NCBI GenBank assembly: GCA_964452935.1
Contig: CAYVNO010000001.1
Location: forward strand, 25,537 to 89,536
Source: an uncultured Methanosarcinales archaeon
GTDB taxonomy: Archaea; Nanobdellota; Nanobdellia; Woesearchaeales; DSVV01
Reading direction: 5' to 3'
Length of the DNA: 64,000 nucleotides
In this document: piece after piece, positions 1-64,000 of the stretch
How positions within the stretch are numbered: position 1 is the first letter of the stretch
How the letters are laid out: every line of letters begins with the position of its first letter
Program-made: the position numbers and the translations under genes
Notes under the pieces: model-generated
What the model was told of the DNA's origin: nothing
Seen by the model: only the letters and a program-made list of their open reading frames with translations
Database searches by the model: none

Positions 1-766
1 CACAGATGTTCCATACTATTATGATGACGGTGATGTTTCTTTAGTTCCTTCAATGGATGATGTTGAAGATAGTTTATCACAGTATATCACTAATAATCTT
101 ATGAATTGTTTAGGTGGTTTTGAGACTTTTAGAGAGATGGGATATACAATTGAGACAGGACTAATGGTTGTTGATACAAGTATTATGGAGGACAGTGTTA
201 GTGTTGTTCTAGATTACCCTGTTACTTTAAAATCAGAAACAGAGGTTAAACCTTATGAGATGTTTGTTTATCAGTATGATATTAATTTGAATACTGTTTA
301 TTCAGTAATGAACACACTTATGACTGATGTTATTACAAATCCTTATTATTCACCGTTAAGTTTAATGTTGGAGTTGGGCCAAGAACATGGTTTTCAGATT
401 GATACATTGACTTATGAAAATTCAAGAGTGTTTGTAATTCAAGATTTAGAAACACAGATACAAGGAGTTCCATTTATTTACTTATTTGCAACAAAGACTT
501 CAGGTGAGAATATAATGCCTGTAATTGAGATGGATGAGATTGTCGCAAATGTTGGAGAAGAGTTTAATGGAGAGGTTAGCGCTTTTGACAGAGAAGGAGA
601 TGTTATGATGTATTCTGTTGAAATTAATGATATTGGGTTGGCAGTGAATCCTTATTCAGGTGAGATTGAGTTTATTCCTGATACTATAGGGGAGTATACT
701 GTTATGATATTTGTTTCAGATGGTGTAGATGAAGCTTCGAAAGAAGTTACAGTGAGGGTGGTATAA
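1..766 (+). CDS. Partial CDS, with the 5' end outside the window, encoding a surface protein fragment with an Ig-like/cadherin-like (He_PIG-type) domain
   Basis: Frame 2 is open from nt 2 into the ORF at 53. The C-terminal motif ...PYSGEIEFIPDTIGEYTVMIFVSDGVDEASKEVTVRV is typical of putative Ig/cadherin-like repeats. The stop overlaps the start of the next gene (TAAATG). Confidence 0.45.
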   Translation, partial: TDVPYYYDDGDVSLVPSMDDVEDSLSQYITNNLMNCLGGFETFREMGYTIETGLMVVDTSIMEDSVSVVLDYPVTLKSETEVKPYEMFVYQYDINLNTVYSVMNTLMTDVITNPYYSPLSLMLELGQEHGFQIDTLTYENSRVFVIQDLETQIQGVPFIYLFATKTSGENIMPVIEMDEIVANVGEEFNGEVSAFDREGDVMMYSVEINDIGLAVNPYSGEIEFIPDTIGEYTVMIFVSDGVDEASKEVTVRVV

Positions 767-3748
767 ATGAAGAAATTATTAATCTTTGGAATTTTGTTTG
801 TTATAATGTTGATGGGAGTTAATGGGTTGGATTGTAGTCCTGGAGGTTATGATGAATCAAACCCACAACTTACAACTACTTGTTCACAAGCTGAGGAGTT
901 AGGGATATCTCATGTTCCAGGCGGTGTGATCATACAAGATGATGGTATGATATCTACAAATGGTGCAGATATTACTGATATGTTGGCTGAGTTAGATGGA
1001 CAGGCTCTTAATATTCAAGGTGACGCAGTTATCAGTGGACAAAAAGTTAAGATTGGTGGTACTGTGACAGTCGATGGTAGTGATATTGTAGTGGCTCAAG
1101 ATTCGTTTATGGAGCTCCCAGATGGTACAGAGATGCAGGGAGGAATTGTTGATCTTTCTGCTAAAACAGTTAGGTTAGAAGATTTTGGTACATATACAGA
1201 TGAAAGTACAGGATTAGTTGTTGCTGATAATGCTGTAATTAAATATGAGTCAGATGAGATCTCTGTTCTTGAAGGTGGAACTGCAAGTTATACTGATACA
1301 GGAGGAAGTGCTGTTGTTATTAATGGATATAGTGGGGGTGTTGGTGTGAGTTGTGCATCTGCAGGAAGTTGTACTGTTGAGACAGAGCACCAGGCTGTTG
1401 CACTTGCAGACTTTGGGCAGGATGTCGATGTATCATTTAATAATGCTGGTTTTATGGAAGTTAGTTTTAGTGCAGATGGAGGTAGGTTGACTTTACCTCC
1501 TGGAGGAGATGTTTATTTTAGTGATACTGATACTGGCAGTGCGGATTTTATGTATATTGGTGATGATGGACAGGTATTGAATTTTGATGTTGGTAAATCA
1601 TTTGATACTGTTGTGTATATACAAGGCAATCAGATTGCAATTAATGATATAAGGATTACAAATAATGAACATCATAGTGCAGATGGCGGAGTTAGTCGTA
1701 CTCTGGATTCTTCAAATACTTTGAGGGTTTACAGGGATAGTGGAGTAAATATTGAAGGGGAGTTTGATGGTGAGTTGGTAATTGATCATCCTGTTGAAGG
1801 AGGAGCTCAGGCAGTGTTGGCTAGTGGTGAGGATGTTTATTTCTCTATTGTTGATGATGAAATTTATTTAGGATTTGATTCTGTCGGCGAGGGTTCTAGG
1901 TTTGCAGATGCAACACTGAGTTATGCAGATTCATCTGGTTCAATTTCTGTTACTCCTGAAGGATCTATGTCTATGAATGGAAGGTTTAAGGTTGAGACAG
2001 ATGATGGTGTTGTTTTAGCTCTTGGTAATCCTGGTGCTGAGTCTAGTGTATATTCACATGGCGATATTCTTAGAGATGATGATGGATCTCTTGTACGTGT
2101 TGATGTAGATACAGGTTCTGCTGAATATGTTGGGAGAGTTATAGAAGGGAATGATGTTGCTTTAGAGTTTGGAGATGGAGACTTAAGGAGTGCGATTGTT
2201 TCTGACGGAATGTGTACTATTGATGATGAGAATGGTCTTGAGATGGTACATGCAGAATTTTCTGGTGATTTACAACAGATATACTTTGCAGGAAATCTTC
2301 CTTCTGAAGATGTTATGGAAAGTAGAGCTTCTGTTTATTTTGATGAACAAGGGAATTATATTGTTGGAGCAAATGCAGATAGAATGTCTATTGATAATGG
2401 TGGATCTATACAGATTGTTGAGTATGGAGATGTTAGAACAGGAAAAGGTAGTGGCTATACATCATTTTTTGTTCAACCAGAAGATGTAATGACTGTTTTT
2501 CTTCAAGATGATGATACTGCTTTGACAGCTTTTGTAGGTCAGTTAGAAGGGATGGATGATAATCAGAGAGCTGTTGCAGCAGAGTTTATGGGCGGATACC
2601 AAGATGCATTGTTGTCAGGAAGTGTTGACGATAGTGATGATGCTGTTTCGGGTACATACTCTGATGTGTTTGACATGGTAGATGATGAAGAGTTTATGGC
2701 AGCTTATATGGCTTTAGATCATAGTGGGAGGGATGAAGTTGTTAAACTTGCTGCGATGGAATATGGAGTATATGCTGAGGATGGTTATACGATGGCAGAT
2801 GCAATGGTTGGAGCTTTGGCTGATCATGAATTTTATTCTTCAGCAGATATTGATTCTGCTTGGGTTAGTAATAATCCTATTGAAGGAAGGTCTGTTGCTT
2901 ATGGTAGTAGAGATGCATTGTTACTTGGGGATGCTGTTGCTGCTTTAGATGCGGCAGGAAATATAAATGATGATGAACTTGCTGCATTGATGTTTCCTTC
3001 AGATTATCCAGAGGCAGAAGCTCAAAGGGTTGCACTAAAATATGATGGTGTTCCTTTTTCATCAGATACAGCTTTGGGATTAAGTGACCCTGTTCTTTCA
3101 GATGAGTTGGAAGATGCTGTTGCCGGTGTACAAAATATGGATAACTTTAGAGATACAATGGTTGAAATATTTGGTGACCCAGATCTGTTAAGTATGAGTA
3201 ATGATGATATTTATACAATGATTGCTGCAGATAATGGATGGGAAAATCTTCCAAGAGATCAGTTAGAAAAAAGAGTTGATAACGGGTTGGAAGGAAGAGG
3301 TTTATTTGCAAGACAGGTGCAGAGTTCAAGAGATGAGATTGTTCTTGCAGGCGGTTCATATGGTTTGCAGCAAGATTTAGATTATGCGTTGGAGCAAGCT
3401 GATGAAGTTCTTCCACCAGAGCCGTATGAATCTGGATTGAGAGCTCCTCCTGAACTTGAGTTAGGGACTATTAGTGATGTGCAAGGTATAATGAGTGCCG
3501 TAGATGGGTATGATACTGGTATAGTTGATACTAGGGTGCAAGAGAACGTACTTATACCTTATTTTGAGACTCAGGTAGAAAGAATTAATGGGCTTGTTGG
3601 TGATGGGGATATTGGTGATGCAGGAATGCAAGCAGATGCTTTAGATAGAATGCTTGAAATTTATGTATTTACTGGTGAAATCACCCAGGATGAAGCAGAT
3701 AGAATAATGGGAACGGTTCACGAGCAAGCAACCTCAGGTTTTAATTAA
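767..3748 (+). CDS. Large secreted acidic surface protein (993 aa), N-terminal signal peptide, rich in D/G/S/T/V
   Basis: The N-terminus MKKLLIFGILFVIMLMGVNG is a signal-peptide-like hydrophobic segment. The protein has very acidic, low-complexity composition. It is probably an S-layer or adhesin-like protein. Confidence 0.5.
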   Translation: MKKLLIFGILFVIMLMGVNGLDCSPGGYDESNPQLTTTCSQAEELGISHVPGGVIIQDDGMISTNGADITDMLAELDGQALNIQGDAVISGQKVKIGGTVTVDGSDIVVAQDSFMELPDGTEMQGGIVDLSAKTVRLEDFGTYTDESTGLVVADNAVIKYESDEISVLEGGTASYTDTGGSAVVINGYSGGVGVSCASAGSCTVETEHQAVALADFGQDVDVSFNNAGFMEVSFSADGGRLTLPPGGDVYFSDTDTGSADFMYIGDDGQVLNFDVGKSFDTVVYIQGNQIAINDIRITNNEHHSADGGVSRTLDSSNTLRVYRDSGVNIEGEFDGELVIDHPVEGGAQAVLASGEDVYFSIVDDEIYLGFDSVGEGSRFADATLSYADSSGSISVTPEGSMSMNGRFKVETDDGVVLALGNPGAESSVYSHGDILRDDDGSLVRVDVDTGSAEYVGRVIEGNDVALEFGDGDLRSAIVSDGMCTIDDENGLEMVHAEFSGDLQQIYFAGNLPSEDVMESRASVYFDEQGNYIVGANADRMSIDNGGSIQIVEYGDVRTGKGSGYTSFFVQPEDVMTVFLQDDDTALTAFVGQLEGMDDNQRAVAAEFMGGYQDALLSGSVDDSDDAVSGTYSDVFDMVDDEEFMAAYMALDHSGRDEVVKLAAMEYGVYAEDGYTMADAMVGALADHEFYSSADIDSAWVSNNPIEGRSVAYGSRDALLLGDAVAALDAAGNINDDELAALMFPSDYPEAEAQRVALKYDGVPFSSDTALGLSDPVLSDELEDAVAGVQNMDNFRDTMVEIFGDPDLLSMSNDDIYTMIAADNGWENLPRDQLEKRVDNGLEGRGLFARQVQSSRDEIVLAGGSYGLQQDLDYALEQADEVLPPEPYESGLRAPPELELGTISDVQGIMSAVDGYDTGIVDTRVQENVLIPYFETQVERINGLVGDGDIGDAGMQADALDRMLEIYVFTGEITQDEADRIMGTVHEQATSGFN

Positions 3749-3776
3749 TTTTTTATTTTTCTTTTTAAATATTTCT
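3749..3776 (+). terminator. T-rich tract downstream of the surface protein gene (archaeal oligo-T terminator candidate)
   Basis: The sequence ttaattaattttttatttttctttttaaa follows the stop codon directly. Confidence 0.35.
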
Positions 3777-3827
3777 GGTAATCTTTATATAGTAGTGTAA
3801 CTTCCTAGGAGTAAGTGGGGGGATAGT

Positions 3828-4355
3828 TTGGGAAGGATATATGGGATAGCGTTTGCATTGTTTTTAGGTGTTTTATATTCAGGAGATGTTAATGCAGATA
3901 CTGTTGAGTCTGAGTCAGGTGCTAATGGAGCTAGTTCAGAATGTATTGAAGATTGTTTAACTATTTCTATTAGAAAAACTGATGATGTTAGCGGTTTAAT
4001 AGAATTATACAATGGAAATGAGTTAGTGGATAGTTATGATATCTCTCATGGGGGTGCTTTGACACCTGAAGGAGAGTATAGGGTTACTGACGTGAATCGT
4101 AGAACTGCAGGTTGGTATCAGTCGATTATTCTTACGTCTGAGGATGGTGTTGAAGTTGCTATGCATGGTTTGTACCAAGGTACATCAAGTAGTATGCCAA
4201 GAAAAGGGGAGAGAACTGCTGGTTGTGTCATGTTAGAAGAGGTTGATAATGTTATTCGTTTTCTTGATCAATATTTTGGTGGTTTAGATGAACAAGGAGA
4301 TCATCATTACACATTACCTAGACCTAATGCTGTTAGAGTGGAAATAAGTAGGTAA
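3828..4355 (+). CDS. Secreted protein with an L,D-transpeptidase (YkuD)-like catalytic motif
   Basis: There is a signal peptide, MGRIYGIAFALFLGVLYSGDVNA. The motif ...VAMHGLYQGTSSS...TAGCVML resembles the His / Ser-x-Gly-Cys catalytic signature of YkuD domains. Confidence 0.4.
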   Translation: MGRIYGIAFALFLGVLYSGDVNADTVESESGANGASSECIEDCLTISIRKTDDVSGLIELYNGNELVDSYDISHGGALTPEGEYRVTDVNRRTAGWYQSIILTSEDGVEVAMHGLYQGTSSSMPRKGERTAGCVMLEEVDNVIRFLDQYFGGLDEQGDHHYTLPRPNAVRVEISR

Positions 4356-4460
4356 AATTGAAAACATTCAAACTTAAGGCAAGCTTAAGTAGAGTATTTC
4401 CATTAAAATTGAAAACATTTATAAACCAACTCTTAATCTGTATATAAATAGAGTTCCCGT
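4354..4460 (+). promoter_or_regulatory. Leader/promoter region of the L1-L10-L12 operon, with two 15-nt direct repeats flanking a 7-bp palindrome, followed by TATA-like boxes
   Basis: The repeat aaaattgaaaacatt occurs at 4354-4368 and again at 4405-4419. The palindrome acttaag-gcaag-cttaagt lies at 4371-4389. TATA-like tttataaa and tatataaata boxes lie 40-80 nt upstream of the L1 start. Confidence 0.35.
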
Positions 4461-4504
4461 GAACTATTTGCCTTTAATGGTTGATAGGAGGGTGGAGGAA
4501 AAGA

Positions 4505-5155
4505 ATGGATAAAAATAAGCTTCAAAATGCGCTTAAAAAGGTAAAAGAGAGCGCAAATAAGCGTAATTTCAAGCAAAGTTATGATTTAGTGGTTTCTTTA
4601 CAGAATTTAAACCTTAAAAAGCCAGATCAGCATGTAGATAAGTATGCTAGTCTTCATTATGGAACTGGAAAAAAGAAGAAAATATGTGCTTTTGTGGGTC
4701 CAGAATTGAAGGACGAGGCTTCAAAAGTATGTGATTTAGTTATTATACAAGATGATTTTCAAAAATATTCTGATAAAAAGAAGGCTAAGGATTTAGCAAA
4801 GGAATATGATTATTTTATAGCTCAGGCCAATATTATGGCAAAGGTTGCTACTAGTTTTGGTAAGATTTTAGGTACAAGGGGAAAGATGCCAAATCCAAAG
4901 GCAGGGTGTGTTGTACCTCCAAAGGCTAATTTGAAACCTCTTTATGATAAATTACAGAAAACAGTAAGAGTTATGGTAAAGACTCAACCACAGTTTCAGT
5001 GTATTATTGGGAATGAGGATTCAAAAGATGAAGAGTTATTAGATAATGCTGAAACAATTTTGAAGCAATTAAAAAACGCTTTACCAAATCATGAAGCAAA
5101 TATTAAAGCAGTTTATCTTAAATTATCAATGTCAAAACCAGTGAAGGTAAAATAA
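4505..5155 (+). CDS. rpl1: 50S ribosomal protein L1
   Basis: The protein MDKNKLQNALKKVKESANKRNFKQSYDLVVSLQNL...GTRGKMPNPKAG matches archaeal L1. A GGAGG SD lies at 4488-4499, which places the likely start at 4505 rather than the first in-frame ATG at 4481. Confidence 0.85.
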   Translation: MDKNKLQNALKKVKESANKRNFKQSYDLVVSLQNLNLKKPDQHVDKYASLHYGTGKKKKICAFVGPELKDEASKVCDLVIIQDDFQKYSDKKKAKDLAKEYDYFIAQANIMAKVATSFGKILGTRGKMPNPKAGCVVPPKANLKPLYDKLQKTVRVMVKTQPQFQCIIGNEDSKDEELLDNAETILKQLKNALPNHEANIKAVYLKLSMSKPVKVK

Positions 5156-5156
5156 A

Positions 5157-6017
5157 ATGGCTCCAAAAGCAATAATTTCACCAGAAAAGAAGAAAGTTGT
5201 AAAAGAGTTTGTGAAATTACTAGAGGAATATCCTATTGTTGGGGCTGTAAATATGGAGAATCTTCCTACAAAACAACTTCAGAACATGAGAGCTCAGTTA
5301 AGGGGCACTGTTGTTATGAAGATGACAAAGAGGAGATTGATTAGGATAGCGATTGAGAGTGTTAAAGATAAGAAAAAAGGTGTTGAAGAGTTAATACCTT
5401 GTTTGAAAGGAATGCCAGCATTACTTTTTACAAAAGAAAACCCGTTTATATTATATAAAAAATTACAAAAAAATAAATCAACAGCACCTGCTAAAGCGGG
5501 TCAGACAGCACCAAAAGAGATTGTTGTTAAAGCAGGACCAACACCTTTTGCTCCAGGTCCGGTTATTGGAGAGTTAGGTGCAGCAGGAATAAAAGCAGGT
5601 ATTGATGGTGGAAAGGTAGTAATCAAAGCAGACTCAGTTGTAGCAAAAGAAGGAGATGTTATTGATGCAAAACTTGCTGGGTTATTGACTAGATTGGGTA
5701 TTGAACCAATGGAAATTGGTTTAGATATAACGGCTGTTTATGAAGATGGTTCAATATTTACTAGAGATGTTTTAGCTGTTGATGAAGAAGAATATGTAAA
5801 CAATGTTTCACAGGCAAGCAAATGGGCATTTAATTTGGCTGTGGAAGCAGGAATAATGACGACAGAAACTACAGAGTTCATGGTACAGAAAGCATTTAAG
5901 GATGCAAAGAGTTTAGCAGGAGAAGCAAATATTTTATGCAGTGCGACTGTCAATGATGTTTTGGCAAAAGCAAATGCGCAAGCAGCTTCATTAAAGAGTG
6001 AGGCGAAGTTAGATTAA
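5157..6017 (+). CDS. rpl10: 50S ribosomal protein L10 (acidic ribosomal protein P0)
   Basis: MAPKAIISPEKKKVVKEFVKLLEEYPIVGAVNMENLPTKQLQNMRAQLRG is a typical archaeal P0 N-terminus. The gene lies 2 nt after the L1 stop. Confidence 0.85.
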   Translation: MAPKAIISPEKKKVVKEFVKLLEEYPIVGAVNMENLPTKQLQNMRAQLRGTVVMKMTKRRLIRIAIESVKDKKKGVEELIPCLKGMPALLFTKENPFILYKKLQKNKSTAPAKAGQTAPKEIVVKAGPTPFAPGPVIGELGAAGIKAGIDGGKVVIKADSVVAKEGDVIDAKLAGLLTRLGIEPMEIGLDITAVYEDGSIFTRDVLAVDEEEYVNNVSQASKWAFNLAVEAGIMTTETTEFMVQKAFKDAKSLAGEANILCSATVNDVLAKANAQAASLKSEAKLD

Positions 6018-6060
6018 TAATCCTTATTTAATGGATTAATGGTTACGGAGGATGAATAAA

Positions 6061-6375
6061 ATGGAATATGTGTACACGGCAATGTTGATTCACAAAGCAG
6101 GTGGCAAAGTTGATGAAGCTACTGTTAAAAAAGTTTTAGAGGCTGCAGGTGTTAAACCTGATGAAGCAAGAGTAAAAGCTTTAGTTGCAGCACTTGATGG
6201 CGTTAATATTGATGAAGCTATTGAAAAAGCAGCATCAGTTCAGGTTGCAGCAGCAGCTCCAGCAGGAGACGCAGCTCCAGCAGCAGAAGCTAAGAAAGAA
6301 GATAAGAAACCAGCTGCAGAAGAAAAGAAGTCAGATGAACAAGCAGCAGCAGGACTTGGCTCATTGTTTGGGTAG
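6061..6375 (+). CDS. rpl12: 50S ribosomal protein L12 (P1 stalk protein)
   Basis: The protein runs [30 protein letters not shown]...[17 protein letters not shown]. It has an Ala/Glu/Lys-rich hinge and a conserved GLGxLFG C-terminus. A GGAGG lies 11 nt upstream of 6061, whereas the ORF-track ATG at 6052 is too close to the SD. Confidence 0.85.
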
Positions 6376-6376
6376 A

Positions 6377-6396
6377 GTGTTAAGCAAGCTTAACAC
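6377..6396 (+). terminator. Perfect palindromic hairpin immediately after the L12 stop
   Basis: The sequence gtgttaagc-aa-gcttaacac has 9-nt inverted arms and is followed by tttgagcc. Confidence 0.4.
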
Positions 6397-6485
6397 TTTG
6401 AGCCTCCCCATATTTACTGTAACATGGGATTGGCCCGCCCCGACAACTGATTGATCACCTAGCAGAATTGACCAATAAGTGATTT

Positions 6486-6510
6486 GGTGTTTCTAAACAC
6501 CTTTTTTGTT
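6486..6510 (+). terminator. Hairpin plus T-run (intrinsic-terminator-like) at the end of the L1-L10-L12 operon
   Basis: The stem-loop ggtgttt-cta-aacacc is followed by ttttttgtttt. Confidence 0.45.
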
Positions 6511-6524
6511 TTCAACGATAGTAT

Positions 6525-7433
6525 GTGAGGAATATGTTAGATAAAGATAAGAAAAAGGAACTGTTAAATCAGCTCAACGAGAAAAAGAAGAAGATTCTAG
6601 ATCTAAAATCAAAACTTAATGAACTGAATGATCAAAAAGAGCATTGGTTTCATAAGAAAGAAGAGATTTCTAAGAAAATAAGGTCACATATATCGACTAT
6701 TAAGAATTCTAAAAGAGAAAGAAATGTATTTACTAAACAGGTTAAAGATTCTAAAGGTAAAAGAGAGGATCTAAATAAACAGATAAAAGATAAGATTAAT
6801 GAAGTAAAGAAATTAAATAAAGAAAAGAAAGATATTGCTACAAAATATGGTATTGAAGGAGATCCTTCTGCTTTAAAATCTCAGATAAATAAATTAGAAC
6901 AAAAGATTGAGACAGAGCCTATGTCATTTGATAATGAAAGAAAGATAATGAAGAAGATAAAAGAGATGAAGAAAAAATATGATGAGGCTTTGAAAGTAAG
7001 TAATGTCTGGAAAAAGATTCATGATGTTTCAAAGGATATTGATAAGTTGAAGAGGAAAGCTGATTCATCTCATAAATCTATACAATCAAAAGCGAAGGAT
7101 TCTCAAGAGAAACATGAAGAGATGGTTGGTGCTTCTAAAGAAGTAAATGATCTTAAAAAGAAAGAAGAGGAAGCGTATAAGAAATTTCTTGATTTTAAAG
7201 CACAATTTACAAAACTTAATAATGAGTTAAAGGAACTACTTCCAGGTATAAATAAGATTAGAGGAGATTTAGACTTAGATAAAAAAGAAGCAAAGAAAAT
7301 AAAAGAGTTAAAGAAACAGAAAACATTGGATGAGAAAAGAAAGGAAGTACAAGATAAATTGAGTTCTGGTAAAAAAATTACATTAACTACTGAAGATTTG
7401 TTAGCATTTCAAGGAATGCAAGATAAAAAATAA
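6525..7433 (+). CDS. Hypothetical Lys/Glu-rich coiled-coil protein
   Basis: The 302-aa protein is K/E-rich low-complexity with heptad character. No recognisable catalytic motif was found. Confidence 0.45.
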   Translation: MRNMLDKDKKKELLNQLNEKKKKILDLKSKLNELNDQKEHWFHKKEEISKKIRSHISTIKNSKRERNVFTKQVKDSKGKREDLNKQIKDKINEVKKLNKEKKDIATKYGIEGDPSALKSQINKLEQKIETEPMSFDNERKIMKKIKEMKKKYDEALKVSNVWKKIHDVSKDIDKLKRKADSSHKSIQSKAKDSQEKHEEMVGASKEVNDLKKKEEEAYKKFLDFKAQFTKLNNELKELLPGINKIRGDLDLDKKEAKKIKELKKQKTLDEKRKEVQDKLSSGKKITLTTEDLLAFQGMQDKK

Positions 7434-7438
7434 AAGAA

Positions 7439-7618
7439 TTATAATTTCTCCATGAAGCTACATTTGCCACATGTTCTTCTGTTTTTGTGTTCTGCCATGA
7501 ATACGCCAGCACCACATTTTGGACAAGGTTTATTCTTTCTTACTGCTTTTTCTCCCTCTACTTTGTATGTTGTCCATATTTGAGAAGGTTTTTTCTCTGC
7601 TTTTTTCTTTTTTCCCAT
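7439..7618 (-). CDS. rps27ae: 30S ribosomal protein S27ae (eS31), C4 zinc ribbon
   Basis: This 59-aa ORF is absent from the ORF track because it is below 60 aa. Manual translation gives MGKKKKAEKKPSQIWTTYKVEGEKAVRKNKPCPKCGAGVFMAEHKNRRTCGKCSFMEKL, which contains CPKCG...CGKC. It has a GGAGGTGA SD and sits immediately downstream of S24e, the conserved pairing. Confidence 0.8.
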   Translation of the reverse strand: MGKKKKAEKKPSQIWTTYKVEGEKAVRKNKPCPKCGAGVFMAEHKNRRTCGKCSFMEKL

Positions 7619-7620
7619 TT

Positions 7621-7639
7621 AATTCACCTCCGGTGAATT
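7621..7639 (-). promoter_or_regulatory. Palindromic element embedding the Shine-Dalgarno of rps27ae
   Basis: The plus-strand sequence aattcacc-tcc-ggtgaatt has an 8-bp stem. On the mRNA the GGAGGUGA SD lies in the loop and 3' arm, and the start codon is 4 nt downstream. Confidence 0.4.
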
Positions 7640-7682
7640 CTAATTTTCACGTTTCGCGAAAATTTAATTTGTCTTTTTATTT

Positions 7683-8159
7683 TTATTCACCTTTTGGTTC
7701 TTCCTTTGGTTTCTCTTCCTTCTTCTCTTCAGGCTTTACTTCTTCTTTTGGTGTCTCTGCTGGTTTTTCCTCTGCTTTTGGTTCTTCTTTCTCTTCAGGC
7801 TTTACTTCTTCTTTTGGTGTCTCTTCGGGCTTCACTTCTTCTTTTGGTTTAGGTGCTTCTGTCTTTTCTTCCTTCTTCTCTTGTTTTGTATGTTTTTTTA
7901 TTAGTGTTTCTAACTCAAGTGTTTTCATTGCTTTTTCGTCTTTATAGACGTGACAAATTACTTTTGCTTTTTTTGAACCATATCTTTGGTAAATATGTCT
8001 GATAACCACTAAATTAGGATCTGCAGAAACTTTTTTTGCAACTAATTCTTTTAATTCTAACCTTGAAGGGGTTTTTCCTTCAAAATATGCCATTGCACTC
8101 ACTCTTTGTCTTGATAAGAGTGGTGTGTCTTTCTTTTTTAGAATCTCTATGTCTTTCAT
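7683..8159 (-). CDS. rps24e: 30S ribosomal protein S24e with an unusual C-terminal K/P/E-rich repeat tail
   Basis: The N-terminal ~100 aa, MKDIEILKKKDTPLLSRQRVSAMAYFEGKTPSRLELKELVAKKVSADPNLVVIRHIYQRYGSKKAKVICHVY..., match S24e. The C-terminal ~60 aa are (EEVKPEE/KPKEE)n repeats, encoded by DNA tandem repeats at about 7683-7870. Confidence 0.8.
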   Translation of the reverse strand: MKDIEILKKKDTPLLSRQRVSAMAYFEGKTPSRLELKELVAKKVSADPNLVVIRHIYQRYGSKKAKVICHVYKDEKAMKTLELETLIKKHTKQEKKEEKTEAPKPKEEVKPEETPKEEVKPEEKEEPKAEEKPAETPKEEVKPEEKKEEKPKEEPKGE

Positions 8160-8170
8160 TTATATCACCA

Positions 8171-8359
8171 TTATCTCGCTTTTATAGCGTATTCTCCGTT
8201 AACATTAATTCCTATCTTTTGTGAAATCATTGATTTTTCTGTATTGATGATATTCACTCTTCCTTGCCAGTTGGTTGAGAATTGTTTTGATTTACAAATT
8301 GGGCATGTGTCTCCGTCAACAAATACCTTGCATTTTTTACATACTTTTTTCTTTGCCAT
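8171..8359 (-). CDS. spt4: Transcription elongation factor Spt4 / RNA polymerase subunit E''
   Basis: MAKKKVCKKCKVFVDGDTCPICKSKQFSTNWQGRVNIINTEKSMISQKIGINVNGEYAIKAR carries a C4 zinc ribbon and the Spt4 NGN-binding region. It lies between rpoE' and S24e, as in the conserved archaeal cluster. Confidence 0.8.
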   Translation of the reverse strand: MAKKKVCKKCKVFVDGDTCPICKSKQFSTNWQGRVNIINTEKSMISQKIGINVNGEYAIKAR

Positions 8360-8361
8360 TT

Positions 8362-8380
8362 AATTTACCTCCGGTAAATT
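8362..8380 (-). promoter_or_regulatory. Palindromic element embedding the Shine-Dalgarno of spt4 (paralogous to 7621-7639)
   Basis: The sequence aatttacc-tcc-ggtaaatt is the same architecture as the rps27ae element, with compensatory changes that preserve the 8-bp stem. Confidence 0.4.
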
Positions 8381-8465
8381 CCAAATTCCACTTTGTAGAA
8401 TTTGATTTCCCTCCGGAAAATTGTAAAATTTCACTGCGTAAAATTTTTAATTACGTCTTGAAAAT

Positions 8466-9041
8466 TTATTTACCTTTCTTTTTAGTAGCAGGTTTGCCTG
8501 CTTTTTTGTTTTTTTCTTCAATCATCCATTCAGGTTTTCCTAAACCTGTTTGTCTCATTGTTAATCCTAATTTGGGATTAGTTGGATCTTTGTAACTGAT
8601 TGCAATAACTCTTGCTCTGCAGTTATCTCCAACTTTAAGTGATCTCTTTGTTTCTTTTCCTAAAAGAACTTTTTCTTTTGAGAAACTTACAAAATCATCC
8701 ATTGTTTGTGAAACATGAATCATTCCTTCTATTGGACCAATTGACATAAATGCTCCAAAGTCTGCGATATCTTTGATTTTTCCAAGAACAACTTCTTGTA
8801 GTTCAGGTTTAAAATTTAGTATCTCAAACTTAGCTTCATAGTATGGAGATCCATCTCCAGGAATTATTGTTCCATCTTGAATTTTAATTACCTTACTTAC
8901 ATCAATAACAATGCCCATCTCTTTTGAGATGTATCCTTCGTACTTCTTTTTTATTTGCTTTATTACTGCTGCATTCAGGTCTAATCCAAATAGATCTGGT
9001 GTTACTCTGATATGATCTTTTATTGTTGTTCTATAGTACAT
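8466..9041 (-). CDS. rpoE: DNA-directed RNA polymerase subunit E' (Rpo7), S1 domain
   Basis: MYYRTTIKDHIRVTPDLFG...IPGDGSPYYEAKFEILNFKPELQEVVLGKI...GMIHVSQTMDDFVSF...VGDNCRARVIAIS is typical of Rpo7/E'. Confidence 0.8.
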   Translation of the reverse strand: MYYRTTIKDHIRVTPDLFGLDLNAAVIKQIKKKYEGYISKEMGIVIDVSKVIKIQDGTIIPGDGSPYYEAKFEILNFKPELQEVVLGKIKDIADFGAFMSIGPIEGMIHVSQTMDDFVSFSKEKVLLGKETKRSLKVGDNCRARVIAISYKDPTNPKLGLTMRQTGLGKPEWMIEEKNKKAGKPATKKKGK

Positions 9042-9050
9042 TTTTCTCCC

Positions 9051-9434
9051 TCATATTAATTCTAAATATTTTTTTTGCCTTAGGAATATGACTTTTTTGT
9101 TTAATGTTTTTATCCTGTTTTTTAATTCTTTGTCTTGTGTGGCTATTGTATAACCTTTTTTGGTTAAATCAATTAGACAGTCGTCTACGTATTTTTCAGA
9201 GTCAATGGTTAGTATTTTAATATTTTTTGCTTTTAATAGTTGTAATGAGAGAGATGCTGCATCTTTGTGTTTTCCTTTCTGTTCTTTGATGATCTTATTT
9301 AGCTCATCTATTGTCTTGTCGAGGACAAAAAGTTCATACTTTGTATGTATTATGCGGTCTATCTCATCGAATATGTCAATTTTTAATGATGCTGGAAGTA
9401 TTGTAAAATTGGTGTCTAAGATGATTTTTTCCAT
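9051..9434 (-). CDS. PIN-domain nuclease, Fcf1/Utp24-like
   Basis: MEKIILDTNF is a PIN N-terminal motif. The C-terminal TIATQDKELKNRIK resembles the Fcf1-type VATQDxxLR motif. The gene lies upstream of rpoE', as in many archaea. Confidence 0.55.
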   Translation of the reverse strand: MEKIILDTNFTILPASLKIDIFDEIDRIIHTKYELFVLDKTIDELNKIIKEQKGKHKDAASLSLQLLKAKNIKILTIDSEKYVDDCLIDLTKKGYTIATQDKELKNRIKTLNKKVIFLRQKKYLELI

Positions 9435-9521
9435 ATAAGGCGTTTATATATGTTCCTTTATAAATGTTGGTGTTATTTATATCACAACATTTATATATCA
9501 GTATAGCAAAAGATATACTGT

Positions 9522-11642
9522 ATGATATTTGGATCTGGTTATCAAGGGCCTATGCGAAGTTATCATGCTAGCCCTGCAGGCTATTTAGGTAGTTTTAGTC
9601 ACCCTGTTTCTGATGATGGGCAGAAGATTGAAGGGAGTATAGATGGTTCTGGCGCTGTTGGCGTTGCTGATATGGGTATGAGTGTAACAGAAGGAGCTAG
9701 GTTCGGAAGTTTAATCCAAACAGCACAAAATGCCATTAGGTTAGGTACTGGTGCGATTGAACTAGCAACTATCCAGGGTGGAGCAGAACCTGGCGGAGCT
9801 GAGAGTTATGGGCATGAGGCAAGACAGGCTTTGAGAGAGTTAGCTAGAGCTAATAATGTTTATTTTACAAGTGTTCATACTCCAACTAATTCGGTTGCTA
9901 ATTTATCTGGATATAATCCACAGGAGAGAGGTTTTAATGATGAGTTTAGACATAGAGAAATGGAAGAGGTAAAAAAAGCTATAGAATTTGCAGCAGATGT
10001 TGGTGGTGGTGCAGTGGTGGTTCATACTGGAGAGGCACAAAGAGATATGTCAACTGCTCCTTGGAATAGAGAGATTTATCCTGGGCAGAAAGAATTCTTA
10101 GGCTTTGATGAAGAACAAGGAAGACAGGTATTGTATATGGTTGATGATAGAAATGGAAAATTAATAACAGAAGTTAGAAAATCTCAAACAGTTTTTGAAC
10201 CAGATTTTGAGACTACTGTTATTGATGGAAAAGAGGTTTATGTTGATCAGGATGGAAACCCGTTACAAGATGAAACTGATTTTGATAATTTATTTAGGAG
10301 GGTTCCAAAATGGGATTCTGGCGGAACAAAGTTTAAGACAAAAAGAAGAGATTGGCAATTTTTTGTAGATAAGGCTGCAAGATGGAATCAAAATCATCCA
10401 AGAGAGGATGGGAGAGACTGGACTGCAGAAGATATATTTTTTAGAACACAGATGGAAACTAGAGTATTACAACATAGAGGTCATTCTCTGTTTTATGGTA
10501 GAAGTTATGAAGAGTCACAAAGGGCAAGAGATGAGATGTTGAAAGCCTATGATCATTATAAAAAATTAGAGGATAGTATGTCTCCTGAAGAGTTATGGAA
10601 GGTTATGGAACAAGATTCTAAAATGGGGAGACATGGTTATGGTGTCATGGGGAAGTTTGTACCAACTGAAGGTAAATTACCTACACAGATCATAAAAGAA
10701 GCAATTCATCAACAAAACTTAGATTTAAAACACATTAGAGAGGCTTCAGCAGCAGCAGATGCAGAAGCTGATCAGATTATTGAAACATTAGAACATGTTA
10801 AACCTGCACAAGTTTATGCAAAAGAGATTACATCAAAATCTTATGCAGAGGCTGGAATTCTTGCAATGGAACAGACAAAGAATAATCCTTATGCAAAGAG
10901 AGATATATTTGTTGCACCAGAAAATTTATGGCCTGAGATGGGTTATGGTACACATCCAAGGGAGTTGTTGGAGTTAGTTACTGTTGCGAGAGAGAAAATG
11001 ATACAGTTTTTGACTGAGAAAGAGATTCCAAGTAGGCAGGAAATGAGGGATGAAGAAGGTAATTTAAAGATGGAGATTAATCCATTCTATACAGGGATGA
11101 ATAAAAAGGATGCACAAGAGTATGCAAAAAGACATATTAAAGCGACATTTGATACACAGCATTTAGGAATGTGGTGGAAACATTTTCAACCTATGCCTGG
11201 TGAAACTAAGGATGAAAGAAAAGGAAGATTTATGACTTGGTTTAAGGACGAAGTAAAAAATTTACATGAACATGATATTATTGGGCATATTCATGCTGTT
11301 GATAGTTTAGGTGGTGGACATCATCACTTACCTGTTGGACAGGGAGATTTGCCTATTAAAGAGATGTTAGAATGGATGAGAAGAAAAGGTTACAAGGGAA
11401 CTATGATTTCAGAAGGTCATGAAGAAGATGGAAGATTTGGTGCAGGAAGACAGATGACTGAAACTTGGAGTCATTTAGGAAGTAATATGGTTGGGTTAGG
11501 TTATGGAATGGGTGCTCCAGCTCCAGCATTTTCAGATGTACATCATTCTTATTTCAGAAGTATGCAGAATCCTTATTTTATATTTGGTGCTTATTCTCCA
11601 AGCAATGATTGGCAGCTATGGACCCAGGTTCCGATGGAGTGA
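9522..11642 (+). CDS. Large (706 aa) protein with split xylose-isomerase-like TIM-barrel (AP endonuclease 2 family) signatures, of higher GC than the surroundings
   Basis: N-terminal ...AIELATIQGG...VYFTSVHTP...GGGAVVVHTGE and C-terminal HDIIGHIHAVDSLGGGHHHLPVGQGDLPIKEMLEWMRRKGYKGTMISEG match sugar-phosphate isomerase/epimerase TIM-barrel strands. They are separated by a ~370-aa insert of unknown nature. Confidence 0.4.
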   Translation: MIFGSGYQGPMRSYHASPAGYLGSFSHPVSDDGQKIEGSIDGSGAVGVADMGMSVTEGARFGSLIQTAQNAIRLGTGAIELATIQGGAEPGGAESYGHEARQALRELARANNVYFTSVHTPTNSVANLSGYNPQERGFNDEFRHREMEEVKKAIEFAADVGGGAVVVHTGEAQRDMSTAPWNREIYPGQKEFLGFDEEQGRQVLYMVDDRNGKLITEVRKSQTVFEPDFETTVIDGKEVYVDQDGNPLQDETDFDNLFRRVPKWDSGGTKFKTKRRDWQFFVDKAARWNQNHPREDGRDWTAEDIFFRTQMETRVLQHRGHSLFYGRSYEESQRARDEMLKAYDHYKKLEDSMSPEELWKVMEQDSKMGRHGYGVMGKFVPTEGKLPTQIIKEAIHQQNLDLKHIREASAAADAEADQIIETLEHVKPAQVYAKEITSKSYAEAGILAMEQTKNNPYAKRDIFVAPENLWPEMGYGTHPRELLELVTVAREKMIQFLTEKEIPSRQEMRDEEGNLKMEINPFYTGMNKKDAQEYAKRHIKATFDTQHLGMWWKHFQPMPGETKDERKGRFMTWFKDEVKNLHEHDIIGHIHAVDSLGGGHHHLPVGQGDLPIKEMLEWMRRKGYKGTMISEGHEEDGRFGAGRQMTETWSHLGSNMVGLGYGMGAPAPAFSDVHHSYFRSMQNPYFIFGAYSPSNDWQLWTQVPME

Positions 11643-11717
11643 ACGTTTTTATTGGTAGAATTTATTTCTTTTCTAATTTCTTTTTATCCTCCTCTTGTAA
11701 GAAGTTTTCTTTTGAAA

Positions 11718-12494
11718 TTATTGATTCTCCAAGATTATTTTCAATATCTTTTCTTGTTCTTTTTGCAATGCTTCCCCTTTTATGGCAGAGTCTTTGCATC
11801 TGTTAAATCCTTGGGAGTCTTTTTTTCTTGTAATGTCTGTGGTTGCTTTTTCACCAATCATATTAAGAATTAATTCCCAATCGCCCATGTGATCTCTTAG
11901 ATTTTGGTTTTTCTTTGTCAGTCCTTTGAATTGTTTATATTCTGAGATTGTTTTTCCAAAACTAGCTTTGGAGATTTCGTTAGTTAGAATTGCAAAGTCT
12001 TTTTGTTCTTCAATTCCTCTATTTTTCCACTCATCTGTTAGTTCTTGTCTTATTGCTATTCCTCTTAATCTTTTGTCAATCCAATCTTTTGGATAACCTT
12101 TTAGTTCATAGTATTTCTTTACTCTATCTTGTGCAATTTCTGGGTTTTCTATTTCTTCAATTCTTTCGTATCCGACTTGAGCTAGCCATTGTTTGAATGG
12201 TTCTGCTTTTTTTGAAGGTATTGATTGGATTATCCTAAACATTGACTTAGTGTTAGCACAGTCCGTAAGTCTCATTTTGCCATCAGGAGCTTCTAGTTTC
12301 AACTGTCGACAATTTGTCGATAGTTCAATTCCATGTTCAGATTCTCTCTTTTTCAATCTATACCAATAATCTTTAGCGTCTACACTATCTGTAAGGGCTA
12401 AAACAACATCTATTACTGAGAAATACCATTCGCCACTACACCTTATTCTTCTGATCTGTTTTCCTTGGAATACTATTAGTTTGTTCTTTTCCAT
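11718..12494 (-). CDS. dinD: DinD-like DNA-damage-inducible protein (Bro-N/KilA-N N-domain + DinD C-domain)
   Basis: The C-terminal KGLTKKNQNLRDHMGDWELILNMIGEKATTDITRKKD aligns with E. coli DinD KGLKKNQKILDHMGSTELAANLF...KLKRD. The N-terminal FQGKQIRRIRCSGEWYFSVIDVVLALTDS is Bro-N-like. Confidence 0.65.
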   Translation of the reverse strand: MEKNKLIVFQGKQIRRIRCSGEWYFSVIDVVLALTDSVDAKDYWYRLKKRESEHGIELSTNCRQLKLEAPDGKMRLTDCANTKSMFRIIQSIPSKKAEPFKQWLAQVGYERIEEIENPEIAQDRVKKYYELKGYPKDWIDKRLRGIAIRQELTDEWKNRGIEEQKDFAILTNEISKASFGKTISEYKQFKGLTKKNQNLRDHMGDWELILNMIGEKATTDITRKKDSQGFNRCKDSAIKGEALQKEQEKILKIILENQ

Positions 12495-12587
12495 CTAATT
12501 TTAGATGATTAGTTCATATATAAAACTGATTATTTATTGCTAGAAAGTTGTTGTCAGATTGTGTTTAGGACTATTGTGTGGTTGTAA

Positions 12588-12845
12588 CTAGCTAGTTTTC
12601 CACTCGTTAGAGCTGTGGTCTGCGTAGAAATCTATTTGAGGATTGCAAACTTTTGTTTTCGGATTAATTGCTTTTTTATTCTTTTTTGCGCATTCTGGAC
12701 AGAAAATAAATTTCTTGAATGTGTGAGAAATACTTTTTCTTTTTTGATGGTCTTCACAGATGTATCTGCCGCAATGATCACAGAATGTGTCGGTATGTGA
12801 TTTGCAGATATAACATCTGCCATCCCAATGGTAGTGGAATCCCAT
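12588..12845 (-). CDS. Small Cys-rich zinc-finger protein, hypothetical
   Basis: The protein contains CYICKSH...CDHCGRYICEDH...CPEC, with multiple CxxC pairs. Confidence 0.45.
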   Translation of the reverse strand: MGFHYHWDGRCYICKSHTDTFCDHCGRYICEDHQKRKSISHTFKKFIFCPECAKKNKKAINPKTKVCNPQIDFYADHSSNEWKTS

Positions 12846-12857
12846 CTTAATTAAGAT

Positions 12858-13100
12858 TTATTTTTTCTTTTTAACTAATTCATCTAGTTTATCTGTTGGT
12901 TTTGCTTGTGCTTGTGCAGCTTTTGCTTGTGCTTCAAGGTCAACACCTAGATCTTTTAAGGATTTAATATGCATTTGCATTAGTTGTTCAACAATATTAA
13001 GAATCTTCATCATTTCTTCTCTTTCTTTTGCTAATGTTGATAATGCTCCTTTATGAAATCCAACTTGTTCATCTTTACTTGTATTTGCTTCTTCTGTCAT
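12858..13100 (-). CDS. Small hypothetical helical protein (80 aa)
   Basis: MTEEANTSKDEQVGFHKGALSTLAKEREEMMKILNIVEQLMQMH... has a GAGGTG SD 5 nt upstream of the ATG at 13100. The ORF-track start at 13139 is likely spurious. Confidence 0.4.
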   Translation of the reverse strand: MTEEANTSKDEQVGFHKGALSTLAKEREEMMKILNIVEQLMQMHIKSLKDLGVDLEAQAKAAQAQAKPTDKLDELVKKKK

Positions 13101-13139
13101 TTTGACACCTCGTGTGTTATTTAATAAGAGAAATATCAT

Positions 13140-13202
13140 AACTTATATATAAATATTGGGAATCGAAAGTTTTATATATAATGTTCATGACTTTCAGTAG
13201 TT
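13140..13202 (+). promoter_or_regulatory. Promoter of the histone gene, with TATA boxes close to the start codon (leaderless or short-leader transcript)
   Basis: Boxes tatatataaata and aaagttttatatataat lie ~25-45 nt upstream of the ATG at 13203. Confidence 0.4.
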
Positions 13203-13421
13203 ATGGAAAGAAGTAGAAAGGTAGGATTAATACCAAAGGCGCCAGTGGCGAGAATATTAATGAATTCAGGGGCTAAGAGAGTTAGTGCAGATGCTGTGGA
13301 CGCATTTGTTGATGTGTTGATTGATTTAACTGAAAGAATTGCAACACAATCAGCAAAGATTGCAAAGCATTCTGGAAGAAAGACTGTACAAGAAGGAGAT
13401 GTTAAGTTAGCATCTAAGTGA
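13203..13421 (+). CDS. Archaeal histone (HMf-family histone fold)
   Basis: MERSRKVGLIPKAPVARILMNSGAKRVSADAVDAFVDVLIDLTERIATQSAKIAKHSGRKTVQEGDVKLASK aligns along its length with archaeal HMfA/B. Confidence 0.85.
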   Translation: MERSRKVGLIPKAPVARILMNSGAKRVSADAVDAFVDVLIDLTERIATQSAKIAKHSGRKTVQEGDVKLASK

Positions 13422-13776
13422 TGTTTTTGAATGCGTTTGCTTCAAGTTTTGTTTTAGCTTTATGACATTCTTTGCATAATGTTCTTAGGTTTGATTTATT
13501 AAATGGGTTGATTTTCCCTCTTACTGGGATTATATGGTCAATGTCTAATTTAGATTTTCTAAATCTTTTTTTACATATGTTGCATTTGTATTTATCTCTT
13601 CTTAGAATGGCTTTTCTTACGAAATACCAAGAGTGGTCTTCATTGAATGTGTTCATGCACTCTTCTGAGCAGTAGTTTCTTCTAGTTTTTGGAACTATGT
13701 TTTCACAGTTTCTACATATCTTATTTCCGTTTAGGTCTATCTTGTTTTCATAGTCTTTTATTCTTGGAAAGCGCAT
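13414..13776 (-). CDS. HNH endonuclease
   Basis: The motif KYKCNICKK...DIDHIIPVRGKINPFNKSNLRTLCKECHKAK is an HNH motif with zinc-binding Cys pairs. An N-terminal CRNC...CSEEC provides an extra zinc ribbon. Confidence 0.75.
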   Translation of the reverse strand: MRFPRIKDYENKIDLNGNKICRNCENIVPKTRRNYCSEECMNTFNEDHSWYFVRKAILRRDKYKCNICKKRFRKSKLDIDHIIPVRGKINPFNKSNLRTLCKECHKAKTKLEANAFKNIT

Positions 13777-13794
13777 GGAAATATTGTAATTTGC

Positions 13795-14475
13795 TTGTTT
13801 TTATGTTTTTTGATGGTTAAATTTATATATCAATTATATGTAATTCTTTGTATGTTAATTGCTTTATCATTATCAGCTATTGCTTTGTTAATAATGTTCT
13901 TGTTATATTGGAAATTCTATTTTCTTAGGGATCCAATCCGAGCTATACCTGCTGATGAGAATTTAGTTGTTAGTCCTGCTGATGGTCGAGTTAGTAGAAT
14001 AATTAGGTTTGGTGGGAAAAAGCTAGAGATTGACAAGGGGTTATTGGGAAGAATAAAGACAATGACTAATGATGTTGCAAAGAAAGGTTATCTAATAAAT
14101 ATTGTTATGACTCCGTTAGATGTTCATTATCAAAGATCTCCTATAAGTGGGCAGGTTGTTAATATAAATTATAAAAAAGGTAAATTTAGGAATGCGATGT
14201 TGGATTCTAAATCTTTGAGATGTTTGAGGAATGAGAATAACCAGATATTAATCAAAGGAAAAATAAAAGCAAAAGTAATACAGATTGCTGGTGTGTTAGC
14301 AAGAAGAATCAAATGTCATGTTAGAAAAAAAGACAATCTTTTAAAAGGACAAAGACTAGGATTAATTAATCTAGGAAGTCAGGTGTGTTTAATAATACCT
14401 GAGATAAAAAAATTGAATATTAAAGAAGGCCAGTATGTTTATGGTGGAACAACTGTTGTAGGTGAGATTAAATGA
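13795..14475 (+). CDS. psd: Archaetidylserine (phosphatidylserine) decarboxylase, short archaeal type
   Basis: The protein has an N-terminal TM segment, a RDPxR...VVSPADGRV motif and an LGSQ autocleavage-like site. It sits adjacent to pssA. Confidence 0.7.
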   Translation: MFLCFLMVKFIYQLYVILCMLIALSLSAIALLIMFLLYWKFYFLRDPIRAIPADENLVVSPADGRVSRIIRFGGKKLEIDKGLLGRIKTMTNDVAKKGYLINIVMTPLDVHYQRSPISGQVVNINYKKGKFRNAMLDSKSLRCLRNENNQILIKGKIKAKVIQIAGVLARRIKCHVRKKDNLLKGQRLGLINLGSQVCLIIPEIKKLNIKEGQYVYGGTTVVGEIK

Positions 14476-14990
14476 AGATGTATAAATTATTGAAATTAGC
14501 TGATTTTGTTACAATGGGGAATTTAGTTGCTGGTCTGATCTCTGTAATTTATTCAATTAAACAAAACTTTACTATTGCTGTTATTTTTATGGTTCTTGCT
14601 GTTATTTTTGACGCTTTAGATGGGAGAGTAGCTAGATTGTCTAAGAATACAAAGATAAAAAAGGATTTTGGTAAGGAGTTAGATTCTTTAGCTGATGTTG
14701 TTTCATTTGGTGCTGCTCCTGCAATATTTGGTTATTGTTTAGGTTTGAGAGAGTGGTATTTTGTTGTTATATTGTTATTTTTTGCAGTGTGCGGGATGTT
14801 AAGATTAAGTAGGTTTAATATTTTGAATATTAAAGGATACATTGGTGTGCCTATAACTGTGAATGGTTTATTATTTCCTGTTTTGTATCTGATTTATTAT
14901 TATGTGAACTTTCCATTATGGGTTTTTGCGATTTTTTATTTGATAATGGCTTTTTTAATGATTTCATCAAAGAAATTTAAGAAAATTTGA
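14472..14990 (+). CDS. pssA: CDP-alcohol phosphatidyltransferase, archaetidylserine synthase-like
   Basis: The sequence DALDGRVARLSKNTKIKKDFGKELDSLAD matches the CDP-alcohol phosphatidyltransferase motif D-G-x2-A-R...G-x3-D-x3-D. It is a multi-TM protein and overlaps psd by 4 nt. Confidence 0.7.
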   Translation: MKMYKLLKLADFVTMGNLVAGLISVIYSIKQNFTIAVIFMVLAVIFDALDGRVARLSKNTKIKKDFGKELDSLADVVSFGAAPAIFGYCLGLREWYFVVILLFFAVCGMLRLSRFNILNIKGYIGVPITVNGLLFPVLYLIYYYVNFPLWVFAIFYLIMAFLMISSKKFKKI

Positions 14991-14997
14991 GGTAAAA

Positions 14998-15333
14998 ATG
15001 AAAGAGTTTTGGGTATTATTGATTGCATGTGGAATTGGAACATTAATTTGTCAGATAATCAAGTTCTTATTAACTGTTGTTAAGAAGAAAACTGATTATA
15101 AAATGTTAGTTAATGCAGGTGGAATGCCTTCTTCACACTCTGCGTCAATGGTTGTTTTGAGTTTATTGTTGTATTTAATAAATGGACTTAGTTTGTTAAC
15201 TGCAATGGCTATAGTGTTAATGTTTGTTATATTTAGTGATGCTTATAACTATAGGCATAAGTTGTCTGAGATTTTTGTTGGGATTTTGATAGGGGTGGTT
15301 ATCGCTTTGGTTACTTGGGGTGTGTTTTTATGA
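14998..15333 (+). CDS. Divergent PAP2 family membrane protein (DUF212/YuiD-like)
   Basis: GGMPSSHSA is the DUF212 signature. The protein is small and multi-TM. Confidence 0.6.
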   Translation: MKEFWVLLIACGIGTLICQIIKFLLTVVKKKTDYKMLVNAGGMPSSHSASMVVLSLLLYLINGLSLLTAMAIVLMFVIFSDAYNYRHKLSEIFVGILIGVVIALVTWGVFL

Positions 15334-15875
15334 TTGATTTTGTTTTGATGTGTTTATATCTGATTTTACCTGGGGCTGTGGCGAACATGGTTCCAGCAAT
15401 GTTTAGGAATTGTTTTAAAAAATATGCTTATCCTGTTGATTTTGGGCTAAAATTTAGAGGGAAAAGAGTTTTAGGTGCAAACAAGTCTTACAAAGGATTG
15501 TTATTGGGTGTAGTTGCTGCAGTAATTGTTGCTTTTATTCAAAAGATGTTGTATGTTTATCCTTTTTTCCAGAATATAAGTTTTATTGATTATTTTTCTG
15601 TTAATTTTGTTTTGTTGGGATTCTTATTGGGTTTTGGTGCGTTGTTTGGTGATTTAGTTGAGAGCTTTGTTAAGAGGCAGTTTAATGTTGCACCTGGAAA
15701 GCCTTTTATTCCATGGGATCAGTTGGATTTTGTGTTGGGAATGATTTTGTTTATTTCTTTTGTTAAGGTGCTGACATGGCAGATGTTGTTGTTTTATGTG
15801 CTTGTGATTCCTTTTTTACATGTATTGTTTAATCTGATTGGGTATGGTTTGGGTTTGCAGAAGAATAAGCTATAA
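15315..15875 (+). CDS. carS: CDP-archaeol synthase
   Basis: ILPGAVANMVPAMF...LGFGALFGDLVESFVKRQ...PWDQLDFVLG matches CarS (DUF46) motifs. The start may instead be at MIDFVL (15330). Confidence 0.7.
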   Translation: MGCVFMIDFVLMCLYLILPGAVANMVPAMFRNCFKKYAYPVDFGLKFRGKRVLGANKSYKGLLLGVVAAVIVAFIQKMLYVYPFFQNISFIDYFSVNFVLLGFLLGFGALFGDLVESFVKRQFNVAPGKPFIPWDQLDFVLGMILFISFVKVLTWQMLLFYVLVIPFLHVLFNLIGYGLGLQKNKL

Positions 15876-17177
15876 TCACTTCGATTCCAGTTTTTCAGTA
15901 AAGAACTTTTCAAATTCATCTATTTCGTCTTTTAGAACATCTATTTTCTTAGTTAATTTATCTATTTGTTTACTATGATCTTTTTGTTTGTTGTTTTTCA
16001 TTAGTTTTTCTAAATAATCCTTTGTTACCATGTTTTTTGGTGTTTTTTCTTCTTTGTCTACTAGTTCTGTGAAGTATTTCTCATATTCATCCATCTCTTT
16101 CTTTAAATCTTTTATTTTTTGAGAGTTTTCTTTTACATGTTCTTTGTAGTCTTTTTTTGTGCTTAGGTTTTTTGTTATTTTGTTAAGTGTTTTTTCAACA
16201 AAGTCTTTTGTTGCTATCTTTTTATCTATTTTTTTGTCCTCTAATTTCTCACTAAAGTATGATTCTTGATCGTCAATGTCTTTTTTTAGGTTTGTTAGCT
16301 GTTTTGTTAGTGAGATCATCTCTTTGTCAAACTCTTTTTTTGTTACTCCTGGTGTTTTTAACTTCGATATTTCTTTTTTTAGGTCGTCTTTTGTGATAAA
16401 ACTTTGTTTTATGTTGTCTAACTCAACACTATCAGATTCGATTGAATTTAATCTTTGATCTAGTTTCTCTGTGTTATCATTCATTTTTGTTAATGTCTTG
16501 TTTAATTCTTTAGTTGAGACTGTGTTTTCTTCTAGTTTTTCTATTTTCTCTCTTAGTTCGTCTATGTTCATTAGGTTTTCTTGTTTTAAATTATTGAGCT
16601 TTAATGTTTCTTGTTCAATATGGCTAACTCTTTTTGTGTATTGGTCTAGTTTTTCTAACTCTTTCTTTATATTTCCTTTTTTCTCTAGCTCTTTGTTTAG
16701 TTTATCGATAACTTTCTTTGATTTTGATACTGTTAACATCTCTTTTTCTATACTTTCTACTTTCTCTACTACATAATCTATGTCTGACTCTTTTGTTATT
16801 AAGCCTTTTATCTCTTTATTTGTTTTAGTGACTTTTTCATTTACTTTATCGACTTCTTTGTTGTAATATGTGTTTAACTCTTTCATACCTTTAACTAGTT
16901 CGTTGTTTATTTTTGATATCTCTGATTTAAGTTCAGATGTTTGTGTGTCATTTCTGTTAATCTTTTTTATTTCATTCTTTATAGAGTTTAATTCTTTGCT
17001 AATTTCACTTACTTCTTTGTTTGAGACGAAGTTATTAGAAATTTGTTGAGTTCTTTTTGAGATGTTCTTGTCTAGGTTTGTATTTATTTGACTAATAGAA
17101 TTATTTAGTTTTTTCATATCTCTTTCTATTAAAGAAAACGCTTTTTGAAGTCTTTTTTCTTGTGCTGTATTCACCAT
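15876..17177 (-). CDS. Hypothetical K/E-rich coiled-coil protein with internal repeats
   Basis: The 433-aa protein is highly charged, with heptad periodicity. It contains the repeated motifs EYEKYFTELVDKE and EFEKFFTEKLESK. Confidence 0.45.
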   Translation of the reverse strand: MVNTAQEKRLQKAFSLIERDMKKLNNSISQINTNLDKNISKRTQQISNNFVSNKEVSEISKELNSIKNEIKKINRNDTQTSELKSEISKINNELVKGMKELNTYYNKEVDKVNEKVTKTNKEIKGLITKESDIDYVVEKVESIEKEMLTVSKSKKVIDKLNKELEKKGNIKKELEKLDQYTKRVSHIEQETLKLNNLKQENLMNIDELREKIEKLEENTVSTKELNKTLTKMNDNTEKLDQRLNSIESDSVELDNIKQSFITKDDLKKEISKLKTPGVTKKEFDKEMISLTKQLTNLKKDIDDQESYFSEKLEDKKIDKKIATKDFVEKTLNKITKNLSTKKDYKEHVKENSQKIKDLKKEMDEYEKYFTELVDKEEKTPKNMVTKDYLEKLMKNNKQKDHSKQIDKLTKKIDVLKDEIDEFEKFFTEKLESK

Positions 17178-17216
17178 ATGTCTCCCCTTTATTTAAATTT
17201 GGGAGAGAATGTTTGT

Positions 17217-17783
17217 TTATAAAGATTTCGAATACCAGTTTAAGAACTTTATTAAGTTCTGACGATAACCAACTAGTTTATCTCTTATCTTTGTGTCTTC
17301 TGCAAGTGTTTTTTCGTAACCATCTGGTGTAAAAATTGAATCAAAACCAAACCCGTTATCTCCTTTTGGTTCTATTGGAACTGTTCCTTTTATCTTGTTT
17401 ATGAAACATACTGGGTCTTTATTAGGTGCGCAGAATCCTAAAGCTATTTTACATACTGCTTCTCTGTTTGTATTTTTAATTTGGTTTATGATTCCATTAA
17501 TTCCTACCTTGTTTATTTCAACGGCAGTGTTTATTCCGGGATAACCATTTAGTGTTGTAATGAATAATCCTGTGTCTGTTGTGATTACATCTTTATTGAA
17601 TTTATTTGCAGATAGTTTTGCACCTTCTTTTGCTACATGTTCGACAGAGTTCATGCTTTTATCTTCTGGATAATCATATTCAAGAATTTCAAATTTAATA
17701 TTTAAATCTTTGAACTCTTTTAGAATGTTATTGAATATTTCTACCTTACCAGGATTATGGGTTACATAATAAATAGTTTTCAT
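17217..17783 (-). CDS. Non-canonical purine NTP pyrophosphatase (Ham1/ITPase family)
   Basis: MKTIYYVTHNPGKVEIFNN...GFGFDSIFTPDGYEKTLAE matches the Ham1 TxNxxK and FGYDPIF-like motifs. Confidence 0.75.
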   Translation of the reverse strand: MKTIYYVTHNPGKVEIFNNILKEFKDLNIKFEILEYDYPEDKSMNSVEHVAKEGAKLSANKFNKDVITTDTGLFITTLNGYPGINTAVEINKVGINGIINQIKNTNREAVCKIALGFCAPNKDPVCFINKIKGTVPIEPKGDNGFGFDSIFTPDGYEKTLAEDTKIRDKLVGYRQNLIKFLNWYSKSL

Positions 17784-18971
17784 TTAATCCTCTAAAATTC
17801 TTATTGATGGAAGGTCTTTACCTTCAAACATCATTAATGAAGCTCCTCCTCCTGATGAAACATGAGTTACTTTGTCTTGTAAATTAAACTTTTCGATTGC
17901 TGCTGCTGAGTCTCCTCCTCCTATGATTGACTTTGCGTTAGAGTTTGCGACTGTTTGAGCAATCTTTTTTGTACCTTCTGCAAAATTATCCATTTCAAAT
18001 ACTCCTAATGGTCCATTCCAGATTATTGTACTTGCATGATTTAGGATTGTGGTGTAAAGTTTTACTGTTGCTGGGCCGATGTCTAATACTTGCCATTTGT
18101 CGGGAATTTGTTCTATGAGTACCACTTTTTTGTCTGCGTTATTGCAGAATTTGTTGGCGATTATTACATCAACAGGTAGTACAATTTTTGGGTCTTCTAT
18201 TAATTCTCTAATTTCTGCTTTTTCATGACTAAGTCCTTCTTCATCTACCTTAGAGTCCCCTGTGTTTAGTCCTAGAACTCTTAAAAATAACATTGATAAT
18301 GCTCCTCCTATAAGGATTTTATCTGCTTTTTTTAGTAAGTTGTTTATTGCAGAAATCTTATCTGCTTTTAGTCCACCTATGATTGAGACAAGAGGTTTTT
18401 CTGGGTTTTCGATAGCATTTTTTATTGTTTTTACCTCATTTTCAACAACAAATCCTGCACAACCAGGGATGTGTTCTGTTATGTTATATATTGAAGCATG
18501 TTTTCTATGAGACGCTGCAAATGCGTCATTTATATATATGTCTGCCATAAGTGCAAGTTTTCTTCCGAATTCAAATCTTTCTTTTTCATCTTTTGACTTT
18601 TCTTCTTTATTGAATCGAATATTTTCTAACATCAAGATTTCTCCTGGACTTAATGATTTTATTGCGGCTTCTGTTTCTTCTCCTATGCATGAGTCTATTT
18701 TTTTTACCTCTTTGTTTAATAGTTCTGAGAGTCTTTTTGCCAGTATGTTTGTTCTTAATTTTTCTACAATTTTTCCGTTAGGTCTTCCTAGATGAGTAAT
18801 AATAATTATTTTTGCATTTTTTTCTAAGAGGTAGTTGATTGTTGGAAGAGTGAGCCTTATTCTTTTATCACTTGTTATGTTCATCTCTTCATCTATTGGT
18901 ACGTTATAATCTACTCTTAGAATTACTGTTTTATCCTCAAAATTGAAGTCTTTTAGTGTTTTTAGAGGCAT
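17784..18971 (-). CDS. pgk: Phosphoglycerate kinase
   Basis: VILRVDYNVP...ITHLGRP...GGGASLMMFEGK is a typical PGK. The start codon abuts the stop of the downstream ITPase gene. Confidence 0.9.
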   Translation of the reverse strand: MPLKTLKDFNFEDKTVILRVDYNVPIDEEMNITSDKRIRLTLPTINYLLEKNAKIIIITHLGRPNGKIVEKLRTNILAKRLSELLNKEVKKIDSCIGEETEAAIKSLSPGEILMLENIRFNKEEKSKDEKERFEFGRKLALMADIYINDAFAASHRKHASIYNITEHIPGCAGFVVENEVKTIKNAIENPEKPLVSIIGGLKADKISAINNLLKKADKILIGGALSMLFLRVLGLNTGDSKVDEEGLSHEKAEIRELIEDPKIVLPVDVIIANKFCNNADKKVVLIEQIPDKWQVLDIGPATVKLYTTILNHASTIIWNGPLGVFEMDNFAEGTKKIAQTVANSNAKSIIGGGDSAAAIEKFNLQDKVTHVSSGGGASLMMFEGKDLPSIRILED

Positions 18972-19004
18972 TTTGAGAATGTGAGTATTATGCTATTTTT
19001 ATAT

Positions 19005-20222
19005 TTATTTGTTTTTGGTTTGAGGTTTTTCACCCATAGTTTTAGAGTCTTCTTTATCTACATTACATTTTTCTCTATTTTCTTCGAAGTGGAACATTCC
19101 TTTTACTGCTCTTGAGAGTTTTTGAAGTCTTCTGTTGTCTGTCTTTAGATGTTTGTTGCCCATATATAGTTTTTTATTAATTTCCATTGAGAATATGAAT
19201 ACATCTGGGTATTTGGTGGAGAGATATTTCAATATGTACCCTCCTTTGTATGGTTTATTAAATACTACATTCTTACATGCGTGTGTTGTAAGGTTCTTTT
19301 TCATTGTTTCAACAATGGGCATATAGAATGCTGGGATATAGCTAGTACCAAAGCTTAGGTCTGGTCTTCCTTTTTCGTGTACCATTGAATGACCATCAAA
19401 GATTATATTAAAACGGTGTGTTTCAATTAGTTTATTTAGTACATAGTAAAACTGATCATAATTCTTTAGAATTACTTCTTTCTGTCTTTTATTTAGTTTT
19501 CCTTTCCAAATATTCTTTACTCTTTTTTCTGATTCGTTTGTGTATATTGCTCTTTCTCTGGCCCTATTTAAGTCACAAAAGAATCTTGAAAACTTGGCAT
19601 TAATCCAAACTCCTCCTTTTTCTAGAACTAGTGGTCCATAAATTATGTCTGTTCCCATATCATCTTCTTGGAACCTTTTTTCTTCTGTAATCTCCATTAA
19701 TTCTTGGCCATATTTTGGGACCCATTTTCCACCATGGACGGTCATAAGAAGTGTGTTGAACTGGTTTTTCTTATAATTATCATAAATCATAATTCCGTTC
19801 TTTGTTATTGTTAGATTTGTTTTGGGGTAATCTTTGTAATATAACTCAATGTCCTCTTTTACTGACTCGTATAACTCTTTTTCTGGAAAGAATTCTTTGA
19901 ACCATATTGTGTTCTTCTTCCTGTGGAAATAAGCTATTGTTCCGTCAAGAACATCTATTGTTCTTTTGTATGAGTTAAGTAATGAGATAAAGTTTAAATG
20001 AGGGGTTGATTCTATTTTGTCATTTATTTTCATTAACTCGTTAAGAACTGCTGAATATGATAATGATTCTGAGAATCTTTTTTGTTTTCTTTTTAGGAAT
20101 AGTAAGAACAGGCTTGATAATTTAGGAATGTGTTTGAGAAGAAATCTAGTTGTTGCAGGTTTTTTAGGTTCTTTTTCTTCTTCTGTTTTTACTTTTTCTC
20201 TTTTTGGAGTTATTTCTGTCAT
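19005..20222 (-). CDS. N-formylglutamate amidohydrolase (FGase)-like hydrolase
   Basis: TVHGGKWVP, FFCDLNRARE and IIFDGHSMVHEKGRPDLSFGTS correspond to FGase family (PF05013) metal-binding motifs. Confidence 0.55.
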   Translation of the reverse strand: MTEITPKREKVKTEEEKEPKKPATTRFLLKHIPKLSSLFLLFLKRKQKRFSESLSYSAVLNELMKINDKIESTPHLNFISLLNSYKRTIDVLDGTIAYFHRKKNTIWFKEFFPEKELYESVKEDIELYYKDYPKTNLTITKNGIMIYDNYKKNQFNTLLMTVHGGKWVPKYGQELMEITEEKRFQEDDMGTDIIYGPLVLEKGGVWINAKFSRFFCDLNRARERAIYTNESEKRVKNIWKGKLNKRQKEVILKNYDQFYYVLNKLIETHRFNIIFDGHSMVHEKGRPDLSFGTSYIPAFYMPIVETMKKNLTTHACKNVVFNKPYKGGYILKYLSTKYPDVFIFSMEINKKLYMGNKHLKTDNRRLQKLSRAVKGMFHFEENREKCNVDKEDSKTMGEKPQTKNK

Positions 20223-20223
20223 T

Positions 20224-21597
20224 TTATCCTTCTATTTTCTCTAATATTGCTTTTGTTTTATGTAAATCTTTTATGTTTTTTTCTGAATAGAATAATGCTA
20301 ACTCTTTTGCATATTCCTGTGTTATCTTATCTTTGTATCCAGCTCTTCTAGCTTTTGCAAGGATTTTATCTGAGATTGTTCTCTTTTCTTCAATTGTCTT
20401 TTTTATAGGTTCTAATAGTTTGTGATATTTCTTTGGAGTGTTACTTTTTATGAATTTATAGAATCTGTTTATGTATATAGTTAACTCTTTGTTCTTGAAT
20501 CCTTCATAGGCAGAGTGTTTCTGGAATTCATTTCTTACGATTGTGTGGGGAGGAATGAATATCATGTTATTTTCTATTTTAAATGCTTCTTTTACATCTA
20601 TATCCATTGGAACGACAAGCATAAAATCTTGATATATTTTTCTTAGAGAATATTTCATCATTGTTGAGACTCCAAATATTTGGGATAAGAAGTTCATGTC
20701 TCCTCCCCTGTATTCTATTGTCCCATGTTTGTTAATTTTGACTGGGTTCCATGCATAATCTAGAATATTTGAAGATTTTGCGAGTTCAGTTTTTCCATAA
20801 CCTGCTCTTTTTAGCAGGCTTATCCATTTTGCATGTTTTTTATTTAGTGTAGATAATAAGTCTCCGAGGGTTTGTTTGTATGGTGGGAGTCCTCCAAAAA
20901 GTTGTCTTGCCCCATACAATCCTTTCATATAATTTAGTTTTTTGCCCCCTCTGTATAAGACTGTTCTTGAGTCTTTAGCTAGATGTTTGCAGTTTACGAA
21001 TGGTGAGGCCTGTAATAATGTTGTTAAAATTGGATCCATAGCAATAATAAAATTATATCCGTCAAGCATTGTTTTCTTTACTTTTGAATTTAATTTATAG
21101 TGGAGCATTTTTGTTTTGTGGTCAAACATTCCTCTTGGTAGGGTGTAATGTTGATGGAATCCACAACATAGTCCTGCGTTGGTGAATCTCTCTTTTCCAA
21201 GAACCTTTTCTTTGACAGTATACCACCCACCTTGTCTGAATGAAGGCTTATTGATTCCAAAGTAGGTTGCAAAGGGGTAGATATGTTTGTTATTTTTTTC
21301 TGCTATTTCTGTTAATTTTATATGGCTGTTTACTATCTCTTTGCTTGTTGAGCTAAGCTTTCTGTAAGGAAAGCAGATTACCTCAATCATTGATTTTGCA
21401 CATTCTGCTTGAACATTTAATTTTTGTTTTTGTGCTTTTTTTAGTAATGGATCTGAGTGATCAATTGATCCATCATTATTTAGAATAAAATTCTCTGTTT
21501 CATATCCACTTAGAGAACGTTTTAATGGCTTATCATGGTCTTTTGTTGGGATAAATAGCCTAGTCAGTTTTTTAACATGTTCTTTTACCATTTTCAT
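20224..21597 (-). CDS. GCS2/YbdK-like carboxylate-amine ligase (glutamate-cysteine ligase family 2)
   Basis: N-terminal SGYETENFILNNDG is the E-x-E motif and CGFHQHYTLP is the GxHxH motif. The size of 457 aa is typical of COG2170 amidoligases. The gene directly abuts the FGase-like gene. Confidence 0.55.
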   Translation of the reverse strand: MKMVKEHVKKLTRLFIPTKDHDKPLKRSLSGYETENFILNNDGSIDHSDPLLKKAQKQKLNVQAECAKSMIEVICFPYRKLSSTSKEIVNSHIKLTEIAEKNNKHIYPFATYFGINKPSFRQGGWYTVKEKVLGKERFTNAGLCCGFHQHYTLPRGMFDHKTKMLHYKLNSKVKKTMLDGYNFIIAMDPILTTLLQASPFVNCKHLAKDSRTVLYRGGKKLNYMKGLYGARQLFGGLPPYKQTLGDLLSTLNKKHAKWISLLKRAGYGKTELAKSSNILDYAWNPVKINKHGTIEYRGGDMNFLSQIFGVSTMMKYSLRKIYQDFMLVVPMDIDVKEAFKIENNMIFIPPHTIVRNEFQKHSAYEGFKNKELTIYINRFYKFIKSNTPKKYHKLLEPIKKTIEEKRTISDKILAKARRAGYKDKITQEYAKELALFYSEKNIKDLHKTKAILEKIEG

Positions 21598-21636
21598 ATT
21601 ATTTTAGAATTAAATCATATATAAACTTTACTTTGA

Positions 21637-22209
21637 TTATTGTAGTTGTTCTACTCTTTGTTGTAGTGATATTGCGATTCTTTTCATTTCTGTTGATTCT
21701 CTACCTTTCGGTACTTCTAATGGGGATATGTCTCTAATTATTGTGTAACGATTGTTGTCAGTGTAATGTAAGTTTAGGTAGTCTTCTAGGTCTTTGAATC
21801 TTTGTCTTCTGATTGCTTTTTTTACTTTTTTATCTCTCAAATGGATTCCTTCAATCTTCATTAGATATAATTTGTCTTCTTTAATTTCTATTTTATAAAT
21901 TGTTGTTGGTATCCCATAATCTCGTATGTAGATTGGTTGTGAATTAATTCCTGATTTTAGATATGCTCTTTCTTGAAGTTCTCTTGTGTATTCTCCAATT
22001 AATTCTGAGAGAGTTTTGTTTTTTGGTAGTTCTGGTGTGATGCTTATGAATTCTTGGTCTTCGTATTCGTTCCATGTTGCGATATCTCGAATACTTCCTG
22101 ATTCAAATCTATCTCTAGTCATTTCATCTCTTGCTTGTTCCCTAGAACACGGAGAAATGCCCATATATACAATGAGAGCTAAAGCTGAGAGGCTAATAAT
22201 CCTATTCAT
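21637..22209 (-). CDS. Hypothetical secreted protein / lipoprotein
   Basis: MNRIISLSALALIVYMGISPCSRE is a signal peptide with a Cys shortly after it. Confidence 0.4.
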   Translation of the reverse strand: MNRIISLSALALIVYMGISPCSREQARDEMTRDRFESGSIRDIATWNEYEDQEFISITPELPKNKTLSELIGEYTRELQERAYLKSGINSQPIYIRDYGIPTTIYKIEIKEDKLYLMKIEGIHLRDKKVKKAIRRQRFKDLEDYLNLHYTDNNRYTIIRDISPLEVPKGRESTEMKRIAISLQQRVEQLQ

Positions 22210-22241
22210 GTATAAATGATGTATGAGATAGTTTATATGTT

Positions 22242-25200
22242 TTATTTCTTCTTTGGTTTAATTCCTAGTTTCTTCTCTGTTTTTGCGACCGTTAGTGTTG
22301 TTTTTACAACTGAGTCGGGGTTTAATGACATGGAATGGATGCCTGCTTCAACTAAGAATTCAGCAAATTCTGGGTAATCAGAAGGGGCTTGCCCACAGAT
22401 TCCAATGTACTTGTTCATTTTATTAGCAATATGTATTACTCTTCTAATTAATGTTTTTACGGCTTGGTTTCTTTCTTCATACACATGTGCTACTAATTCA
22501 GAGTCTCTGTCTACACCTAATGTTAGTTGAGTTAGGTCGTTACTTCCTATTGAAAATCCGTCAAAATGTTCTAAGAATTCTTCTGCAAGAATTACGTTAG
22601 ATGGTATTTCACACATTAGGATGATTTTTAAGTTATCTTTTCCTTTTTCTAGTCCATTTTTTTTCATTTCTTTTAGAACTAATAACCCTTCTTCTACTGT
22701 TCTACAGAACGGAATCATTAAGACAATGTTTTTTAGTCCAAACTCTTTCATTACTTTTCTCATTGCCATACATTCTAATGCAAATGCGTCTTTGTATGCA
22801 GGAGAGTAGTATCTTGAAGCACCTCTCCAGCCAATCATTGGGTTGTCTTCAGTTGGTTCGAAATATTTCCCACCAATTAAGTTTGCATATTCGTTTGATT
22901 TAAAGTCTGATAATCTTATAATAACTTTTTTTGGATAGAATGCTGCTGCTAATGTACCTACTCCTTGTGCAAGCTTATCGACAAAGAATTGTGCTTTGTT
23001 TTTGTAGCCTTCTGTTAGTTTGTTGATCTGATTTCTGATTTTATTGTCTGTTACTTTATTGAATTCTAGTAATGCTCTAGGATGTACTTTTATATATGAA
23101 TTTATTATGAATTCTTCTCTTGCAAGGCCAACTCCTGAATTTGGTAAGAAACTGAATTCAAATGCTTCTTCAGGATTACCAATGTTCATCATTATTTCTG
23201 TTCTTGTTTCTGGAATTGATTTAAGGTTTGTTTTATGTATTTTGAATTTGAGTAATTTATCATAGATATAACCAATTTCACCTGAAGAACAGTCTGTTGT
23301 TATCTTTTGTCCTTGTTTTATTAGTTGTGTTCCATTCTCTGTCCCGACAATACATGGTACTCCAAGTTCTCTAGAGATGATTGCTGCATGACAGTTATTT
23401 ACTAATACAGGGGTTAATTTTTCTGTGAATACTGCGTAATTGTGATTATCTGCTACAGTTATGTTGTATACATCACCAAAGCTTTCTTCTTTTAAGTCTA
23501 CCATTCTGTTCATACGTAAGTCACTTTCTAATAACTCTCTTATCTTTTGTGAATTTTCTTTTTTTAGATCTTCTTCTGAGATATACAAATTTTTATCATA
23601 TCTTAATTTAGTCTGACCTCTTACTTCGTCTTTATTGAATATCTGTCTTGTAGAAAAGAATCTGCTTTTTATCACTCTATTTCTTATAACTCCCTTTATT
23701 CTTTTTGTATACTTTAATATCTTATCTAATTTCTCGACAATTTGTACATTGTGGATGTTCCTATTTTTTGTGACTTGAGGTATAATTCCAATTCTAAGAC
23801 AAGCTAACATAGTTCCTTCTAGAAGATTTCGATTTGAGATATAAATATTAATTCTATTATTATAAAATGTTCCGTCCCCATCAATTACTCCTGCTAAAAA
23901 ATTATATGCTACTTCTTCATCGCTTTGAAGAAGGGTAGTTACGATTTGATTTTTTTGTTCATGCATATTGTATGCTATGTCTTTTGAGTATAATCTAAAT
24001 GCCGTTGCTTGCCCTCTGACCTCTTTTCCTCTGATCATTCCGGTAGATATCTTTTTCTCAAAAGGAACAAAACTTTTATTGTATACTGATGTCATACAGT
24101 CTTGCATATGGTTAATGAATCTTTCTTTTTCTGGGATTTGCTTTTGAATAAATTGGACTTCTCCATGAGTTCGTGATCTGTAAATATGTCCATCCGTCAT
24201 TATTCCTCCCAATAAGTATGCTAATCTCTTATCTTTTTCAGTGGTTTGATTAATCATGGGAATATGTTGGGCAATACACACCATTTCTTTGTCGAGAAGC
24301 ATTTGTTTTATTTCTGTATCAACTAATTGTCTGTTTTTAATGTTGATCATTTTGTGATCCGGGGTAATTGTTAATGTGTTGTCCCTTATCTTTCCCCTAA
24401 TAGAAACACTTATCTTTATTTTTTTGGATTTTTTCTTCATGGATGCAATAATTGGTTTCCATTCAATTCTCTTTGTTTGTCTATTCAATGAAGGGGTTAG
24501 TAATCCATTGTATCCTTCTTCATGAACTTGTTGCATTGTCATAAATCCTTTATTTGTTAAAATTTTGGTGTTACCATCAAAACAAGTTCTTCCTCCTCTG
24601 TTTGTAACTATTGCAGAGGCTATTTTCATAATTGGTTCCCAGTCTGGATCAGTCATATCTGTCACTAGGATTTGACCTTTTTTGAAATTATTAATGTCTT
24701 TTACGTCTTTGATTATATTTGCTGGACCTTGTCCTATTTTCATTCCTACAGCTTTTCCTTTTGCAACAATTTTTCCTTTTTGTTGTAATTTGTATTCTTC
24801 TAAAGTGTTTAAGTCTCTTTGACTCTGAACTGTTTCAGGTCTTGCTTGAACTATGAATAATTTTTTTGTTTTTCCATCTTTTGCCCATTCCATATCCATT
24901 GGTTTGAAATAGTTAGCTTTTTCTGAGTAATGGTCTTCTATAATGCATGCCCATTCTGCTAATTTTAGTACTTCTTTATCTTCTAGAACGAATTTCTTTC
25001 TATCTTCTTTGTTTACTGGAATATTTTTTACTGTTTTGTTACCTTCCGAGGCATAAATCATTTTTATTTTCTTTGGACCAACTTTTTTAGAGATTATTGG
25101 TTTGAACCCTTGTTTTAATGTTGGTTTGAAAACATAGTATTCGTCTGGGTTTACTGCTCCTTGTACAACATTTTCTCCTAGACCATATGCTCCTGTTATA

Positions 25201-25880
25201 AAAACAGCATCTTTAAATCCTGTTTCAGTATCAATGGAAAACATAACTCCTGAACATGAGAGGTCTGATCTAACCATCTTTTGAACTCCTATGCTTAGTC
25301 CTATGGAAAAATGGTCGAATTTTTTATCTACTCTGTATGAGATTGCTCTGTTAGTAAATAATGATGCAAAACATTTTTTACATGCGGCAATTAAATCGTG
25401 ATCTCCTTTTATATTTAGATATGTTTCTTGTTGACCTGCAAATGATGCATCTGGTAGGTCTTCAGCAGTGGCTGATGATCTTACAGCGACATCTGTTCTT
25501 TTTCCGTATTCTTTGCATAGCTTTTTGTATGCTTTGATTATTTCTTGTTTTAGATCTTCTGGAAATTCTGCGTTCTTTATTAGCTCTCTTACACGATGTC
25601 CTTTATCTGCTAAGTCTCTCATGTCTTTTGTGTTTAATCCTTTTAGAATATTTTTTACTTCATTCCTTATTCCTGCTTTTTCTAATAGGTGATGGTATGA
25701 ATGTGCTGTGATTGCGAAACCGTTCGGAATATTTACTCCTTTTTTTGTTAGATTTCTATACATCTCTCCTAATGAAGCATTTTTTCCACCAACATGAGGA
25801 ACATCTTCAATACCTAGTTCGTTAAACCATAGAATGAACTCTTTTTCTTTGTTTTTTGGTTTTTTCTTGAATAATGCCAT
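22242..25880 (-). CDS. ppsA: Phosphoenolpyruvate synthase (pyruvate, water dikinase) interrupted by an intein
   Basis: N-terminal GGKNASLGEM...VPNGFAI is the PPDK_N ATP-grasp region. The catalytic motif TNRGGRT|CHAAIISRELGVPCIVGT is split by a 397-aa insert. The C-terminal PEP-utilizing TIM-barrel region is present. Confidence 0.9.
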   Translation of the reverse strand: MALFKKKPKNKEKEFILWFNELGIEDVPHVGGKNASLGEMYRNLTKKGVNIPNGFAITAHSYHHLLEKAGIRNEVKNILKGLNTKDMRDLADKGHRVRELIKNAEFPEDLKQEIIKAYKKLCKEYGKRTDVAVRSSATAEDLPDASFAGQQETYLNIKGDHDLIAACKKCFASLFTNRAISYRVDKKFDHFSIGLSIGVQKMVRSDLSCSGVMFSIDTETGFKDAVFITGAYGLGENVVQGAVNPDEYYVFKPTLKQGFKPIISKKVGPKKIKMIYASEGNKTVKNIPVNKEDRKKFVLEDKEVLKLAEWACIIEDHYSEKANYFKPMDMEWAKDGKTKKLFIVQARPETVQSQRDLNTLEEYKLQQKGKIVAKGKAVGMKIGQGPANIIKDVKDINNFKKGQILVTDMTDPDWEPIMKIASAIVTNRGGRTCFDGNTKILTNKGFMTMQQVHEEGYNGLLTPSLNRQTKRIEWKPIIASMKKKSKKIKISVSIRGKIRDNTLTITPDHKMINIKNRQLVDTEIKQMLLDKEMVCIAQHIPMINQTTEKDKRLAYLLGGIMTDGHIYRSRTHGEVQFIQKQIPEKERFINHMQDCMTSVYNKSFVPFEKKISTGMIRGKEVRGQATAFRLYSKDIAYNMHEQKNQIVTTLLQSDEEVAYNFLAGVIDGDGTFYNNRINIYISNRNLLEGTMLACLRIGIIPQVTKNRNIHNVQIVEKLDKILKYTKRIKGVIRNRVIKSRFFSTRQIFNKDEVRGQTKLRYDKNLYISEEDLKKENSQKIRELLESDLRMNRMVDLKEESFGDVYNITVADNHNYAVFTEKLTPVLVNNCHAAIISRELGVPCIVGTENGTQLIKQGQKITTDCSSGEIGYIYDKLLKFKIHKTNLKSIPETRTEIMMNIGNPEEAFEFSFLPNSGVGLAREEFIINSYIKVHPRALLEFNKVTDNKIRNQINKLTEGYKNKAQFFVDKLAQGVGTLAAAFYPKKVIIRLSDFKSNEYANLIGGKYFEPTEDNPMIGWRGASRYYSPAYKDAFALECMAMRKVMKEFGLKNIVLMIPFCRTVEEGLLVLKEMKKNGLEKGKDNLKIILMCEIPSNVILAEEFLEHFDGFSIGSNDLTQLTLGVDRDSELVAHVYEERNQAVKTLIRRVIHIANKMNKYIGICGQAPSDYPEFAEFLVEAGIHSMSLNPDSVVKTTLTVAKTEKKLGIKPKKK
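23394..24584 (-). mobile_element. Intein (397 aa) with a LAGLIDADG homing-endonuclease domain, inserted at the GGRT/CHAAI catalytic-His motif of PpsA
   Basis: It begins with CFDGNTKILT (Cys1, block A). LAGLIDADG-like YLLGGIMTDGHI and FLAGVIDGDGTF blocks are present. It ends ...VLVNN, followed by the extein Cys (CHAAI). Its in-frame excision restores the canonical PpsA motif. Confidence 0.85.
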
Positions 25881-25930
25881 GTGTTGGTTTATATGTTGGG
25901 GAGTATATAAAGATTTGTTATTATTGTAGA

Positions 25931-26911
25931 ATGGGTATGCAAAGGATTATATATCATTTATGGGTGTTTTGTTGTATGGTGTTTATATTAGAACTTTCAA
26001 AAGAAGATTTAGAATTATCTGTTTATGAGGCGAGGAGATTATTGGGTGTTAAGGGGAAGTTAGTTGAGAATTTATTATTAGTTGAAGATGTTGATGTTGA
26101 TTTGGTTAAAAGGTTGGCGTATGTAAATAATTTATATGAACTTGTTGTTCAATGTGATATGAAGGATTTTGAGAAGAGTTTGAAAGGTTTAGGAAAGTTT
26201 TATGAGAAAAGTTATTGTGTTAGGAAGATTGGTGATGGGTTAAGCGAGAAAGAGATTGGGTCTTTGTTCTGGGATAGGTTAGTTGAGGTCGGTTTGAAAC
26301 CTAAAGTTGACTTGTTTAAACCAAAGACGTTATTTGTTTGCATTTTTTTTAAGAATAATGTTATTGTTGGTAAATTAATATGGGGTAATGAGAAAGAATT
26401 CTTGAATAGGAAAGCTCATAAAAGGCCTGCTTTACATCCGAGTTCGTTAAATCCTAGGTTAGCTAAAGCAATGGTTAATATTTCTGCGAAGAATAACATC
26501 TGTGATCCTTTTTGTGGTTCAGGAGGAATTTTAATAGAGGCAGGGTTAATGGGGTTAAAGGTTGAGGGTTGCGATATCAATAGATTTATGATTAATGCTT
26601 GTGAAAAGAATTTGAAACATTTTGGTGTTAAATGTAAGTTAATGAGAAAGGATGCCCTGAAATTAATTGGTAAATTCGGAGCAATTGTTACTGATTTACC
26701 TTATGCAAAGAATACAAAGAATGTTGATTTGGATAAGTTGTATAAAGAGTTTTTTAAGAATGTTTATAGTTTAACTGATGTTATTGTTGTAGGTTTGCCT
26801 GATTTTGTTTCTTTGAAAGGTTTATTATATAGGTGGAAAGTTAAGAAGAAGTTTGTTTATTATTTGCATAAGAGTTTGAGTAAGGTTATTCTTGTTTTAG
26901 AGAAGAGTTAG
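25931..26911 (+). CDS. THUMP-domain tRNA (guanine-N2)-methyltransferase, Trm11/Trm14-like
   Basis: RPALHPSSLNPRLAKAMVNIS...DPFCGSGGILIEAGLMG is the SAM-binding motif of Trm11-type MTases. The ORF-track start at 25874 would overlap ppsA, so a later start near 25931-25976 is more likely. Confidence 0.6.
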   Translation: MGMQRIIYHLWVFCCMVFILELSKEDLELSVYEARRLLGVKGKLVENLLLVEDVDVDLVKRLAYVNNLYELVVQCDMKDFEKSLKGLGKFYEKSYCVRKIGDGLSEKEIGSLFWDRLVEVGLKPKVDLFKPKTLFVCIFFKNNVIVGKLIWGNEKEFLNRKAHKRPALHPSSLNPRLAKAMVNISAKNNICDPFCGSGGILIEAGLMGLKVEGCDINRFMINACEKNLKHFGVKCKLMRKDALKLIGKFGAIVTDLPYAKNTKNVDLDKLYKEFFKNVYSLTDVIVVGLPDFVSLKGLLYRWKVKKKFVYYLHKSLSKVILVLEKS

Positions 26912-27360
26912 TGGCAAGCGTATGGGTGGAGTTGTCTGATTATAGGTTCATCTTTTATTTTTATTGGGTATTTCTCCATAAGGTGGTTAAATTTGAATCC
27001 TCTATGTTCTGATCTGAATTTTCTAAATTCCCTACTTACGCTGTATTTTAATTCATGTTCTTGATGATCTTCTGCAGCTTTTCCTTTCCACTGAATTGGT
27101 CCGTTAGGTCTATCAAACCTTTCTCTTGATTTGTAGTTCGGGACTTCTTTTTTTATTGTTCTTATTAACATGTCTGCAACTATGTAATTTCCACTTGCGT
27201 CAGCATAACATGTTGCAAGATATAGAAAATCTGCGTAGATGGTTGAGTTTGGAAGATCTTGTTTTGTTTCTAACGCTTTATTTACTAATCTTTCAATGTT
27301 AGGTTCATCTCTTTTTCTCACTGTTCTTTCTGCTGTTTGTAGAATTTGTTTTAGTACCAT
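26908..27360 (-). CDS. Hypothetical protein (150 aa), with R/D/E-rich composition unlike the neighbouring genes
   Basis: No recognisable motif was found. The gene is higher in GC and part of a three-gene block of atypical composition. Confidence 0.35.
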   Translation of the reverse strand: MVLKQILQTAERTVRKRDEPNIERLVNKALETKQDLPNSTIYADFLYLATCYADASGNYIVADMLIRTIKKEVPNYKSRERFDRPNGPIQWKGKAAEDHQEHELKYSVSREFRKFRSEHRGFKFNHLMEKYPIKIKDEPIIRQLHPYACH

Positions 27361-27363
27361 CTT

Positions 27364-27987
27364 TTATTTTTTCATGTATTGTCTAAAAGCTGTTAACATT
27401 TCATTATCTTCTTTTATTGGTGGGTTAATATGTAGTCCGGAGTTATTGTTTTCTGGTGTTGTAGGTTTTTTGGAATTATAAGTTCCAGGAGCAGGGCAGA
27501 GTTTTACATCTCCTTGCATTGGATCTATTCCAAGAAGGTTTTCTCTATATCCGTCTCTGTCTAATTCTGCTGTTCTATCTATGTACTTATCATCTTTTGT
27601 TGAAACTCTTGGTGTGAGTATTAATGTGTCGGTTGCTAAGAATGCTTCAAAATATAATCCATTTTCTCCAACTTCAAATAAGTAGGTCGAGGTAAATATA
27701 TCCATGTCTTTGCCTGATCCAGAGGTTCTTCTGTATTTATAATCTGCTAGTTGTCCAGGAATTAATGAATCTGCTAGTGCAGCAACATTTGTTCTTGTAT
27801 CTTCGTCAGTTGTTAGTAATTCTAGTTGTTGGTCTAATGGAAGATCATTGAATCTGCCAATTAGTTCTTTCTCACTTCCTTCTGTTAGTAGTCCAGCTAG
27901 TCTTTCAGCCATATCATCCAAAGGGATTTGATATGTGGCTGTGCTAGTTGTTTCTATTCCTTGGTATTTTGTTACAGTTATACGCAT
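27364..27987 (-). CDS. Hypothetical protein (~207 aa)
   Basis: No recognisable motif was found. Composition is atypical for the region. The start is taken at MRITVTKYQ. Confidence 0.35.
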   Translation of the reverse strand: MRITVTKYQGIETTSTATYQIPLDDMAERLAGLLTEGSEKELIGRFNDLPLDQQLELLTTDEDTRTNVAALADSLIPGQLADYKYRRTSGSGKDMDIFTSTYLFEVGENGLYFEAFLATDTLILTPRVSTKDDKYIDRTAELDRDGYRENLLGIDPMQGDVKLCPAPGTYNSKKPTTPENNNSGLHINPPIKEDNEMLTAFRQYMKK

Positions 27988-28105
27988 TTTTATCAATTTG
28001 AAGGTAATCAAATGGGGTTTATAATACTAATTGTTATATCTATTATTTTCTATATAGAAAATAATAACAATAATATTTTTAAGGAGGTGTTTATTCCTTT
28101 CAAGA

Positions 28106-29161
28106 ATGCCAAGAAGATATGGAACAGGAGACGGAATAAGAGGAAGAGGAGGAAGATTTAGTGGAGATTTTTCTAGTAGAGGCGGTACTCAAGCAAGATT
28201 AGAAGAGCTTGCAGATAGGACTACGGCTGCACATAATCCTAGAAATAAGTCTAGACAGGTTCCTGAACCAATCACTGTTCATGAGTATGGTGGAATTGGA
28301 GAGCTTAGGGAATTAACTAAGAATGATTGTTATCCTGTTTATAATCATGTAGTTAAACAAGGTCTTCAACCTAGTAATGCTCTTGGAAGGGCTGTTACAT
28401 GTTTTATGGTTAATATGTTTTTGAATTTGCCAGGAGATGATTATTCTAGAAGAAGATATTCAAATAATGATAGAAGGGCTATGAGAGAACAGTTTGATAT
28501 TTTCCGTGAGGGTTTAATGGGGTTAGAGATTCTTTTTGGAGAAAGAAGTAATCTAGGTATTGGCGGATTTAAGAAAATTACTAATTGGTATGAACATGTT
28601 GATTATTTGGTTGAGAATGTAGATCTTTATTCAGTGTCTAGATCTGATATTGTTTATGTTAATGTTCCTCCTCAGGGACGTTTTTCAAATAGAGAGGAGA
28701 AAGCGCTTGAGGCAGTGTTTACAGGGTATAGAGATGAACAAGAACCTCATTTAAGAGTTCTCAAAGAAAATGCTAGTGAGGCGTTACTTCAACTTATGTT
28801 GAATCCAGAATTAAATGATCTTGAATCATATATTGATTCTATTGGTGAATATGATTTTAGTAATGAAAATGGAGGAGTAGAGGAAGCTGTTGATGCGATT
28901 ACCCCTCTTTTGAGATTATTTGATCAAATGGAGAAAGGGCAAGAACTTACAGCTGTTGAAGATTTCAAGGAGAGATATGGGGCAATGTTGCAAAAATATC
29001 CTGATCAACAAGGTTTAATATCATTGATGTCACAGGCGGTTGCTGAGGACGGTGTGTTAATAACTGAAGGAGCAGATGTAACAGAGATTCCTAACTTTAG
29101 GTTAGTTATGAGTTACAGAGATTGCTGTATGTATCAAAGAGTTAATCCAACTTCTCAATAA
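28106..29161 (+). CDS. Hypothetical protein with an N-terminal RGG/Gly-Arg-rich box
   Basis: The N-terminus MPRRYGTGDGIRGRGGRFSGDFSSRGGTQ is an RGG-type low-complexity region. The rest of the protein has no recognised motif, and the gene is higher in GC. Confidence 0.4.
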   Translation: MPRRYGTGDGIRGRGGRFSGDFSSRGGTQARLEELADRTTAAHNPRNKSRQVPEPITVHEYGGIGELRELTKNDCYPVYNHVVKQGLQPSNALGRAVTCFMVNMFLNLPGDDYSRRRYSNNDRRAMREQFDIFREGLMGLEILFGERSNLGIGGFKKITNWYEHVDYLVENVDLYSVSRSDIVYVNVPPQGRFSNREEKALEAVFTGYRDEQEPHLRVLKENASEALLQLMLNPELNDLESYIDSIGEYDFSNENGGVEEAVDAITPLLRLFDQMEKGQELTAVEDFKERYGAMLQKYPDQQGLISLMSQAVAEDGVLITEGADVTEIPNFRLVMSYRDCCMYQRVNPTSQ

Positions 29162-30878
29162 ATTTCTTAGTTGTTTCTAAAGCCATGTCAACTTCTTCTC
29201 GAGTTGGTTTGTGGAATGCTCTTAAGAATTTGTTTCTCATTGTGTGTATTTTCCTGATTTCTTCGTCATGCGGAAGATCTTTTTCTTGGCCTAGTATATT
29301 TGCTAGTCTATTGAAGTCAAGGTTTTTATCTTCTTCTCCAAATCTCTTTTTGTATTGTTCTTTTAGAGCGTAGTAGATAGCTAGATCGCAGTTAACTAGA
29401 ACGCTGCCTGAGTTTAACAATCCTTTTGCGTCCTCTTCTGTCTGTCCTGTTTTCTGACTTAGGATTGCAGCAGTTAATGCTGTTGGGTTTAGTTCAGTTG
29501 TTTCTTCTTCTGTATCCTCTTCTTCTGAAGTGTCTTGGTTGAATAATGATAGTAATTCGTTTGTGTTTTCTGGAAGGTTTACTTTTATCTCTTGTTTTGG
29601 TTCAGTTACTGGTGCTTCTTCAGCTGTAACTGGTTCTTGTGTTTGTTCTAGTTGTTCTGTTGTTTCTTCTTCTGCTTCTATTGGTTGTACTTCTTGTGTT
29701 TCTTCAGCTTGAATTGATTCTTGTTCTTTTGTTTCTATTATTGGTTGTTCTGTAGATTCTTCTGCTGTTAATGGTTGTTCTTCTTTTACTTCCAACTCTT
29801 CTTTTTCATCCCAATAATCAATTATTGGTGTTTCTTCGGTTGTTGATTCTTGTTTTTCTTCAACAGCTGTTTCCTCTTTGACTTCTTCTTCAACTTGTTC
29901 AACCTTTTCTTCATCCATGCCTAGAATATCTTGTGATTGTAGAACATAATATTGGTCATTTGATATTGCGAACTCTATAAATTGAGGTCTTCCGAATAAT
30001 CTCTCTATTCTTTTGCAATGTAATGCAATATCCATTATCTGTCTTTCATTTAATTTTTGTTCTGCAGCTTTTTTTGGCGGAATAATTGATTTTTTTGTTT
30101 TGAATTTATATTTATCTAATTCAAAAAGGAAATCTTGTTTTTTTATGTCTGTATCATCTATGGCTAGTGTATCTTTGTTTAGTGTGTATCTGTCAGGCAT
30201 TATGTTCCCGCTTGTTATTGCACATCCTAATCCTTTGCATGCAACAATTAGTATTTGTTCATGATTTGTTGGGTTTGTAGAATATGCTGCTCCAGATAGG
30301 TGAGAGTTGACCATGTTTTGGACTATTACAGCCATTGATGAATCTTGAATATTATTTTTCATTCTGTGTTCAATAGCTTTTGCTGTATAGAATGATGCCC
30401 AACATGCTTGTAGTGCATTTAATAATCTTTTATTTCCTTCAATGTTTAGGAAGTTTAGGTGCATCTTTGAGTAATCTTCATACCCACATGTGCTAGCTCT
30501 AACTGCTACTAATGGTCCTTTCTTTGAGTTAAGCATCTGGTTTAATTTAGTTGTATCTTCAATTAGACAGTTATAGTTTTCTAGAATTTCTTCTTGTATT
30601 GGATCTGGAAGTATTCCATTTACAATTAATTTTTGGATACCATTAGCAACATTTTGTAGGTTTTCTTTGTCTTCAAGTTTTATAGAAGATAATAAATTTC
30701 TTATTCTTATGTCTATTCCAGTATGTTTTAAGAATTTATCAAATGATTGTTTTTTAATAACAAATCCAATAGGTACTGAGAATCTATTGCATAAGGCTGC
30801 TAACCTTACTGACTTTTCCCCGACTTCGTGTATGTCATCCTTTGTTATATTTTTGAGCATTAATAAACTACTTTGCAT
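29142..30878 (-). CDS. Stand-alone PEP-synthase/PPDK N-terminal (ATP-grasp nucleotide-binding) domain protein with a long acidic E/T/Q-rich linker and a small C-terminal helical domain
   Basis: N-terminal VGEKSVRLAALCN...VPIGFVI...VAVRASTCGYEDYS parallels PpsA GGKNASLGEM...VPNGFAI...VAVRSSATAEDLP. The swivel-His and PEP-binding domains are absent. There is a ~170-aa acidic low-complexity middle and a C-terminal ...EEIRKIHTMRNKFLRAFH segment. Confidence 0.5.
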   Translation of the reverse strand: MQSSLLMLKNITKDDIHEVGEKSVRLAALCNRFSVPIGFVIKKQSFDKFLKHTGIDIRIRNLLSSIKLEDKENLQNVANGIQKLIVNGILPDPIQEEILENYNCLIEDTTKLNQMLNSKKGPLVAVRASTCGYEDYSKMHLNFLNIEGNKRLLNALQACWASFYTAKAIEHRMKNNIQDSSMAVIVQNMVNSHLSGAAYSTNPTNHEQILIVACKGLGCAITSGNIMPDRYTLNKDTLAIDDTDIKKQDFLFELDKYKFKTKKSIIPPKKAAEQKLNERQIMDIALHCKRIERLFGRPQFIEFAISNDQYYVLQSQDILGMDEEKVEQVEEEVKEETAVEEKQESTTEETPIIDYWDEKEELEVKEEQPLTAEESTEQPIIETKEQESIQAEETQEVQPIEAEEETTEQLEQTQEPVTAEEAPVTEPKQEIKVNLPENTNELLSLFNQDTSEEEDTEEETTELNPTALTAAILSQKTGQTEEDAKGLLNSGSVLVNCDLAIYYALKEQYKKRFGEEDKNLDFNRLANILGQEKDLPHDEEIRKIHTMRNKFLRAFHKPTREEVDMALETTKKFIEKLD

Positions 30879-30935
30879 GGTATCACCCTTTTGATACTCT
30901 TGTTTCTGTACTAAGATAAAAGATATATAAATGTT

Positions 30936-31700
30936 TTGATAATACTTATATACTACTTTGACTCTACTTTTGAGTATATGAAAAATAAGGTGTTGAGAGA
31001 TCTGAATGAGTTGATAAGGCAGGTAGAGAATATGCCTCCTGAGTTGGTTACTGGTAAGTATGACCCTTATGATTATAAGGCTCAGAAGTTAGCTGTTTAT
31101 AAAAGGGATGTTGATAAAATGTTATCTAATGTGAAGATGGATATTTTTAAGTTGTGTTTAGAATCTCTAAATAATAGAAATGAGGGAGTGATTTTTGATA
31201 TTATTATTAATTTAAAGAATCTCAATGTTGATAAGGAAAAGTTGATTAGTTTGAAAGAAGCTGTTGGTTTATTGAATTATGTTAAGGTTGCAAAGCCAAG
31301 AGAGCTGGAGTTAAAGATTCCTGTGGGGATTCCTACAGATATTAGAGATGATATTGTTGCAGATATGAAAGAGTTACAGAAATCTTATAATTCTACTTGT
31401 TATAGGGCGGCTGTTATTTTATGTGGTAGGGTGTTAGAGACTGCTTTACATAGAAAGTATTATGACACAACTGGTTTTGATATTTTGGAGAAGAATCCTG
31501 GGATTGGGTTAGGTAAGTTAATTGCAAAGTTAGATGAGAAGAATGTAAAGTTTGATCCAGGATTAACACAACAAATACATTTGATAAATCAGGTTAGAAT
31601 TTATTCTGTGCATAGGAAGAAAGAGGTGTTTTATCCTTCATCTGCACAATGCTATGCAATGATTTTGTATACAATGGATGTTTTGGGTAAGATGTTTTAG
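30936..31700 (+). CDS. Hypothetical protein with a C-terminal HEPN-like (Rx4H) motif
   Basis: The C-terminus ...QIHLINQVRIYSVHRKKE contains R-x4-H in a predicted helical region. The start is possibly at MKNKVL (30978). The gene is divergently arranged with the PPDK_N paralog. Confidence 0.3.
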   Translation: MIILIYYFDSTFEYMKNKVLRDLNELIRQVENMPPELVTGKYDPYDYKAQKLAVYKRDVDKMLSNVKMDIFKLCLESLNNRNEGVIFDIIINLKNLNVDKEKLISLKEAVGLLNYVKVAKPRELELKIPVGIPTDIRDDIVADMKELQKSYNSTCYRAAVILCGRVLETALHRKYYDTTGFDILEKNPGIGLGKLIAKLDEKNVKFDPGLTQQIHLINQVRIYSVHRKKEVFYPSSAQCYAMILYTMDVLGKMF

Positions 31701-31735
31701 AAAGTTTTTTATATCACCTTCTGTAATGAGAAGTT

Positions 31736-32158
31736 ATGAAGGCGAAATACTATGCATTAATCGGATTTGTCCTTGCTGTTGTTTTTTACTATTTATCTTC
31801 AATTATTTCTTCGATGTTTGATATTTTTAATTCTGTCCGTTATGTTCTTGGAAGCATTTATCCGTTAACATTCTTGGTTGTTTTGTTTCTATTGCTCCCT
31901 TTACTTCTGCTTCTTAGTAAGAATAAGATATGTTCTATTTTAAGTATAATTTCTGGATCTTTATTAATAACTGGTTTTGGTTTAGTCTTGTTTAAATTAG
32001 TTTTTACTGTTTCAAGAAGGTTGTTGGGCTATTCACCTTATACTTCAAATGCTTTTGAAGTTGTTTTATCCCTGTTGTTACTTGGAGTTTTTATTGTTTC
32101 TGGAGTCTTGTATATCATCGCAGGTATTAAAGCCTTGAAAGAAGGGAAGGAAGAGTAA
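31736..32158 (+). CDS. Hypothetical small membrane protein (4 TM)
   Basis: The protein is hydrophobic with multi-TM composition. Confidence 0.4.
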   Translation: MKAKYYALIGFVLAVVFYYLSSIISSMFDIFNSVRYVLGSIYPLTFLVVLFLLLPLLLLLSKNKICSILSIISGSLLITGFGLVLFKLVFTVSRRLLGYSPYTSNAFEVVLSLLLLGVFIVSGVLYIIAGIKALKEGKEE

Positions 32159-32160
32159 TT

Positions 32161-32232
32161 CTATAAGAATTCTTGTTCAACTATCATTTTATCATAAGTA
32201 GGATATTCTTTTGTAATTGCAGGTTTTATTGA
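32161..32232 (-). repeat. Duplicated copy of the 3' end of the radical SAM gene (matching 33573-33645), forming a direct repeat that brackets the AbiE cassette
   Basis: The minus-strand translation ...SIKPAITKEYPTYDKMIVEQEFL* matches the real gene's C-terminus KLKPAIVKEYPTFDKMIVEMEFL*. DNA identity is ~85% over ~72 nt. Confidence 0.7.
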
Positions 32233-32253
32233 AATTATGCATAACATTTATAA

Positions 32254-32874
32254 ATGATAGGATACTTTTATATCCTAATGACAAATAAAAATATAATACA
32301 ATGGATTGTGAAGAATGAAGATTTAGTAGTGCCAACTTTATTTAAACCAGTGCAATTTAGGATTATTAAGAAGCTTTCAAAGAATAAAAAGTTAACAGAG
32401 AATGAAAAAAGATATTTAAGAGGTAAGATGAAAGATAAGTTTAATGTTTTGCAGGAGTTAATGAAGGTTAATGTAATGAGAGATGAATTTAGAGTATTAG
32501 TTGATAATATTGGATCCTATTATGTGACTGGTTTAGAGGCTTTAAAACATAATGGTTATGGTTGGTATTTTGAACCAAAGATTGTGGAAGTAATAAATAC
32601 TAAGATTGAGGGAAGGTTTGTTGTTAATAATAAAACTGTTAAATTTATAAGAGTTAAATCAATATCAAAAAGTAAAACAAAGATTGATAAAAAATCCGGG
32701 ATTATATATGCAACAAATGAGCAAATATTAAAAGATATAGTATTCACTAAAAACAATTATACAGAATCTGTTTGGATGCAGATGTTTTCAAGATATGGGA
32801 TGATGTTTGCAAAAGGATTTAAGGAGTTATTGTCTAAAAAGAGCAAAATTAATTATGCACTTTATGGGGTTTGA
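32254..32874 (+). CDS. AbiEi-like antitoxin (type IV TA / abortive infection AbiE system)
   Basis: YYVTGLEALKHNGYGWY resembles the conserved AbiEi wHTH region. The gene overlaps the downstream AbiEii gene by 4 nt (ATGA). The start may be at 32281. Confidence 0.5.
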   Translation: MIGYFYILMTNKNIIQWIVKNEDLVVPTLFKPVQFRIIKKLSKNKKLTENEKRYLRGKMKDKFNVLQELMKVNVMRDEFRVLVDNIGSYYVTGLEALKHNGYGWYFEPKIVEVINTKIEGRFVVNNKTVKFIRVKSISKSKTKIDKKSGIIYATNEQILKDIVFTKNNYTESVWMQMFSRYGMMFAKGFKELLSKKSKINYALYGV

Positions 32875-33572
32875 GAATGACAAAGATTTTGGATGTTTTA
32901 AGAAAGTTTCTTAAAGAGGTGGAAAATGATAATCCATTTAATTTAGTTTTAAAAGGAGGAACTGCTTTAGCTATTTATTATTTGAATGATCATAGGGAAT
33001 CTGAGGATCTGGACTTTGATGTTGATAAGTCGTTGATTAAAAAACATGAAGAGATAATTGGTTATTTTGTTAATGTTTTGGGAATTTTAAAACAAAAACA
33101 AATTATCAATAATTTCAGGATAACAAAACAGGGTTTTGCTTCTACAGACAGATACCACATTAAACTTGAGATTGAGACATATAAAACCTTTTATACAAAA
33201 ATTGATGTGGACTTTGTTGATTTACCAAAGAAGTTAGTCAATAAAGATAATCTTTTCCTATATTCCTCTGAAAGAATCTTTGTTACAAAGGCCATCACTT
33301 TTATTAGTAGAAAAGAGTTCAAGGATTTATATGATTTGTTCTATTTGGTTGGGAAGATTGATGTTAGGAAGTTTAAGAATAAAGAGAATGTTGTTAAATT
33401 GATTGAGGAAGTAATAGCAGTTGCTAATGAAGAGGATATTCTTAAGCTTTATAGATCTGCTTTTAGAAATGTCGATATGAAATTTAAGAATTTAAAAGAG
33501 TCGCAGTTGGATTCTTTTCTTAGGACAATTATAAGGAAACTTAGGGTTTTGATAAATAAATTGAAGAAATGA
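32871..33572 (+). CDS. AbiEii/AbiGii-family nucleotidyltransferase toxin (DUF1814)
   Basis: LKGGTALAIYYLNDHRESEDLDFDV matches the GGTAL ... R-x-S-x-D-x-D nucleotidyltransferase signature of AbiEii. Confidence 0.7.
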   Translation: MRMTKILDVLRKFLKEVENDNPFNLVLKGGTALAIYYLNDHRESEDLDFDVDKSLIKKHEEIIGYFVNVLGILKQKQIINNFRITKQGFASTDRYHIKLEIETYKTFYTKIDVDFVDLPKKLVNKDNLFLYSSERIFVTKAITFISRKEFKDLYDLFYLVGKIDVRKFKNKENVVKLIEEVIAVANEEDILKLYRSAFRNVDMKFKNLKESQLDSFLRTIIRKLRVLINKLKK

Positions 33573-34622
33573 TTATAGGAATTCCATTTCAACTATCATC
33601 TTATCAAAAGTAGGATATTCTTTGACAATTGCTGGCTTTAGTTTGAGTTGTTTAAGTTCATCTTTTAGTTTATCTACAACTTCAACAGTTGTTAGTAGTC
33701 TCTTATTATCTATTTCAATCAGTTCTTTTGGGATGTCAAAGTTTTTTATTAAGTAATTCTTTGTTTTGCTTAAATTCTTTCCGTAAATAACTCCCTTTAT
33801 TAGCATTCCTTCATTGTCTACATAATCAAATGGTTTAGAGGCGTTCTTTGCTCTTCTTTTTAGTCTGTTTGCTAATTGCACCCGATCTTTTAGAGTACAT
33901 GTGCAATAGTGGATGTTTTTTATTTTTGAGAATTTTAAGAGTTTTTTTGCTAGTTGTTCACTTCCTTTTACACCATAGCTAATCCTATCTTTTGTTGTGT
34001 AATTGTTTTCAATTAATTTATTAGCGTTTGTGTCTGAGACTTCTAATTCGTTAATATTTAAGAAATCTATTTTGTTCTCTAAGAATTTGATTAATTTTTT
34101 TGTCTCTTTCTCTTTATTTGGGATTGCAGGGATTTCAACACCAATTTTCCAATCATATTCTTTTGCTAGTTCTATTCTTTTCCATAGTTTATTGTTTGTT
34201 ATTTCAGGATGGAATCTTATCTCATCTAAACCTGCTTTGTAGAGTTTTTCTAGAGAATTCTTGTTAACTAATATTGGTGGTGTGTAGAGATGAATATGGA
34301 ATTTTTTACCAAATGTTTTCTTTAATTCTTTGATGTATTTACATGTTCTTTCTAGTTTTACTAGTGGATCTCCTCCTGTGATTCCTACTCCTTTTGAATC
34401 ACATAGTTTAATTTCTGTAATTAAATCTTTGAAGTCTCTAGAAGGTCTTTCATTGAAATAAATTACATCTTTATTCTTTTTTTGATCAGAGATTGGACAA
34501 TAAAAACATTTTCTTGGGCAAATACCTGTAATAAAAAGAACAGTTTTTTCACCTTTAACACATTGTCTACATCCTTTTGGAAGTTTTCCTTTAAGAAATG
34601 AGAAGAATTTTGTTTTTTTCAT
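33573..34622 (-). CDS. Radical SAM protein (COG2108-type, PFL-activase-related)
   Basis: LFITGICPRKCFYCPIS is a CxxxCxxC radical SAM cluster motif, followed by GITGGDPL. Confidence 0.7.
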   Translation of the reverse strand: MKKTKFFSFLKGKLPKGCRQCVKGEKTVLFITGICPRKCFYCPISDQKKNKDVIYFNERPSRDFKDLITEIKLCDSKGVGITGGDPLVKLERTCKYIKELKKTFGKKFHIHLYTPPILVNKNSLEKLYKAGLDEIRFHPEITNNKLWKRIELAKEYDWKIGVEIPAIPNKEKETKKLIKFLENKIDFLNINELEVSDTNANKLIENNYTTKDRISYGVKGSEQLAKKLLKFSKIKNIHYCTCTLKDRVQLANRLKRRAKNASKPFDYVDNEGMLIKGVIYGKNLSKTKNYLIKNFDIPKELIEIDNKRLLTTVEVVDKLKDELKQLKLKPAIVKEYPTFDKMIVEMEFL

Positions 34623-35161
34623 ATTGCTTTTGTTAATAAATCTGATTTTGTTATTATTCCTAGGACTTTTCCGTTCTCTGATACTATTACTAATGGATAA
34701 TGTTTTAGTAGATTTGATACAACATCCATATTTGCTTCTTTTGTTATTGTTGGTGGTGAATCTTCCATAATATCTTTTATTTTTATGTTGGCATCTTTTG
34801 ATATGACTGCGTCTAAGAGTATTTTTTCTGAGATAAATCCCACAATGTTTTTGTCTTCTGACACAGGCATTTGTGAGATGTTGTATTTTTTCATCTTTTT
34901 TATTGTGTCTTTTAGTGAATCGTTTGGTTTTATGTTAATAATGCCTTTTTTGTAGATATCTTTTGCTTTTAACTCTTGTTTATGGTTTAATGTGTTTAGT
35001 GTGTCCATGATTTTCTTTACTTTTGTGAATGTTGGATCAATCATTCCAGATTCAATCTTTGCGATTAATGATTGGGAAACTCCTGAGAATTTGGCTAGCT
35101 CTACTTGTGTTAAGTTGAGTTTTTTTCTCATTCCTTTGATCTCGTTTAGGTTATCTATCAT
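34619..35161 (-). CDS. Transcriptional regulator, XRE-type HTH fused to a CBS domain pair
   Basis: N-terminal LTQVELAKFSGVSQSLIAKIESG is the HTH. Two CBS-like repeats follow (...ISQMPVSED...VGFISEKILL...; ...HYPLVIVSENGKVLGIITKSDLL). The gene overlaps the radical SAM gene by 4 nt. Confidence 0.7.
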   Translation of the reverse strand: MIDNLNEIKGMRKKLNLTQVELAKFSGVSQSLIAKIESGMIDPTFTKVKKIMDTLNTLNHKQELKAKDIYKKGIINIKPNDSLKDTIKKMKKYNISQMPVSEDKNIVGFISEKILLDAVISKDANIKIKDIMEDSPPTITKEANMDVVSNLLKHYPLVIVSENGKVLGIITKSDLLTKAI

Positions 35162-35292
35162 TAGTCGTAAGGGAATAATTCCTCTTTAAATATCTATCGG
35201 TTGGGAATATTCCTATCGGAATATTTTATTCAAGAAGTGTTTAAAAGGAGGTGTGAGTTTTTGTAGTAAATCATACTTGGAGGTTGATTATA

Positions 35293-36504
35293 ATGAAACA
35301 AAGTAAGTATTTTTTTACATCAGAGAGTGTATCTGCTGGACATCCTGATAAGTTATGCGATCATATTAGTGACGCTGTTTTGGATGCAATATATACAAAA
35401 GATCCTAATGCTAGGGTTGCTGTTGAATGTTTAACAAAGACAGGATTTGTTGTTGTTGCTGGGGAGGTAACTACGACTGCATGGGTAGATATCCAGAATA
35501 TTACAAGGAATACAATCAAAGAGATTGGTTATGATAAGCCAGAGTATGGTTTTGATGGGAACACATGTGGTGTTTTAGTATCATTATCTGAACAGAGTCC
35601 TGATATTTCTCAAGGGGTTACTGAAGGAGAAGGTGCATTCAAAGAACAAGGTGCAGGAGATCAAGGCTTGATGTTTGGTTATGCAACAAATGAGACACCT
35701 GAATTTATGCCACTACCAATTATCATGGCACATAAGTTATTGAAAGAGCTTGATAGAATTAGGAGGGCTAATGAGTTAACTTATCTAAGGCCGGATGCAA
35801 AGTCTCAAGTAACTGTTGAATATGAGAATGGGGAAGCAAAAAGGATTGATGCTGTTGTTATTTCAACACAACATGATCCGGATGCAACACATGAACAAAT
35901 CATGTCGGATGTAGTTGAAAAGGTTATAAAACCTGTTTGTGGTCAATGGTTAGATGAGAATACAAAGTTCTTTGTTAATCCAACTGGAAAATTTGTAGTT
36001 GGTGGACCTGTAGCAGATGCAGGTTTAACAGGAAGAAAAATCATTGTTGATACATATGGTGGACATGGAAGTCACGGTGGTGGATGTTTTTCAGGGAAAG
36101 ATCCTTCGAAAGTGGATAGGTCTGCTGCTTATATGGGTAGGTATATTGCAAAGAATATTGTTGCTTCAGGTTTAGCAGATAAGTGTGAAGTACAGCTTGC
36201 ATATGCAATTGGTGTTGCAGAACCTGTTTCTGTTCTAACACATTGCTTTGATACGAATAAAGTTCCAGAAGAAAAGATCTCAGAGTTAGTTAGGAAACAT
36301 TTCCCTCTAACACCTGCTGCGATAATTAATCATCTGAATCTTAGAAGACCAATCTATAAGAAAACAGCAGCATATGGTCATTTTGGAAGAGATGATCCTG
36401 ACTTTACATGGGAAAAGACAGATAAGGCAGATGTTTTGAAGCAGGATGCCGGTTCTTTGGGTGAACCAGAGAAATCTGGAGATCAAGTACCTTTAGATGC
36501 ATAA
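35293..36504 (+). CDS. metK: S-adenosylmethionine synthetase, bacterial/eukaryotic MetK type (not archaeal MAT)
   Basis: [40 protein letters not shown] and the rest of the three-domain MetK signature are present. The start is taken at MKQSKYFF. Confidence 0.9.
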
Positions 36505-36591
36505 TTTTTCCTTTTTTCTTACTTTTTCTTACAAAAACTTTATATATAAACTTAGTTGATAGTTTAGTATTAATATTGAGAGGTTGATAAT

Positions 36592-36918
36592 ATGGTAAAA
36601 TATAGAAATGCGTTTCTGGTGTTTTTGTTTTCAGTCATTACACTAGGTGTGTATGCAATTTATTGGGCTGTTTCAACAACGCTAGAGTTAAAAGAGAAAT
36701 CTGATAAGGCACCAAATCCATGGTTATTGTTACTGTTATTAGTGCCATTTGTACAGATTGTTGCTATGATTTATTATTACTGGATGTATTGTACTGCTCT
36801 AGAAGAAGCTACTAAAGGAAAGGCAAGTAGAGTTCCATACTTTTTATTGCTGTTGATTTTGGGAGCGATTGGTATGGCAATAGTACAGTTGCAGTTGAAT
36901 AAGCTTGCAAAGAAATAA
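36592..36918 (+). CDS. Small membrane protein, DUF4234-like
   Basis: VITLGVYAIYW is the DUF4234 signature. The protein has two or three TM segments. Confidence 0.45.
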   Translation: MVKYRNAFLVFLFSVITLGVYAIYWAVSTTLELKEKSDKAPNPWLLLLLLVPFVQIVAMIYYYWMYCTALEEATKGKASRVPYFLLLLILGAIGMAIVQLQLNKLAKK

Positions 36919-36958
36919 ATTTTTATTTTTATTTTAATTGAAAAAAGAGGTGAAGTAA

Positions 36959-38068
36959 ATTACGTTAGCTAAATACTTACAGTGCTTTAAATGTAAAAAG
37001 ACTTATTCTCCTTATCAGATTATTTTTCAGTGCGAAGAATGTGGTGGGCCTTTAGATGTTTATTATGATTATCATAAGATTAGTAAGAATATTGTAAAGA
37101 ATTTATTTATTAGAGAACAGATAAGGCATTGGAAATATTGGCCTTTTTTCCCTGTCAGTGATTTAGATAAAGCAATTTCAATGAATGAAGGAGGAACACC
37201 GTTAATTCAATCAAATGATGAGAAGAATTTTATGTTTAAGTATGAAGGAGTTAATCCTACCTGTTCTTTTAAGGATAGGGGAAGTGCTGTTGAGATTAGT
37301 AAGGCAAAAGAGTTTGGTGTTAAGGAAGTAGTTTGTGCTTCAACTGGTAATATGGGTGCTTCTGTTGCTGCGTATTGTGCGAGAGCAGGTATTAAAGCAA
37401 CAATTTATGTTCCAAAGTTTGCTCCAAGACCTAAAGTTCATCAGATAAAAATGATGGGTGCAAGGGTGATGATAGTTAATGGTAGTTATGAAGATGCTCT
37501 GAATATGACAAAGAAATTGAATGAGAAAAGAGGAATTTATTTAGTGGGGGATTATCCTTATAGGGAAGAGGGAGAGAAGAGTGTTACTTTTGAAATATTA
37601 GATCAGTTAAATTTTATTCCTCCGAAGTATATTGTTTACCCAATGGGAAATGCTGTTTTAATTGCAGCTGCTTACAAGGCTTGTATGGAGTTTAAAGAGG
37701 TAGGTTTGATAAGAAAAATGCCTAAATTAGTTGGTATTCAAGCTGAAGGTTGTAGGCCACTTGTTAATGCGTTTAAGACTGGTGTTTTAAGTCAACAAAT
37801 TAATACTCATACTATCGCTACTGCTATTGACTGTGGAAATCCTACTAATGGTTTAGAGGCGTTAGATGGCATGGAGAAAACAAAAGGAATTGCTGAGTTT
37901 GTTACAGACAGAGAGATTATTTCAGCTTTGAAGAAGTTAGGTAAACAAGGGATTTATGTTGAACCTGCTGGTGCTGTTTCTTATGCAGGAGCAATGAAGT
38001 TAGGTTTAGAAGGGAAAACAGTTTGTGTTTTAACAGGACATGGTTTAAAAGATTCTAGATTGTTTTAG
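36959..38068 (+). CDS. thrC: Threonine synthase (archaeal type, with an N-terminal zinc ribbon). It apparently lacks a canonical start codon, and AUU at 36959 is the candidate start
   Basis: The ORF-track CDS 37181-38068 contains SFKDRG, the PLP-Lys motif. The frame is open upstream to a TAA at 36956-58 and encodes LQCFKCKKTYSPYQIIFQCEECGGPLDVYYDY, the Cys4 ribbon typical of archaeal ThrC N-termini. No ATG/GTG/TTG lies in that extension. An AGAGGTGA SD lies 6 nt upstream of ATT at 36959. Confidence 0.7.
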   Translation: MTLAKYLQCFKCKKTYSPYQIIFQCEECGGPLDVYYDYHKISKNIVKNLFIREQIRHWKYWPFFPVSDLDKAISMNEGGTPLIQSNDEKNFMFKYEGVNPTCSFKDRGSAVEISKAKEFGVKEVVCASTGNMGASVAAYCARAGIKATIYVPKFAPRPKVHQIKMMGARVMIVNGSYEDALNMTKKLNEKRGIYLVGDYPYREEGEKSVTFEILDQLNFIPPKYIVYPMGNAVLIAAAYKACMEFKEVGLIRKMPKLVGIQAEGCRPLVNAFKTGVLSQQINTHTIATAIDCGNPTNGLEALDGMEKTKGIAEFVTDREIISALKKLGKQGIYVEPAGAVSYAGAMKLGLEGKTVCVLTGHGLKDSRLF

Positions 38069-38073
38069 TGTAA

Positions 38074-38775
38074 TCATGTTGCTCTTTCATCTATAAGGAA
38101 TCTACATCTTCTTTCATGAAGTTCTAAAATAGTTTTGCTGCCTAGTTCTGGCATATTTCTGTCTAACCATGTTCTATATAGTCCTGTTAGCTTATTCTTA
38201 TACTCGTCTGGTTGCATATACCAGATATTAGTGCATCTTGCGGGATGTAACATGCAATCAACATAATTGCCTAAGCCTCCTAGGGCAATGCTGAGATATG
38301 TCTCAATCAGTTTTTCTTTGGTTATTTTTGCTTCTCTTAATCTATCAAGAGCAAATTCATGTGCCTCCATTTCATCATTTAATGTATCACTCATTTCTTC
38401 AAAACAACATTTTACACTAGGGTCTACGACTTTACTACGAGCGGTCCATCTGTCGTATAGGTATTGATATTCATTGTGTGCATGTCCAATTTCATGAAGT
38501 GCATCTGAAAGCCATTCAAGATAGGCTGTTGCATGGTAACCTGGGTATCTTTCTTCTATCTCTTCTCTATATTCTGGTACTTCAGTAACTCTAACTCGAT
38601 CATGCGAGAAATTTGCGCCAAAATTATCAGCTACTTCCACCCACCATCTCTCTGAAAGATGTTCTAACTGGTTTGTACCATTTATCTTGATAGCATCTAT
38701 ACAACCAGTGGTAGCACATAATGTAATGGCTATCTCACCTATTCCTTCTATTGTGAATTGTTCAGGATTTCTCAT
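38074..38775 (-). CDS. Putative zinc metallopeptidase (HExxH), hypothetical
   Basis: HEIGHAHNEY is a HExxH motif. Composition is atypical (higher GC, with W/R/Y-rich stretches). Confidence 0.35.
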   Translation of the reverse strand: MRNPEQFTIEGIGEIAITLCATTGCIDAIKINGTNQLEHLSERWWVEVADNFGANFSHDRVRVTEVPEYREEIEERYPGYHATAYLEWLSDALHEIGHAHNEYQYLYDRWTARSKVVDPSVKCCFEEMSDTLNDEMEAHEFALDRLREAKITKEKLIETYLSIALGGLGNYVDCMLHPARCTNIWYMQPDEYKNKLTGLYRTWLDRNMPELGSKTILELHERRCRFLIDERAT

Positions 38776-38822
38776 CTAAGCAAGGAAATGAGGCACTTTT
38801 TATAAATATTGAGAAGTTGTTT

Positions 38823-39683
38823 TTAAAGTACTTTGGCATTTTTTAGTGTATACAAGCTCAATCCTAATTCTACTAGCATGAATCCTGTTGTTACAATTAC
38901 TAATGTTGGTGACAATGTGTCCCAGAGCATTACTATTAATATTATTGCGAATAGGTAGAATATCCATCTTAAAATTATTGCATGAACAATTGTTTTTTGT
39001 TTGAAGTCTTTTCTGTGTCTTTGTGTTTTCTTTTTTAGTGTGTAGATGAAGAGTAGTATTGTTATTATGAAGAAAATTATTAATGCATAAATATCATATT
39101 CTTTTTGGAAATTGAGTAATGCTCTTGGTATTACTAAAAGATTCATTATGATTGCAAATATTATGTATGATATTGGAATGATTGAGATGTACTTTATTAT
39201 TTTATTTTTTATTGGTAGATATTCATATGTTGTTAGAAAACATAGTGTTACAAGATACCATGCGATAAAGTTTAATGCAGGCACTCCGAAGAATCCTTCT
39301 GTTGGTAAATAACCAATCCATGTCCAGTAACCTATTTTTACAGCAAATGGATCTATTGCGAAATCTATTAGAACTGCTAATAAGGGAGTTAAAAATAATC
39401 TTTGTAGTTTTGTTTTTGTTAGTTTTGTTGCAATAAGATATGATATAAATATTATCATTCCCCATGCGAGGATTACAAATAAGGGTGTTTTGTAGATTAA
39501 TAAGAAAGATGTGTCATAAAAGTATCCTCCTTCAATGTTTTTGAATATTACTGCATGAATGTTTTCAAAGATTACTGCAAATAATGTTGCTAGAAGTAAT
39601 AAATCTAGTTTTTTTATTTTTTTAGCTGTGTAAATAGTTAATGAATATAGTATTAAGATTGTAAATTCTATTATTAGGTTCAT
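38823..39683 (-). CDS. Integral membrane protein (about 8 TM), hypothetical
   Basis: The protein is strongly hydrophobic and multi-TM. Confidence 0.4.
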   Translation of the reverse strand: MNLIIEFTILILYSLTIYTAKKIKKLDLLLLATLFAVIFENIHAVIFKNIEGGYFYDTSFLLIYKTPLFVILAWGMIIFISYLIATKLTKTKLQRLFLTPLLAVLIDFAIDPFAVKIGYWTWIGYLPTEGFFGVPALNFIAWYLVTLCFLTTYEYLPIKNKIIKYISIIPISYIIFAIIMNLLVIPRALLNFQKEYDIYALIIFFIITILLFIYTLKKKTQRHRKDFKQKTIVHAIILRWIFYLFAIILIVMLWDTLSPTLVIVTTGFMLVELGLSLYTLKNAKVL

Positions 39684-39715
39684 AGAGAATTATTTGTGTA
39701 ATTAGTATTTATAGT

Positions 39716-40855
39716 TTACTCTTTGAATTCTTTCCCTATCTCTTTATATGCGTCACGGAAGGGCATGCCTTTTTTAACTAATTCATATGCTTTTTCTGTT
39801 GCAAAGAGTTCTTTTGTCATAGCTTTTTGTAGAGAATCTTTGTTAATTTCTATGTTTTCAACTATTAAATTCATTATTTTTAAAGATTTGAGGGTTTCTT
39901 TGAATCCTTTGATTATTGGTTCTTTTGTTAGCTGGAAATCTCGGTTATAGCCTGTCATAAGGTTTGAGATAATGTTTTTTACTGTGAATTCATACCCTAG
40001 AACAACATTATATTTTGCACGAATTAGTTCTAAACAATCTTGGTTGTTTTTCTGCGGCATTATTGAGCTGCCTGTGCAGAACTCTTTAGGTATTTTTATG
40101 TAGTTAAATTCCTGCATTGAGAATAGTATTAAATCTGTTGAGAGTTTGTTTAGTGTTTGCATTATATTTGTTAGTGTGTGAAGTGTTTGCGCTTCAAACT
40201 TTCCACGTGAGTTTGCACAATAGATTGGATTGGATTGTGTCTTTGAGAAATTTAACTCTTTTGTTGTTATTTCTTTGTCAATGTTTAGATTTGTTCCGAA
40301 ACCAGCTGCACTTCCTAACGGGTTTTGATTTAAGATTGTTAATTGAGTGTCTATTAGTTTTAGATCATCTTCTAACATGTCTTTAAAACTTGATAACCAT
40401 GTTTTAATAGTGGTGGGCATTGCTTTTTGCATGTGCGTATAGCCAGGCATGGGTGTGTTGTCTTCTTTTTCTAGTGTTTTAATTAGTGTTTTTGTTAATT
40501 CTTTTGTTTCTTTTAGTTTATCTATTATGTAAAGTCTTAGTGCTGTCATTACCTGATCATTTCGAGAACGTCCTGTGTGTATTTTTTTGCCTATTTCTCC
40601 TAAATAATTTTCAATTGCTGTATGACAGTCTTCGTCTGACTGTTTTATTTCAATGTTTGCTTCTGAAAGTTTTGTTTTTATTTCTGTTAACTCTTCATCT
40701 GTTAGGATTCCAATTTTATTTAGCATTTTTGCATGAGCGATTGAGGCTTTTATGTCGTATTTTATGAGTTCTTTGTCTAGTTTGTAGTCGTTTCCTACTG
40801 TGAATTCTTCTATTTCTTTGTTTATGTTATTTCCTTTATCCCAAAGTTTTGTCAT
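39716..40855 (-). CDS. argH: Argininosuccinate lyase
   Basis: GRSRNDQV and [12 protein letters not shown] are fumarate-lyase family signatures, and the protein has overall ASL similarity. The gene overlaps argG by 4 nt. Confidence 0.85.
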
Positions 40856-42105
40856 TTTTCTAATGCCTCATCTATTCCAATGTCTCGTTTGTCTAAAAGG
40901 ACGTTATGTGCTTTTAGTCGTATTGCGTTTAGTTTAATGAATCCCTTTGCATCTGTTTGATCATATCCTCCTTCCATGTCCATACTTCCTAATTCTTGGT
41001 CATATAATGATGTTGGTGATATTCGTGCAATTGGTGTTACGTTTCCTTTGTATAAACTCAATGTTACTATACCATCTATTAGTTTTTGGCTTTGGTTGAA
41101 TGCTGCCATTAGGAAGTCCATTTCTGGAGAAAACCAGTAGCCGTTATAGATCAGTTCTGAAAATTTTGGTGCAAGGCTGTTTTTCATGTGCATTACTTCT
41201 CGGTCCATTGCAATCCCTTCGATATCTTTGTGAGCTGCCCAGAGAATTGTTGCACCAGGTGTTTCATAAACTCCTCGTGATTTGATTCCTAGATAACGAT
41301 TTTCTACCATGTCTATACGTCCTATTCCGTTTTCACTTCCTAGTTTGTTTAAGTATGTGAAAAGTTCTAATGGATCTGTTTTTATTGTGTTGTTGTGTTC
41401 AATTTTTATTGGTAGGCCATCTTTGAAATGTATTTTTATAATTGTTTCTTTGTCTGGAGCGTTTTTTGGAGAATTTGTTTTTGAGTATACACTTTCATCT
41501 GCTGTTTTATTTGGATCTTCTAGAATCCCAGCTTCATGGCTTATATGCATTAAATTATCATCTTCGCTAAATGGTTTTTTTAATGAGGCTTTTACTGGAA
41601 TGTTTTTTTCTTTTGCATAGTTGATCATATCTGTACGTCCTTTGAATTTATCCAGGAATTCTTTATCTTTCCATGGCGAAATAACTTTTATTTCTGGAGA
41701 TAGTGCGAAATAGGCCATTTCAAAACGTACTTGATCGTTTCCTTTTCCTGTTGCACCATGTGAAACATATTCTGCGTTTTCTTTTTTTGCAACTTCGATC
41801 TGATATTTTGAGATTATTGGTCTTGCTATTGCTGTACCTAGTAAATAAGTTCCTTCGTATAATGCGTTTCCTTTCATTGCTTGGAAGATGTAGTTAGTTA
41901 CAAACTCTTTTTTTAGATCTTTTATGTAAACTTTTGACGCTCCGATTGCTAATGCTTTGTTCTTTGCTTCTTCAAAATCTTCATCTTGTCCAACGTCAGC
42001 TATGTATGCTATTACTTCATAGCCTTTTTCTAATAGCCATTTGAGTATTACGCTTGTGTCTAATCCGCCTGAATATGCTAATACAACTTTCATGATTTTC
42101 ACCAA
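40852..42105 (-). CDS. argG: Argininosuccinate synthase
   Basis: [13 protein letters not shown] is the PP-loop, and ASS motifs are present throughout. Confidence 0.9.
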
Positions 42106-42247
42106 TTCTAAGGATGAGTTTGTGCTTTTTATACTTATTGACCTGCTTTAGACTTAATTGGACATTAATGTCCGAAACAGAACATTTATATATTAGTTGA
42201 ATGTTATATTATGTATGAACATAGCAAAAGAGACTGAATGTTATATT

Positions 42248-42844
42248 ATGGATAGGCCTAGTATTAAGGATTGTGTTAAAAAAGACATGATAAATTACTC
42301 TAAATTAGCTAGAGCTGTGATTAGGGATTGTGGCATGGATGAGAAAGATTTTGATGCTGTGTTGATAGCTTGTAGAAGGGTTAGGGATAAGTTGAGTAAG
42401 GAAAAGAGTTTTGAGAAGCCGATTATTGATTTATTGAAGAAAAGTAAGGTAGAGATAAAGAATAAGATGATTGTGGGGATTGTTGAGAGATCTGTTAATT
42501 TTGATTTATTGGTTGAGATTGGGAAGGAGATTAAGAAACAGAAAGAGATATTACATCTGGTTGAAGGAACTAGTACATTTACTTTAATTACATCTGAAGA
42601 GTTTGAAGATTTGTTGAAGAATAATCTTGGTAGTAAACTAATAAAGATTGAGAAGAATTTGGTTGAGATAGTTATAAAGAGTTCTGAGGAGTTAGAGAGT
42701 ACACCTGGTGTTGTTGCTTACCTTTATTCTTTGTTTGGAGAATATGGAATCAATATTGCAGAAACCACAAGTTGTTGGACAGATACAATCTTTGTGATTG
42801 AAAAGAAATATTTGAGTAAAGCAGTTGAAGTGCTGAAGTTTTAG
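42248..42844 (+). CDS. Hypothetical protein with a C-terminal ACT-like domain
   Basis: C-terminal TPGVVAYLYSLFGEYGINIAETTSCWTDTIFVIEKKYLSKAVEVL resembles an ACT fold. The gene is adjacent to arg genes. The start is taken at MDRPSIKD. Confidence 0.3.
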   Translation: MDRPSIKDCVKKDMINYSKLARAVIRDCGMDEKDFDAVLIACRRVRDKLSKEKSFEKPIIDLLKKSKVEIKNKMIVGIVERSVNFDLLVEIGKEIKKQKEILHLVEGTSTFTLITSEEFEDLLKNNLGSKLIKIEKNLVEIVIKSSEELESTPGVVAYLYSLFGEYGINIAETTSCWTDTIFVIEKKYLSKAVEVLKF

Positions 42845-43440
42845 TAAACCGGTTTCAAAATAAAGAAAACAATCCACATTATTATAACAATTAGAATTAA
42901 TATTATTGTAGCTAACCATAGTCCTGGTGTTTTCATTACTGCAGGGCATGTTCTAAAATCATTCCAGGTATCTTTAAACACATTCTTTCCGTATGTTAGC
43001 CATGAAAATAAGAATATTCCAAAGTTGATTCCGTACATGAACACACAATACAAACAAAACACACCCAAAACAAATTTACAAATATAAAATAAGAATATTG
43101 AGTATAACACGCTAAAACAACCGATAACAAAGACATATCTTAACATAACTTTTCTTAAATCTTTGCCAAATACTGCGATAAATGTCATTAAAAATACTAA
43201 TGTGTATGTTATTAATCCTAAGAATGCTATTGGTATCCCAAACATTTCAGAGTATGAGCTAGTGTTTACTGCGTCACAATTAAATATCTCAGAAACATTG
43301 CAGTTAGATGGTGTGCCATCATAGTCTGGGCTTAATAGATAATAATGAAGTTTAGTCAGAGAATAACCAAAATACATGCCAGATAAGGCTAGAATCAGTA
43401 TAAGAACCATAAATGTGTAATTTAAGTATTTGTTTTTCAT
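42841..43440 (-). CDS. Vitamin K epoxide reductase (VKOR) family membrane protein
   Basis: Loop Cys pair CNVSEIFNC and the active-site CLYC (CxxC) sit within a 4-5 TM scaffold. The start is taken at MKNKYLN. Confidence 0.55.
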   Translation of the reverse strand: MKNKYLNYTFMVLILILALSGMYFGYSLTKLHYYLLSPDYDGTPSNCNVSEIFNCDAVNTSSYSEMFGIPIAFLGLITYTLVFLMTFIAVFGKDLRKVMLRYVFVIGCFSVLYSIFLFYICKFVLGVFCLYCVFMYGINFGIFLFSWLTYGKNVFKDTWNDFRTCPAVMKTPGLWLATIILILIVIIMWIVFFILKPVY

Positions 43441-43694
43441 TATATCATCTCTAAAGCAGAGACAATGTTCCATATCTGTGTTCTTGTATATGCTTGCATG
43501 TTTGTGTCATCTGATAGTTCGTCAAGAACATTCAATGCTTTATTTACTCTCATTGATACTTCTGATTCTTCTTTTAGTGTTTTTATGACTTCTTCTATCT
43601 TTGATTTAACATTCTTTGGTACTGTGTTATCCTCTTGTAGTTCTTTTAGAGAGTCAATTATGTTCTTCATGTTTTCTTCTGTCATTTTAATCAT
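43440..43694 (-). CDS. UPF0147 family protein
   Basis: ...TVPKNVKSKIEEVIKTLKEE...SMRVNKALNVLDELSDDTNMQAYTRTQIWNIVSALE matches the conserved UPF0147 pattern. Confidence 0.65.
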   Translation of the reverse strand: MIKMTEENMKNIIDSLKELQEDNTVPKNVKSKIEEVIKTLKEESEVSMRVNKALNVLDELSDDTNMQAYTRTQIWNIVSALEMI

Positions 43695-44021
43695 TTCTTT
43701 TCTTTCTTTTCCATCTCTGTCATTACTTCTTTTCTAAGGCCTTCAGCTTTTTCTTTTAGGCTGTTTTCTTGTTTTTCGAATGTTTTAACTCTTATTTCTG
43801 TCATCTCTTTTTTAGATGTTAAATCCTTTTCTAGGTCCTCTTTTGAAGATGAGACCATTATGTTGCCAACTATTTTGTATGCTTTTTCTGTCTTTTATCT
43901 CTTTAAGAGCAGAATCAATTTCCATTAATTGCATTTGGAATTGTTGTTTCTGAGATAATGTTTGTTGCATATTTTGTTCAATCATTTGCAACTGTTGCAT
44001 TTTTTCTTCAGTATTTTTCAT
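43691..44021 (-). pseudogene. pfdB: Prefoldin beta subunit gene interrupted by a single-nucleotide frameshift in an A5 run
   Basis: N-terminal frame MKNTEEKMQQLQMIEQNMQQTLSQKQQFQMQLMEIDSALKEIKD matches PfdB. After the AAAAA run (plus strand TTTTT 43883-43887), the +1 frame encodes KAYKIVGNIMVSSSKEDLEKDLTSKKEMTEIRVKTFEKQENSLKEKAEGLRKEV..., the PfdB C-terminus. It ends with a TGA overlapping the UPF0147 ATG. Confidence 0.7.
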
Positions 44022-44022
44022 T

Positions 44023-44253
44023 TTACCTACCTCCGGCTTTGGTGTATGTGGTTAATAATTTTGTTATTGAATTTAATGTTGCCCTTAGGGCTGTTGAGTC
44101 TTCAGCAGTTATTTTGAATATTATCTTTTTACTATCTTTTTTCATTACTGTTTTAGATCTTTTGTTTTGTAACGATATAATCTCTGGTTTCAATGCTTTT
44201 GATAAGAGATTAACATTAATATCTTTAACTTCGATTGTTGTAGTTAACTTCAT
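44023..44253 (-). CDS. pcc1: KEOPS complex subunit Pcc1-like
   Basis: ...ITAEDSTALRATLNSITKLL matches the Pcc1 signature A.D..ALRA.LNS. The protein is small (76 aa) and sits in the exosome-superoperon neighbourhood. Confidence 0.55.
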   Translation of the reverse strand: MKLTTTIEVKDINVNLLSKALKPEIISLQNKRSKTVMKKDSKKIIFKITAEDSTALRATLNSITKLLTTYTKAGGR

Positions 44254-44387
44254 CTTGCTTTGACTTTAGTAGTAGTAGTTCTAGGTTTGAAAAGCATTTT
44301 TGAACCACAGTAAGGGCATCTAATCTTTTTTCTTAAATAATCTTCTCCAACATTCTTGTTACAGTTAAAGCATTTATATTCAACCAT
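44250..44387 (-). CDS. rpoP: DNA-directed RNA polymerase subunit P (Rpo12/RPC10)
   Basis: This 45-aa ORF was not in the track. MVEYKCFNCNKNVGEDYLRKKIRCPYCGSKMLFKPRTTTTKVKAR contains CxxC...CxxC. It overlaps pcc1 by ATGA. Confidence 0.75.
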   Translation of the reverse strand: MVEYKCFNCNKNVGEDYLRKKIRCPYCGSKMLFKPRTTTTKVKAR

Positions 44388-44389
44388 TT

Positions 44390-44653
44390 TTATTCACCAG
44401 ATTTTTCTTTTTTTGCAACTACTTTTTTTGTCTTCTTTTTGCTAATTGTGTAAGCTTTTGCTGTAAACTTTGAGTCGCACTTGGAACAGTTCCAGATTCC
44501 TGCAGCCAATCTTTTTATTCCATTTATTTTGTTACAATAAGGACATTTATGTTTTTTCTTTTGTTCTTTTTCAACTATTTCTAACTTGTTTCTAATTCTT
44601 CTACCATATCTTGATCCAAATCTTTTTGTTGATCCTAATCTTTTCTTTGCCAT
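44390..44653 (-). CDS. rpl37ae: 50S ribosomal protein L37ae (eL43)
   Basis: MAKKRLGSTKRFGSRYGRRIRNKLEIVEKEQKKKHKCPYCNKINGIKRLAAGIWNCSKCDSKFTAKAYTI. The ORF-track N-terminal extension is read-through across the tRNA. The true start at 44653 has an AAGGTGA SD. Confidence 0.85.
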   Translation of the reverse strand: MAKKRLGSTKRFGSRYGRRIRNKLEIVEKEQKKKHKCPYCNKINGIKRLAAGIWNCSKCDSKFTAKAYTISKKKTKKVVAKKEKSGE

Positions 44654-44681
44654 TTGATTCACCTTATGATTCCGTATAATA

Positions 44682-44778
44682 TGGGGCTGCCCGGACATTC
44701 GTTGCTTTTTAAGCGATTTCGAACCGGGGTTACCTGGTCCCAAACCAGGAAGGATAGACCAAACTACCCTACAGCCCC
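44682..44778 (-). tRNA. tRNA-Pro (anticodon UGG) carrying a ~22-nt non-canonical insertion (intron) in the T-loop
   Basis: Manual fold gives acceptor GGGGCTG/CAGCCCC (7 bp), U8A9 and a D-arm GGGT-AGTTTGGTCT-ATCC. The anticodon stem is CCTGG/CCAGG with loop TTTGGGA (anticodon TGG, G37). The T-stem is CCCGG/CCGGG. The T-loop is 29 nt (TTCGAAATCGCTTAAAAAGCAACGAATGT) instead of 7. Removing ~22 nt between the repeated CGAA yields a canonical TTCGAAT. The gene is GC-rich against an AT-rich background. Confidence 0.7.
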
Positions 44779-44864
44779 TTTGTAGTATTGGAGTCATTAG
44801 TGATGCTATTTAAAGCTTTCTCTTTATTTGTATATATAATTGCTTTATAAACCCCTTTTTGGGC

Positions 44865-45521
44865 TTATTCTGTCTCTGTTAGGTTTAGATACCCTTTATC
44901 ACTCCATATAAGAACTCCCCTATCATATAATTCCTTGATTACTGGGTCGCTTTTATTGATATTTGTTTTTGTTATACTTATGAGTTTTATGCTATCTATG
45001 TCTAATAATGGGGATAGATCTGTAACAGGTGTGCTACGGAAGCTGACTTCTTCTAGTTGTTGCATACATACTAGAACTGAGATATCTGATACTTTGGTTT
45101 TTGCTAGGTCTAGTGCTTTGAGATTTGTTAATCTACCAAGACATGATATGTTGTCTATTTTACTGAACCCATCTAATGATAGTCCTGTTAGCTCTGTCAT
45201 GTCCATTACCTGATATAATGCTTTGCTCCCTAATTGATTAGAAAGTCTTTTGAATTTATTATGGCTTGAGCTATATATAACTGGGCCGTAATGATGCAGC
45301 GTGCTATGGTTTCGTGTTACTGTTCTTATTTCTATTAAATGGTTAGTTTTGTTTTCGATATCTGTGATATTTATTGAGCATATATCGTACTTCTTACCAA
45401 AAATTATTTCAGAGAATTTAGGTGCCATAAATGATGCAAAACCTGCTATTATTAAGGAGAATATTAATGCTAGAACAGCTATAATAATAAGTATTATTCT
45501 GAATTTAGCTTTTTTATCCAT
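44865..45521 (-). CDS. Leucine-rich repeat (LRR) protein with an N-terminal membrane anchor
   Basis: There is an N-terminal TM segment. LTGLSLDGFSKIDNISCLGRLTNLKALDLAKTKVSDISVL shows LxxLxLxxN-type repeats. Confidence 0.55.
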   Translation of the reverse strand: MDKKAKFRIILIIIAVLALIFSLIIAGFASFMAPKFSEIIFGKKYDICSINITDIENKTNHLIEIRTVTRNHSTLHHYGPVIYSSSHNKFKRLSNQLGSKALYQVMDMTELTGLSLDGFSKIDNISCLGRLTNLKALDLAKTKVSDISVLVCMQQLEEVSFRSTPVTDLSPLLDIDSIKLISITKTNINKSDPVIKELYDRGVLIWSDKGYLNLTETE

Positions 45522-45575
45522 ATTTTGAATATTGTTCTAGTAATATTTATAAAGATGCCTGTTTTTATGCTGGTT

Positions 45576-46676
45576 ATGGCAGTTACTAGTGCTCAGAAAT
45601 TTAAGATGAAGAAGTTTATCAAAGAGTTGTCTAAACATAGGGGTAGACATACTGAGTTAGTTAGTGTTTATGTTCCTGCAGGGTACGAGATTACTAAGAT
45701 TATTAATCATTTATCTCAGGAGCAAGGGACAGCAACTAATATTAAATCTACTGCTACTAGGAAAAATGTTATTGATGCTCTTGAAAGAATGATACAACAT
45801 TTGAGGTTGTATAAGAAAACGCCTGAGAACGGACTTGTTGCTTTTTCAGGAAATGTGGCTGAGAGAGAGGGACAGAGTGATGTTCAAGTTTGGAGTCTAG
45901 AACCTCCTGTACCAATGAATCAGAGATTATATAGGTGTGATAAACAGTTTATTTTAGATCCTTTAATTGATATTTGTGAGACAAAAGAAGCTTATGGTTT
46001 GATTGTTATGGATAGAAGGGATGCAAATATTGCTTTACTTCGTGGAAAGGCAATTATTCCTTTAGTTAAAACACACTCAGAAGTTCCTGGAAAGTTCCGA
46101 GCTGGAGGTCAGAGTGCTCAACGTTTTGCACGATTAAGAGAAGGTGCTGCAAAAGATCATTATAAAAAGGTTGCAGAGTATGTTAAAGAACAGTTTTTGC
46201 ATATGAAAGATTTGAAAGGTATTCTAGTTGGTGGTCCTGGTCCGACAAAGTATGATTTTGTTGAAGGGAATTATATTACAGATCAGTTAAAGCAGAAAAT
46301 AATTGCAATAAAAGATTTATCATATACAGAAGAGTTTGGTTTGCAGGAATTGTTAGATAAATCTCAGGATGTTTTGGCAGATGAAGAGGTTGCCGATGAG
46401 AAGAAGTTAATGCAAAAGTTTTTTCAGTTTTTATCAACAAAGCCGGGAATGGTTTCTTATGGTGAGAAAGAGGTCAAACATTTTTTAGAGACAGGAACTG
46501 TTGATACTCTTTTGTTATCTGAAGCTTTGGAAGATGAAGAGATTGAAGAGTTTGAAGAAAAGGCAAAAGAGATGGGTAGTGAGGTTAAAATTATTTCTGT
46601 AGAAACAAGAGAAGGTGTTCAGTTAAGAGATATGGGAAAAATAGCAGCAATTCTTAGGTATGATACTAGTCATTAG
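45576..46676 (+). CDS. prf1: Peptide chain release factor aRF1
   Basis: The NIKS motif (TATNIKS) and the GGQ motif (FRAGGQSAQRFARLRE) are present. The start is taken at MAVTSAQ, and the ORF-track N-terminus is probably an over-extension. Confidence 0.85.
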   Translation: MAVTSAQKFKMKKFIKELSKHRGRHTELVSVYVPAGYEITKIINHLSQEQGTATNIKSTATRKNVIDALERMIQHLRLYKKTPENGLVAFSGNVAEREGQSDVQVWSLEPPVPMNQRLYRCDKQFILDPLIDICETKEAYGLIVMDRRDANIALLRGKAIIPLVKTHSEVPGKFRAGGQSAQRFARLREGAAKDHYKKVAEYVKEQFLHMKDLKGILVGGPGPTKYDFVEGNYITDQLKQKIIAIKDLSYTEEFGLQELLDKSQDVLADEEVADEKKLMQKFFQFLSTKPGMVSYGEKEVKHFLETGTVDTLLLSEALEDEEIEEFEEKAKEMGSEVKIISVETREGVQLRDMGKIAAILRYDTSH

Positions 46677-47719
46677 AATAATTTTCCTGGTGATAAAAGT
46701 CTAGATCTTCTTGAGTCACTTAGCTCTCTTTTTGTTCTACCTTGGTCATAGAATGCTTTTACAATTTCTTGTGTTAATCTGTTTCCTATTTGTGGTACTT
46801 CTTCTCTCATATAACCTGCTCTGAATCCTTGAAATGCTGGGAGTTGTTTTATGTCTTCTGTTAATCTGCCATCTTCTCTGTTTGTGATGCAACATTTATG
46901 GGTTCTTTCATAACTTGCTCCATAATAGTCATAGAAAGCGTCTTCAGAAGCTACTTCTATTGCTTCTCGAATTGAGGTTGCTTCATGAACAGTTATTGTG
47001 TTCTGTCCTGCCATACGAATCTCTAGTTCTGATAAAGGACAGATGTTCATTGGGTTTTGAGATAGTCTGAATTGAATTAGTGTGTATAAATTATCTGTGT
47101 TATGTTCATAGATTAGTGTTACCCTTCCTGTTGTTTTGTCGTTTTCTTGTTCAAAAAATCTGTATTTTATTGGATGGATCGATAACCATGATCCAATGTT
47201 TGTTCCGCCATGTTCTGTTCCTACTGGAATTCTTCTTGTGTTTCTTAGGATTTCTTCAGCTGTGTCATTGCTTTGTACTCCCACAATTTGAGTAATAATT
47301 TCATCATGAGGGTGGGTGTGAGTTGGGATTGTTGTAAGAGCAGCATAACCATTTTCTAATCCTGATTGATATTCAACTCTAACTCCTTGTTCATTATATA
47401 CTAAATGGCTGTGGAGAGGTTTATGTCCTTCAATTAGTGTTAGATTCCCTAGTGCAATACCTCTCTCTTTCTTTTCTCTTTCTTGTTCTAATGAGAGAGT
47501 ATGTAAAGCTTTTTGATCTTGTCTGAGAATTGCATCTAGATTTCTTAGGTCAGTAATTGTGTATATGTTTATTTGTGAGGTCATATATGGAGGTAATCTA
47601 AGTGTTTTTATAAATGTTATTCTGGCTGGTTTCTGAAGGATAGACAGTTGCTCCTTGCGGAGCAACCGCTCATAACCTCTTGTGAGTCGTTTATGAGGGT
47701 GATTCGTATTTGCCTTCAA
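46673..47719 (-). CDS. Hypothetical protein (348 aa) of atypical composition
   Basis: No recognised motif was found. The protein is R/T/H-rich. Its 5' region overlaps the repeat element at 47641-47701, so the true start may be the internal MTSQINIY. Confidence 0.3.
   Translation of the reverse strand: MKANTNHPHKRLTRGYERLLRKEQLSILQKPARITFIKTLRLPPYMTSQINIYTITDLRNLDAILRQDQKALHTLSLEQEREKKERGIALGNLTLIEGHKPLHSHLVYNEQGVRVEYQSGLENGYAALTTIPTHTHPHDEIITQIVGVQSNDTAEEILRNTRRIPVGTEHGGTNIGSWLSIHPIKYRFFEQENDKTTGRVTLIYEHNTDNLYTLIQFRLSQNPMNICPLSELEIRMAGQNTITVHEATSIREAIEVASEDAFYDYYGASYERTHKCCITNREDGRLTEDIKQLPAFQGFRAGYMREEVPQIGNRLTQEIVKAFYDQGRTKRELSDSRRSRLLSPGKLF
47641..47701 (+). repeat. Structured repeat element, copy 1: a GC hairpin plus a conserved 30-nt core hairpin
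   Basis: Stem gttgctcc-ttgc-ggagcaac is followed by ctcataacctcttgtgagtcgtttatgagggtg, in which ctcataa and ttatgag are inverted arms. The core matches 48371-48400. Confidence 0.55.
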
Positions 47720-48317
47720 TTGTATTTGTTATGATTTTTGAATCATATTCCTTTATACTATGGCCAATAAGATAGTCTTTCTTTATTTTATTCATTCTTT
47801 TATTTGTCTTTTCATAATTAGAATTTCTAACATAATGGCCAATGGTTGCTCCAATGATTGGTGTTGCTATGGCTGTTCCTCCTACTGCCATTCCTGCAAC
47901 TTTTAATGTTTGATTTGGTTCTATTCCATATTCTAATTCTAAAATAAGTGTCCCAAATATAGTAAGGGTTGTTGCAGCTAGTCCTAACTGTATTCCTAAT
48001 ACATGCATTACAGCGTAGCACATTCCTAAAGTGTCCTCAAATGTTTCACAGAAGCTTGTTTTTGACTTTAATTTGTTTATTTCTTTTTCTAAATTGAGTG
48101 GATCTTCATTCGGTATCTTAAATACATATGTTCCTTGATATTCATTACTTAATCCTTGTGGGAATAGATAAATCTGAGAATCATTTGTGTCTTTTCTGTA
48201 CATTTTTCCGATCTTTTTGTATCCTTCTCCTTTTAATCGCTCTGATAATTCTTTCTTGTGTTCTCTACTCTTTCTAGCTAATGTACAAATTGTTTCAAGT
48301 TGTGGTGTTTCATTCAT
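47691..48317 (-). CDS. Hypothetical protein with a Gly/Ala/Thr-rich hydrophobic C-terminal half (membrane-associated)
   Basis: The 208-aa protein is bracketed by the two repeat-element copies. Confidence 0.35.
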   Translation of the reverse strand: MNETPQLETICTLARKSREHKKELSERLKGEGYKKIGKMYRKDTNDSQIYLFPQGLSNEYQGTYVFKIPNEDPLNLEKEINKLKSKTSFCETFEDTLGMCYAVMHVLGIQLGLAATTLTIFGTLILELEYGIEPNQTLKVAGMAVGGTAIATPIIGATIGHYVRNSNYEKTNKRMNKIKKDYLIGHSIKEYDSKIITNTIEGKYESPS

Positions 48318-48338
48318 TTTATTTACCTGTTAAAGTTA

Positions 48339-48409
48339 CTCCTGCTGCAACTAATGCAGCAAGAGAACTGCTCATAACTCTTGTGAGTCGTTTATGAGTG
48401 TTTTTTTAG
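48339..48409 (+). repeat. Structured repeat element, copy 2: a GC hairpin plus the conserved core, followed by a T7 run
   Basis: Stem tgctgca-actaa-tgcagca is followed by ctcataactcttgtgagtcgtttatgagtg and then ttttttt. Confidence 0.55.
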
Positions 48410-48414
48410 TCATT

Positions 48415-48798
48415 TTATTCAAACGTTACCCTATATGTTTCTCCTTTGTAGGTTCCATTAATTGATAGTCCTGCGATTGATTCATGATCTAATGTTTGTT
48501 CGGGGCTTAGTTGTAGACCTCTAACTTTACTCCATGATTCATTTCTTATTTCTGCACCAAGTAGGATTCCATGTTCAAATTCACGTCTTGTATCACCAAC
48601 TAAGTCAGAATCTTTCCCTTGATATATCATGTCTCTACAATAACAATTTCCTTCATAAAATCCTTCAGCTTTTATCTGTTTTAGAATTCCCCAGATTGTT
48701 TCTAAGTTATCTGCTGTTTTTTGATCTACCTTGAAGAAATTTTCATTTCTTTTCATCTGTTCTTGGACACAATCATACAATGTTGTTTTTTCTTCCAT
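48415..48798 (-). CDS. Hypothetical protein
   Basis: The start is taken at MEEKTTLY. No motif was recognised. Composition is D/E/G/R-rich and atypical for the region. Confidence 0.3.
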   Translation of the reverse strand: MEEKTTLYDCVQEQMKRNENFFKVDQKTADNLETIWGILKQIKAEGFYEGNCYCRDMIYQGKDSDLVGDTRREFEHGILLGAEIRNESWSKVRGLQLSPEQTLDHESIAGLSINGTYKGETYRVTFE

Positions 48799-48799
48799 T

Positions 48800-49138
48800 T
48801 TATATTCCTCTACAGTGTTGTGGATCAATTATTGGTGTTTCTACTCTTTCCATATAATCTCCTTGTCTGTTTTCTGCGTAGACTACGACTGAATCGTCTT
48901 TAAAATCAATTATTTGTGATAATGTTAGTTGTCCACTTAGGTTTCCAAATTTTCCTCTGCCTTCTGCAAGGCATGTGCAGATTCCTTTTTCATTATACAC
49001 AGGATCTTCCATGCTACAAGAGATTGTTTGTGGATTAATGTTGACTTTGTCCTCTTGGCTACCACAACATGCAGGTAAGAGTAGTAAAGTTGCAGAATAA
49101 AGTGCAGTTAATGTTTTGACTGTACTCATTTTTATCAC
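48800..49138 (-). CDS. Small secreted lipoprotein, hypothetical
   Basis: LLLLPACCG is lipobox-like, preceded by a hydrophobic signal segment. There are several Cys in the mature part. Confidence 0.4.
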   Translation of the reverse strand: MIKMSTVKTLTALYSATLLLLPACCGSQEDKVNINPQTISCSMEDPVYNEKGICTCLAEGRGKFGNLSGQLTLSQIIDFKDDSVVVYAENRQGDYMERVETPIIDPQHCRGI

Positions 49139-49644
49139 TTGTAAACCTTTACTTCAATTCCTTCTTCTCTCACTCTCTTTGTAATATCTTGTTTGATTTC
49201 ATCACCAACATTTTGGTAATCAACTTTAACTCCTCTTTCTAAGTCAAGATCATCTCTATCTTTCTCATCTCCTTCAGGCATTGAGAAATATAACTTGACT
49301 TCAAATGGGTGCCCAAGTGAATCGTGTTTTGTGTTTCTAACAGTTGATTTAATGTAGTTCATGATTTTATCAAGTCCTTTTGGATCTTCTTGGTTTGGTG
49401 CAAAGAAATCTGGTTCTCTAACTTCATCTCCTGCATTCATAATTTCTAGATATGTTTCTACTACATTATCTCCTTTTTTATGTATTCTTTCATACACACA
49501 AAGAATCTCTTTTGCTGTTTTTGTAGGTGTGTCATCTGCAACATACTCTGCTTGTTCTAACTCATATTCTGGTGATTCTTCACGAAGGCTATCTGCTCCT
49601 TCTTCATCACCGTCTAACAATCTTTCAAATAATGTTTTACCCAT
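49135..49644 (-). CDS. Acidic hypothetical protein
   Basis: The protein is D/E-rich. It overlaps the downstream lipoprotein gene by 4 nt, indicating an operon. Confidence 0.3.
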   Translation of the reverse strand: MGKTLFERLLDGDEEGADSLREESPEYELEQAEYVADDTPTKTAKEILCVYERIHKKGDNVVETYLEIMNAGDEVREPDFFAPNQEDPKGLDKIMNYIKSTVRNTKHDSLGHPFEVKLYFSMPEGDEKDRDDLDLERGVKVDYQNVGDEIKQDITKRVREEGIEVKVYK

Positions 49645-49699
49645 ATTTATCGCCTCACAATAGTTATTACCCTTTAGTGAACCTAGGATAGATTAATAT

Positions 49700-49756
49700 C
49701 TTTCTGATATTATTGATATCAGTGATATCAAAAATCGAAAGCTTTTTATATATAAA
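49700..49756 (+). promoter_or_regulatory. Promoter/operator region of the AbrB-like regulator, with a palindrome plus tgatatc direct repeats and then a TATA box
   Basis: The sequence ctgatat-tattg-atatcag is followed by tgatatcagtgatatc. The TATA box ctttttatatataaag lies ~20-30 nt upstream of the coding start. Confidence 0.35.
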
Positions 49757-49771
49757 GTGATTACTTTCTGT

Positions 49772-50686
49772 ATGAAACGGAAACTAATCAAACAGGGTGG
49801 TGGTGGGGTCACATTCTATGTGCCAAAGAAATGGGTTGATAAACAAGGCTTGAAACCTGGTGATGAGATTGATGTAATTGAGGAAGATGATAAATTAATT
49901 GTTCTAAATGAAGCGATGACTCAGAATAAGACTGTTGAGATTGATATTAAGGGTATGGATCATACAGCTCTTTTGAAAACAGTTATCTCTTATTATGAGA
50001 TGGGTTATTCTGAGATTACTATTATTTCAGATAATGGAATGGTTTATATTCCAACTTTATTAAAAGAAAAGAAGATAACAGTAAAAGAAGAGGTTGAAAG
50101 ATTAGTAAATAGGCTTATTGGTTTTGAGTTGATTAGTTTTGAGTCAAATAAATATGTTTTGAAAGATATTGCTATGACTTCTCCTACTGAGTTTGATAAT
50201 GTTCTAAGGAGAATCTTTTATTTATTATTAGAATTTCAAAATTATGTAAAAGAGACAGTTGATAATAAGAATAAAGTCAAAGATTATAATGAACATCATG
50301 ATAGTATTGCTAAGTTTATTAGTTTTTGTATTAGGTTATTGAATTTAAGTATGGATAAAACTAATGTTGAGAAGAATAATTTACATACAATACTAACATT
50401 GTTGGATAAGTATACTGATGCGTTAAGATGGCTATTATACGATTACACTGCTAGTGGAATAAAAGATAAAAAATCAATCTTTGCTATAATGGATCATTTT
50501 AGAATGTATTATAATTTATTTTATAATTATGATATAAAATTAATAAATGAGTTAGATAGAGAAAGAATTAAGTTAAGAAAAACATTGAAATCAGATGAAG
50601 CAGTTATTCACTTTTCTTCTGTTTTAGAATATATCATGGCAATGATTAGACCAACTATTTGTTTAGTTGAGAGTTCCAAGTCTTAA
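49772..50686 (+). CDS. Transcriptional regulator with an N-terminal AbrB/SpoVT swapped-hairpin domain and a PhoU-like helical C-domain
   Basis: MKRKLIKQGGGGVTFYVPKKWVDKQGLKPGDEIDVIEEDDKLIVL is a typical AbrB/MazE-type domain. The C-terminal ~220 aa are helical and PhoU-like. Confidence 0.5.
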   Translation: MKRKLIKQGGGGVTFYVPKKWVDKQGLKPGDEIDVIEEDDKLIVLNEAMTQNKTVEIDIKGMDHTALLKTVISYYEMGYSEITIISDNGMVYIPTLLKEKKITVKEEVERLVNRLIGFELISFESNKYVLKDIAMTSPTEFDNVLRRIFYLLLEFQNYVKETVDNKNKVKDYNEHHDSIAKFISFCIRLLNLSMDKTNVEKNNLHTILTLLDKYTDALRWLLYDYTASGIKDKKSIFAIMDHFRMYYNLFYNYDIKLINELDRERIKLRKTLKSDEAVIHFSSVLEYIMAMIRPTICLVESSKS

Positions 50687-52852
50687 TCCTCTGTCAACTC
50701 TATGTTTTAGTGTATATATTTGTTGTAACATTCTATCCATTTGTGTTGGGTTTTCTAGATTTCTTCTGTGCATAACTGAAACGTATTTTGTTGATGCATT
50801 AACCATTCCTGAATCTGCCCATTGAAACATTTCTCTGTGTTTTTCTCTGTCTGTTCTGAAATTGTTATCATGTTCTGATCTCATTGAAACATATACATCG
50901 ACATATTTTCTAACTTGGTCTTTTGTTAGGTTGAAATCTGATTCAGATAGGAACCATGTTACTTCTTCTATCTCTTTCCCCCATGAAATTAATCCATAAT
51001 CAACAATATTTCCTTTAACAATATTTCCTTTTTCTCCTGTTCTTATTGATCCTGGTTTCCAATCTCCGTGTATAATACTTAATCTTCCTTCGATTGCATA
51101 TTGTTGGAATGTTTCATTTGCTCTTTCTATATCTCCGACAAGATATGAACCGATTTCTGATTTAATTACACTATGCACTTTACTTGATGAACTTGTTGGT
51201 ATAACAACTGCTTCATAATGTGGTGTGTCTCCTCTGAGATGTCTAGATGTTCCTAAAACTGTTTCTTTATCTTTTAGTGCTGCTTTTGTTGCGTTTTTAT
51301 GGAATAAGCCCATTAAAAATAGGTTGTGTTTTATGTACCTGTCAATATTAAATGTTCCGTTGGGATTGAATGGGATATAACCTGTTTTTGCATATCCTGA
51401 TGTTTGGTTTGCTACATTGCTAAGTACAAGTAATGAGCTGTTATTTAGTTCTATTAATTCTTTTAATGATGGCATAAACTCTTCAAATTCTCCAAGATCC
51501 CATTTGTAGGCTGTTTGTGCTTCTAGTTTGTTTAATTCAATTGCTGCTTGTTTTGCGACGAGTTCCGGAGATGATAAAACAAGTCCTGAGTTGTTTCCTG
51601 TTGCTATTGGGAAATATGTATCCATCTCAACAATTGCGTCAATGTGTCCTTCTTCTGTTTCTGGGAATATTTCACTTATTCTTCTACGAGCAGATTCTAG
51701 TATTGCTGTTTTGTTTGCTCTTCTAACAACAGGTTCCATATTGCTTAAGATTGGTTTGTAATTGAACTCTTCTCTTTTCATCATTTCAAATTCAGAGTTC
51801 ATTAACTGGTCTATGAACCAGCCATAATATACTAATCTCATAAACTCTTTATTTGATTCATCTGTTCTTCTTGATTCTTCTCCAACATCTTCATCTCCCT
51901 CTTTTATTGCTGCAAATATGTCTTTTCCTAATTCAATTAGTTCATAGTCAGTTAGATCATGTTCTTTTAATAGTCTTAGGATTAATGGAGAATTTTCAGT
52001 TGCGTTTTGAACATCTTCTATTTCAAAAGGTAGGTCTCTTGGCATGTCTTCTGGCTCAATGTATGCTTCTCCATATCCTCTGTCGAAGTCAAATTGGTTT
52101 AGGTGGTCTGCTGTTAATTTTTCTTTAATTTCTTTAGCAATTCTTTCATATGCACCTTGGAATAATGTATCGTGAAGTCTCAATAATCTTGCTGGCATTC
52201 CTTGGTATGCTTCTCCATATACTTTGTGATCTTCTTTTCCTGTTTCTAGATAGTCAACAACTCTATTTACTAGTTTTACTCTGTCATTATTTCTTTCTAT
52301 TGTTCCTCCTTCTATACCTTGTTCTACTGCATTTCTTATTTCAGATAATTCTCTTTCCATAATTATGTCAAAACATTTTCTTCCTATGCTGTCAGATTTA
52401 TTACAGTCTTTATGTCTTGGGTCGTTGCTTAATAAAGGGTATGTCCATATACTTTCAGTACAGAAGGGATCTATTCTCATGCTTATTGCATCAATTGTTC
52501 TTATTAGTCTTCCACAGATGGTTTCTAGATCTTTTTCTGTTTCTCCTGTTAGTTGTTCAGCTAAAGGAGTACATCCACAATCTGTTGAATCATATTCGGA
52601 ATAATTTCTTGGGTGGTTGTGGTAATCTGCTCCTCCTTTATTTTTAATTCCAAATAATTCTAATCCATATAACTCACATATTTTATCATATTCAAATGCT
52701 ATTCTGTCGGCTATCTGAGTTTGTTGGTTTGCATCAGGTTCTGAGAAGATTCCGTGTCTATGTAAATGATCCTGTCTAAAATAATTAGTAATTCTATCTC
52801 CTAAGTCATCCATTAAATCTACTAATTCTTCTGCGCTTGGTTGATTACTCAT
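50663..52852 (-). CDS. Large (729 aa) protein with a C-terminal aminoglycoside-phosphotransferase/protein-kinase-like (APH) domain
   Basis: LSIIHGDWKPGSI is the Brenner-type HGDxxxxN catalytic loop, and IVDYG is a DFG-equivalent. The N-terminal ~450 aa are unassigned, acidic and Cys-containing. Confidence 0.5.
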   Translation of the reverse strand: MSNQPSAEELVDLMDDLGDRITNYFRQDHLHRHGIFSEPDANQQTQIADRIAFEYDKICELYGLELFGIKNKGGADYHNHPRNYSEYDSTDCGCTPLAEQLTGETEKDLETICGRLIRTIDAISMRIDPFCTESIWTYPLLSNDPRHKDCNKSDSIGRKCFDIIMERELSEIRNAVEQGIEGGTIERNNDRVKLVNRVVDYLETGKEDHKVYGEAYQGMPARLLRLHDTLFQGAYERIAKEIKEKLTADHLNQFDFDRGYGEAYIEPEDMPRDLPFEIEDVQNATENSPLILRLLKEHDLTDYELIELGKDIFAAIKEGDEDVGEESRRTDESNKEFMRLVYYGWFIDQLMNSEFEMMKREEFNYKPILSNMEPVVRRANKTAILESARRRISEIFPETEEGHIDAIVEMDTYFPIATGNNSGLVLSSPELVAKQAAIELNKLEAQTAYKWDLGEFEEFMPSLKELIELNNSSLLVLSNVANQTSGYAKTGYIPFNPNGTFNIDRYIKHNLFLMGLFHKNATKAALKDKETVLGTSRHLRGDTPHYEAVVIPTSSSSKVHSVIKSEIGSYLVGDIERANETFQQYAIEGRLSIIHGDWKPGSIRTGEKGNIVKGNIVDYGLISWGKEIEEVTWFLSESDFNLTKDQVRKYVDVYVSMRSEHDNNFRTDREKHREMFQWADSGMVNASTKYVSVMHRRNLENPTQMDRMLQQIYTLKHRVDRGLRLGTLN

Positions 52853-52986
52853 TCTTTTTCCTCGAATAGTTTTTTTAATGCAAACTCAATTGCGTGTGAT
52901 TTGTTTCTGAAAACACCGGAACGCATGCTATCTTGAATCTTTACAACAATTTCTTCGTCCACTGTTATGCTTAGTTTGTGTTTCAT
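52849..52986 (-). CDS. Ribbon-helix-helix (CopG/Arc-like) small DNA-binding protein, 45 aa
   Basis: This ORF was not in the track. MKHKLSITVDEEIVVKIQDSMRSGVFRNKSHAIEFALKKLFEEKE has a beta-strand followed by two helices. It overlaps both neighbours by ATGA. It is a paralog of the ORF at 55318-55455. Confidence 0.6.
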   Translation of the reverse strand: MKHKLSITVDEEIVVKIQDSMRSGVFRNKSHAIEFALKKLFEEKE

Positions 52987-53909
52987 CTTGGTTGATTCTC
53001 CCTGTAATTATCTCTTTCAGCTCTTGCTTTCATTTGTGGTGTTTGTAATTGTATTTCTAGATTGGAATAATCTTCTGAGGATTTTTTAATTATTATGCCT
53101 TGGAATCCATTCGGTTTTGGGAATGTTATTAAGTCACGTACATCATCAACAGAATAATCATAAATACATCTCATTAAGTATAAACAATGTCCTGCTGTTT
53201 CGGCAGTTATTCTTATACCATTTATATCTCCAATATCATTTACACTTCTCAATGAAGGATTTCTTTGAATCCATGCATAAACACTTTCTGGTGTTTTTAC
53301 TCTAGTTTCTATATCTATTACTTTGTCTCTTTTATGCCTCTCTTTTAAGAATTGCCTCCATTTCTCAAGCTCTTCTGGATCAAGACTATTCTCTTCTATA
53401 TGTTTGAGAATTTCTTCATATAATTTTGGGTCTTGTTCTATAATTTCTTTTCTTGTGAGATATCTTTTCGGCTTAAACTCTTGGAATCCTAATTGTTCTA
53501 CTGTTTCTTCTAGTTCTGGCATTTCTTCGCCAATAAAAAATGCTCTTCTATTATTTAGGTAGTGAGGAATATATAGTTCTAGGTCGTGCTGTTGTGTACC
53601 TGTAAATCGTGGTCTTCCTTCTTCAAAATCAACATAGTAGAACATTGTTCTATTGTCTTCTCCTTGTTCTACTATGTATCCCACTCCAGTATGATTAACC
53701 TTTTTTACACGGTACATTGTTAGGTGATGTCCTACTGTACCAATGTTTAGTGCGACAACTTTTCCTTGTAATGAAGATTGAATTCCTTCATATTTTTCTA
53801 CTCTTCTAAATCCTAGTTCATGGAGGGCTCTACGACTGTTTCTAATTCTTTGTTTAACACTGTCACTCATTGCTCTTCTCATTATTTTATTGTGTAGTGG
53901 TTCTGTCAT
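52983..53909 (-). CDS. RelA/SpoT-like (RSH synthetase-fold) nucleotidyltransferase, small-alarmone-synthetase-like
   Basis: C-terminal SVNDIGDINGIRITAETAGHCLYLMRCIYDY...DLITFPKPNGFQGIIIKK...LEIQLQTPQM aligns with the RelP/RelQ synthetase core (D..G.R....; PK.NGYQSLH; VEIQIRT). Consensus Y (to F) and R (to Q) positions are substituted. Confidence 0.6.
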   Translation of the reverse strand: MTEPLHNKIMRRAMSDSVKQRIRNSRRALHELGFRRVEKYEGIQSSLQGKVVALNIGTVGHHLTMYRVKKVNHTGVGYIVEQGEDNRTMFYYVDFEEGRPRFTGTQQHDLELYIPHYLNNRRAFFIGEEMPELEETVEQLGFQEFKPKRYLTRKEIIEQDPKLYEEILKHIEENSLDPEELEKWRQFLKERHKRDKVIDIETRVKTPESVYAWIQRNPSLRSVNDIGDINGIRITAETAGHCLYLMRCIYDYSVDDVRDLITFPKPNGFQGIIIKKSSEDYSNLEIQLQTPQMKARAERDNYRENQPR

Positions 53910-53984
53910 TTATCCTATTCTATACTACTCATATATAAATGTTTCTATTTGTTACTATTGATTGGTAGTTATATTGTTCTTTAT

Positions 53985-54022
53985 TACCCTTTACATTTGA
54001 AAAATCTGATTGTAAAGGGTAA
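53985..54022 (+). repeat. Palindromic 38-bp element upstream of the Fic gene
   Basis: The sequence is taccctttaca-tttgaaaaatctgat-tgtaaagggtaa. Confidence 0.6.
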
Positions 54023-54055
54023 GTTTTATATATGAGTTAGGGCTATCAATTCATT

Positions 54056-55057
54056 ATGGTATATATTTACAAGAAAACAATACATGGAAAGAACTATTAT
54101 TATCTTAGGGTATCTAAGAGGGTTAATGGTAAATTAGTGGTTAAAGATGTTGCTTATTTGGGTAATGATATATCTAAGATTGAAAGTAAGTTAAATAATT
54201 TAGTGGAGTATAAGGATGAGATAAGAAAAGGTCATAGAATCATAAAGAAATTTATACAATCAAATTATTTCTTACAGAAAGTAAAAAAATTGAAATTAAA
54301 GAATATTAATTATTTAGATAAAGGAATGTTAGAACAGGTTGAGGCTATAAAATTACATTATAAAAATAATTTTTTAAAATTAGATGAATTAACAAAGAAA
54401 GAGGTCTATAAACATTTTTTAATTGATTTTGCTTTTAATACAACCTCCATAGAAGGTAATACAATCACTCTAGATGAAGCAAATAAACTTTTGAATGAAG
54501 ATATTTTACCAAAAAATAAAACTCTTAGAGAAGTTTATGATTTGCAGAATACTGAAAACACTTTTTTATGGCTTTTAGACGACAAACCTTTGTTTAATGA
54601 AATGTTAATCACTGATATTCATGATAGATTGCTAGAGAAAATTGATGTAAGAAAAGGCTATAGGACTCAAGATATTAAAGTTTTCAAGTCAAAATTTGAG
54701 GCTTCTCCTGTTAAATACTTAAAGATTGATATGAGGGTTTTAATGAAGTGGTTTAAAGATAATAAAAAGTTACATCCTCTTGTTTTAGTTGGATTATTGC
54801 ATCATAAGTTAGAGAAGATACATCCGTTTGCAGATGGAAACGGAAGAACAGGGAGAATGTTGATGAATTATATTTTAATGAAAATGGGTTTTCCTCCTTT
54901 AATTATATCTAAAAAAAGAAGATCAGATTATTTGGCTGCTTTAAGGAATGCAGATAATTGTGATTTAAATGATAATGATTCTAGTTATTATAAAAAGTTG
55001 ATAACTTATTTAGCTGAGGAGATGGTTTCTTCTTATTGGTCTAATTTTAATGTTTAA
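54056..55057 (+). CDS. fic: Fic/Doc family protein (putative AMPylase)
   Basis: HPFADGNGRTGR matches the canonical Fic motif HPFx[DE]GNGRxxR. Confidence 0.9.
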   Translation: MVYIYKKTIHGKNYYYLRVSKRVNGKLVVKDVAYLGNDISKIESKLNNLVEYKDEIRKGHRIIKKFIQSNYFLQKVKKLKLKNINYLDKGMLEQVEAIKLHYKNNFLKLDELTKKEVYKHFLIDFAFNTTSIEGNTITLDEANKLLNEDILPKNKTLREVYDLQNTENTFLWLLDDKPLFNEMLITDIHDRLLEKIDVRKGYRTQDIKVFKSKFEASPVKYLKIDMRVLMKWFKDNKKLHPLVLVGLLHHKLEKIHPFADGNGRTGRMLMNYILMKMGFPPLIISKKRRSDYLAALRNADNCDLNDNDSSYYKKLITYLAEEMVSSYWSNFNV

Positions 55058-55059
55058 TT

Positions 55060-55097
55060 TACCCTTTACAATTGAAAAATGTGAATGTAAAGGGTAA
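55060..55097 (+). repeat. Second copy of the palindromic 38-bp element, immediately downstream of the Fic stop
   Basis: The sequence taccctttaca-attgaaaaatgtgaa-tgtaaagggtaa is about 90% identical to 53985-54022. Confidence 0.6.
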
Positions 55098-55317
55098 ATA
55101 TGATTCTATGTGTTTTTCTTCTAAAAACAAAACCTTTAAATACTAGTACATACTGAGTAATGCTTAATGCATATCATTAAGATATGATATGTAATCGTAA
55201 GCAGGTTTAGAACGAGTAAGAACGCCAACAATTTCGCCAAAATTGTAGTTCAGGGCAGGGTGCGGTAGCATCCTTCCAATTTTTTTCATAGGGGGTGCAA
55301 GATAGGAGTTGTGATAG

Positions 55318-55455
55318 ATGAAAGAACGTATTACAATAACAATTGACAAGGACCTGTTAAATTGGTTAGATAGTAAAATTGAAGATAAAACTTTTGCAAA
55401 TAGAAGTCACGGGTTTGAATTCTTAATTAAGAAAAGGATGGATGGTGAAAAATGA
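55318..55455 (+). CDS. Ribbon-helix-helix small protein, 45 aa, paralog of 52849-52986
   Basis: This ORF was not in the track. The protein is MKERITITIDKDLLNWLDSKIEDKTFANRSHGFEFLIKKRMDGEK. An AGGAG SD lies upstream. Its TGA overlaps the ATG of the beta-CASP gene. Confidence 0.6.
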   Translation: MKERITITIDKDLLNWLDSKIEDKTFANRSHGFEFLIKKRMDGEK

Positions 55456-56702
55456 AGATCACTTTCCATGGTGCAGCAAAAGAGGTAGGAAGAAGTTGTA
55501 TTGAAATTAATAATAAATATCTATTAGATGCAGGGTTAAAAATATGTGAAGAAGGGTCAGAGTATCCAACAGAGTTATTTCTTGATGGAATACAAGCAGT
55601 GTTTTTAAGTCATGCACACCTCGATCATACTGGAGCGTTGCCTTTATTTAATCATGATGGGTTGCATTGTAATATCTTTTGTACAAAAGCTACAAGAGAA
55701 CTTACAAAAATATTATTAAAGGACTCTTTGCATATTGCGTTATTAGAAACTAGGCATCCAGGTTATGGTGAAGATAATATCTTTAATGTTTTAGATTATA
55801 TGAAGTTTGTTAGATATAATAAAATAAATAAGTTTGGTAATATGAGGTTTGTTTTTTTAGATGCTGGACATATTCCTGGTTCTGCTTCTGTTTTATTAGA
55901 GATTGATGGGAAATCTGTTTTATACACAGGAGATATTAATCATAATGAAACTTTCCTATTGAATGGTTTAAATTATAATGTAAAAAATGTTGATGTGATG
56001 ATTACTGAGGCAACTTATGGGGATAGAAATCATCCTAATAGAAGTAAACAAAAGAAACAGTTCATAAATATGATAAAAGAATGTTTGAGAAATGATGGAA
56101 GTGTGTTGATTCCAGCGTTTGCTGTTGGTAGGGCACAAGAGATTATTCTAATGTTAGCAAGAGAAAACATCAGAGCGCCGATTTATTTAGATGGGATGGC
56201 CAAAAAGGTTTCTAATTTGTTCTTAGATTTAAGGCAGTATGTAAAAAGTGAGAAGAGTTTAAGGAATGCGTTGAGGAAAGTAAAATACATTAAATCTTGG
56301 AAACAAAGAAAAGAGATAATAAAACGGAAAGGGATTTTTATAACAACTTCTGGAATGTTAGACGGTGGACCAATAATGGATTATATGAAATACCTGTATC
56401 ATGATCCTAAGAATTGTATTTTACTAACAGGTTATCAAGCAGAAGGTTCTAACGGAAGGTTATTATTAGAAGAGGGAGCTGTGTTTATTGACGGGATGAG
56501 GTTAAGGTGGAGAGGTTATGTCCAGAAGTTTGATTTTAGTGCACATTCAGGAAGAAAGGAACTTGTTAAGTTTATTAAAAATGTTAATCCAAAAGTTTTG
56601 ATTATAAATCACTGTGATGAAGAAGCAGGAGAGTCAATTAAGAACGAATTCAAAAACAAAAAAGTGTTTTTACCGCATTTAGATGAAACTATAGATTTAT
56701 GA
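55452..56702 (+). CDS. Metallo-beta-lactamase/beta-CASP family ribonuclease (aCPSF2-like)
   Basis: HAHLDHTGALP is the MBL His motif. The ~416-aa size and later His/Asp motifs are typical of short archaeal beta-CASP RNases. Confidence 0.7.
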   Translation: MKITFHGAAKEVGRSCIEINNKYLLDAGLKICEEGSEYPTELFLDGIQAVFLSHAHLDHTGALPLFNHDGLHCNIFCTKATRELTKILLKDSLHIALLETRHPGYGEDNIFNVLDYMKFVRYNKINKFGNMRFVFLDAGHIPGSASVLLEIDGKSVLYTGDINHNETFLLNGLNYNVKNVDVMITEATYGDRNHPNRSKQKKQFINMIKECLRNDGSVLIPAFAVGRAQEIILMLARENIRAPIYLDGMAKKVSNLFLDLRQYVKSEKSLRNALRKVKYIKSWKQRKEIIKRKGIFITTSGMLDGGPIMDYMKYLYHDPKNCILLTGYQAEGSNGRLLLEEGAVFIDGMRLRWRGYVQKFDFSAHSGRKELVKFIKNVNPKVLIINHCDEEAGESIKNEFKNKKVFLPHLDETIDL

Positions 56703-56734
56703 TTCCTATAGAGCTTTAGGAAAAAGAGGTGTTG

Positions 56735-56756
56735 AGTGGTGCCTTCGGGCACTACT
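56735..56756 (+). terminator. GC hairpin with a UUCG tetraloop in the intergenic region
   Basis: The sequence agtggtgcc-ttcg-ggcactact is followed by a TATA-like tatattaat box before the ATPase start. Confidence 0.3.
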
Positions 56757-56766
56757 CTATATTAAT

Positions 56767-59400
56767 ATGCAATATTATGCTGAAAAAACAAAAAGTGTTG
56801 AGAAGGATCTTTCTACTAGTGTGAATAATGGGCTGGAAAGTAAGGATGCAAAAAGTAGGTTAGAGAAATATGGGTTAAATGAGTTAAAAAGAGCAAAGAA
56901 GATTAATCCTATAAAGATATTCTTTGATCAATTCAAAAGTATTGTTATTTATATTTTGATTGCGGCAGTAATTATATCTATATTTCTTGGTGAGATAATT
57001 GATAGTGTTGTTATTCTAGTTATTCTAATATTTAATGCGGTTTTTGGATTTATACAGGAGTATAAAGCAGAGAAGTCTATAGAAGCTTTGAAAAAGATGG
57101 CTTCATTAAAGGCAAAAGTTATTCGGGATGGGAAAGAGATTCTAATAGAAGCAAGAGATGTTGTTCCTGGCGATGTGCTAGTGTTAGAAGAAGGAGATAA
57201 GGTTCCTGCTGATTGTAGGTTGTTTGAAGTAGTAAGGTTAGAAACACAAGAAGCGTCTTTAACAGGTGAGTCAACACCAGTAAATAAGACAGATGATATT
57301 ATGAAAAAAGATACAATCTTAGCTGAGAGAAAGAATTGTGTATATGCAGGAACAATTATTACAAAAGGAAGAGGTAAAGGGGTTGTTATTGGAACTGGAA
57401 TGAAAACAGAGCTTGGGAAAATAGCGAAATTAATCCAGGACACAGAACAAGAGTTAACTCCTTTACAACATAAATTAGATTCTTTAGGCAGATGGTTAGG
57501 TTTTGCAACTATATTTATTTGTGTGATTGTTTTTATTGTTGGTATTTTAAGGGGAGGGAGCATGTTAGAGATGTTTTTAGCTGCAGTAGCACTAGCAGTA
57601 GCAGCTATTCCAGAAGGTTTACCAGCTGTGGTTACTATCTCTTTAGCGTTAGGTGTAAGAAGGATGATAAAGAGGAACGCGTTAGTTAGAAAACTACCTT
57701 CTGTTGAAACTTTGGGGTGTACAACTGTTATCTGTTCCGATAAAACAGGAACATTAACCAAAAATGAGATGACTGTGAAAAAGATTTTTATGAATAATAA
57801 TATTGTTGAGGTAAGTGGTGCAGGTTATACTGATGATGGAAATTTTATGTTTAAAGATAAGAAAGTTAATCCAGAACAGTTTGAGATGTTATTAAAGATT
57901 GGTGCGTTAAATAACTCAGCTTTAGAGAAAGGAACTGTTATTGGAGATCCTACTGAGGGATGTTTGATTGTTAGTGCAAGAAAAGGTGGGTTAGATAGAG
58001 AAAAATTAGAGAAGGAATGTAAACGAGTTGATGAGCTTCCGTTTGATTCTGAAAGAAAGATGATGAGTACTGTACATCTGGTTTCTGGTAAGAAGATGGT
58101 ATACACTAAAGGAGCTCCTGATATGATTATTAATTGTTGTACTCATATTTTAGAGAATGGCAAGGTTAGAAAGTTATCAGATAAAGATAAGAAGTTTATT
58201 TATAATGTGAATGATGGCTTTGCAAAAGATGCTTTAAGAGTTTTAGGATTTGCATATAAACCTTTGAAATTAGCTGAGAAGGCTGAAGAGAAAAAGTTAA
58301 TCTTTGTTGGGTTGCAAGCGATGATTGATCCACCAAGAGAGAGTGTTAAGGATTCTATAAAAAGATGCCATGATGCAGGTATTAAGGTTGTTATGATTAC
58401 AGGAGATCATGAGATAACTGCTAGAGCGATTGCAAAAGAGTTAGGCATTGGCGATAGATCAATGTGTGGCAAAGATTTAGATGAAAAAGAGGATTTACAT
58501 AATATTGTTAAGAATATTGATATCTATGCAAGAGTTAATCCAGAACATAAGCTAAAGATTGTTGATGCTCTGAGAAAGAATGGGCATGTTGTTGCGATGA
58601 CTGGAGATGGTGTTAATGATGCTCCAGCTTTGAAAAAAGCTGATATTGGAATTGCTATGGGAATTACAGGGACAGATGTTTCAAAAGAGGCTTCTGATAT
58701 GGTTTTAGTTGATGATCACTTTTCTTCTATTGTTAATGCTGTTGAAGAAGGAAGAGGGATCTATGACAATATAAAGAAGTTTGTTAATTACATGTTATCT
58801 TCAAATTTAGGAGAGGTATTAGTTTTATTTGTAGCAATGTTGATAGGGTTTAAAGATTCAATGGGGGGAGTTGTTATTCCAATAATTGCTATACAAATTT
58901 TGTGGATAAATTTAGTTACAGATGGTTTGCCTGCTTTAGCGTTGGGTGTTGATCCAATTAGTAGAGGGATTATGCAGAGAAATCCTAGAAGCCCAAAAGA
59001 ACATATTGTTTCTGCAAATATGGGAGTTAATGTGTTGTTGATAGGAATAATGATTTGTGTAATAAGTTTGATATTATTTAATAAAGGGTTAAGTGAAGAT
59101 GTTGTTGTTGGAAGGACAATGGTGTTTACAGCTTTAGTGGTTATGGAGACAGTAAGAGTTGTTATGATAAGATCACAGTATAATGTTGGCTTTTTATCCA
59201 ATAAATATTTAATTGGAGCTTTATTTGTTTCATTATTATTGCAGTTAGCGGTTGTTTACACACCATTGAATATTATATTTAAGACAGCTCCGTTAGGTTT
59301 AGTACATTGGATGTATATTATTATTGGTGCTGTTTCAATGATGATTGTTGGAATGGGTGCAAACTTTTTAATTAAAAGAATAACAAGAGAGGTTGATTGA
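56767..59400 (+). CDS. P-type cation-transporting ATPase (P2-type, Ca2+/cation pump)
   Basis: TGES, DKTGTLT, TGDHEITA and TGDGVNDAPAL are present, with 10 TM segments. Confidence 0.9.
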   Translation: MQYYAEKTKSVEKDLSTSVNNGLESKDAKSRLEKYGLNELKRAKKINPIKIFFDQFKSIVIYILIAAVIISIFLGEIIDSVVILVILIFNAVFGFIQEYKAEKSIEALKKMASLKAKVIRDGKEILIEARDVVPGDVLVLEEGDKVPADCRLFEVVRLETQEASLTGESTPVNKTDDIMKKDTILAERKNCVYAGTIITKGRGKGVVIGTGMKTELGKIAKLIQDTEQELTPLQHKLDSLGRWLGFATIFICVIVFIVGILRGGSMLEMFLAAVALAVAAIPEGLPAVVTISLALGVRRMIKRNALVRKLPSVETLGCTTVICSDKTGTLTKNEMTVKKIFMNNNIVEVSGAGYTDDGNFMFKDKKVNPEQFEMLLKIGALNNSALEKGTVIGDPTEGCLIVSARKGGLDREKLEKECKRVDELPFDSERKMMSTVHLVSGKKMVYTKGAPDMIINCCTHILENGKVRKLSDKDKKFIYNVNDGFAKDALRVLGFAYKPLKLAEKAEEKKLIFVGLQAMIDPPRESVKDSIKRCHDAGIKVVMITGDHEITARAIAKELGIGDRSMCGKDLDEKEDLHNIVKNIDIYARVNPEHKLKIVDALRKNGHVVAMTGDGVNDAPALKKADIGIAMGITGTDVSKEASDMVLVDDHFSSIVNAVEEGRGIYDNIKKFVNYMLSSNLGEVLVLFVAMLIGFKDSMGGVVIPIIAIQILWINLVTDGLPALALGVDPISRGIMQRNPRSPKEHIVSANMGVNVLLIGIMICVISLILFNKGLSEDVVVGRTMVFTALVVMETVRVVMIRSQYNVGFLSNKYLIGALFVSLLLQLAVVYTPLNIIFKTAPLGLVHWMYIIIGAVSMMIVGMGANFLIKRITREVD

Positions 59401-59522
59401 AGTGGTGAGAATACAAGCAAGAAGTGTTGGTAAAGAAAAACCAAAGTCAAATGATGAGATATATAAGAATTGGAAAAGATACATGGAAGTAAGAAAAAAG
59501 GAAAGGAACAAAGAAGATTAAA

Positions 59523-60617
59523 ATGAATAAGAATCTTTTATTTGGTATTGTGATGGGTGTTTCTATTTTATTAAGTGCTTTAATTATTGGTTTTGTTTAT
59601 TATTCTGATTCTGATGAACCTCATGTTGGTGGTTTATTGCCGGTTATGATTCAATTAGCTTCTGGATGTGATGTTGGAGAGTATTATGATGTTGAGCCAA
59701 TATTTATTAAGAATTTTGGTGATAGTAATATTGTTGTAACAATGAAAACAAGACAAGACATTGTTTCTTTAAAGAATGATGATTGTGTTATAAAATCTGG
59801 GAGACCAGATGAGTTAAGAGAGTTAATTGAAGAGTTAAGGCCACAGTTAAGAGAAGAAAGAGATGAAAAACTAAGAGAGTTAAGATTAAATAGGTCTGTT
59901 AAGAAAAAAGATGTTTTAGACAAAGATGATTTAGAAGATTTCTTGAAGAATAAACATCCTGATACCCCTCAAGATGCTCCTGATGGTGGCGTTATGTCTC
60001 CGTATCAACTTTATGTTACACCAGATGATGTAGAATATTATTTAGATGATAATAGTTTAAGTACAAAAGAAGAGATTTATGAAGCGGCTTTACAATGGGT
60101 GTGGGTTTCTGAGCAGACGTTAAATAATGAGGATGAGTTATGGTTATATCCTGTGGATTTTTTAGATGATACTCCTAGTTATCTTGGGAACCCTGTCAAA
60201 GGTAGAATTGCGAGTGACTGTTCTGAACAAGCTAACACTTTAGCTTCGTTATTAATTGCTTCTGATGAATATGATGAGACAGAGGTTAGAGTTGTTTTGG
60301 GTTTAGTTGATTTTGGAGGTTCTACAGGTGGACATGCATGGGTTGAGGTCTATGAAGATGCAAGATGGTTTGCTTTAGAGCCTACTGCAGGTTATTATTA
60401 TGACGATGATAATAATAAGTTTGTGAAGACAGATGTTTCTGTTATTCCTTATGAATATTTTAGTTTCTATGAGTTCCCTGCTGAAGAGATCTGGTATTAT
60501 TATAATCATGAATACTTTTATGACTTTGTTGACAGAAGGGGAAATGCTCCTCAGAATTGGAGAAAAATGGCAAAATCTTATTTCCAGAGTCAGATTACAG
60601 CGAGTAGGGCAAATTAG
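59523..60617 (+). CDS. Transglutaminase-like cysteine protease domain protein, membrane anchored
   Basis: There is an N-terminal TM segment. The core ASDCSEQANTLASLLIA...GGHAWVEVYEDARWFALEPT has the Cys-His-Asp triad spacing of TGase-like domains. Confidence 0.65.
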   Translation: MNKNLLFGIVMGVSILLSALIIGFVYYSDSDEPHVGGLLPVMIQLASGCDVGEYYDVEPIFIKNFGDSNIVVTMKTRQDIVSLKNDDCVIKSGRPDELRELIEELRPQLREERDEKLRELRLNRSVKKKDVLDKDDLEDFLKNKHPDTPQDAPDGGVMSPYQLYVTPDDVEYYLDDNSLSTKEEIYEAALQWVWVSEQTLNNEDELWLYPVDFLDDTPSYLGNPVKGRIASDCSEQANTLASLLIASDEYDETEVRVVLGLVDFGGSTGGHAWVEVYEDARWFALEPTAGYYYDDDNNKFVKTDVSVIPYEYFSFYEFPAEEIWYYYNHEYFYDFVDRRGNAPQNWRKMAKSYFQSQITASRAN

Positions 60618-60629
60618 ATTGGTGACACA

Positions 60630-62315
60630 ATGGATCAAAAATCAAATAAATATTTCAAAGAGCTAATGAAAGAGTTAGGTAGAAAGAAATACACTAAACA
60701 TACTCTTAATACACTTAAGATGAAACTCTGTGAGAAACATAAATTAAAGAATATTCCAACTGATATCCAGATTCTTTTGAATGTTGATAAAAAGAAATTA
60801 AATAAATTCAATCTTAAACTATTGCAGACTAAACCTACAAGGTCTATTTCAGGTGTTGCTGTCTGTGCAGTTATGAGTTTTCCGTATAAATGTCCTCATG
60901 GTGAGTGTAGGATGTGTCCTTCAAATACTTCAAAAGGTATTCCACAGAGTTATACTGGGAAAGAGCCGGCATCAATGAGGGCAATTAGGAATAAATTTGA
61001 TTCTTACTTGCAGGTTTTTAATAGATTAGAGCAATATGTTGTTATGGGGCATAATTTTGATAAGATTGAGTTAATTATTATGGGCGGTACATTCCCAAGT
61101 TTTCCAAAAAAATATCAAGAGAATTTTGTAATGAATGCGTTCAAAGCTATGAATGATTTTGGAAAATTATTTTTTGTAAATAATGAGTTTAATGTTTCTA
61201 AATTTAAGAAATTCTTTGAATTGCCTGGTGAAGTTGGTAGTGAGAAGAGAGTTAAGTCTATTCATAAGAAGATTTTGAAATTAAAAGGTAAGTCTACTTT
61301 AGAGAAAGAACAGAGAATGAATGAGAAGTCAATGGTTAGATGTGTTGGTATGACTCAGGAGACTAGACCGGATTATGGGATGTTAAAACATGCAAATGAG
61401 ATGTTAAGATTAGGTTGTACTAGAGTTGAATTAGGTGTACAAACGGTTTATAACGAAGTTTTAGAGAGGATTGAGAGAGGACATAGTGTTGAAGACAGTA
61501 TTAATTCTATAAGGATTCTAAAAGATTTAGGTTTTAAGATAAATTATCATGTAATGCCTGGTTTGCCTGATGTTGATAAGAAAAAAGATATTGAAGGATT
61601 AAAGAAATTATTTACTGATCAAAGATTTAGACCAGATATGTTAAAAATATACCCTTGTATGGTTTTAAAAAATACTAAATTATTTAGAGATTGGAAGAAA
61701 GGTAAGTTTGATCCGTTAACAACAAAGAAAGCTGCCGAGTTAGTTGCAGAGTTTAAGAAATATGTTCCAGAGTATGTAAGAATAATGAGGGTTCAAAGAG
61801 ATATTCCTACTTATATGACAGAAGCAGGAGTTGATAAAACAAATTTAAGACAGTATGTTGATAAGTTGAAACCAAAATGTAAATGTATTAGGTGTAGGGA
61901 GATTGGTAGATTTATTGGAAAAAAGAATTTTAAACTAGGGAAAATTAGTGTGAATATTAAAGAGTATAAGGCAAGCGATGGAAAAGAGTTTTTTATTTCT
62001 GCAGATGATAAGAATATGTTGTTGGGTTTTTGTAGATTAAGATTTCCTTCACAGTTACTTAGAAAGGAAATAACGAAGAAAACTGCCTTAGTTAGGGAGT
62101 TGCATATTTATTCTCCCGCGGTTAATATTGGTGAGAAATCTAAGGATTCATTTCAACATAAAGGACTTGGAAAGAAATTATTGAAAAAAGCTGAAGAAAT
62201 TGCTAAAAAGAATGGAAAGAAGAAAATAGTTATTATTTCTGGTGTTGGAGCTAGGGATTATTATAGAAAATTAGGTTATAAAAATCAAGGGCCTTATATG
62301 GTAAAGAAACTGTAA
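60630..62315 (+). CDS. elp3: Elongator complex protein 3 homolog (radical SAM + GNAT tRNA-modifying enzyme)
   Basis: CAVMSFPYKCPHGECRMC is the radical SAM cluster. The C-terminal GNAT is marked by QHKGLGKKLLKKAEEIA. Confidence 0.85.
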   Translation: MDQKSNKYFKELMKELGRKKYTKHTLNTLKMKLCEKHKLKNIPTDIQILLNVDKKKLNKFNLKLLQTKPTRSISGVAVCAVMSFPYKCPHGECRMCPSNTSKGIPQSYTGKEPASMRAIRNKFDSYLQVFNRLEQYVVMGHNFDKIELIIMGGTFPSFPKKYQENFVMNAFKAMNDFGKLFFVNNEFNVSKFKKFFELPGEVGSEKRVKSIHKKILKLKGKSTLEKEQRMNEKSMVRCVGMTQETRPDYGMLKHANEMLRLGCTRVELGVQTVYNEVLERIERGHSVEDSINSIRILKDLGFKINYHVMPGLPDVDKKKDIEGLKKLFTDQRFRPDMLKIYPCMVLKNTKLFRDWKKGKFDPLTTKKAAELVAEFKKYVPEYVRIMRVQRDIPTYMTEAGVDKTNLRQYVDKLKPKCKCIRCREIGRFIGKKNFKLGKISVNIKEYKASDGKEFFISADDKNMLLGFCRLRFPSQLLRKEITKKTALVRELHIYSPAVNIGEKSKDSFQHKGLGKKLLKKAEEIAKKNGKKKIVIISGVGARDYYRKLGYKNQGPYMVKKL

Positions 62316-62342
62316 TATTTTTAAATAGGGCTGTATTTCTTT

Positions 62343-63386
62343 ATGATTATGGGAGATAAGATTGATATACCTATTGTACTTGATGTTGATTTAACAGCTT
62401 CTGCTGAGTATTTACAGATTCCTATGCTTACTGATAGATTTCCTGCTTTGAAGGAGCACTATGCTACAAAGGGTTATGAGTTAAATGTTCCTCAGGATTA
62501 TCTAGATATTTCTTCAAATTTTGGTGATAGGGGTGTTGCTTATTTACAGATGATGATTTGGGATGCACAACCAGGTGGTCCGTTAGATGGGTTAACAAAT
62601 GAAGAAATCAGGAATTCTGGAAAAAGAGCTGAACCTGCTATTGGTTTGGCAGATGGTTTAAGGCAACTTAGGAATGATTTTAGTGGAATAGCTAGACTTC
62701 ATTATTTTTTTCTTTCAATGGGCAATAAACCTGCAGTTGAAGGGTTTGTTGAAGCTCAAAGATTAACAGATGTTGTTGAATTAATAGAAGCTTCTGAGTT
62801 TACTACAGATGAGGATGGAGTAATAAATGGTTTGAAAAGAGTTGTCGACGATTTTGGTAAGAACAGATGGATAATTCCTTTTTTGAAAGGAGGGAGAGAT
62901 TCATTGAATACTGTTGTTTCAACTCGTAGACAGAAATTCAATGATAGGGATCTTATTGTTATTGGAGATGGTTTTACTGATGTGTCTAAATTTACTTATG
63001 GTAAATCAAGAGGAGCTGCACCTATCTGTGTTTATGCTCCAGGAGATATTCGTAGATTTATCCAGGCTATTGAAATTGTTGGACCAAGAGTGGATTGTGT
63101 TGTTCCTAGAGATTATACTCCTGGCAGTGTTCTTTATGATTATTTGAGTTCAGTTATTTCTAGTAATGTAGCAGGCCATTGTGATTTTGAGCCAGGTCTT
63201 TTGTATAAACATGGTACAGACGGGATAGCTCATGGTGGGACAAGAGAGTTAGTTGAAAGGCATTTAAGGGATTGTTGTGGATGTCGCTCTTATTTTGAGA
63301 GATATGTTGTGGATACTAATGGCGGCGAACATATAGAACACAGAAAATCTTTAGTTTCGCCAGTTGTTTTAAGTATGGATGATTAA
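62343..63386 (+). CDS. HAD-superfamily-like hydrolase, hypothetical (higher GC)
   Basis: IVLDVDLTAS is the DxDxT motif I, and LIVIGDGFTDVS is a GDGxxD motif IV. The C-terminus is Cys-rich (CCGC). Confidence 0.4.
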   Translation: MIMGDKIDIPIVLDVDLTASAEYLQIPMLTDRFPALKEHYATKGYELNVPQDYLDISSNFGDRGVAYLQMMIWDAQPGGPLDGLTNEEIRNSGKRAEPAIGLADGLRQLRNDFSGIARLHYFFLSMGNKPAVEGFVEAQRLTDVVELIEASEFTTDEDGVINGLKRVVDDFGKNRWIIPFLKGGRDSLNTVVSTRRQKFNDRDLIVIGDGFTDVSKFTYGKSRGAAPICVYAPGDIRRFIQAIEIVGPRVDCVVPRDYTPGSVLYDYLSSVISSNVAGHCDFEPGLLYKHGTDGIAHGGTRELVERHLRDCCGCRSYFERYVVDTNGGEHIEHRKSLVSPVVLSMDD

Positions 63387-63427
63387 TTCGGTAAATCTTT
63401 ATAAATGGATATTTAATACCTTATTAT

Positions 63428-64000
63428 ATGAATCCGCCAGTATATAGGCCTGTTAGAATTGGTGCTTTAAGTACTGATACTTCAGGGGAGAATGGGGAAA
63501 AGAAGGTACCAGATAGATTAGATGAATTAGTTGAAAAATTATCTAATGAGTTAGGTAGGGATAATGTTTCTGTGGAACATAAACTTGTTCGTGAGCATAC
63601 TTCTGATAATCCAACTTTTATGCATCTTGTTGAATATTATAAACCTTATCTTAAAGAACTTGTTGAAGAAAAAAAAGTTGATGTTCTGTTTGTTAATGGT
63701 GGGGATGGGACAATGCAGATTGTAATTTCCGCATTGGTTGAGTTATATAGGGATACTCCTAAAATGATTCCAAAAATACGTCCTGGAAGGGGCGGAACAC
63801 AGAATATAAGTGCTGATTCTCTTGATGTTCCTAGAAAAAGTTTGTTGGATGGGTTATTGGGAAAAACTTCTCCTGAGATTGCTTTAGATGATTTAGTTAG
63901 AAAATGTAGTGGGATGTACATTGATGACATGGATGAAGGGGTTAATGATTTAGATAGATGTGTTGAAAGATATCATGTTTTAAAGGTTGAAGATGGAAAT
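63428..64000 (+). CDS. Partial CDS, with the 3' end outside the window, encoding a diacylglycerol/NAD kinase catalytic-domain (DAGK_cat) protein
   Basis: VLFVNGGDGTM is the GGDGT motif. The ATG is at 63428. There is no stop before the window end, so it is not in the ORF track. Confidence 0.55.
   Translation, partial: MNPPVYRPVRIGALSTDTSGENGEKKVPDRLDELVEKLSNELGRDNVSVEHKLVREHTSDNPTFMHLVEYYKPYLKELVEEKKVDVLFVNGGDGTMQIVISALVELYRDTPKMIPKIRPGRGGTQNISADSLDVPRKSLLDGLLGKTSPEIALDDLVRKCSGMYIDDMDEGVNDLDRCVERYHVLKVEDGN

Follow-up and report, generated by a model that had tools for sequence, protein, structure and literature searches.

The intein of Methanocaldococcus jannaschii phosphoenolpyruvate (PEP) synthase, which we take to be the Mja PEP entry of InBase, has Phe as its penultimate residue and was reportedly shown to splice by Chen, Benner and Perler in 2000. 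A literature search for Mja PEP or a PEP synthase intein by name gave no match, and a 1188-aa match (P0120) considered as the M. jannaschii enzyme (MJ0542, presumably 1188 aa long) was rejected because it is an MCM protein whose intein is unrelated; in the Methanocaldococcaceae comparison below, Methanotorris formicicus (P0045, P0124) stands in for M. jannaschii. Class 1 inteins commonly, though not by definition, carry a penultimate His (G:6), and position F:4 is commonly Asp (or Cys or Trp); in several inteins, mutation of F:4 alters how the splicing steps are coordinated. The N-terminal nucleophile is absent (Ala1 or Pro1 instead) from inteins of class 2 (KlbA-type) and class 3 (WCT-triplet), class 3 having in addition Cys at F:4 and Thr at G:5. 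About 5% of functional inteins are without the G:6 His (PMC4031507), a role that a block F His is able to assume (PMC5050341), and PEP synthase (PEPS) inteins inserted at GG[TRM]T/CHAA (slashes mark insertion points throughout) have already been noted (PMC10710043). The intein analysed here lies in a stretch of 64,000 nucleotides (the window); it had been identified correctly in the original prediction but is ordinary, its family being already known and widespread.

The ppsA locus and its insert

The ppsA precursor ORF (PEP synthase/pyruvate, water dikinase; 22242..25880, minus strand) encodes 1212 aa with the intein included, as established from the ORF list, NCBIfam and Pfam: PRK06464 (1209 bits) and TIGR01418 (1176 bits) of NCBIfam each match in two stretches, and Pfam finds PPDK_N, PEP-utilizers (split) and PEP-utilizers_C. 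All features of the gene given below are on the minus strand. The N-extein coding part (24585..25880; PpsA residues 1–432) ends in ...AIVTNRGGRT, and the C-extein coding part (22242..23393; 383 aa plus stop) starts with CHAAIISRELG. Between them lies a class 1-type intein with a nested LAGLIDADG endonuclease (23394..24584; Cys1 to Asn397), in the junction context ...AIVTNRGGRT/CFDGN...VLVNN/CHAAIISRELG. The interval 23394-24584, whose coordinates had been predicted exactly, is stop-free and translates to 397 aa (CFDGNTKILT...TPVLVNN); a plus-strand reading was ruled out by stops throughout.

The insert separates Thr from Cys-His in the PpsA phospho-histidine motif (GGRT/CHAAI). The Cys+1 codon occupies 23391-23393 and the next codon, 23388-23390, encodes the His aligned with that of the PpsA TCHAA motif, which, as established knowledge, we take to be the phospho-histidine. 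Removal of the insert in silico yielded an 815-aa PpsA with GGRTCHAAI rebuilt in frame, which aligned with Neisseria meningitidis PpsA (2OLS; 964.6 bits, E 3.4e-289) gap-free across the junction (SAIVTNRGGRTCHAAII), in agreement with the claim that the insertion interrupts this motif and that the motif can be restored. The predicted junction peptide of spliced PpsA is GGRTCHAAIISR, and the rebuilt intein-less ppsA site reads ...GGAAGAACT/TGTCATGCAGCA..., also written ...GCAATAGTTACAAACAGAGGAGGAAGAACT/TGTCATGCAGCAATCATCTCTAGAGAACTT....

Intein anatomy and splicing residues

Residue conservation was counted over 90 distinct members of the intein family. Splicing block A (CFDGNTKILTNKG; 24546..24584) provides the nucleophile Cys1, present in 90/90 members, and block B (DNTLTITPDHKMIN; 24342..24383) contains TPDH, with Thr74 at B:7 (Thr in 89/90) and His77 at B:10 (His in 90/90). 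Block F (DVYNITVADNHNYAV; 23430..23474; numbering per PMC2807308) has Asn374 at F:4, His381 at F:13 and Tyr383 at F:15, and block G (TPVLVNN/C; 23391..23414) consists of the penultimate Asn396, the predicted cyclizing Asn397 and the extein Cys+1. LAGLIDADG motif 1 (LAYLLGGIMTDG, with LLGGIMTDG; residues 121–132; 24189..24224) includes the putative catalytic Asp131 (Asp in 87/90), and motif 2 (FLAGVIDGDG; residues 229–238; 23871..23900) the putative catalytic Asp237 (90/90); each motif ends in an acidic residue and then Gly, as in monomeric two-motif LAGLIDADG endonucleases. The endonuclease and DNA-recognition region spans residues ~110–352 (23529..24257), with boundaries estimated from the secondary structure of the model described below; this part matches I-DmoI (TM ~0.68 of target). 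All of the residues and motifs quoted in the original prediction (Cys1, LLGGIMTDG, LAGVIDGDG, terminal Asn, Cys+1 and penultimate Asn) were present; where missing splicing blocks or a broken frame had been named as contradicting it, we found blocks A, B, F and G and an intact frame.

Profile and structure comparisons likewise identified an intein with a LAGLIDADG endonuclease, as predicted. The insert scored above the NCBIfam cut-offs for intein_Nterm (28.7 bits; cut-off 24.5) and intein_Cterm (18.5 bits; cut-off 15.6), and Pfam LAGLIDADG_3 matched residues 227–284 (E 3.4e-10); Pfam Intein_splicing reached 27.8–30.8 bits, below its gathering threshold of 35.8. In the AlphaFold model (pLDDT 90.6, pTM 0.90), the endonuclease region is nested between the two halves of a HINT splicing domain. 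The best PDB matches (Foldseek) are the intein-endonucleases TliVMA (7qss), PI-PfuI (1dq3), PI-PkoII (2cw7; TM 0.70) and PI-SceI (1vde), at E 2.9e-18 (TliVMA) to 8e-12, and the middle part of the model resembles I-DmoI structures (TM ~0.62–0.70 of target, E ~1e-8), consistent with a predicted pseudo-dimeric alpha-beta-beta-alpha-beta-beta-alpha LAGLIDADG fold. The four solved inteins share the two-domain HINT plus LAGLIDADG architecture but reside in other host proteins and sites and are only 11–16% identical to the window intein; PI-PkoII, which is also similar in sequence (E 3.2e-8), has Asp where the window intein has Asn374.

By anatomy, frame, family membership and fold, the insert is a class 1 intein: it is removable in frame and combines Cys1, B:7 Thr and B:10 His, Asn397 followed by Cys+1, F:13 His with an F:15 aromatic residue, and a HINT fold. 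Class 2 and class 3 assignments were rejected given the presence of Cys1, Asn at F:4, Val at G:5 and the absence of a WCT triplet. Two features common in class 1 are absent, namely the penultimate His (Asn396 instead) and Asp at F:4 (Asn374 instead). The original prediction had singled out block G as atypical. The penultimate Asn is real but not special to this copy: none of the 90 family members has a penultimate His (N 44, C 26, S 7, K 4, others 9), and position F:4 is Asn in 88/90 and Asp in 1/90. Because none of the 90 has this His and inteins lacking it are known to splice (PMC4031507, PMC5050341), a non-His penultimate residue is not a peculiarity of the window copy; across the sequences surveyed it is the rule of the whole family. 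Conserved alongside are F:13 His (86/90), an aromatic residue at F:15 (90/90) and the terminal Asn (90/90), and the sequences point to the block F His381 as the most likely helper of Asn cyclization.

Family, host and mobility

The comparison within the Methanocaldococcaceae is with M. formicicus WP_007044344.1 ('intein-containing phosphoenolpyruvate synthase'), whose intein occupies the same site and is 30% identical over residues 1–397 (E 2e-43). Both inteins have the arrangement GG.T/C...N/CHAAI, starting with Cys1 and ending with Asn before Cys+1. Each encloses a nested two-motif LAGLIDADG endonuclease and carries Asn at F:4 and His at F:13, and in neither is the penultimate residue His; it is Phe in Methanotorris and Asn here. 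They also differ in the block F loop, which is four residues longer in Methanotorris (KAEDDFNHNY versus ADNHNY). The Methanotorris host PpsA belongs to another subfamily, whereas the window extein is close to bacterial-type PpsA. The expected allelic homology to the Methanocaldococcus PEP intein is thus borne out through a relative from the same family rather than M. jannaschii itself. The accompanying picture of one allelic homologue in a distant archaeon was right about allelism but far too narrow: relatives at the same PpsA site occur in 172 species genomes of DPANN archaea, methanogens, cyanobacteria, proteobacteria and Patescibacteria. In addition, 37 database proteins match the intein with E < 1e-30, and in a genome scan for relatives seeded with a five-sequence intein alignment, 68/68 parsed loci lay at GG.T/C...N/CHA[AS] in ppsA.

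The PpsA inteins of DPANN archaea (Nanoarchaeota MAG177 L003, Pacearchaeota L049) and cyanobacteria (Nostoc, Scytonema, Synechocystis salina) share the site, the motif set and a length of 391–420 aa with the window intein, at 54–68% identity. The cyanobacterial inteins have a penultimate Cys (VCN/C), unlike the window intein, and the nearest DPANN copies read DNHTY in block F where the window intein reads DNHNY. With 68% as the maximum identity to any copy, the window intein is, judged from sequence, a new and divergent member of the known allelic PEP synthase intein family of the Methanocaldococcaceae PEP type. A natural mini-intein without endonuclease (P0057) occupies the same site. PPDK and RtcB also harbour relatives, as does a second PpsA site (REMGIP/C...KN/CVV; P0044, P0058), which has no His at +2. 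The RtcB inteins (Anaeramoeba, PMC10710043; archaeal P0005, P0025, P0035, P0054) belong to the same sequence family (38–41% full-length identity), and their site, FGST/CHGAG, resembles that of the window intein, with Thr preceding the intein at -1 and Cys+1 followed by a catalytic His at +2; they differ in being non-allelic, in a non-homologous RNA ligase as host and in a penultimate Lys.

The host is an AT-rich, DPANN-like archaeon, as the prediction of an AT-rich archaeal source had anticipated: GC content is 0.33, genes for aRF1, an aCPSF1-like nuclease and Elp3 lie in the window, and its nearest relatives were found among DPANN MAGs. Comparison of GC among intein (0.308), extein (0.333) and window (0.328) revealed no compositional sign of recent intein arrival. 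Within the window, tblastn found no further intein copies, and no tRNA or Rfam features were found. Intein and extein similarities are discordant among relatives. At three loci (L008, L012, L013) the inteins are 58–62% identical to the window intein and the flanking exteins only 38–42%, whereas at two others (L054, L065) extein similarity exceeds intein similarity. This discordance indicates, at the level of sequence comparison, horizontal spread of the intein family, which makes the intein a poor lineage marker and weakens the use originally proposed for it.

Proposed mechanism, competing explanations and implications

We favour, with a probability of roughly 0.88, a class 1 intein with a nested two-motif LAGLIDADG endonuclease in the ppsA phospho-His loop of a DPANN-like archaeon, self-excising and, if the endonuclease is active, homing; splicing, the role of His381 and endonuclease activity are what we infer. 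The gene would be translated as a 1212-aa precursor in which the split of the swivelling phospho-His domain rules out PpsA activity. Cys1, aided by Thr74 and His77, would form a thioester at the N-terminal junction, and the N-extein would be transferred to Cys+1. Cyclization of Asn397 would then cut the C-terminal junction without the usual penultimate His, with His381 as the likeliest helper, and an S-to-N shift would restore the peptide bond, yielding an 815-aa PpsA with GGRTCHAAI intact and a free 397-aa intein. The free intein, if still active as an endonuclease, would cut intein-less ppsA alleles at the rebuilt site, and repair of the cut allele would copy the intein in.

It is quite possible, if on balance doubtful, that the intein still splices but is a fixed resident that has reached a late stage of the homing cycle and ceased to home, its endonuclease being inactive or kept for another reason. 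The composition of the intein is fully host-adapted, as would be expected of an old resident whose endonuclease may have lost its use or its activity, and the mini-intein at the same site indicates that endonuclease loss does occur in the family. However, the window intein and 87–90 of the 90 relatives retain both LAGLIDADG motifs with their catalytic Asp residues, suggesting continued selection on the endonuclease, and the discordance between inteins and exteins argues for continuing horizontal spread. Failure to splice at all, in which case the insert would be a dead intein or a domain inserted for good and ppsA would be non-functional or altered in function, is highly improbable. The missing penultimate His and F:4 Asp, both commonly important, and the sub-threshold Intein_splicing score would fit such a state, but the ORF is uninterrupted, none of the nucleophiles (Cys1, Asn397, Cys+1) is missing, nor is either the Thr or the His of block B, the extein remains strongly conserved (965 bits against a solved PpsA), and inteins without the G:6 His do splice (PMC4031507). 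Moreover, 90 members spread over at least eight phyla, cultured strains of Nostoc, Scytonema and Synechocystis among them, conserve the same non-canonical residues, which is not expected of dead copies. That an assembly chimera or sequencing artefact joined the intein to ppsA is scarcely credible: the source is a metagenome assembly, but both junctions are precise and keep the frame, the same architecture recurs in 68 other genomes, and the identical 1212-aa protein is present on 3 contigs of public metagenome assemblies, with the sequence held by NCBI, JGI/IMG and ENA, which argues against an artefact of this window.

A further alternative concerns how Asn cyclization is assisted. Except for the minor second-site branch, the family is found only directly before an extein Cys-His, and His stands at +2 in every host of the main site type (site a; PpsA CHAA, PPDK [CS]HAAV, RtcB CHGAG). 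In each host enzyme this His is the covalent-catalysis residue, phosphorylated in PpsA and PPDK and linked to GMP in RtcB. Together with the 0/90 count for G:6 His, the pattern would fit host-assisted splicing, in which the extein phospho-His replaces the penultimate His in Asn cyclization and ties the family to T/C-H sites. We regard this as unlikely: the relatives at the second PpsA site lack a His at +2, the conserved block F His offers an alternative that is known and sufficient (PMC5050341), and the correlation could merely mirror the target preference of the endonuclease. It is a decidedly long shot that these inteins borrow the catalytic His of the host to drive Asn cyclization and that this dependence, not endonuclease specificity alone, confines non-allelic jumps to T/C-H. 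Class 1 splicing with His381 as the likely helper remains our preferred account.

For annotation, the gene is an intein-containing ppsA, neither a fusion nor a novel 1212-aa enzyme; its predicted mature product is the spliced PpsA of 815 aa. The endonuclease may prove usable as a rare-cutter directed at the codon region of the ppsA phospho-His. The window copy adds one divergent DPANN intein to a family already present in the literature and in so many genomes. The family survey (0/90 G:6 His, 88/90 F:4 Asn) provides a natural test set for Asn cyclization without the G:6 His, and the T/C-H sites in PpsA, PPDK and RtcB provide another for non-allelic homing. If borrowing of the +2 His were true, it would define an extein-assisted mechanistic subgroup of inteins.

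An intein at the phospho-histidine motif of PEP synthase

We located an open reading of 397 aa (CFDGNTKILT...LTPVLVNN) on the minus strand at 23394–24584, enclosed by a single ORF of 1,212 aa (22242–25880, minus strand) with the junction context ...AIVTNRGGRT/CFDGN...VLVNN/CHAAIISRELG.... The plus-strand reading of the same interval was ruled out, as it contains stops throughout. Profile matches identify the ORF as phosphoenolpyruvate synthase (PpsA): NCBIfam PRK06464 (1,209 bits) and TIGR01418 (1,176 bits) each matched in two stretches, and Pfam returned PPDK_N, a split PEP-utilizers mobile domain and PEP-utilizers_C. Without the 397 intein residues, an 815-aa PpsA aligned end to end with Neisseria meningitidis PpsA (2OLS; 964.6 bits, E = 3.4e-289). 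The splice junction in this alignment is gap-free (SAIVTNRGGRTCHAAII(S/A)RELG), so the motif is reconstituted in frame and the original prediction of an intein here, exact in its coordinates, stands. The identical 1,212-aa protein was found on three contigs of public metagenome assemblies (the longest of 109,728 bp), with the sequence present in NCBI, JGI/IMG and ENA; the intein-bearing ppsA is no artefact of the window sequence.

In PpsA and pyruvate phosphate dikinase (PPDK), the phospho-histidine is the His of TCHAA, and the Thr just before it is where regulatory phosphorylation takes place in bacteria and plants. The intein separates this Thr from the His within the swivelling domain, so a precursor that has not spliced should lack activity. 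Elsewhere in the window, a 578-aa ORF (29142–30878, minus strand) matches the PpsA nucleotide-binding domain over its N-terminal 337 residues (PRK06464, 189 bits) and contains no phospho-His domain, PEP-binding domain or intein; it may be a partial paralog.

The insert matched NCBIfam intein_Nterm (residues 1–79; 28.7 bits, cut-off 24.5), intein_Cterm (residues 371–385; 18.5 bits, cut-off 15.6) and Pfam LAGLIDADG_3 (E = 3.4e-10), with Pfam Intein_splicing at 30.8 bits, under its 35.8 threshold. The closest solved relative by sequence was the intein endonuclease PI-PkoII (E = 3.2e-8). The motifs on the minus strand are block A (CFDGNTKILTNKG; Cys1), block B (DNTLTITPDHKMIN; Thr74 and His77), the first (LAYLLGGIMTDG; Asp131) and second (FLAGVIDGDG; Asp237) LAGLIDADG blocks, block F (DVYNITVADNHNYAV; Asn374, His381 and Tyr383 at F:4, F:13 and F:15, numbered after PMC2807308) and block G (TPVLVNN/C; Asn396, Asn397 and Cys+1). 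An AlphaFold model computed from an alignment with 14 homologs was confident (mean pLDDT 90.6, pTM 0.90), and its best PDB matches were intein-endonucleases throughout, led by the TliVMA intein (7qss; E = 2.9e-18) and including PI-PfuI (1dq3), PI-PkoII (2cw7; TM 0.70) and PI-SceI; the monomeric two-motif enzyme I-DmoI matched the central part alone. These profile, motif and structure matches identify the insert, at the level of sequence and model, as a class 1 type intein that carries a LAGLIDADG homing endonuclease nested within it, in agreement with the elements originally reported. Membership of class 2 or class 3 was excluded, given the presence of Cys1, a residue other than Cys at F:4 and Val at G:5.

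Distribution, mobility and host

A word-indexed search returned 15 homologs, of which 14 were PEP-utilizing enzymes with the intein at the same site wherever the junction was visible, and one was an RtcB RNA ligase (P0005). Exhaustive phmmer against 1.84 billion cluster representatives gave 107 matches at E < 1e-3 (37 at E < 1e-30; top match, 58% identity). Scanning one genome per species, we found relatives in 172 genomes; the 80 listed include DPANN archaea (up to 68% identity, locus L003), Thermoplasmatota, Methanosarcinales, cyanobacteria (54–61%; many cultured, such as Nostoc, Scytonema hofmanni UTEX 2349, Synechocystis salina, Crocosphaera and Aphanothece), Betaproteobacteria (including the complete genome GR16-43), Methylobacter, Usitatibacter, Patescibacteria and Rokuibacteriota. 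The ppsA site was GG.T/C...N/CHA[AS] in all 68 loci with parsable junctions; the InBase 'Mja PEP' intein of M. jannaschii occupies this site too. The proposed allelic relationship to the Methanocaldococcaceae PEP intein is real, given a full-length alignment at the same site (30% identity, E = 2e-43) with Methanotorris formicicus WP_007044344.1, which belongs to the 90%-identity cluster of P0045 and is annotated 'intein-containing phosphoenolpyruvate synthase'. Prokaryotic PEPS inteins at GG[TRM]T/CHAA are already on record (PMC10710043). One PpsA homolog (P0057; 942 aa, on a 1.17-Mb contig) carries at this site a natural mini-intein (GGRT/C...VNN/CHAAI; ~140 aa, roughly estimated from protein length) without an endonuclease domain, which would fit the stage of the homing cycle at which the endonuclease is lost.

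Related inteins also occupy other sites. Four PPDK homologs (P0034, P0053, P0059 and P0066) carry one at the homologous phospho-His site (GGLT/C...SN/[CS]HAAVVAR). In two PpsA homologs (P0044, residues 440–838, and P0058), a relative lies at a second site 14 residues downstream (REMGIP/CFSGD...VKN/CVV); their first site reads GGATAHAAI, with Ala for Cys, and the P0044 intein has no block F His (DNNNY). Archaeal RtcB, a non-homologous RNA ligase, contains members of the intein family at 38–41% full-length identity (P0005, P0025, P0035 and P0054; P0005 spans 17–1423 of contig L001, where Archease adjoins it), directly ahead of the catalytic His (T/C...KN/CHGAGR). These are non-allelic to the PpsA intein, yet share its T/C-H microcontext. 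A PEPS–RtcB intein link by 'microhomology-mediated nonallelic homing' was proposed for a eukaryotic RtcB intein (PMC10710043), and the archaeal RtcB sequences fit this idea. Separately, four PpsA homologs (P0018, P0023, P0031 and P0058) are interrupted in the ATP-grasp domain by a second intein that is unrelated (AEDLP/S...HN/SASFAGQQ), at a point where the window PpsA is uninterrupted (AEDLPDASFAGQQ).

Catalytic Asp residues of the endonuclease were retained in 87/90 and 90/90 family members, which suggests selection for cleavage activity. Relative to loci L008, L012 and L013, the intein is 58–62% identical and the flanking 250 extein residues just 38–42%, whereas relative to L054 and L065 the exteins are 65–76% identical and the intein just 47–52%. 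These comparisons fit horizontal movement of the intein among divergent ppsA genes and, at sequence level, indicate transfer between two PpsA subfamilies; the discordance undermines the suggestion that the intein could mark lineages. It looks like an old resident of this genome, given its GC content (0.308, versus 0.333 in the extein and 0.328 in the window); no second copy was found within the 64-kb window.

An AT-rich archaeal host, as first proposed, is supported by an archaeal/eukaryotic-type release factor (eRF1 domains 1–3; 45525–46676), Elp3, an aCPSF1-like beta-CASP nuclease, a GC content of 0.33 and the closest intein relatives, which among the 80 listed genomes are MAGs of Nanoarchaeota, Pacearchaeota, Woesearchaeota and Iainarchaeota; the host is probably a DPANN archaeon. 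Bacterial-looking MetK, ArgG and PGK adjoin archaeal-type genes. Strand asymmetry is strong across 1–64000 (G 19.3% versus C 13.5%; T 38.5% versus A 28.8%), peaking at a GC skew of +0.82 in 300-base windows of a methyltransferase-like ORF (25874–26911, plus strand; C just 6.2%, skew +0.60), and the opposite skew is nearly absent from minus-strand genes. Four large ORFs of 993, 729, 457 and 351 aa (767–3748, plus; 50663–52852, minus; 20224–21597, minus; 28106–29161, plus) had no Pfam match at E ≤ 1e-5, and the two largest had none in NCBIfam.

An atypical block G and the probable splicing route

Across an alignment of 90 distinct family members, Cys1, B:10 His, F:15 Tyr/Phe and the terminal Asn were invariant, and B:7 Thr (89/90) and F:13 His (86/90) nearly so. 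The penultimate position G:6 was Asn in 44, Cys in 26, Ser in 7, Lys in 4, Glu, Ala and Phe in 2 each, and Arg, Gly and Tyr in 1 each; His occurred in none. The atypical block G noted originally is thus present (Asn396), and the survey marks it as a family trait, not a defect or peculiarity of the window copy. F:4 was Asn in 88, Asp in 1 and Thr in 1; among all members seen, Asp occurred there only in the dikinase copies P0053 and P0059.

About 5% of functional inteins splice with another residue at G:6 (PMC4031507), and the role of a missing penultimate His can pass to the upstream block F His (PMC5050341). Splicing of the window intein most likely takes the usual four steps of class 1, and the residue that assists Asn397 cyclization is most likely His381 in place of a G:6 His. 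The M. formicicus intein ends in VVFN/C. Chen, Benner and Perler (2000) reportedly showed that the M. jannaschii PEP intein, whose penultimate residue is Phe, splices.

The original observation is confirmed and its interpretation supported: the element is a new, divergent member of an allelic intein family that is known and widespread (no species-representative copy exceeds 68% identity), with predicted splicing and endonuclease activity. To a specialist, the window intein itself holds no surprise. Of modest interest are the family-wide loss of the G:6 His and F:4 Asp and the restriction to T/C-His sites, which leave room for a low-probability reading in which the host catalytic His assists splicing.

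Follow-up and report, generated by a model that had tools for sequence, protein, structure and literature searches.

A PEP synthase-derived ATP-grasp protein family of Woesearchaeota-type archaea: candidate regulators with acidic linker and helical end domain beside housekeeping genes

We found that a 578-aa archaeal protein with a stand-alone PPDK_N domain belongs to a family, probably vertically inherited and so far named only from Woesearchaeota-type (DPANN) archaea, which clearly derives from PEP synthase (PpsA). The best reading of the sequence data, which we put forward tentatively and at somewhat less than even confidence, is that this protein would be a nucleotide-binding regulator or scaffold descended from an ancient PEP synthase, no longer a dikinase and standing outside defence, and that its adjacency to a divergent HEPN gene would be a local accident of gene order with no functional tie. 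This grade applies to the whole of that reading jointly, including the accidental adjacency. The gene lies in a 64-kb window, by which we mean the whole stretch of DNA analysed (64,000 nucleotides). The features that bear on its origin are as follows.

22242..25880, minus strand: full-length PEP synthase PpsA (PPDK_N, swivel and PEP-binding domains) with a LAGLIDADG intein (Pfam)
25874..26911, plus strand: UPF0020 (RMKL-like) methyltransferase (Pfam UPF0020, 3.9e-23)
29142..30878, minus strand: 578-aa PpsA-derived paralog gene, stop codon 29142-29144 (ORF list, Pfam)
29919..30878, minus strand: ATP-grasp (PPDK_N) domain of the paralog, residues 1-320 (alignments, site table)
29421..29918, minus strand: polyanionic, probably disordered linker, residues ~321-486 (composition)
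29145..29420, minus strand: C-terminal four-helix domain that defines the family, residues ~487-578 (phmmer, AF2)

Along the paralog, PPDK_N comes first, followed by the acidic linker and lastly by the HEPN-like end domain. The Pfam profile PPDK_N (PF01326) matched residues 18-336 over positions 3-327 of its 328 (E 2.7e-56). Pfam gave no match in the paralog to PEP-utilizers (PF00391, the swivel domain with the catalytic His) or to PEP-utilizers_C (PF02896, PEP/pyruvate-binding), and after residue ~320 the chain continues as acidic linker in place of the swivel domain. Scores against the NCBIfam models fell far under their cut-offs, at 188.7 bits for PRK06464 (PpsA; cut-off 598), 179.5 bits for TIGR01418 (cut-off 739.75) and 138.6 bits for RIF_Ptrans_rph NF041857 (cut-off 999; E 2.5e-40), the last of these matching residues 5-319 only. 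The initial annotation had described a stand-alone PPDK_N protein without swivel and PEP-binding domains, located ~3 kb from a full-length PpsA gene and ending in a ~170-aa Glu/Thr/Gln-rich segment and a small helical domain. Each of these points was borne out, and the HMM search that it had proposed supports the PPDK_N assignment.

PpsA is 3.3 kb away from the paralog and carries the sole swivel-His domain of the window: tblastn searches with PpsA-like queries located swivel sequence at 23256-23423 and 24585-24731 and nowhere else in it. The paralog is identical to database entry P0001 and has an ortholog, P0002, that is 46% identical over its full length. We rejected the idea that it is a recent copy of the local PpsA, to which it is 27% identical over 249 aa, as against 61% over 321 aa between its N-domain and that of P0002. 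Between the same two genomes the N-terminal part of PpsA is 72% identical compared with that 61%, and the paralog as a whole diverges faster than its neighbours (46% versus 57-72%).

At the active site, the window paralog retains the equivalents of PPDK K22 (K22), R92 (R127), E323 (E302) and Q335 (Q314). Those of D321 and R337 are replaced by F300 and Q316, and the position of T136 in rifampin phosphotransferase (RPH) is occupied by N142. Across 26 family members, K22 was retained in 22, R92 in 20, E323 in 16, Q335 in 11, R337 in 2 and D321 in 1, with alignment columns near Q335 and R337 being less certain in the divergent members; K22, R92 or E323 is also missing from several members. What D321 and R337 do in PPDK was reportedly addressed by Ye et al. 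(2001, in J Biol Chem). Retention varies by branch, in that the window's clade (P0001, P0002, P0003 and P0190) keeps K22, R92, E323 and Q335, and P0187 keeps every canonical residue tabulated, including a T at the RPH T136 position. In RPH, mutation of K22 or of R117 (the equivalent of PPDK R92) cripples the enzyme, while E297A is tolerated (PMC4844700). Since the window's clade keeps these four residues, residual catalysis is possible in its paralogs.

The linker of the window paralog comprises 166 aa (E 31%, T 14%, Q 9%) with a net charge of -46. In each of 30 family members the linker carries a net negative charge; its median length is 178 aa (range 59-482 aa) and its D+E content 30%, and the linker sequence itself is unconserved. 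The end domain that follows is a small up-down bundle of four helices predicted with high confidence (AF2 pLDDT 94), and its helix 3 bears a conserved 'RN'. Foldseek found nothing significant for it in the PDB, the best marginal matches being HEPN toxins and Csm6. The Pfam HEPN profile PF05168 matched it weakly (E 0.01 in the whole protein, 0.001 for the isolated domain; 16.5-19.6 bits, under the cut-off of 22), and reached E<1 in only 3 of 30 family members, with 2 more matching HEPN_Swt1. An Rx4-6H motif is absent from the end domain: the window protein reads MRNKFLRAF (RNKFLR at the motif), without the catalytic His, and across the family the His column holds E, N, R, K or D, with 'RN' common. 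These observations weakly suggest a HEPN-like, non-catalytic domain.

A phmmer search with the end domain against 1.84 billion representatives returned 35 matches, and the notion of an orphan protein was set aside: at a 50% identity threshold the family comprises ~35 clusters, which share one architecture and have intact ORFs. The end domain is C-terminal in every full-length match (468-877 aa), shorter matches looking like fragments. PPDK_N was present in 28 of 30 members and Pfam detected a swivel domain in none of the 30. All members with names are Woesearchaeota, and our literature search found no paper on the paralog family.

The family sits in conserved housekeeping synteny, as seen in a context survey of 12 lineages in which many contigs were short. 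The most consistent neighbour is the UPF0020 methyltransferase, which lies near or adjacent, tail-to-tail, in 8 of the 12 (window, L001, L005/L094, L087, L090, L092, L097 and L099); in the window, three inserted ORFs separate it from the paralog. Further neighbours are L37ae, prefoldin, UPF0147, eRF1, MscS and PfkB. PpsA shares the syntenic block with the paralog in the window and in L001, and the syntenic position is held among family members that are only ~30% identical. No PEP-utilizers gene besides PpsA was present in the 64-kb window, and no PEP-utilizers partner in the contexts of L001, L005, L006, L087-L092, L094 and L097-L099.

In the explanation that we favour, the family would have arisen long ago from a PEP synthase, keeping the ATP-grasp domain, losing both the phospho-His swivel and the PEP/pyruvate domains, and gaining a polyanionic disordered linker and a four-helix, HEPN-like, non-catalytic end domain. 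Conservation of the K22 and R92 equivalents makes it probable that the ATP-grasp pocket can still bind nucleotides or their phosphates. Lacking a His carrier as well as the equivalents of D321 and R337, the paralog presumably no longer runs the dikinase reaction. A role as nucleotide-dependent regulator or scaffold is what would be left by exclusion, in which the end domain may serve for dimerisation or for binding a partner, and the acidic linker as a tether, or as a mimic for basic partners. A more specific proposal, which we consider rather doubtful, is that these proteins form a previously undescribed class of PpsA-derived pseudo-dikinases of Woesearchaeota. The retained phosphate-binding pocket would let them gauge the adenylate or energy state, and they would signal by way of the helical end domain and the acidic tether to some housekeeping partner, for example PpsA or the surrounding tRNA-modification and translation machinery.

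Two-component dikinases, whose two subunits are encoded by adjacent genes, suggest another reading, in which the paralog is a trans-acting ATP-grasp subunit of a split dikinase that loads the swivel His of PpsA or of an unlinked partner. We judge this unlikely. Stand-alone PPDK_N subunits working in trans are established (PMC12167813), and both the four residues retained in the window's clade and the co-location of PpsA with the paralog within one syntenic block (window and L001) are consistent with such a role. The known systems, however, need a swivel-bearing partner subunit (PMC12167813), for which neither the window nor the 12 contexts offer a gene besides PpsA, and PpsA has an intact N-domain of its own. 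The loss of R337 in 24 of 26 members and of D321 in 25 of 26, together with the absence of K22, R92 or E323 from several, argues further against it.

Less probable again is an active kinase or ligase of the ATP-grasp type, working directly on a new substrate, be it a small molecule, a protein or RNA, with no His relay. The conserved methyltransferase neighbour, adjacent in 8 of 12 lineages, would link such an enzyme perhaps to tRNA modification; in two lineages a PfkB kinase is encoded upstream, and the end domain resembles HEPN, a fold that often binds RNA or nucleotides (PMC3710099). But the methyltransferase gene is convergent and therefore not co-transcribed with the paralog, and since the whole block is conserved housekeeping synteny, the adjacency may reflect only slow rearrangement. 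The PPDK_N enzymes reviewed use a His carrier (PMC4844700, PMC12167813), and the catalytic residues drift across the family.

That the gene is a functionless remnant of a duplicated PpsA, on its way to decay, seems very improbable. The degenerate catalytic residues of many members and the faster divergence of the paralog relative to its neighbours would fit decay, but ORFs are intact throughout the ~35 clusters, the orthologous N-domains share 61% identity, the conserved end domain has a confidently predicted fold, the linker is acidic in 30 of 30 members, and the syntenic position persists at ~30% identity.

The remaining question concerned the divergent gene, for which the features are as follows.

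30879..30977, no strand: AT-rich divergent intergenic region of 99 bp (read from sequence), with TATA-like elements AAGATATATAAATG at ~30917-30930 and TTATATAC at ~30947-30954
30978..31700, plus strand: DUF4145-type HEPN gene, 240 aa from ATG 30978 (homologs, alignment, AF2)
31353-31697, plus strand: HEPN domain of the neighbour, residues ~126-240
31596-31598 and 31611-31613, plus strand: codons of R207 and H212, the Rx4H of the neighbour

The intergenic region may act as a promoter for the two genes. The mechanical ORF of the HEPN gene (30936..31700, plus strand) opens at TTG 30936; the true start is most likely ATG 30978, from which the 240-aa product is identical to database protein P0048. 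This neighbour is a DUF4145-type HEPN protein. Pfam DUF4145 (PF13643) scored 19.3-19.4 bits on the window protein, under the cut-off of 23.1, and E<0.01 in 25 of 29 family members (best 1.5e-7), several database homologs being assigned to PF13643 in precomputed annotation or named 'DUF4145 domain-containing protein' by NCBI. In its AF2 model (pLDDT 89) the C-terminal half superposed on the HEPN structure 2hsb (TMt 0.71, rmsd 2.6 over 118, Foldseek probability 1.0) and also matched 3o10, 1ufb and 1wol (probability 0.96-0.99), at Foldseek E-values of ~0.5-1. The initial annotation had the gene ending in a HEPN-like Rx4H motif. The motif itself stood, as RIYSVH (R207-H212), with R and H invariant in 29 aligned homologs; its terminal position did not, as it lies 28 residues ahead of the C-terminus. 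Likewise, the proposed HMM search for HEPN gave a weak PF05168 match on the paralog's end domain, and the neighbour matched DUF4145 instead.

The neighbour family is separate from the paralog family and far larger, with >1000 clusters and 264 GTDB hits, and it usually adjoins Nre and tRNA synthetase genes. Its N-terminal half is helical and variable; its HEPN domain has a mean pairwise identity of 70% and, when the two syntenic genomes are compared, shows stronger conservation than PpsA. The divergent pairing implied by the initial annotation to be functional was seen only in the window genome and its closest relative: the paralog lies within 8 kb in 1 of 80 GTDB loci of the neighbour family (L007, in the P0002 genome) and is missing from the other 79, the HEPN gene is not nearby in 10 of 12 paralog lineages, and in two MAGs the genes are split between contigs (JAFGRM01, L016 and L092; CAYMIF01, L010 and L099). 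The suggested neighbourhood survey found both genes amid housekeeping genes in relatives, close to the outcome that had been named as speaking against the pair. The defence framing fared no better, as neither the paralog nor the DUF4145-like neighbour had a match in PADLOC-DB v2 at E<=0.1 or in PHROGs, and nothing points to a defence or toxin system for the paralog. The sole PADLOC match was an unrelated AbiEii gene (32871-33572). A two-gene conflict module (defence or toxin-antitoxin) in which the ATP-grasp protein controls a HEPN RNase is the least credible reading and is largely refuted by the neighbourhood survey. The shared 99-bp AT-rich region, the pairing kept in the closest relative, the AbiEii gene 1.2 kb downstream, the HEPN-type helical domains in both proteins and the precedent of DUF4145 HEPN domains as defence RNases, such as RAZR (PMC13017515), are outweighed by the scarcity of the pairing, the housekeeping neighbours of the HEPN family, a conservation unlike that of fast-evolving toxins, the missing PADLOC matches and a weak profile-profile match between the two helical domains (probability 16%).

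Compared with RAZR (PMC13017515), the neighbour shares a family-level DUF4145 match, the invariant Rx4H and a C-terminal HEPN fold. RAZR, by contrast, is a phage-defence protein with a zinc finger at its N-terminus, whereas the archaeal family, known here from sequence and predicted fold, has a variable helical N-terminal half, very strong conservation, Nre and tRNA synthetase neighbours and no PADLOC match.

The paralog resembles PpsA and PPDK in its full-length PPDK_N fold, its K22, R92, E323 and Q335 equivalents and its ~27-35% identity to DPANN PpsA N-domains. It differs in lacking the swivel His, the PEP/pyruvate TIM-barrel, D321 and R337, in scoring under the equivalog cut-offs, and in adding the acidic linker and helical end domain. 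The initial annotation had pointed to truncated PPDK_N domains in antibiotic kinases; this precedent does not hold for RPH, whose ATP-grasp domain is homologous to that of the paralog, since RPH is a three-domain enzyme that keeps an essential swivel His (PMC4844700), and the paralog has neither a substrate-binding nor a swivel domain. A better precedent, and the nearest known stand-alone PPDK_N proteins, are HpeI, CreI and PpsB (phenylphosphate synthase), the ATP-grasp subunits of two-component dikinases (PMC12167813), with which we compared the paralog by description rather than by sequence. Like them it is an ATP-grasp polypeptide without its own His carrier. Unlike it, they are ~40-kDa proteins of bacterial aromatic catabolism that need a swivel and substrate-binding subunit (PMC12167813); the paralog has ~260 extra residues, partly degenerate catalytic residues and no such defining partner in 12 contexts. 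The end domain finally recalls the non-catalytic HEPN-like domains of Pfam clan CL0291 (KNTase_C and the GlnD/GlnE C-terminal domains; PMC3710099), a comparison in which its own HEPN assignment is marginal. Those domains pack directly on a polymerase-beta-type nucleotidyltransferase (PMC3710099), whereas that of the paralog family sits a linker of 59-482 aa away from the ATP-grasp domain; in common they have a helical bundle with a conserved 'RN' and no catalytic His, carried on a nucleotide-using enzyme.

The window is AT-rich (G+C ~32%), and the names of its homologs indicated a Woesearchaeota-type DPANN archaeon as its source; Rfam and tRNA scans of the 64 kb found no RNA genes. The stand-alone PPDK_N paralog (database entry P0001) and the full-length PpsA are located as follows:

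29142..30878, minus strand: PPDK_N paralog, 578 aa (ORF list)
22242..25880, minus strand: full-length PpsA with a LAGLIDADG intein (Pfam)

The Pfam PPDK_N domain covers residues 18-336 of the paralog (profile positions 3-327 of 328, E 2.7e-56), and neither the swivel domain (PF00391) nor the PEP-binding domain (PF02896) gave a Pfam match in it. NCBIfam models for PpsA, RPH and PigC reached only the first ~320-340 residues, and none came near its cut-off (one reached 188.7 bits, the cut-off being 598). The linker that follows (residues ~321-486) is strongly acidic (Glu 31%, Thr 14%, Gln 9%, net charge -46), and the last ~95 residues were predicted from a 30-sequence alignment to form four helices with a pLDDT of 94. 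The initial annotation, which had described a stand-alone PPDK_N domain with an acidic tail and a helical end domain, was accurate as judged by Pfam, composition and predicted fold. Judging by identity, which was 27% to the N-domain of the local PpsA versus 61% to P0002, the ortholog in the closest relative, the paralog did not arise by recent duplication of the adjacent gene. Identities between the window and the P0002 genome were 72% for the N-part of PpsA, 69% for the radical SAM protein and 57% for the methyltransferase; the paralog appears to have evolved somewhat faster than its neighbours, yet clearly under constraint. The intein of the window PpsA sits in the swivel-domain region and is lacking from the 814-aa ortholog at L001, the syntenic paralog locus of a relative; an intein is also present in an eRF1 of L097, another related locus.

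Word-indexed homolog searches with the paralog gave uneven results. With the full-length protein as query, 47 matches were returned, mostly PpsA; the N-domain alone returned 3 and missed the family members P0002 and P0003. The family emerged only when the end domain was used as query in an exhaustive phmmer search, which matched 35 proteins among 1.84 billion representatives; a metagenome scan with the clade alignment yielded two further paralog loci only, L093 (a duplicate of L089) and L094 (P0003-like). The end-domain match was always C-terminal in full-length hits (468-877 aa), and shorter hits resembled fragments of the same genes. PPDK_N was found in 28 of the 30 members scanned and a swivel or PEP-binding domain in none of them; most of those in which the N-domain is incomplete or missing appear to be fragments truncated at the N-terminus. 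Linker length ranges from 59 to 482 aa, with no sequence conservation. Because the linker nonetheless carries a net negative charge in every one of the 30 members (median D+E 30%, K+R 7%), we regard its polyanionic character as a selected trait. Named members are entered as 'hypothetical protein [Candidatus Woesearchaeota archaeon]'. The family, which is unnamed and for which a literature search found no paper or description, is a PpsA-derived, probably non-dikinase ATP-grasp variant. P0204 (830 aa, from a 5-kb ENA contig), which shares a 90% cluster with the window paralog, joins an RND-transporter-like N-terminus to paralog residues ~83-578; most likely it reflects misassembly into a chimera, not a real fusion, and it was left out of account. 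Two other DPANN proteins, P0041 (510 aa, locus L006) and P0168 (470 aa), have PPDK_N as their only domain, followed by a long tail rich in Glu and Lys. Only part of the end domain, or none of it, is present in them, and the residues equivalent to E323 and Q335 are missing from P0041. Shortened PpsA derivatives that carry a charged tail may extend beyond the 35 clusters counted here.

We mapped the PPDK residues K22, R92, D321, E323, Q335 and R337, together with T136 of RPH, onto the family and tabulated 26 members. The roles of D321 and R337 in PPDK were reportedly described by Ye et al. 2001.

Equivalents of PPDK active-site residues in the window paralog and their retention in the family
PPDK K22: window K22; kept in 22/26
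PPDK R92: window R127; kept in 20/26
PPDK E323: window E302; kept in 16/26
PPDK Q335: window Q314; kept in 11/26
PPDK R337: window Q316, lost; kept in 2/26
PPDK D321: window F300, lost; kept in 1/26

The roles of K22 and of R117/T136 were taken from work on RPH (PMC4844700). As read from the alignment, the pattern fits retained nucleotide-phosphate binding with loss of the chemistry for loading the His carrier; the carrier itself is absent from the paralog by Pfam. One member, P0187, retains every tabulated canonical residue as well as a PpsA-like SATAEDLP..SFAGQ loop, and from its sequence looks like an intermediate form. A sub-clade (P0176, P0181, P0182 and P0201) has lost K22 or R92 and kept the end domain, which argues against catalysis as the function common to the family.

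The end domain has the consensus ...VxCDMAI..LK.KY...F...IP.E.EI..I..LRN.FLE...EV..AL..T..FL.EF. Pfam HEPN was matched below threshold in 3 of 30 members and HEPN_Swt1 in 2 of 30. A Foldseek search of the PDB gave no significant match; the top non-significant ones (TM ~0.5) were HEPN-MNT toxins, Csm6 HEPN domains and small archaeal HEPN proteins, and a sequence-profile search of the PDB returned noise only (E >= 0.097). Many members carry the 'RN' characteristic of helix 3 in HEPN domains, and the His position of Rx4-6H is occupied by E, N, R, K or D. The domain failed both catalytic-motif and score tests for HEPN; we regard it as HEPN-like, a fold assignment made with moderate confidence, and as non-catalytic.

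Paralog neighbourhoods were compared across 12 lineages (window, L001, L005/L094, L006, L087, L088, L089/L093, L090, L092, L097, L098 and L099). In 8 of these, including L001 (10001-13733), a UPF0020 (RMKL-like) methyltransferase gene lies tail-to-tail downstream of the paralog, and the paralogs of these lineages are only ~30-47% identical. The two genes often overlap or lie <=40 bp apart (L005, L087, L092, L097, L099), and 1-3 ORFs separate them in the window, L001, L090 and L094. This arrangement may reflect a functional link (e.g. antisense coupling or a shared pathway) or just slow rearrangement. A cluster of L37ae, prefoldin, UPF0147 and eRF1 recurs beside the paralog in L088, L097 and L098, MscS in L089, L090 and L097, and PfkB in L006 and L088. 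The setting is one of vertical, housekeeping synteny and does not resemble a defence island or a mobile one. Relative to L001, the order of genes in the window is disturbed on both sides:

26908-29161: three ORFs in the methyltransferase-paralog gap, of 150 aa (minus), 215 aa (minus) and 351 aa (plus, RGG-rich N-terminus)
31736-32158: 140-aa multi-TM ORF, inserted relative to L001 between the HEPN gene and the radical SAM gene
32254-33572, plus strand: 206-aa ORF and AbiEii-type nucleotidyltransferase, inserted relative to L001 in the same gap

The three ORFs had no Pfam, NCBIfam, PADLOC or PHROG match, and the 351-aa ORF overlaps the paralog 3' end by 20 bp. This position is a variable insertion spot within otherwise conserved synteny; L001 carries there a different, unrelated-looking 294-aa ORF with a HExxH-like motif (HEIFH). 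The nucleotidyltransferase (Pfam 1.8e-20; PADLOC AbiEii 4.8e-17) overlaps by 4 bp the 206-aa ORF, which had no family match, and the two are probably an AbiE-like toxin-antitoxin pair. The S-adenosylmethionine synthetase of the window (35284-36504, plus strand; S-AdoMet_synt_N, M and C domains, E 1e-43 to 1e-67) belongs with the MetK enzymes of bacteria and eukaryotes and not with archaeal MAT, which suggests horizontal acquisition in the DPANN lineage.

The analysis showed the architecture of the paralog, the family to which it belongs, its synteny and its pattern of residue conservation, and found neither a His carrier nor defence signatures. Beyond this, we tentatively propose, with close to an even chance of being right, that the paralog would bind nucleotide yet be no dikinase, and that its end domain and acidic tether would let it act on some housekeeping partner. 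The main rival, that it is a trans-acting ATP-grasp subunit like HpeI, CreI or PpsB (PMC12167813), is unlikely. It is weakened by the missing partner, since none of the 12 lineage contexts contains a separate swivel-domain gene and swivel matches in the 64-kb window lie solely inside PpsA, and by the lost equivalents of R337 and D321. We consider it quite improbable that the paralog exerts a new kinase or ligase activity directly, and more improbable still that it is a functionless relic. The family is genuine and somewhat out of the ordinary; so far no mechanism stands out as compelling.

The divergent gene is the following:

30936..31700, plus strand: ORF with most likely start ATG 30978, giving a 240-aa protein identical to P0048

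The Rx4H motif noted earlier in this gene held up: it reads RIYSVH, and R207 and H212 are invariant in 29 homologs. The HEPN assignment stood for this protein, which matches DUF4145, a HEPN family (PMC3710099); the weak Pfam HEPN match belonged instead to the paralog's own end domain. Profile-profile comparison between that end domain and the neighbour's helical domain was weak (probability 16%), and we do not claim specific kinship between them. An AF2 model of the neighbour (pLDDT 89) superposed on HEPN 2hsb (TMt 0.71, prob 1.0) and on HEPN 3o10, 1ufb and 1wol (prob 0.96-0.99). Its family numbers >1000 clusters in the database (E <= 0.001), and 264 matches were confirmed in GTDB species genomes; DUF4145 was matched in 25 of 29 members. 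Mean pairwise identity among 29 diverse members was 70% over the C-terminal 115 residues and 21% over the N-terminal half, and the C-terminal domain is ~90% identical between the window and L001, exceeding PpsA of the same genomes. Across 82 loci surveyed, the commonest nearby gene encodes the archaeal Nre protein (Nre_N + Nre_C), found on the same strand 1-4 genes upstream in 23 and directly upstream in 13. Genes judged from sequence to be alanyl-, phenylalanyl-, glycyl- and tryptophanyl-tRNA synthetase-like, a DHH/DHHA1 protein and a DRG-type GTPase also occur nearby. The strong conservation, intact Rx4H and Nre/tRNA synthetase setting suggest a housekeeping RNase in Woesearchaeota and Nanoarchaeota; the neighbour appears more like a HEPN RNase of the housekeeping core than like a toxin.

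The initial annotation had treated the paralog and this gene as a pair and mentioned defence contexts. The neighbourhood survey spoke against a functional pair: a paralog lay within up to 8 kb of a neighbour-family gene at 1 of 80 loci, namely L007 in the P0002 genome, and in the MAGs JAFGRM01 and CAYMIF01 the two genes are on different contigs. The divergent arrangement is therefore common only to the window and its nearest relative, and is best explained as local gene order. With PADLOC and PHROGs matching neither gene, a single shared locus and housekeeping synteny, we rejected the PPDK_N/HEPN defence pair as scarcely credible; a literature search found no paper combining the two domains, and papers on PPDK_N and 'defense' were unrelated to prokaryotic defence.

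This result removes a false lead, and the conserved DUF4145-type HEPN family next door, a by-product of the analysis, may be more interesting. If our proposal is true, a central-metabolism dikinase domain has been put to new use, as a module with different catalysis or none, in genome-reduced DPANN archaea, where any gene kept informs on how symbionts regulate a minimal metabolism. Automatic annotations like 'phosphoenolpyruvate synthase' or 'PEP/pyruvate-binding protein' should not be taken to imply PEP synthase activity. Compared with known systems, the paralog is homologous to the N-domains of PpsA and PPDK; it does not qualify as PpsA or as RPH, nor, judged by the absence of a partner encoded nearby, as a two-component dikinase subunit.

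Follow-up and report, generated by a model that had tools for sequence, protein, structure and literature searches.

An AbiE-type module inserted beside the 3' end of a woesearchaeal radical SAM gene and bracketed by two diverged copies of that end

Results

Genes and features of the locus

The analysed window was a 64,000-nucleotide stretch of a Woesearchaeota genome. A radical SAM gene of the Radical_SAM + DUF8061 type, recognised by Pfam and homologue comparison, was located on its minus strand at 33573..34622 and encoded 349 aa. This housekeeping gene was conserved in Woesearchaeota and in other archaeal genomes of DPANN type, and its C-terminal motif AIVxEYPTxDxxxVExxFL was conserved in 90 loci. 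Its conserved upstream partner (34619..35161, minus strand; ORF list, Pfam and synteny) was an HTH + CBS-domain gene whose end overlapped the radical SAM start by 4 nt. On the left side, the ORF list contained a plus-strand ORF for a small membrane protein of 140 aa (31736..32158) that had no Pfam or PADLOC match and was absent from the syntenic relative L004 described below. The sole homologue of this ORF was distant (47% identical) and lay beside purA in an unrelated context, and the left neighbour was thus uninformative as a route to the empty site. Rfam and tRNA scans of the region returned no match.

Two plus-strand genes with a gap of 2 nt between them were located between these neighbours. 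The second one (32877..33572, 231 aa) encoded an AbiEii (DUF1814) nucleotidyltransferase toxin, in agreement with the preliminary description of this DNA. Namely, it matched PF08843 with E=1.8e-20 (74 bits vs a Pfam cutoff of 22.5) as well as 23 PADLOC AbiEii models (best E=4.8e-17), and it had the nucleotidyltransferase motif KGGTAL...SEDLDFD, in which G27, G28, T29, D44, D46 and D48 were invariant in 30 homologues. There were 0 nt between the AbiEii stop and the radical SAM stop. The first gene (32278..32874) occupied the antitoxin position and was regarded as AbiEi-like. The pair had previously been placed at 32254-33572; its end was correct, but the starts at 32254 and 32871 were moved to 32278 and 32877. 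The former is the likely start since the resulting 198 aa fit homologues of 195-201 aa, and the latter is likely since a 231-aa protein is called in public records.

The 198-aa partner was found together with AbiEii in 68 of the 83 loci, and most of the 15 loci that lacked it were on short contigs or had their match at a contig edge. It was 52-65% identical to the partners at other loci and belonged to a small family of about 30 clusters. The label AbiEi previously given to this gene had no sequence-profile support: the protein itself and 15 family members had no Pfam or PADLOC match, and the protein had no sequence match in PDB. Its AF2 model (pLDDT 82) gave best Foldseek matches to NTase-like folds (E about 0.05) and a weak match (E=3.3) to the AbiEi homologue Rv2827c (1zel). 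A weak hhalign match to the antitoxin of another AbiE pair was also obtained (E=0.007, probability 5%). Thus, the partner cannot be shown to be AbiEi, and it is a putative antitoxin.

A predicted promoter and operator (32240..32277, plus strand) preceded the pair, and its motifs were conserved in nearly all homologous modules. It consisted of a TATA-like sequence of the archaeal type (TTTATAAA, 32247-32254) followed by the inverted repeat AGGATA-N6-TATCCT (32259-32276), which was located immediately ahead of the ATG. The inverted repeat occurred once in the window vs 0.03 occurrences expected, and both motifs were conserved in more than 50 modules; a sigma-70 promoter and terminator scan was uninformative for an archaeon. 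DNA homology to other AbiE modules began at 32237-32243. Homologues of the module were 40-65% identical and were found in unrelated contexts, with DNA homology extending only from about -38 nt to the AbiEii stop.

Duplicated end of the radical SAM gene

The module was flanked by imperfect direct repeats. The repeat search aligned 32162-32228 with 33574-33640 over 67 nt (84% identity, 0 gaps, spacing 1412 nt), and the local alignment score of 45 compared with a best score of 25 in 200 shuffles, confirming that the repeats reported in the preliminary description were real. Their length of ~72 bp was corrected to 67-68 nt, that is 22 codons plus the stop, with homology stopping at 32228 and 33640. 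Elsewhere in the 64-kb window, the gene tail matched with a score of at most 18; therefore, exactly two tail copies were present. They shared identical runs of 16 and 12 nt.

The right copy (33573..33640, minus strand; repeat search and alignment) read ...LKPAIVKEYPTFDKMIVEMEFL before its stop and was the functional 3' terminus of the 349-aa radical SAM ORF, as had been proposed. The left copy (32161..32228, minus strand; repeat search, alignment and tail HMM) read ...IKPAITKEYPTYDKMIVEQEFL and was an orphan of the last 22 codons with its own in-frame TAG stop at 32161-32163, again as previously described. Its tail-HMM score of 47.2 was the same as that of the real tail, and its stop was 2 nt from the stop of the left neighbour. 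Alignments of module DNA, with more than 50 upstream regions, delimited a junction spacer of about 11 nt (32229..32239) between the orphan tail and the module-specific conserved DNA. The sequence TAGGATA in the tail was considered as a microhomology junction and ruled out, as the junction was 23 nt away from this motif.

At the DNA level, the two tail copies were 81-84% identical, and they shared derived states relative to the nearest relative. When that relative, a distant outgroup, was used as the reference, the 12 polarised differences between the copies were split 6/6, and two of the derived changes were triple-nucleotide codon swaps. The differences formed two blocks flanking the longest identical run, a pattern that was not significant (runs test p about 0.11, 8 codon events). 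The distinction originally made between a genuine and a replacement copy might therefore be too simple. In each copy, about half of these positions look ancestral and half look derived, which faintly hints at a crossover inside the repeat, as this would produce such a pattern.

Comparison with the empty site

In the nearest relative (L004), the radical SAM gene was 69% identical and the flanking genes were the same (CBS-HTH > rSAM > <DUF4145-like > PPDK_N), with a single tail and no AbiE cassette, which was the empty site anticipated in the preliminary description. This comparison supported the view that the cassette is an insertion relative to L004. Neither AbiE nor a second tail, including a duplicated tail without AbiE, was present at any of the 80 radical SAM loci from species representatives of other species, and none of the 83 AbiE loci adjoined a radical SAM gene or its tail. 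An assembly artefact was excluded because independent assemblies of at least six samples contained the same arrangement at 99.9-100% identity. All 10 or more population contigs with an identical radical SAM gene or left neighbour carried the insertion, and no empty-site allele or circular junction was found among them. No donor lineage for the module was found. A degenerate DNA pattern covering both tail types gave 0 matches to metagenome contigs, the source population included. A 111-nt foreign extension on two contigs had no match among the sequences compared.

Search for mobility functions

The repeat-bounded unit contained only the two AbiE genes. As reported before, the window had no integrase: none was detected by Pfam in 54 ORFs, which covered about +-12 kb around the cassette and 20 more distant large ORFs. 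No transposase was found at the locus, and none was recurrent near related modules. Moreover, the 144 immediate neighbours of about 70 related modules did not include two or more members of any integrase or transposase family. The IMG/VR viral contigs contained no relatives of the module or of AbiEii. Across the modules, we found no terminal inverted repeats and no conserved ends beyond the module's own promoter and stop codon. An attC site or integron platform was not indicated either, as there was no conserved sequence 3' of the AbiEii stop across modules and no integrase. A search for larger repeat-bounded islands in 3.5-kb flanks on each side returned only locus L142, a toxin-antitoxin islet without an integrase, where a single wide-spaced repeat enclosed other toxin-antitoxin genes.

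Duplicated gene ends at related modules

The first three related AbiE loci (L010, L012 and L014) had no flanking repeats, which suggested a one-off event; this idea was dropped after a larger sample was scanned. Repeats with scores of at least 38 flanked 9 of the 36 AbiE modules with adequate flanks, corresponding to roughly 6 independent events. Among controls with the same spacing, flanking repeats were found in 3/596, although these controls were random positions rather than other accessory-gene insertions, so specificity to the module is unproven. The duplicated sequences elsewhere were the 3' end of a MiaB-like gene (L113), the 3' end of UvrB, the 5' end of a topoisomerase gene and a fragment of a histidine kinase. 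The geometry of L113 was the same as in the window, with the orphan abutting the upstream OapC gene.

Across the related modules, repeat lengths were 52-148 nt with identities of 75-94%; no pair that was identical or nearly so was found, the best having 94% identity. The distance from repeat to module varied from 0 to about 380 nt. In the window and in L113, the orphan ended 11-13 nt from the conserved start of the module, and the AbiEii stop touched or overlapped the stop of the target gene. All seven orphans were in frame, with a pooled pN/pS of about 0.25. The UvrB insertion was old, being common to three syntenic lineages. In this clade, the orphan and the intact tail of the same genome were 94, 89 and 79% similar, which was at least as high as the orthologous similarity between genomes. 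The orphans of the UvrB-linked clade thus evolve in concert with the intact copy.

Discussion

AbiE systems are type IV toxin-antitoxin (Abi) systems in which an AbiEi antitoxin is paired with AbiEii, a DUF1814 GTP-specific nucleotidyltransferase; they are known from Lactococcus and Streptococcus agalactiae, with MenAT in Mycobacterium. The module described here resembled them in having two genes with a 2-nt gap, the second of which was a PF08843 member with the GG...DxD nucleotidyltransferase motif. A palindrome between the promoter and the start codon was also in line with negative autoregulation through the product of the first gene. In contrast, the host was archaeal (Woesearchaeota), the promoter was of the archaeal TATA type, and the 198-aa partner matched no AbiEi model in Pfam or PADLOC, with only weak fold and profile hints. 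The module is a putative toxin-antitoxin pair that may contribute to phage defence.

We tentatively favour an insertion that was anchored by homology and needed no dedicated recombinase, a reading that we consider quite possible, if a little short of probable. According to this model, a self-contained AbiE-type module, comprising its own TATA box, the palindromic operator, the 198-aa partner and the AbiEii toxin, would have been acquired horizontally directly after the radical SAM stop codon. The incoming DNA would have contained the 3' end of the same gene beside the module, in the form of a diverged foreign allele, and this allele would have served as the homology anchor. A circle of roughly 1.4 kb could have integrated through one Campbell-type crossover in the 67-nt tail. 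Alternatively, homologous pairing on the gene side could have been accompanied by illegitimate joining on the promoter side, as in homology-facilitated illegitimate recombination. Both routes would yield the same product, namely an intact gene with a 22-codon orphan tail moved to the far side of the module. Deletion mediated by the repeats would then be selected against, since the addictive toxin-antitoxin pair would be lost, and the insertion would be stabilised, whereas non-crossover gene conversion between the tail copies would be tolerated.

Several observations agreed with this model. The suggestion in the preliminary description of a toxin-antitoxin cassette mobilised by recombination fitted better than its alternative of a decayed element, as diverged duplications of other gene ends flanked related modules. 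The variable gap between repeat and module argued against defined element termini, and the in-frame orphans together with the low pooled pN/pS made the copies look like two alleles under coding constraint. These features and the 6/6 split fit the interpretation that the two tail copies may be the donor and recipient alleles, although gene conversion could mimic the same pattern. On the other hand, neither a donor lineage nor an empty-site allele nor a circular junction was found, and the model requires that the module was already next to the same gene in the donor and leaves the first insertion at each gene unexplained. In addition, the spacing in the window and L113 was tighter than expected for random fragment ends, unless spacers were lost through genome compaction.

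Imperfect direct repeats that rebuild the 3' end of a gene are also the classic attL/attR footprint of tyrosine-recombinase islands, and the preliminary description had accordingly suggested a decayed integrative element. In such a scenario, a plasmid- or virus-like element with an integrase targeted the radical SAM 3' end and carried the replacement tail in attP, and decay by subsequent deletions left the toxin-antitoxin pair with its att repeats. The identical runs of 16 and 12 nt could serve as the core, addiction would favour retention of the pair during decay, and the site is empty in the nearest relative. However, positive evidence was absent in our searches: no integrase was found in the 54 ORFs of the window, no recurrent integrase family among the 144 neighbours of related modules, no relatives in IMG/VR and no conserved termini. 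The scenario also needs independent decay to exactly the promoter-to-stop unit at four or more target genes, and no larger intermediates were found, as L142 enclosed other toxin-antitoxin genes and not an integrase. We therefore regard such a remnant as unlikely.

The repeats could instead have been created in place, if entry of the module through a long staggered break or replication template switching at the gene end produced two copies of 50-150 nt, identical at first, that later diverged and were partly homogenised by gene conversion. Repeat lengths of 52 to 148 nt fit non-specific staggered breaks. The concerted evolution in the UvrB clade indicates that conversion occurs and could keep orphans in frame, the age of the UvrB insertion makes long persistence possible, and the low pN/pS could equally stem from gene conversion after such a duplication. 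Nevertheless, even the best repeats reached only 94% identity, and the equal split of derived changes with two triple-nucleotide codon swaps was unlike a neutrally decaying orphan. Moreover, we know of no mechanism that repeatedly places one edge of a staggered break at a stop codon, and in-situ duplication seems improbable to us. Far less plausible still is that the repeat has nothing to do with mobility, the orphan being a remnant of a tandem radical SAM paralogue, or of a resident gene displaced by a foreign AbiE-radical SAM-CBS segment, with the similarity due to the conserved motif. The C-terminal motif is indeed strongly conserved in the family, and the 32-35 kb region had a slightly lower GC content than its flanks. 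Yet the GC and GC3 values of the AbiE, radical SAM and CBS genes were not outlying, the L004 orthologues were also low in GC, and identity to L004 showed no step along the radical SAM gene. The identity of the copies (81-84%) exceeded that between the tails of different species (mean 48%, 99th percentile 74%), they shared derived states, and no tandem paralogue or second tail was found at other radical SAM loci.

The footprint is a variant of known footprints that is new in form. Genomic islands with tyrosine recombinases target the 3' ends of genes or tRNAs and carry a replacement end, and the tycheposon arrays of Prochlorococcus include cargo-only remnants flanked by partial target repeats. 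Similar to these islands, our insert was bracketed by imperfect direct repeats containing the target gene end, the replacement end kept the gene functional, and the site in the relative was empty. It differed in that no integrase was found here or beside related modules, the unit was only 1.4 kb, and it had neither conserved element ends nor relatives in viruses or plasmids. Unlike transposons and IS elements, it had no transposase and no terminal inverted repeats, and its repeats (52-148 nt, 75-94% identical) were not short identical target-site duplications. Unlike an integron cassette, it had neither attC nor an integrase.

Closer to the recombinase-free insertion that we favour are the orphan 3' ends and C-terminal displacement at Rhs, CDI and T6SS effector-immunity loci, which have been explained by homology-facilitated illegitimate recombination (de Vries & Wackernagel 2002; Kirchberger et al. 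2017, PMC5361080). There, as would be the case here, a conserved gene anchors incoming DNA, leaving an intact gene, new cargo and an orphaned resident 3' fragment, with no recombinase gene and with two copies that are diverged alleles. The order in the window was likewise intact conserved gene, foreign cargo and orphan fragment in its native downstream context, and the same was true for L113. However, the cargo here was a separate convergent toxin-antitoxin operon instead of a toxic C-terminus with its immunity gene, and the duplicated segment was short (22 codons), without a variable toxin domain. The hosts were also archaea, in which, to our knowledge, the homology-facilitated route proposed here has not been described.

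The genomes of DPANN archaea are tiny and contain few recognisable mobile elements, and it is poorly understood how genes for defence and addiction are acquired. If toxin-antitoxin modules spread simply by taking along part of a conserved neighbour, this would be a minimal mobility route needing only host recombination. It would also explain orphan gene-end fragments in compact genomes and connect addiction with the lasting stability of inserts flanked by repeats. A more far-reaching view, which we find rather doubtful, is that the modules of this AbiE-like clade are mobile cassettes that need no recombinase and use conserved gene ends as portable attachment sites in DPANN and other archaea. 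The cassette would take along a short copy of a gene end and pair with the orthologue in a new host, regenerating the flanking repeats, and recombination between these repeats could loop it out without a scar. Addiction would hold it in place between moves, and gene conversion would keep the orphan competent for recombination. If the footprints were ordinary att scars or old duplications, the event would be a routine insertion. From the comparison of modules, the partners of archaeal AbiEii toxins also emerged as a small family that is uncharacterised, and the TATA sequence with the palindrome as a conserved control region open to direct tests.

Duplicated gene end around the AbiE-like module

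The preliminary description had placed the cassette, a partner gene followed by an AbiEii gene, between direct repeats of about 72 bp. This duplication was borne out with small coordinate corrections: the repeat was located at 32162-32228 and 33574-33640 (67 nt, 84% identity, gap-free, start-to-start spacing of 1412 nt), and its local alignment score was 45, while the best of 200 shuffles reached 25. Elsewhere in the window, the next match to the gene tail reached only 18; hence there were exactly two tail copies. The right one made up the 3' end of a minus-strand radical SAM (rSAM) ORF of 349 aa (33573-34622), which finished with LKPAIVKEYPTFDKMIVEMEFL and a stop. The left one, also on the minus strand, read IKPAITKEYPTYDKMIVEQEFL followed by a stop (32161-32163) and was an orphan because a stop codon preceded its reading frame. 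To the left, the stop of a neighbouring membrane-protein ORF (140 aa) was 2 nt from the orphan stop, and the AbiEii stop (33570-33572) touched the rSAM stop (33573-33575). The identical arrangement was present in independent assemblies of several samples (99.9-100% identity).

The rSAM homologues assigned the window to Woesearchaeota, a DPANN lineage. The gene was widespread, with the C-terminal motif AIVxEYPTxDxxxVExxFL kept in 90 loci. Its nearest relative, metagenomic locus L004 (rSAM protein 69% identical), had the gene order CBS-HTH, rSAM, DUF4145-like (opposite strand) and PPDK_N, and the window possessed orthologues of all four (DUF4145-like 53% and PPDK_N 45% identity). As expected of a cassette-free relative, L004 had a single tail between the same flanking genes and lacked both AbiE and the membrane ORF at the syntenic site. 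Likewise, none of the 80 species-representative loci encoded AbiE within 6 kb of rSAM, and an HMM scan of six-frame translations found a second rSAM tail in 0 of the 80. Therefore, the cassette was an insertion specific to the window's lineage. No empty site was seen, as every population contig found carried the cassette. Synteny with L004 stopped at the CBS-HTH gene, since a U32 peptidase was in the position of MetK there.

The DUF4145-like protein (a weak Pfam match; window 30936-31700, plus strand; L004 11213-11920, minus strand) was a conserved rSAM neighbour, and its C-terminal 110 residues were very highly conserved. MetK (35284-36504, plus strand), just upstream of the CBS-HTH/rSAM operon, had three Pfam S-AdoMet_synt domains of the bacterial and eukaryotic enzyme type.

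Genes and control region of the module

The second cassette gene was confirmed as AbiEii (Pfam PF08843, E=1.8e-20; PADLOC AbiEii, E=4.8e-17), and its nucleotidyltransferase motifs KGGTAL...SEDLDFD were invariant in 30 homologues. The first gene most likely started at 32278 and encoded 198 aa. It had been labelled AbiEi, which proved harder to substantiate: Pfam, PADLOC and PDB sequence searches with the protein, singly and as a family, gave zero matches. This partner was found upstream of the clade's AbiEii in 68 of 83 loci (52-65% identity among them), and its family was small, with about 30 clusters at 50% identity. Its AlphaFold model from 12 sequences (pLDDT 82) had only weak matches in the PDB, namely nucleotidyltransferase-like folds (E about 0.05) and Rv2827c, an AbiEi homologue (E=3.3). 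Against the antitoxin of another AbiE pair, its profile aligned at one motif (E=0.007, probability 5%). Given these weak fold and profile matches without a sequence match, we named the partner AbiEi-like, its membership being unproven.

Upstream of the partner ATG, a TATA-like element TTTATATAT (32247-32254) was followed by the palindrome AGGATA-N6-TATCCT (32259-32276), an arrangement common to more than 50 modules. The palindrome occurred once in the window (0.03 expected). Both elements were strongly kept within 40 nt 5' of the ATG (loci L102-L181), including in GC-rich hosts, in modules whose proteins were only 40-65% identical. Together they are probably a promoter and an autoregulatory operator. 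The operator half-site TAGGATA (32258-32264 and 32271-32277) was also present once in each rSAM tail copy (32199-32205 and 33611-33617), where it coded for EYPT within the longest identical run; there were only five further occurrences in 64 kb. This may be a coincidence, or the tail may contain a putative binding site of the partner protein in the target.

Population assemblies recurrently ended at 32998 and 33075-33082, both inside AbiEii (loci L001-L003, L095, L096 and L100). Two of them, L001 and L002, ran on into an unrelated 111-nt stretch of higher GC content that had no match among the sequences compared. The stretch with the breaks encoded the family-invariant HRESEDLDFD, and k-mers common to AbiE modules of the community may have tangled the assemblies; the breaks could also represent a true structural variant.

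The same footprint at other modules

From 80 metagenomic loci encoding AbiEii relatives, 36 had both genes and adequate flanks, and for each we aligned 500 nt upstream to 500 nt downstream. Nine loci, the window among them, scored at least 38, against a 99th percentile of 28 for mismatched locus pairs. Of 596 random sequence pairs with the same spacing, taken from Woesearchaeota loci, 3 reached 38. Once duplicate and syntenic loci had been removed, about 28 loci with about six independent events were left, and the duplicated segment differed from event to event.

Locus L113 had the geometry of the window with about 131 nt from the 3' end of a MiaB-like radical SAM gene: its orphan abutted the upstream OapC stop, 13 nt separated the orphan's end from the conserved start of the module, and the intact gene overlapped the AbiEii stop. 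An 80-nt topoisomerase 5' end (L105/L183) and a UvrB 3' end of 81-116 nt (L146/L149/L153) were likewise orphaned upstream of the module, with the intact gene downstream of AbiEii. In L123, a 52-nt histidine-kinase C-terminus was orphaned downstream of AbiEii, and a truncated HATPase_c fragment was upstream. In L137/L138, copies of an AT-rich, promoter-containing segment flanked the module, immediately 5' of the partner gene and immediately 3' of AbiEii. The four clear cases had the orphan on the promoter side and the intact gene on the AbiEii side. Repeat and module were 0 to about 380 nt apart. All orphans (7/7) were in frame, and pooled pN/pS between orphan and intact copies was about 0.25. 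In another locus (L142, 1-6442), a 120-nt repeat enclosed an entire TA islet composed of this module, a nucleotidyltransferase/HEPN-like pair (by eye), a second, different AbiE-type pair whose antitoxin matched DUF6088 weakly, and a RelE-like pair (by eye).

The module adjoined the uvrB 3' end in a GC-rich clade (L146, L149 and L153; also L145, L152, L155, L156 and L159), and the orphan UVR-motif tail was present in all three loci with adequate upstream flank (L146, L149 and L153). Because these three were syntenic on both sides, they represented one old, vertically inherited insertion. Within a genome, orphan and intact tails were 94, 89 and 79% identical (66-nt common core), orthologous copies between genomes were 70-86% identical, and lineage-specific substitutions were common to both copies of one genome. 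Thus, the copies underwent concerted evolution, through gene conversion or else through repeated replacement, which made pN/pS weaker as evidence for a foreign allele. The UvrB case did show that such orphans can persist for long in genomes that are otherwise compact.

Origin of the duplicated tails

The orphan and intact rSAM tails of the window were 81-84% identical in DNA, and either one matched the tail of the relative at 77% identity; between species, tail identity averaged 48% (99th percentile 74%). The two tails were therefore mutual closest relatives, yet far from identical. Of the differing codons, five were synonymous (the stop change TAG/TAA counted among them) and three altered the amino acid, two of these by replacement of all three bases; frame and stop were retained. 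Polarised by the relative, the orphan and the intact copy had six derived base changes each. Read in the direction of the gene, these fell in codons 2-6 of the orphan and 12-22 of the intact copy, and the two blocks were divided by the longest identical run, AAAGAATATCCTACTT. This pattern was suggestive, at most, of a single crossover within the repeat that joined a resident allele to an incoming, more diverged one (runs test p about 0.11, eight codon events).

The best-supported account of the window cassette, which we favour tentatively, is an insertion anchored by homology that needed no dedicated recombinase. The module would have been physically joined to a diverged rSAM-tail allele, entering either as a small circle by a single crossover or through homologous pairing at the gene side and an illegitimate join near the promoter, the latter route having been proposed for orphaned 3' ends at T6SS and Rhs loci (PMC5361080). 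TA addiction would then select against deletion between the repeats and permit conversion. A long duplication made in situ, with later divergence and conversion, would agree with the variable repeat lengths and with the conversion itself; we nevertheless considered it unlikely, since young identical repeats were not seen and the window's changes were symmetric between the tail copies. That the orphan is what remains of a tandem paralogue, or the result of wholesale gene replacement, was disfavoured by the second-tail scan, by the tail comparison, and by GC3 values and identity to L004 along rSAM, which gave neither an outlier nor a step; it appeared very improbable.

A decayed integrase-driven element would leave the observed footprint, but it would require repeated and exact decay, and no integrase was found anywhere in the material scanned. 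By Pfam, 54 window ORFs (roughly 12 kb on either side of the cassette and 20 large ORFs further off) included no integrase, recombinase or transposase, and no integrase or transposase family occurred twice among 144 immediate neighbours of modules, where UvrB, other TA genes and housekeeping genes were commonest. We therefore regarded this origin as improbable. Other modules were homologous to the window at the DNA level only within about 32240-33570; as conservation stopped at these promoter-to-stop limits, the module had neither terminal inverted repeats nor an attC-like site. There were no tRNA genes or Rfam matches near the cassette and zero relatives of the module in IMG/VR viral contigs. 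Insertion and the absence of an integrase, both part of the preliminary description, were thus upheld, and of its two readings a recombination-mobilised cassette fitted better than a decayed integrative element. Lone insertions of this kind are ordinary; what was notable was that one archaeal clade of AbiE-like modules showed the same footprint repeatedly, at various genes and with no mobility gene.

Other features of the window

A PEP synthase ORF (22242-25880, minus strand) encoded 1212 aa with LAGLIDADG_3 and Intein_splicing matches in the middle of the protein. The L004 orthologue had 814 aa and neither match, which suggests a putative intein insertion specific to the window's lineage. Further addiction- or defence-like genes were a 309-aa ORF with a MazE-type domain (49757-50686), a RelA_SpoT-like small synthetase (52983-53909), a Fic/DOC protein (54056-55057) and a Bro-N domain protein (11718-12494).
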